A stretch of 10,311 bases of DNA from Thiotrichaceae bacterium (GTDB lineage: Bacteria; Pseudomonadota; Gammaproteobacteria; Thiotrichales; Thiotrichaceae). Below the pieces are notes generated by a model that made no database searches, was not told the origin of the DNA, and was given only the letters and a program-made list of their open reading frames with translations. The stretch is from positions 1 through 10,311 of the forward strand of contig WGBH01000503.1 in NCBI GenBank assembly GCA_015494435.1, written 5' to 3'. This document shows, piece after piece, positions 1 to 10,311 of the stretch. Position 1 is the stretch's first letter. Each line of letters begins with the position of its first letter. A program made the translations under genes and the position numbers.

Positions 1-34
1 ATATTTTACAATGAAATATCAACGAGAGAGAATC

Positions 35-2563
35 ATGAGATCAAAAAATAAGTATTTTAGCTATCTTTTATCTGTATTAATGGTTAGTTGCTTGTTTGTA
101 TTATCTACAAGCATAAAAAATGTATATGCTACTCCTATTACCATTGATGGCAATTTAAATGACTGGAGTGATTTAGATCGTCTTGATTTACCCCCAGGTG
201 CGGTTAGTGAGGGCTATCAGGTTTATGGGCGCTTTGAAAATGATCAATTTTTATTAGCTTTTCGTGCGGATGCAGGTGATATTAGCACAGGATCAACCAT
301 TTGGTTAAATACAGATCAAGATACAACAACAGGCTATCAAATTTTTGGTGCAGCAAGTGGGATGGAGTTTAATGTCAATATTCATACCGATAATAAGCCT
401 TATCTATATTCTGGAGCAGCGGCGCAAACCTTTGTTATGGGACCATTAACCCATGCGCGAGGCACAGATAGTAACGGTAAAAAAGTATTAGAAATAGCCA
501 TACCCAATAGTCAAATTAATGTCGCAGGTAGTGGTGTTGATTTATTCTTTGATATCAATAATACGACCTTTATTCCTAGTTTTTATACTGCAAATAATCA
601 ATACCATTTGAATAAACAAAGCCTTCCTCTTGCAAATAGCACTGACACAAGGGTTGCGATTATTTATTCTCAAAGCACTGCAAATAATTTTTTCGATAAA
701 AAAGCATATAGTCAACTATTTATGTCAGCACAAATGCAAAGTGTTATGGCGGGAGTCCCCTTTGACTTATTAAATGAAACTGATTTAACCGATTTAAGCA
801 AAATAATTAAATACGATGCCTTGATATTCCCTTATTTTGCCAACGTCCCTGAAAGTATTCTGCCACAAATTACAGAAAACCTTTTTCATGCAATTTATCG
901 TTATAAAATTGGTATTATTACCGCTGGGAATTTTCTAACCAATACAGAAACAGGTTCTAGTGTATCAGGCGATGCTTATGCCACTATGAAAAGCCTTCTC
1001 GGCATTGCCCGTGTTAATGGTGCAGGACCTGTTAATATTACCGTCAATACCAGTACAACTCCACATCCTGTTCTGATTGATTATAATGAGAATGAAGAGA
1101 TATTTAGTTATACCAATGCTTTTATTGATTACTTTGCAGCAGCCTCTGCAACAGAACCCGTTACCACTCTGGCAACCCAAAGTATTTTAGGAGGGACAGT
1201 TGAAAACGCGATCCTCGCCAGTGAAAAAGGCGGCGCTCGTAGTGTACATTTTAGTACAGTACAACTCCTAGGCGATGGCAATATGCTCTACCCTGCTATT
1301 CAGTGGGCAGTTTATAACACCGACAGTACGGTTGGTTTAAAGCTAAGTCGCCAAAATAGCCTCTTTATTTCCCGTAATGATATGGATCAAAGCATGTTCC
1401 CTGATGAAATTGCGACCGTTGAAGTTCCTTTATTGACACTACTAGACACATGGAAATCCAAGTATAACTTTGTTGGTTCTTTCTACATCAATGTTGGTAA
1501 TAATCAAGCCGCAGGTGAATACACGGATTGGACCATTTCAGCACCGTTATACCAACAGTATATTGCTTTAGAGAATGAAATTGGCTCCCATTCTTATACT
1601 CACCCTCATGATACCAATCTTTTAACGCCCTCAGAAATTAGTTTTGAGTTCGCTGATTCCATTGCAGTGATTGAAGCAAATTTAGGACTGAGCAATATAG
1701 GCACGGCTGTCCCTGGCGCACCTGAAAACTTTAATACTGCCACTGAAATTATTCAACATACCAGCTATTTATCAGGAGGTTATTCAGGTGTTGGAGCAGG
1801 ATTCCCCAATGCGATTGGTTACTTAACCCCAGATTCAACAAAAGTTTATTTAAGTCCAAATATGACCTTTGACTTTACTAATATCGGTTTTTTAGGCTTA
1901 ACGGCAGCACAAACAAAAGCGAAATGGTTTAGTGAATTTGATCAATTAAGCTTTAAAGCAGAACAACCCATCATCCATTGGCCTTGGCATGACTATGGTC
2001 CAACCACAAGTCTTACAGAAGGCTATACCATTGATATGTTTGAAAGCTTGATCAGTAAAGCATTTAATGCAGGCAGCGAATTTGTCACAGCTAATGACTT
2101 TAGAAAACGTCTGGAAAGCTTTAAAGCTGCCACTTTAACCCTAACCCGTAATGGCGATGATATTACAGCAGTCGTTGTAGGCAATCATTTAGGACATTCA
2201 GCGCTTAAAGTGGATGATGATAAAGTAATTAAATCAGTGGATAATTGGTATGCTTATAATGATCAATACCTTTATCTTGATCAAGATGCAGGTAGCTATA
2301 CACTTCATTTAGGCAATACTCAGGATGCAGTCACTCATATTAGCTACCTACCCATGCGCACTAATCTCATCAGCATAACAGGTGATGGTCAGAATTTATC
2401 TTTTAGCTTTTCAGGTAAAGGAGCAGTTGAAGTTGAAATGGCATGTGCAAGCACACCCGTTGTCACAGGCGCTGACCAATATCAGATAACAGGTAATACC
2501 CTTAAATTAGAATTTGACAATATTGCAGTACACAATGCAACAATTCAATTAGGTTGTCCTTAA
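35..2563 (+). CDS. Secreted multidomain protein: N-terminal CBM9/DOMON-like carbohydrate-binding module, central alpha/beta domain, putative NodB/CE4-type polysaccharide deacetylase-like domain, C-terminal beta-rich domain. Alternative start at ATG 11 (ORF track).
   Basis: Uninterrupted 850-codon ORF. The ATG at 35 is preceded by GAGAGAG (24-30) as a Shine-Dalgarno-like element. The ATG at 11 has no room for an RBS in the window. N-terminus MRSKNKYF-SYLLSVLMVSCLFVLS-TSIKNVYA|TP is a classic n/h/c signal peptide with an AxA-type cleavage site. ITIDGNLNDWSD resembles the start of CBM9/DOMON-like modules. GSHSYTHPHD matches the H(S/T)xxH metal-binding motif of NodB-homology deacetylases. Function is inferred only from these motifs. 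Confidence 0.85.
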   Translation: MRSKNKYFSYLLSVLMVSCLFVLSTSIKNVYATPITIDGNLNDWSDLDRLDLPPGAVSEGYQVYGRFENDQFLLAFRADAGDISTGSTIWLNTDQDTTTGYQIFGAASGMEFNVNIHTDNKPYLYSGAAAQTFVMGPLTHARGTDSNGKKVLEIAIPNSQINVAGSGVDLFFDINNTTFIPSFYTANNQYHLNKQSLPLANSTDTRVAIIYSQSTANNFFDKKAYSQLFMSAQMQSVMAGVPFDLLNETDLTDLSKIIKYDALIFPYFANVPESILPQITENLFHAIYRYKIGIITAGNFLTNTETGSSVSGDAYATMKSLLGIARVNGAGPVNITVNTSTTPHPVLIDYNENEEIFSYTNAFIDYFAAASATEPVTTLATQSILGGTVENAILASEKGGARSVHFSTVQLLGDGNMLYPAIQWAVYNTDSTVGLKLSRQNSLFISRNDMDQSMFPDEIATVEVPLLTLLDTWKSKYNFVGSFYINVGNNQAAGEYTDWTISAPLYQQYIALENEIGSHSYTHPHDTNLLTPSEISFEFADSIAVIEANLGLSNIGTAVPGAPENFNTATEIIQHTSYLSGGYSGVGAGFPNAIGYLTPDSTKVYLSPNMTFDFTNIGFLGLTAAQTKAKWFSEFDQLSFKAEQPIIHWPWHDYGPTTSLTEGYTIDMFESLISKAFNAGSEFVTANDFRKRLESFKAATLTLTRNGDDITAVVVGNHLGHSALKVDDDKVIKSVDNWYAYNDQYLYLDQDAGSYTLHLGNTQDAVTHISYLPMRTNLISITGDGQNLSFSFSGKGAVEVEMACASTPVVTGADQYQITGNTLKLEFDNIAVHNATIQLGCP

Positions 2564-2587
2564 TATAATTAGTGAAATCACACGCCT

Positions 2588-2608
2588 GACGGAGCTTCTA
2601 GCCCCGTC
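2588..2608 (+). terminator. GC-rich hairpin 25 nt downstream of the ORF1 stop (gacggagct-tct-agccccgtc; 9-bp stem, one A.C mismatch). Possible terminator or RNA stability element. No U-tract immediately after it.
   Basis: Read directly from the sequence: left arm 2588-2596, loop 2597-2599, right arm 2600-2608. A T-run (cattttgc) occurs only about 6 nt further on, so it is weak as an intrinsic terminator. Confidence 0.25.
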
Positions 2609-2982
2609 GCAACATTTTGCTCGCACCCAAATTCCTATTTAGTTAAGTCGTATGTGTCAAGTCCTCATTCCACACGAAGTAAATGTAAAGCACTCACCGC
2701 AACAGGTTGATTTTAGTGAATGCGCTATTGCTTATCCACTCTATAAATCACAATTGGCGAAGATCTATAAAAATAGATAATATAATTGCTTTGATAAAAT
2801 GAATAATTGTGTATAGAGCCACAACCCGCACCAAGCCCAAAAGGATAACCATTAAATAAACAACAACTCGCAGCAAAAATTTGGAAATCTACCAACCAGA
2901 TGCGTTCCAAAAATTGCACATACAATCATTGAGCGAGCAATCAGTTCGACAGCCTAGGTAACAAACCCCGTCGGGCTAAAAT

Positions 2983-3153
2983 ATGAATGATTTTGGACGT
3001 TTTGATGCCTTAAAATCTTGCGTGGACAAGGCAAAAGCCAAAACCTATTTTGAACAACGCGATGGCAAGACAATTTCACCGTTTAAGGTGAATATTGAAG
3101 TGGATAAGTTGTTGCGTGGGTTTATTATAAATGATGGAGAGCTTGATTTATAA
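2983..3153 (+). CDS. Small hypothetical protein, 56 aa (MNDFGRFDALKSCVDKAKAKTYFEQRDGKTISPFKVNIEVDKLLRGFIINDGELDL). Below the ORF-track size cutoff.
   Basis: ATG at 2983 and TAA at 3151-3153, translated by hand. The sequence is charged and non-repetitive, unlike random AT-rich ORFs. The RBS is weak (cgggctaaaat before the ATG). It sits alone in a 1 kb gap. No family recognised. Confidence 0.3.
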   Translation: MNDFGRFDALKSCVDKAKAKTYFEQRDGKTISPFKVNIEVDKLLRGFIINDGELDL

Positions 3154-3468
3154 ACTTTATAAACCCTATCATTGTAGTAAAACTAACCAAAATATATTTC
3201 ATTTTACTTTGCCCCTCCCAATTATTCTGATCTCAATTATCCTGAATATATAACTTTTCCTCGTTTTAATGATCTCAATCGTTGCGTAGCTCGTATCGAG
3301 CTTTGTAGAATACGAGCAAATAATAAACCAACGGTGCTGTTTTCATAAAACTTCACAAAATGTGCAATAGTACCAGAATAGATTTTCTTATCAGGTTATG
3401 TTGGGTAAGTTTTAAGATGGCTAGTACCTGAAATAATTTCCTTAATTATCACGAAGAGGTTTTGTTTC

Positions 3469-3529
3469 TGATTCAATTATCTCAAGAGAAGCATCGTTAT
3501 TCTGTATAATGATTGAGATGATTGAATCA
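3469..3529 (+). promoter_or_regulatory. Imperfect 17-bp inverted repeat (tgattcaattatctcaa ... ttgagatgattgaatca, 1 mismatch) enclosing TG+TATAAT (3503-3510), about 100 nt upstream of the MBL-fold gene. Candidate promoter with overlapping operator, or an RNA hairpin.
   Basis: Arms at 3469-3485 and 3513-3529 read from the sequence, with a 27-nt spacer that contains ctgTATAATga. Its position relative to the start at 3626 fits a sigma70-type promoter for the downstream gene. Confidence 0.3.
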
Positions 3530-3625
3530 GGGGTGATAGGGCAAGTTTAAATTGGGAGGTTCTTTCATGTATGTTCCTTAGCTTAATCAATAAAAATTTC
3601 TAAGTCAGAAGGATGGAGTATAGAG

Positions 3626-4486
3626 ATGAAAGTTACATTATACGGTGTGCGAGGATCAATACCTACCTCCAGTGGGGAGACGATAAAATACGGCGGGCAT
3701 ACTGCCTGTATTTTTGTTGAGGTAGATAATAAATTACTAGTTTTTGATGCAGGTACGGGGATTCGCAAACTGGGTAATGATATTGCGAAGGATGATCGGG
3801 ATATTTATTTGTTTTTTAGTCATTATCACTGGGATCATATTCAGGGTTTTCCTTTTTTTAAGCCTGCTTATCAATGTGGACGGAATATTCATTTATTATC
3901 GGCTTATCTTCCTGAAAAAAATGCTAGAGCAGTTTTAGATCAAATGGTGAATCCTCATTTTCCTGTTCCTGGTGATAAAGTACAGGCAAAAGTACGGGTT
4001 ATGGCAATGGATGCTGAGGGGAATTTAGCGCTTGGTAAGATTAAAATTACTACCTGTGCATTGAATCATCCCGGTGGGGGAGCGGCTTATCGTCTTGAAA
4101 CGGAACAGGGGAGTTTTGCCTATGTAACTGATAATGAGCTTTATCCACCTAATGAACCCAATACCACATGGGAGCAGTGGGTTGATTTTTTGCAAGGGGT
4201 TGATTTGCTTATCCATGATGCAATGTATCTTGATGAAGAACAGAAAAGCACCCACGGCTGGGGGCATTCACTTATCTCTCAAGCCATTCGCTTAGCAAAA
4301 GATGCTAACGTCGCTAATCTTGTTTTATTCCATCATGACCCTGATCGAACGGATGAGCAGTTAGAGGGTATTTTAGAAGATTGTCAAACTTGGGTTGATA
4401 AGAATAATGCTTCTTATAAGCTAAGATTAGCAAAAGAAACCGATGTTTATCATATTTTAAATTCTACAGTAGAACTTAATTCTTAG
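3626..4486 (+). CDS. Metallo-beta-lactamase-fold hydrolase (lactamase_B_2-like; the same fold as PhnP/RNase Z/class II phosphodiesterase/AHL-lactonase enzymes). Substrate not determinable.
   Basis: 286-aa ORF. RBS aGGAtGGAG ends 7 nt before the ATG. Motifs HYHWDH (HxHxDH), NHPGGG, LIHDAMY and FHHDPD give the full set of MBL metal-ligand positions. MKVTLYGVRGSIPT is the N-terminus typical of this family. Confidence 0.85.
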   Translation: MKVTLYGVRGSIPTSSGETIKYGGHTACIFVEVDNKLLVFDAGTGIRKLGNDIAKDDRDIYLFFSHYHWDHIQGFPFFKPAYQCGRNIHLLSAYLPEKNARAVLDQMVNPHFPVPGDKVQAKVRVMAMDAEGNLALGKIKITTCALNHPGGGAAYRLETEQGSFAYVTDNELYPPNEPNTTWEQWVDFLQGVDLLIHDAMYLDEEQKSTHGWGHSLISQAIRLAKDANVANLVLFHHDPDRTDEQLEGILEDCQTWVDKNNASYKLRLAKETDVYHILNSTVELNS

Positions 4487-4536
4487 ATTCTTGATTTTGT
4501 GGTTATTTTCTATTCGTTATAAGTTGTAAGAACTAT

Positions 4537-4553
4537 GGTGCATAGAATGCACC
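4537..4553. terminator. Short hairpin ggtgcat-aga-atgcacc between convergent genes, abutting the flotillin stop codon. Possible bidirectional terminator or mRNA 3-prime stabiliser.
   Basis: A perfect 7-bp inverted repeat with a 3-nt loop, read from the sequence. It lies 50 nt after the MBL stop and directly adjacent to the minus-strand TAG (4554-4556). No strong U-tract on either side. Confidence 0.3.
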
Positions 4554-6497
4554 CTAGTTCGCCAAATTCCCACCAAGAAACTTATTCAATAATTCTTCTA
4601 CCGCAGGGCTTTTCTGTTTAACAGCTTCAATAGATTTACCTAGGGATAAGGAGCGGGCAAAGGAGTTGAAATAATCACCTTCACCGCCGACAATATCAAT
4701 ATTGGCTTTTGCCAGTGCGGTGGATAAGACTTTAGCTTGGTAGGCGGCAATTTCTTTATCGGCATCAATTTGAATAATGGCTTGTTCAAAGGCTTTATCT
4801 AATTTCATACGGAATTCTTCGTGTTCACGCGAGTCTTCGCTCATTTGTTCCATTGCTTTGAATTTTTCCACTAATCCATCGGCTTCTGCCTTGAATTTTT
4901 CGCGGGTGACAATGGCTTGTGATAAGCCGATTTTTTCATTACCTTTGGCTTCGGCATCTAATTTTTCTTGTAGGATATTAGCTTCCATTAGACCTTCTTT
5001 TTCTTTGGCAATGGTTTGAGCTTCCATGCCTGTCGCCTCGGCGGTCATGCGTTCTTGTAACACTTTGGCTTCTGCAATCCCTTCTATTTGTTTTGCAACG
5101 GCTTTTGCTTCGATGACTTTTGCCTCTGCCAGTCCAGAGGCGGCTTTTTCTGCGCGTGTACCTTCAGCAAGTTTTATTTTTGCATCGGCTTCTTTAGAGG
5201 AGGCGTCTAGTTCAGCTTGTGCAATGGTATTAATTTCTTTGGCTTTATGGACGGCTTTGATTTCATCTGCTTGTGCTTGTTTGACCTGTTTAACTAATTC
5301 TTCTTCTGCTTTTGCTTCAGCTTCTAAAATGGTGGCTTGCTTTTGACGTTCTGCTTCACTGATAAGGCGGACATCATTAATTTTTTCTTCTTGTTCGGCA
5401 ACGGTTCGATCAACAGAAACACGTTCACGAATAACATTAGCAATTTCTTTCTTTTCTATCTCCAAGGCTTTTTCTTTTTCAATTTCTTGTATCGCTACTT
5501 CACGCTCTCTAGAGACGGTTTCTAACTCTCGGGCGCGAATGACTTTTTCTTCTTCAATGCTGATTGCGCGTAAACGGTTATTTTGTGCTACTTCGACTTC
5601 ACGTTGTTTATTTTCTTCCAATATTGCTATTTGTTCTTCAGTAATAATCCGTGCTTTTTCTGCACGCAATCGTTCTTCTTCTTGGATTTTATTGATTTCT
5701 GCTTCTTCACGGGCTTGAATTGTTTTAACTTCACGTTCTTGACGTGCTTCTGCATCGGCTTCTTGACGTTCTAAAGCTAGCATAGCCTCCCGCGTTTCGA
5801 CATTCTTTTTGGTAATAGAAAGTTGTTCATTACGTTCTAAAACATTGGTTTGCACATTTTGGGTGGCGGTTAATTCAGTAATTTTTCGAATTCCTTCAGC
5901 ATCAAGGATATTATCGGTATCTAAGGCACTTTTAGGGGTTTGTTCCAAATAATCTATTGCCACATCTTCTAATATATAACCATTTAGGTCATTACCAATC
6001 ACAGCAATAATGCTGTCTCTAAAGCCAATACGGTTTTCAAATAGACTAATAAAGTCCATTTGCTTGCCGACGGTTTTTAAGGCCTCTGAGAATTTTGCAT
6101 TGAATAATTCATGCACTGCATCTTTGTCAGAGGCACGTTCTACACCAATTGATTTTGCAACTTTTAATACGTCTTCACTGGTTTCATTGACACGTAAATA
6201 AAAGGCAACGGTAATATCAGCGCGTATATTATCACGGCAGATTAAGCCCTCTTTATTGCGACGGTCTAGTTCTAAGGTGATTAGTGAGATTTTCATTAAT
6301 TCTTTTTTATTGATCACAGGCCAGACAATGCCACCTGTAAATTTTACATTTGGCACAGAAGACATATCATTAATAATTAAAGCCCAACCTTGAGGAACTT
6401 TAACGTAAAAGCGGCTAAATGATAGGATCAGTCCTGTGACAATCAGTGCGATAACTGCAAGGCTAATTAAAATGATTATAATGAGTGAGCTTCCCAT
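4554..6497 (-). CDS. yqiK: Flotillin-family SPFH/band-7 protein (YqiK/FloT-like), 647 aa: N-terminal transmembrane segment, SPFH domain, very long Glu/Ala/Lys-rich coiled coil, conserved C-terminal tail.
   Basis: N-terminal hydrophobic helix (LIIIILISLAVIALIVTGLIL), then FYVKVPQGWALI...GLICRDNIRADITVAFYLRVN...DVLKVAKSIG...FSEALKTVGKQMDF...IGNDLNGYILEDVAIDYLEQTP, which matches the conserved flotillin SPFH core. About 300 aa of EA/EK heptad-like coiled coil follow. RBS AAGGA sits 9 nt before the ATG (6495-6497). Confidence 0.9.
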   Translation of the reverse strand: MGSSLIIIILISLAVIALIVTGLILSFSRFYVKVPQGWALIINDMSSVPNVKFTGGIVWPVINKKELMKISLITLELDRRNKEGLICRDNIRADITVAFYLRVNETSEDVLKVAKSIGVERASDKDAVHELFNAKFSEALKTVGKQMDFISLFENRIGFRDSIIAVIGNDLNGYILEDVAIDYLEQTPKSALDTDNILDAEGIRKITELTATQNVQTNVLERNEQLSITKKNVETREAMLALERQEADAEARQEREVKTIQAREEAEINKIQEEERLRAEKARIITEEQIAILEENKQREVEVAQNNRLRAISIEEEKVIRARELETVSREREVAIQEIEKEKALEIEKKEIANVIRERVSVDRTVAEQEEKINDVRLISEAERQKQATILEAEAKAEEELVKQVKQAQADEIKAVHKAKEINTIAQAELDASSKEADAKIKLAEGTRAEKAASGLAEAKVIEAKAVAKQIEGIAEAKVLQERMTAEATGMEAQTIAKEKEGLMEANILQEKLDAEAKGNEKIGLSQAIVTREKFKAEADGLVEKFKAMEQMSEDSREHEEFRMKLDKAFEQAIIQIDADKEIAAYQAKVLSTALAKANIDIVGGEGDYFNSFARSLSLGKSIEAVKQKSPAVEELLNKFLGGNLAN

Positions 6498-6571
6498 TGT
6501 TTTTTTCCTTATTTATTAGTTATAAAGTTTAATCTTTTTTAAATTTCTTGTTGAAGTGAAAGCTTCGGCTT

Positions 6572-6600
6572 TTTTTAGTTTGTGAGTCGCACAGGATCAA
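6572..6600 (-). promoter_or_regulatory. Candidate sigma70-like promoter for the flotillin gene inside the 113-nt yqiJ-yqiK spacer (minus strand TTGATC-N17-TAAAAA).
   Basis: On the minus strand TTGATC (plus 6595-6600) and TAAAAA (plus 6572-6577) are separated by exactly 17 nt. Both hexamers are 4/6 to consensus. This would allow flotillin expression independent of the upstream genes. Pattern match only. Confidence 0.2.
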
Positions 6601-6610
6601 TTTTGGCACC

Positions 6611-7243
6611 CTAAATATTATAAGTATTACTTTCACGAAGATATTCTTTGAGTATTACTTTATCACCACGTTTATAGTGATTAGGTTCTTTTGTACGAAT
6701 TTGTAAAATTAAGCCTGCGCCACCATCATTGAGTTCGACAGATCCATAGCTTAGATTCACTTTTTCTGAGCGTATTGTAGCGGTTCTTCCCACAAAATCT
6801 GTGGCGGATGCACCTTTTGCCTCTTTTTTTAATTTTTTCATTAAAGGTTTAAAGGGAGTCAGTAAGCTTATAACAATCGGTAGGGCAAGTGCAGGGGAGA
6901 GCAGTAGTAACCAAAAACCAAGTGCTACCTTTGCCATTTTGTTATCAATATTTTTCATCATGTTATTGATGAAAAATTCAACCATATAAAAGCATAGAAT
7001 CCATGAGATAAAAACAATAAGGGAGATGGATAAGGTGAGTGGAATACCATCGAGTCGGAATTTAGTTAACCACCCTGTTAAACTACTCGCATTATCACCT
7101 GTATCCATTTCTATTTCAGCGTCAAAAGAGTCAACTCCACCTATGCCAAATATGGATATTAACCAGTAAATGACAACCAGTACTAACAGTCCTGTGTAGA
7201 AAAGTGTTGGAAAGGTGAAGGCGTTACTTAGAAAGTCGATCAT
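6611..7243 (-). CDS. yqiJ: YqiJ/NfeD-like inner-membrane protein with C-terminal OB-fold, the usual partner gene upstream of a flotillin.
   Basis: 210 aa, similar to E. coli YqiJ (209 aa). Several predicted transmembrane helices (TLFYTGLLVLVVIYWLISIFGIG, LTLSISLIVFISWILCFYMV, ALGFWLLLLSPALALPIVISLL). C-terminal FVGRTATIRSEKV...GSVELNDGGAGLILQIRTKE...KRGDKVILKEY fits the NfeD OB-fold pattern. Sits immediately upstream of the flotillin gene in the same orientation, as in yqiJK. Confidence 0.8.
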   Translation of the reverse strand: MIDFLSNAFTFPTLFYTGLLVLVVIYWLISIFGIGGVDSFDAEIEMDTGDNASSLTGWLTKFRLDGIPLTLSISLIVFISWILCFYMVEFFINNMMKNIDNKMAKVALGFWLLLLSPALALPIVISLLTPFKPLMKKLKKEAKGASATDFVGRTATIRSEKVNLSYGSVELNDGGAGLILQIRTKEPNHYKRGDKVILKEYLRESNTYNI

Positions 7244-7255
7244 GTTTTTATTTCT

Positions 7256-8029
7256 TTAAGCATAATCGTATAACCATCTGGAAATACGATTAAGGGTTTT
7301 CTGGAAGTCTTTATGTTTGACAGGTTTAAGTAAATAAGTGGTAGCCCCTGCGAGGATTCCTTCTACCTCATCAAGCGGCTCTGTTTTACCACTTAACATA
7401 ATGACAGGGGTTCTTTTATAATTTTTGTTTTTGCGTAATTGTCTACATACTTCATAACCATAGATGTCGGGCATAATAATATCTAAAAAGATAAGATCGT
7501 ATTGTGTTGTGTTAATTTTTTCTAATGCATCTTTACCACAAACGGCATAAGATGCACTGATAGGCGTATCTCGTAGTTCAAGTTCTAATTGTTTTCTGAT
7601 AGCAGCACTGTCATCTACAACAAGTGCATGAAAATCACTTTTTGTCGTCTTGGTTTTTTGATTGCTTTTTGGTACTGGAGGCTTGCTAGTTGTTGTTTTA
7701 TTTTCAGTTGATTTTCCACATAATTGCGCCCCTTTTTCCATTGCTCGCATCACGCGGGTGATTAATAAGGGACGTTTGATATCATAAATACCAGTAAAGC
7801 CGTCATCTTGGTTACTCACTGTAATGATAATTTGTGATTGTTGTTGTTCTTGTGCAGATTTTATAGCCGTTGGTTCATTATTAACAATAAAGAGATCTGC
7901 TGTTTTAGCAGAACATTGATGGAACGCCTTATTTTTTTTTGCAAAAAACTCAATGACTCGCTCAAAGACGGCTAGATCTTTAACGGATAATCCAAAAAAA
8001 CAGAGTCCTATACTTTTCATTGTATTCAT
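7256..8029 (-). CDS. Response regulator with two receiver-like domains: a degenerate N-terminal pseudo-receiver (lacks the acidic DD pair) and a canonical C-terminal CheY-like receiver. No output domain.
   Basis: C-terminal half: ALVVDDSAAIR...YDLIFLDIIMPDIYGYEV...TPVIMLSGK...YLLKPV carries the complete REC signature (DD, D, S/T, K). N-terminal half: IGLCFFGLS...ADLFIVNNE...IIITVSN...IKRPLL is receiver-like but has FFG in place of the acidic pocket. A low-complexity T/K/P linker joins them. Its start ATG overlaps the stop of the upstream kinase gene (TAATG at 8027-8031). Confidence 0.85.
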   Translation of the reverse strand: MNTMKSIGLCFFGLSVKDLAVFERVIEFFAKKNKAFHQCSAKTADLFIVNNEPTAIKSAQEQQQSQIIITVSNQDDGFTGIYDIKRPLLITRVMRAMEKGAQLCGKSTENKTTTSKPPVPKSNQKTKTTKSDFHALVVDDSAAIRKQLELELRDTPISASYAVCGKDALEKINTTQYDLIFLDIIMPDIYGYEVCRQLRKNKNYKRTPVIMLSGKTEPLDEVEGILAGATTYLLKPVKHKDFQKTLNRISRWLYDYA

Positions 8030-10311
8030 TATAGTTCAACCTTATCTAATGACTTATAAGCTATATACTTATCGACTGTTGATTGTAATGTACTCTTATC
8101 AACAGGTTTGGTTAAATATTCATCTACGCCCGCTTGAGCGGCTAGTTTCCTATGTTTTTCAGTGCTTCGGGAAGTAATCATAATAATTGGTAACTTCCTT
8201 GTTCCCGACCAAGTACGTAGGGATTCCACCATTTCTAAACCATTCATTTTGGGCATTTCCAAGTCGGTAACAATGAGTTTGAAAGGTGATTGTTCTATTT
8301 GTTGCAATGCATCAGCACCATCAACCGCAGTACAGACTTGATGACCTAATGCTTCTAGCATGAGTCGCAAAGCAGTACGATTACTCAAAGAGTCATCGAC
8401 CACGAGGATTTTATCTTGATTAATATTGATACTATATGAATCACCGATATTAGGTCGTTGCTTCAAGGTGCTATCATTTGCTGATCTTAATAATTCAGGT
8501 AGATTGAGAGCGGGGGCCACCACACCATTGGGTAGTAAACAAACACCGTTGACCCCTGTTACGTTTGTCATCCAAGGCTTTAGAGTTTTAATAGTAATAT
8601 TTAAAGGCTTTAATATTTGATCAACGTATAACGCATAATATTGGTTTTGATGCTCGACAATAAGGACTGATTGACTTTTATCGCTAATAAATTTGGAGCT
8701 AGGCCAAGATAAAAAAGGTGATAATGATAATAAAGGAATCGCTTGTTGATGATAGTCGATAAATAATCGCCCCTCTTTTTGCTCAACACTATGAGGGCTT
8801 AAATAATGAATTTGTTGAATGAAGGCATTAGGAATAGCAAATGTATAACCTAAAATATCCACCAACAAAATATTCGCAGTAGAGAGAGTCAGTGGAACCT
8901 GTATTTGTATTTCGCTACCCTTGTTTTTTTCGCTACGGATGGAAATATTGCCTGATAAATTTTTGATCGCTGAATTGACAACATCCATACCAACACCACG
9001 TCCTGAGGTTTCTGTTATTTCATCGCGTGTTGAAAAACCAGGGCGTAAAATTAAGCGTAATTTTTCATTTTGAGAGAGTTTCGTTTCTGCTGTAATTAAA
9101 CCTTTTTTTATCGCTGTTTGGTAAACTTTATCGGCATCAATGCCTGCGCCATCGTCTTTTAGTGTAAGGAGAACTTGGTCGTTTTGTTGGGAGAAATTTA
9201 ATTGAATTTTTCCTGATTTATTTTTGTTTTTTTGTTGACGAATGTCAGCAGGCTCTATGCCATGATCGACGGCATTGCGAAGTAAGTGCAGTAAAGGGTC
9301 AATCAAACCTTTAATGACATCAGTATCAAGTGCTATTTCATCTCCAATAATTTCTAATTCAGCTTGTTTGTTAGTTTGACGGCAGGTTTCACGCACAATA
9401 CGCTGTAGTCGTGGAGCAAGAATTTTTGCCGATTCCATACGCATTTGTAATACAGTGCTATTGAGTTGATTATTAATTTGTTTTTGTGAATGTGACTGTG
9501 CTTTTAATGCATTTAATTGTTGTGTAAGTGAGAGTGACATTTTATGGTCATCTTCAACTGTTTCAGAAAGTAGCGCTGTAATGCTGTGTAATTCGTTATA
9601 GCTATCCATTTCTAGAGAGTCCATAGCGATTATTTCAGCAGATTTTAAATGATCTGATTGTGTTTGTTTTGTCATGCTTGGACGGGAGAGAGTGGCAGTT
9701 TGTTGATTAACAGCCCATTCTAGTTCGTCTAACATATTCCGAACACGTTCATTACGTTCGTCAATAGCCTGCCTTTCACGTAAAAGTAATGTAATTTGAT
9801 CGGCCATTTGTGTGTTATGGGTCATTAATTCACTAGAAAAGCTTAATAGTTTGTCAATGACTGAAATAGGCACGCGCAACGTAGTTTCATTGAGATTAGC
9901 GCGAACTGGCGTAGTGACGGCAGGATTCGCTGTGTTATTGTCAACAGAGGGTGCTATCAGTATTTCTTCTAAAGGCTGAAAGTGAAGATTGAACGGATTA
10001 CTGTTATCTGTTGTAGTCTCTATTTGTTTTTCATCAATCACTGGCGTTATTTGACGCTGATCTTTTTCATACTTGTCTTGTTTTGACTTATCCTGTTTGG
10101 ACTCATTTTTTTCAGATTTATCTTTTTCAGGCTTCTCTGGTTCAACTACTTCTTTTTCTAAAGGCTCGTTTGATAAATATTGTTGCCAATGCGAGAGTTT
10201 TTCATACAAATTAGGATATTCTTTGGGTGGAGTACCTTCTGAAAGCAAAGAATCATAAAGGCTTTCTAATAAATCAGCAGATTCAGTGAGGAGTTCGGAG
10301 AGTCTTGGAGG
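8029..10311 (-). CDS. CheA-type chemosensory histidine kinase with fused C-terminal receiver (CheA-CheY hybrid, ChpA/WspE-like architecture). 5-prime-truncated by the window edge, so the true start and Hpt domain(s) lie beyond 10311.
   Basis: The reading frame stays open to the last base of the window. The ORF-track start at 10248 is a TTG inside the frame, not a real start. Visible domains: KE-rich linker; P3 dimerisation motif TLRVPISVIDKLLSFSSELMT (around 9880); HATPase N-box LLHLLRNAVDHGIE (around 9261-9300), G1 LKDDGAGID and G2 GRGVGMDVV (around 8985-9015); CheW-like P5 domain (around 8440-8890); REC domain ILVVDDS...LIVTDLEMP...IIMITSRS...LTKP (8032 to about 8410). Confidence 0.9.
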   Translation of the reverse strand, partial: PPRLSELLTESADLLESLYDSLLSEGTPPKEYPNLYEKLSHWQQYLSNEPLEKEVVEPEKPEKDKSEKNESKQDKSKQDKYEKDQRQITPVIDEKQIETTTDNSNPFNLHFQPLEEILIAPSVDNNTANPAVTTPVRANLNETTLRVPISVIDKLLSFSSELMTHNTQMADQITLLLRERQAIDERNERVRNMLDELEWAVNQQTATLSRPSMTKQTQSDHLKSAEIIAMDSLEMDSYNELHSITALLSETVEDDHKMSLSLTQQLNALKAQSHSQKQINNQLNSTVLQMRMESAKILAPRLQRIVRETCRQTNKQAELEIIGDEIALDTDVIKGLIDPLLHLLRNAVDHGIEPADIRQQKNKNKSGKIQLNFSQQNDQVLLTLKDDGAGIDADKVYQTAIKKGLITAETKLSQNEKLRLILRPGFSTRDEITETSGRGVGMDVVNSAIKNLSGNISIRSEKNKGSEIQIQVPLTLSTANILLVDILGYTFAIPNAFIQQIHYLSPHSVEQKEGRLFIDYHQQAIPLLSLSPFLSWPSSKFISDKSQSVLIVEHQNQYYALYVDQILKPLNITIKTLKPWMTNVTGVNGVCLLPNGVVAPALNLPELLRSANDSTLKQRPNIGDSYSININQDKILVVDDSLSNRTALRLMLEALGHQVCTAVDGADALQQIEQSPFKLIVTDLEMPKMNGLEMVESLRTWSGTRKLPIIMITSRSTEKHRKLAAQAGVDEYLTKPVDKSTLQSTVDKYIAYKSLDKVEL

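Follow-up and report, generated by a model that had tools for sequence, protein, structure and literature searches.

A YqiJ-like/flotillin gene pair directly follows the last gene of a ChpA-type chemosensory cluster in one small group of Cocleimonas-like Thiotrichaceae, which are uncultured relatives of marine sulfur bacteria. The arrangement is real but lineage-restricted, and it speaks only weakly for joint function of the two systems. Our best reading, which we hold with slightly better than even confidence, is that an abbreviated flotillin module was relocated once to the 3′ end of the chemosensory operon, and that the result is a lineage-specific operon extension, expressed by read-through and inherited vertically. 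No paper describing the arrangement was found, in line with an earlier reading of the same DNA, made from the sequence only, which had not recognized it as a described one.

Gene content of the window

We analyzed a stretch of 10,311 nt (hereafter the window) from a Thiotrichaceae bacterium (contig WGBH01000503.1). It contains four minus-strand genes, whose ORFs overlap by 1 nt at the first junction and are separated by 12 nt at the second and 113 nt at the third:

8029 to >10311, minus strand: ChpA/PilL-like CheA-receiver hybrid kinase (Pfam; the 3′ 761 codons, in frame to the window edge)
7256 to 8029, minus strand: response regulator of 257 aa (RR257), the last response regulator (RR) of the chemosensory cluster (Pfam)
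7244 to 7255, minus strand: RR257/YqiJ-like spacer, 12 nt, A-rich, from the RR257 stop codon TAA to the YqiJ-like ATG; junction of the two modules (sequence)
6611 to 7243, minus strand: YqiJ-like (short NfeD-type) multi-pass membrane protein, 210 aa (profile match to E. coli YqiJ; family alignment)
6498 to 6610, minus strand: YqiJ-like/flotillin spacer, 113 nt, with an AAGGA ribosome-binding site
4554 to 6497, minus strand: YqiK-like flotillin (BacD/PaFlo3 type), 647 aa (BLASTP and hhalign against E. coli YqiK)
4537 to 4553, minus strand: terminator-like hairpin directly past the flotillin stop codon (consensus scan only)
3626 to 4486, plus strand: MBL-fold gene, convergent to the flotillin gene

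The sequence-only reading had reported the same four genes with the same overlap and gaps; its ORF coordinates agree with ours, and Pfam, BLASTP, and hhalign searches show its gene identities to have been essentially right. The kinase/RR257 junction at 8029 reads TAATG, which gives the 1-nt overlap.

The part of the kinase that lies in the window carries HATPase_c, CheW, and Response_reg domains (Pfam). On the source contig (L001) the gene extends past the window, and the full-length protein of 1223 aa has two Hpt domains followed by HATPase_c, CheW, and Response_reg (Pfam). Hpt, HATPase_c, a CheW-like domain, and a C-terminal receiver are the marks of a CheA hybrid of the ChpA/PilL type; the NCBIfam CheA models match the protein partially, below their equivalog cut-offs. 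The kinase and RR257 close a six-gene chemosensory cluster in the order RR-CheW-PBP-MCP-ChpA-RR257, and the ChpA-RR257 linkage is widely conserved.

RR257 consists of a putative N-terminal receiver-like (pseudo-receiver) domain of ~105 aa, a variable linker, and one canonical REC domain (residues 136–246, Pfam) with the conserved residues D139/D140, D183, S213, and K235. At the sequence level the N-terminal domain does not resemble REC (hhalign probability 0.5%), and its acidic pocket is not conserved. Its AF2 model has a β-α-β flavodoxin-like fold (pLDDT about 80), and the best Foldseek matches are two-domain receiver-type proteins (3luf/3mf4, RcsC ABL+REC, and PleD). Of the earlier description of this protein as a tandem receiver, the C-terminal REC therefore stands, whereas the N-terminal domain is receiver-like in AF2 and Foldseek only, so that a pseudo-receiver + REC architecture is only structurally plausible.

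The YqiJ-like protein is a multi-pass membrane protein with a small C-terminal beta domain. It has no Pfam match above threshold (YqiJ_N E = 0.096), and the Pfam models YqiJ_N, YqiJ_OB, and NfeD match 0 of 17 family members. The profile of the family aligns with E. coli YqiJ over 142 columns (hhalign probability 89.9%, E = 1.7e-6), from residues 49–208 against 48–205, a span that takes in the C-terminal OB-like domain; this alignment points, with moderate confidence, to membership in the YqiJ/short NfeD family. The gene is the obligate upstream partner of flotillin, which it immediately precedes in 90 of 91 loci.

The 647-aa protein has an N-terminal membrane anchor (residues 4–27 form a hydrophobic helix), an SPFH region, a long Glu/Ala-rich coiled coil, and a C-terminal tail. 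It has no PDB sequence match and no Pfam match even at E ≤ 10 (Band_7 PF01145, Flot PF15975), while E. coli YqiK itself matches both models. Judged by alignment, it is clearly homologous to YqiK (BLASTP: 30% identity over 461 aa, residues 13–459, E = 2e-41; hhalign: 99.8%, 411 columns), and the lack of Pfam matches, which marks a divergent subfamily that these models miss, does not contradict direct homology. An AF2 model built from an 18-sequence alignment has a mean pLDDT of 56.6, with the SPFH region below 50. Every column that an alignment of 18 family sequences shows as invariant is kept in the window protein. The family bears the NCBI name “flotillin family protein”, and its escape from Pfam Band_7/Flot at 60–70% identity across Proteobacteria constitutes an annotation gap.

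Junctions and expected transcription

A consensus scan found no terminator-like site on the minus strand at the RR257/YqiJ-like junction, and none would fit into a spacer of 12 nt, so the operon-like packing that had been read from the sequence holds at this point. On the coding strand the 113-nt spacer has no stable structure, its predicted folding being no stronger than that of shuffles (z = +1.3), and the terminator-like hairpin at 6550–6569 lies on the opposite (plus) strand only. The transcription unit probably ends at the hairpin past the flotillin stop codon, a hairpin that faces the convergent MBL-fold gene. Given a 12-nt spacer without a terminator, the pair would most likely be transcribed by read-through from the chemosensory operon, its expression being tied to that operon; from this spacing, the pair and the operon are probably co-transcribed in the window lineage.

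The pair might instead be expressed separately, from a promoter of its own inside or after the RR257 gene, in which case the adjacency would be a frozen accident without regulatory consequence. Weak promoter-like matches do occur inside the RR257 gene of the window (7515–7488 and 7445–7418), and the spacer is 120–197 nt long in the relatives L175, L173, and L177, in two of which sigma-70-like matches closely precede the YqiJ-like gene (L177: CTGACC-16-TATAAT, 10/12; L173: GTTACA-17-TAGAAT). However, promoter-like sites in the region are at chance frequency (15 vs. 11.3 ± 4.0 in shuffles), and with 11–12 nt from stop codon to ATG in the window, L082, L098, and L090, and no terminator past RR257, read-through would be hard to avoid. 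We consider this explanation improbable.

Distribution and origin of the linkage

The eight-gene block RR-CheW-PBP-MCP-ChpA-RR257-YqiJ-like-flotillin occurs in at least seven diverged lineages (dS about 1.2–1.7; the window, L082–84, L090, L093, L173/174, L175/176, and L177). Its flanks differ among them, with Radical_SAM or ankyrin genes upstream and MBL, PDDEXK+MBL, MTHFR, rhodanese, IleRS, or flavin reductase genes downstream. Adjacency restricted to a single genome, which the sequence-only reading had named as the outcome that would speak against it, is thereby ruled out.

Neighbor-joining trees of RR, ChpA, and flotillin each place the linked loci in one clade, which indicates a single origin of the link; within the flotillin tree, this clade falls inside the group linked to a giant ATPase. 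Neither a CheA nor an RR257 homologue adjoined flotillin in any of 79 other species-representative loci, among the matches listed. The nearest flotillin relatives (83–84% identity) have no chemosensory link and carry the giant ATPase instead, and the nearest relatives with the same six-gene cluster (L094, L095, L178, and L180) lack the pair; there RR257 ends the cluster, and the genes past it are convergent or unrelated. As a rule, the flotillin family has PspA, DUF2170, and the giant AAA+ ATPase as its conserved partners, not signaling proteins: a giant DUF3686/AAA protein is encoded directly downstream of flotillin in 73 of 92 loci, and PspA and DUF2170 lie upstream of the pair in about 49. 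The literature searched yielded no paper on this normal giant partner of ~1800 aa (DUF3686). A coupling of CheA pathways to flotillin that is general, or “hard-wired” in the words of the sequence-only reading, is not supported: the link has one origin in a narrow clade and is absent from the other listed loci and from the closest relatives.

Proposed relocation of the flotillin module

The YqiJ-like/flotillin pair is a widespread, self-contained membrane-scaffold module that normally sits between the DUF2170-PspA pair and the ~1800-aa DUF3686 AAA+ ATPase, in an operon of the bac type that serves membrane maintenance. In the ancestor of the clade, the pair alone, without the PspA or AAA+ gene, would have moved to a position just downstream of RR257 and would have been vertically inherited from then on; in the sub-lineage of the window, the spacer is now down to 12 nt, without a terminator. 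The two proteins presumably still act as they do elsewhere and with unchanged biochemical function, as an SPFH/flotillin assembly that sits at the inner membrane together with the YqiJ-like protein. On this account the relocated pair mainly shows that the module is portable and able to function away from its PspA/AAA+ partners, although the relocation coincided with loss of the AAA+ linkage and could for that reason have changed the role of the pair.

One aspect of the data sits less easily with such a relocation, as retention of the block in at least seven lineages despite differing flanks, together with shrinkage of the spacer from about 200 to 12 nt, is what selection for co-expression would produce. 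By analogy with the FloT-KinC scaffold of Bacillus, the flotillin/YqiJ-like assembly might scaffold the chemosensory array (MCP-CheW-ChpA) at the membrane, or it might be a partner, output, or target of RR257, perhaps through the putative pseudo-receiver. The operon fusion would then secure stoichiometric co-expression, and compaction to 12 nt would reflect selection for it. We regard such functional integration, including the raft-localized signaling suggested from the sequence alone, as a tentative and rather unlikely reading. It agrees with the persistence of the block at dS > 1 while both flanks change, with the progressive compaction of the spacer across the clade (197, 170, 120, 51 in L093, then 12 nt), with the loss of the usual AAA+/PspA neighbors when the pair joined the cluster, and with strong purifying selection on both genes in the linked clade (flotillin dN/dS about 0.03–0.04). 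In P. aeruginosa, moreover, bac-operon mutants are affected in swarming and biofilm formation, which are surface behaviors (PMC10948618). Retention is, however, also expected of neutral neighbors: a rough Poisson estimate, made by hand from the rate of flank breaks, gives a chance of about 0.13 of no break at the junction. The linkage has a single origin, with no independent recurrence among the 79 other species loci in the matches listed; in L093 the YqiJ-like/flotillin pair accommodates an inserted DinB-family gene; and the longer spacers, which contain promoter-like sites, show no sequence conservation. Deletion of paFlo3 reduced biofilm by only about 20% (PMC13086221), and no paper linking flotillin with ChpA or PilJ was found in the literature searched.

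Although bacterial flotillins are widespread, deleting them has mostly mild effects, and it is poorly defined which clients they serve. The fusion offers a concrete, testable candidate for such a client: either the ChpA array or RR257. If the two systems are functionally integrated, this would be the first case in which the genes themselves tie a flotillin of bacteria to a chemosensory array. As one event in one uncultured clade, the fusion establishes no general principle.

Comparison with known systems

The chemosensory cluster resembles Pil-Chp (Tfp-class) systems in having a small CheY-like RR, CheW, an MCP, and a multi-Hpt CheA-CheW-REC hybrid kinase. It differs from them in an embedded Peripla_BP_6 gene and in the extra terminal RR with its putative pseudo-receiver N-terminal domain; the flanks examined showed neither CheR/CheB (PilK/ChpB) homologues nor type IV pilus genes, and no PilJ-specific domain was detected. 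The cluster is of the ChpA type, and its membership in the Pil-Chp class is no more than a candidate assignment.

The FloT/FloA-KinC system of Bacillus subtilis, in which a flotillin scaffold supports a histidine kinase (Lopez and Kolter 2010, as cited in PMC13086221), is a conceptual precedent, whereas the linkage in the window is one of gene adjacency. KinC is a membrane-bound classical sensor kinase that is not encoded beside floT; the window kinase is of the soluble CheA type.

In E. coli, yqiJ-yqiK is a homologous two-gene module with the same gene order (YqiJ has 209 aa, against 210 aa in the window), and its locus agrees with the earlier statement that it stands alone without signaling genes. 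The window proteins form a distinct subfamily: the E. coli proteins score above the Pfam thresholds for Band_7, Flot, YqiJ_N, and YqiJ_OB, and the window proteins do not reach them.

The closest counterpart is the operon CesT/Tir(YjfI, DUF2170)-PspA-YqiJ/YuaF-flotillin-AAA+ ATPase described by Ravi et al. (2024; PMC11237479), of which P. aeruginosa bacA-F is a studied example, with BacC a short NfeD protein (PA14_16160) and BacD being PaFlo3 (PA14_16180) (PMC10948618; PMC13086221). Unlike that operon, the window pair has no DUF2170, PspA, DUF3686 AAA+, rhomboid, or PLD genes near it, and, as far as their visible flanks extend, the linked relatives also lack DUF2170/CesT-Tir, PspA, and DUF3686 AAA+. 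Its position at the tail of a chemosensory operon is likewise a context that these three papers do not mention. The pair itself is the same combination of a YqiJ-like protein and a TM/SPFH/coiled-coil flotillin, alike in order and orientation, and the window flotillin is 60–65% identical to Pseudomonas, Lysobacter, and Comamonas proteins encoded in operons of this type. Ravi et al. explicitly noted “abbreviated” operons with just flotillin and YqiJ (PMC11237479), and, within the flanks seen, the window pair is such an abbreviated version of the bac-type module.

Layout of the locus

The window sequence is contained in a 12.4-kb MAG contig, JALUJL010000168.1 (GCA_027041395.1). The sequence-only reading had described a same-strand array of four genes, and we recovered four head-to-tail open reading frames (ORFs) at exactly the coordinates it had claimed:

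8029 to >10311, minus strand, ChpA-like kinase gene, which exceeds the window edge and encodes 1223 aa on the source contig
7256 to 8029, minus strand, RR257, 257-aa terminal response regulator of the chemosensory cluster
6611 to 7243, minus strand, YqiJ-like gene, 210 aa
4554 to 6497, minus strand, flotillin gene, 647 aa

The TAA stop codon of the ChpA-like gene shares its last A with the ATG of RR257 (TAATG), 12 A-rich bases (window 7244-7255) separate the TAA of RR257 from the next ATG, and the flotillin gene is preceded by 113 nt of spacer that include an AAGGA ribosome-binding site. The flotillin stop codon is followed by a terminator-like hairpin, beyond which lies a convergent MBL-fold gene, and upstream of the ChpA-like gene the source contig carries genes for an MCP and a periplasmic binding protein.

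We considered and rejected that the 113-nt spacer holds a terminator or attenuator: its sole T-run hairpin belongs to the opposite strand, and on the coding strand it folds no better than shuffled sequences do. This opposite-strand, terminator-like hairpin (window 6550-6569, plus strand) would act only on antisense transcription.

Identity of the four proteins

Two Hpt domains, HATPase_c, a CheW-like domain and, at the C terminus, a receiver mark the kinase as a CheA hybrid of ChpA/PilL style. RR257 had been read as a tandem receiver. In its one canonical receiver, the acidic pocket, phospho-acceptor Asp, Ser and Lys are conserved across 30 homologues, and its N-terminal ~105 residues are a separately conserved domain. 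Tested by hhalign, this N-domain has no sequence similarity to receivers (REC); its AF2 model has a receiver-like beta-alpha-beta fold (pLDDT about 80), and the best Foldseek matches are two-domain receiver-type proteins (3luf/3mf4, RcsC ABL+REC, PleD). On the structure model, a tandem receiver is plausible only in the form of a pseudo-receiver plus receiver.

Queried against Pfam, NCBIfam, PADLOC and PDB sequences, the 647-aa and 210-aa proteins gave nothing usable (for the former, Pfam, NCBIfam and PDB sequences were all without a match), so both were identified from their similarity to YqiK and YqiJ of E. coli, by direct as well as profile comparison. The 647-aa protein is 30% identical to YqiK along 461 residues (E = 2e-41), with hhalign at 99.8%, and, judged by this similarity, is its homologue; members of its family, labelled 'flotillin family protein' by NCBI, share 60-70% identity across Gamma- and Betaproteobacteria. 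The 210-aa membrane protein matches YqiJ at profile level only (89.9%, E = 1.7e-6), and the two are alike in length, architecture and position upstream of a flotillin gene. Neither the window flotillin (4554-6497) nor its family has a Pfam Band_7/Flot match, and no precomputed Pfam domains occur in the 120 best flotillin-family matches listed; the Pfam miss is an annotation blind spot. The AF2 model of the flotillin, built from an 18-sequence alignment, had a pLDDT of 56.6, too low for a fold search.

Distribution of the linked arrangement

Adjacency of the two gene pairs is not confined to this genome. The order ChpA-RR257-YqiJ-like-flotillin is present in several locus sets besides the window: L082-84 (flotillin 97% identical, RR 92%), L090 (flotillin 93%, RR 77%, ChpA 66%), L093 (flotillin 92%, RR 66%), and L173/174, L175/176 and L177 (RR 67-71%), with a partial block in L096 and L098. 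Contigs of equal length that carry flotillin cluster members (at least 90% identity) and more RR homologues suggest further linked contigs. Judging by accession numbers, the two Cocleimonas MAG proteins probably derive from separate MAGs. Where sequence suffices, the full block reads RR123-CheW-Peripla_BP_6-MCP-ChpA-RR257-YqiJ-like-flotillin, and dS is ~1.2-1.7 between the deeper linked lineages. The genes upstream of the block vary (Radical_SAM or ankyrin), as do those downstream (MBL, PDDEXK_2+MBL, MTHFR, rhodanese, IleRS, flavin reductase).

Several linked loci have peculiarities of their own. A 188-aa DinB-family gene (L093:5000-5566) lies between the YqiJ-like and flotillin genes and splits the otherwise tight pair. 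On the short metagenome contig L096 (609-1976), a 195-aa ORF with 88% identity to flotillin residues 1-192 comes directly after the RR257 homologue with no YqiJ-like gene between; a deletion variant, a gene truncation or a chimeric assembly may account for this. The ChpA gene on L174 (2822-6396), the second contig of the L173 lineage, is called as four ORFs of 56, 265, 380 and 447 aa, for which frameshifts, pseudogenisation or assembly errors may be the cause. A PD-(D/E)XK (PDDEXK_2, Rpn-like) transposase-family gene stands between the flotillin and MBL genes in the 97%-identical relative (L082:12047-12949) and is absent from the window.

Usual surroundings of the pair and origin of the link

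A scan of species-representative genomes gave at least 80 flotillin loci and, with metagenome relatives added, the ORFs were clustered in 92 loci. Among the loci listed, the YqiJ-like gene is directly upstream of the flotillin gene in 90 of 91, and a ~1760-1810-aa DUF3686/DUF7902/AAA protein (giant ATPase; entries L005:11913-17348 and L009:7665-9086) is encoded directly downstream in 73 of 92; loci without it are mostly incomplete contigs. About half of the loci listed have PspA/IM30 and DUF2170 genes on the upstream side; rhomboid or PLD genes stand further downstream, beyond the giant ATPase. These usual surroundings are the operon of Ravi et al. 2024 (PMC11237479). The name DUF3686 occurs in none of the papers covered by a full-text literature search. 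Because PADLOC gave no match, a part in anti-phage defence was rejected for both the pair and the giant ATPase.

A CheA or RR257 homologue adjoins the flotillin gene in none of 79 other species loci (among the matches listed), and on the strength of these loci and the unlinked sister lineages a widely conserved coupling was rejected. The flotillin loci L085-L089 and L091, at 83-84% identity, are unlinked and have the giant ATPase. The six-gene chemosensory cluster of the nearest relatives (L094, L095, L178, L180; RR 62-66% identical) ends at RR257, followed by convergent or unrelated genes, and distant RR257 homologues (RR identity down to ~37%) are still 3' of a ChpA gene, never before a flotillin gene. 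NJ trees of RR257, ChpA and flotillin each group the linked loci as a single clade, which in the flotillin tree nests inside the giant-ATPase-linked group. The simplest history is that the two-gene pair, minus its PspA/AAA+ neighbours, was relocated once to the chemosensory operon, at its 3' end, and was inherited vertically thereafter.

The RR257/YqiJ-like junction

RR257 and the YqiJ-like gene are 11-12 nt apart in the window, L082, L098 and L090; the distance is 51 nt in L093, 120 nt in L175, 170 nt in L173 and 197 nt in L177. The range of this spacer from 197 to 12 nt, with the shortest spacers in the window sub-clade, fits progressive operon compaction. The long spacers are unconserved except for an A-rich stretch before the ATG, and two of them contain sigma-70-like matches. 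Because the 12-nt window spacer is too short for a terminator or promoter, no minus-strand terminator-like site was found at this junction in the window, and promoter-like matches in the window region are at chance level, we infer that co-transcription by read-through is most likely in the window lineage. Fully independent expression of the pair, for which the sigma-70-like matches in the longer spacers might be cited, is improbable.

Neighbouring genes

Relatives with and without the link share a Peripla_BP_6 gene conserved between CheW and MCP (PBP identity 46-90%; L001:129-1373, L082:1419-2657, also L132, L143, L146, L150 and L173-L180), which suggests a dedicated ligand-binding partner of the MCP; no CheR or CheB genes are present in the chemosensory cluster of these relatives. 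In the unlinked L094, a PycTM-domain gene lies ~1 kb downstream of the RR257 homologue, past a convergent methyltransferase gene. The convergent MBL-fold hydrolase (window 3626-4486, plus strand) matches RNase Z models only partially and a cyclic-nucleotide-degrading phosphodiesterase model, NF041851, with E = 5.8e-10; its L082 orthologue has a weak Anti-Pycsar_Apyc1 match. Window 2564-3625 (~1.06 kb) has no ORF >66 aa and no Rfam family at the gathering threshold, and no Rfam families were found in the window as a whole. Window 11-2563 (plus strand) encodes an 850-aa protein that has a signal-like hydrophobic segment at its N terminus and whose sole match is a sub-threshold one to polysaccharide deacetylase (E = 0.0024).

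Interpretation

The evidence supports an arrangement that is real, clade-conserved and previously undescribed; our literature search found no paper combining flotillin/YqiK with ChpA/PilJ, in agreement with the earlier impression that the gene order is not a described one. On balance we lean toward a relocated module, co-expressed by read-through, with its function unchanged. A purely neutral view has against it that the block has been kept despite turnover on both flanks, and that the junction has been compacted. True functional integration of the pair with the chemosensory pathway is rather unlikely. A general CheA-flotillin coupling is not supported: the link arose once, without independent recurrence among the matches listed, the usual partners of the flotillin family are membrane-stress proteins, retention at such divergence is not unusual for neutral neighbours, and one linked lineage (L093) tolerates the DinB-family gene inside the pair. 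Adjacency is the sole ground of the coupling hypothesis, and the organisms are uncultured.

Among known systems, the P. aeruginosa version of the usual operon is the sigma-54-dependent bacA-F operon (PMC10948618), with PaFlo3/PA14_16180 as its flotillin and PA14_16160 as the short NfeD partner (PMC13086221), and abbreviated operons of a flotillin and a YqiJ/YuaF protein only are mentioned by Ravi et al. 2024 (PMC11237479). The kinds of component at the present locus are already known, and what is new is their genomic context.
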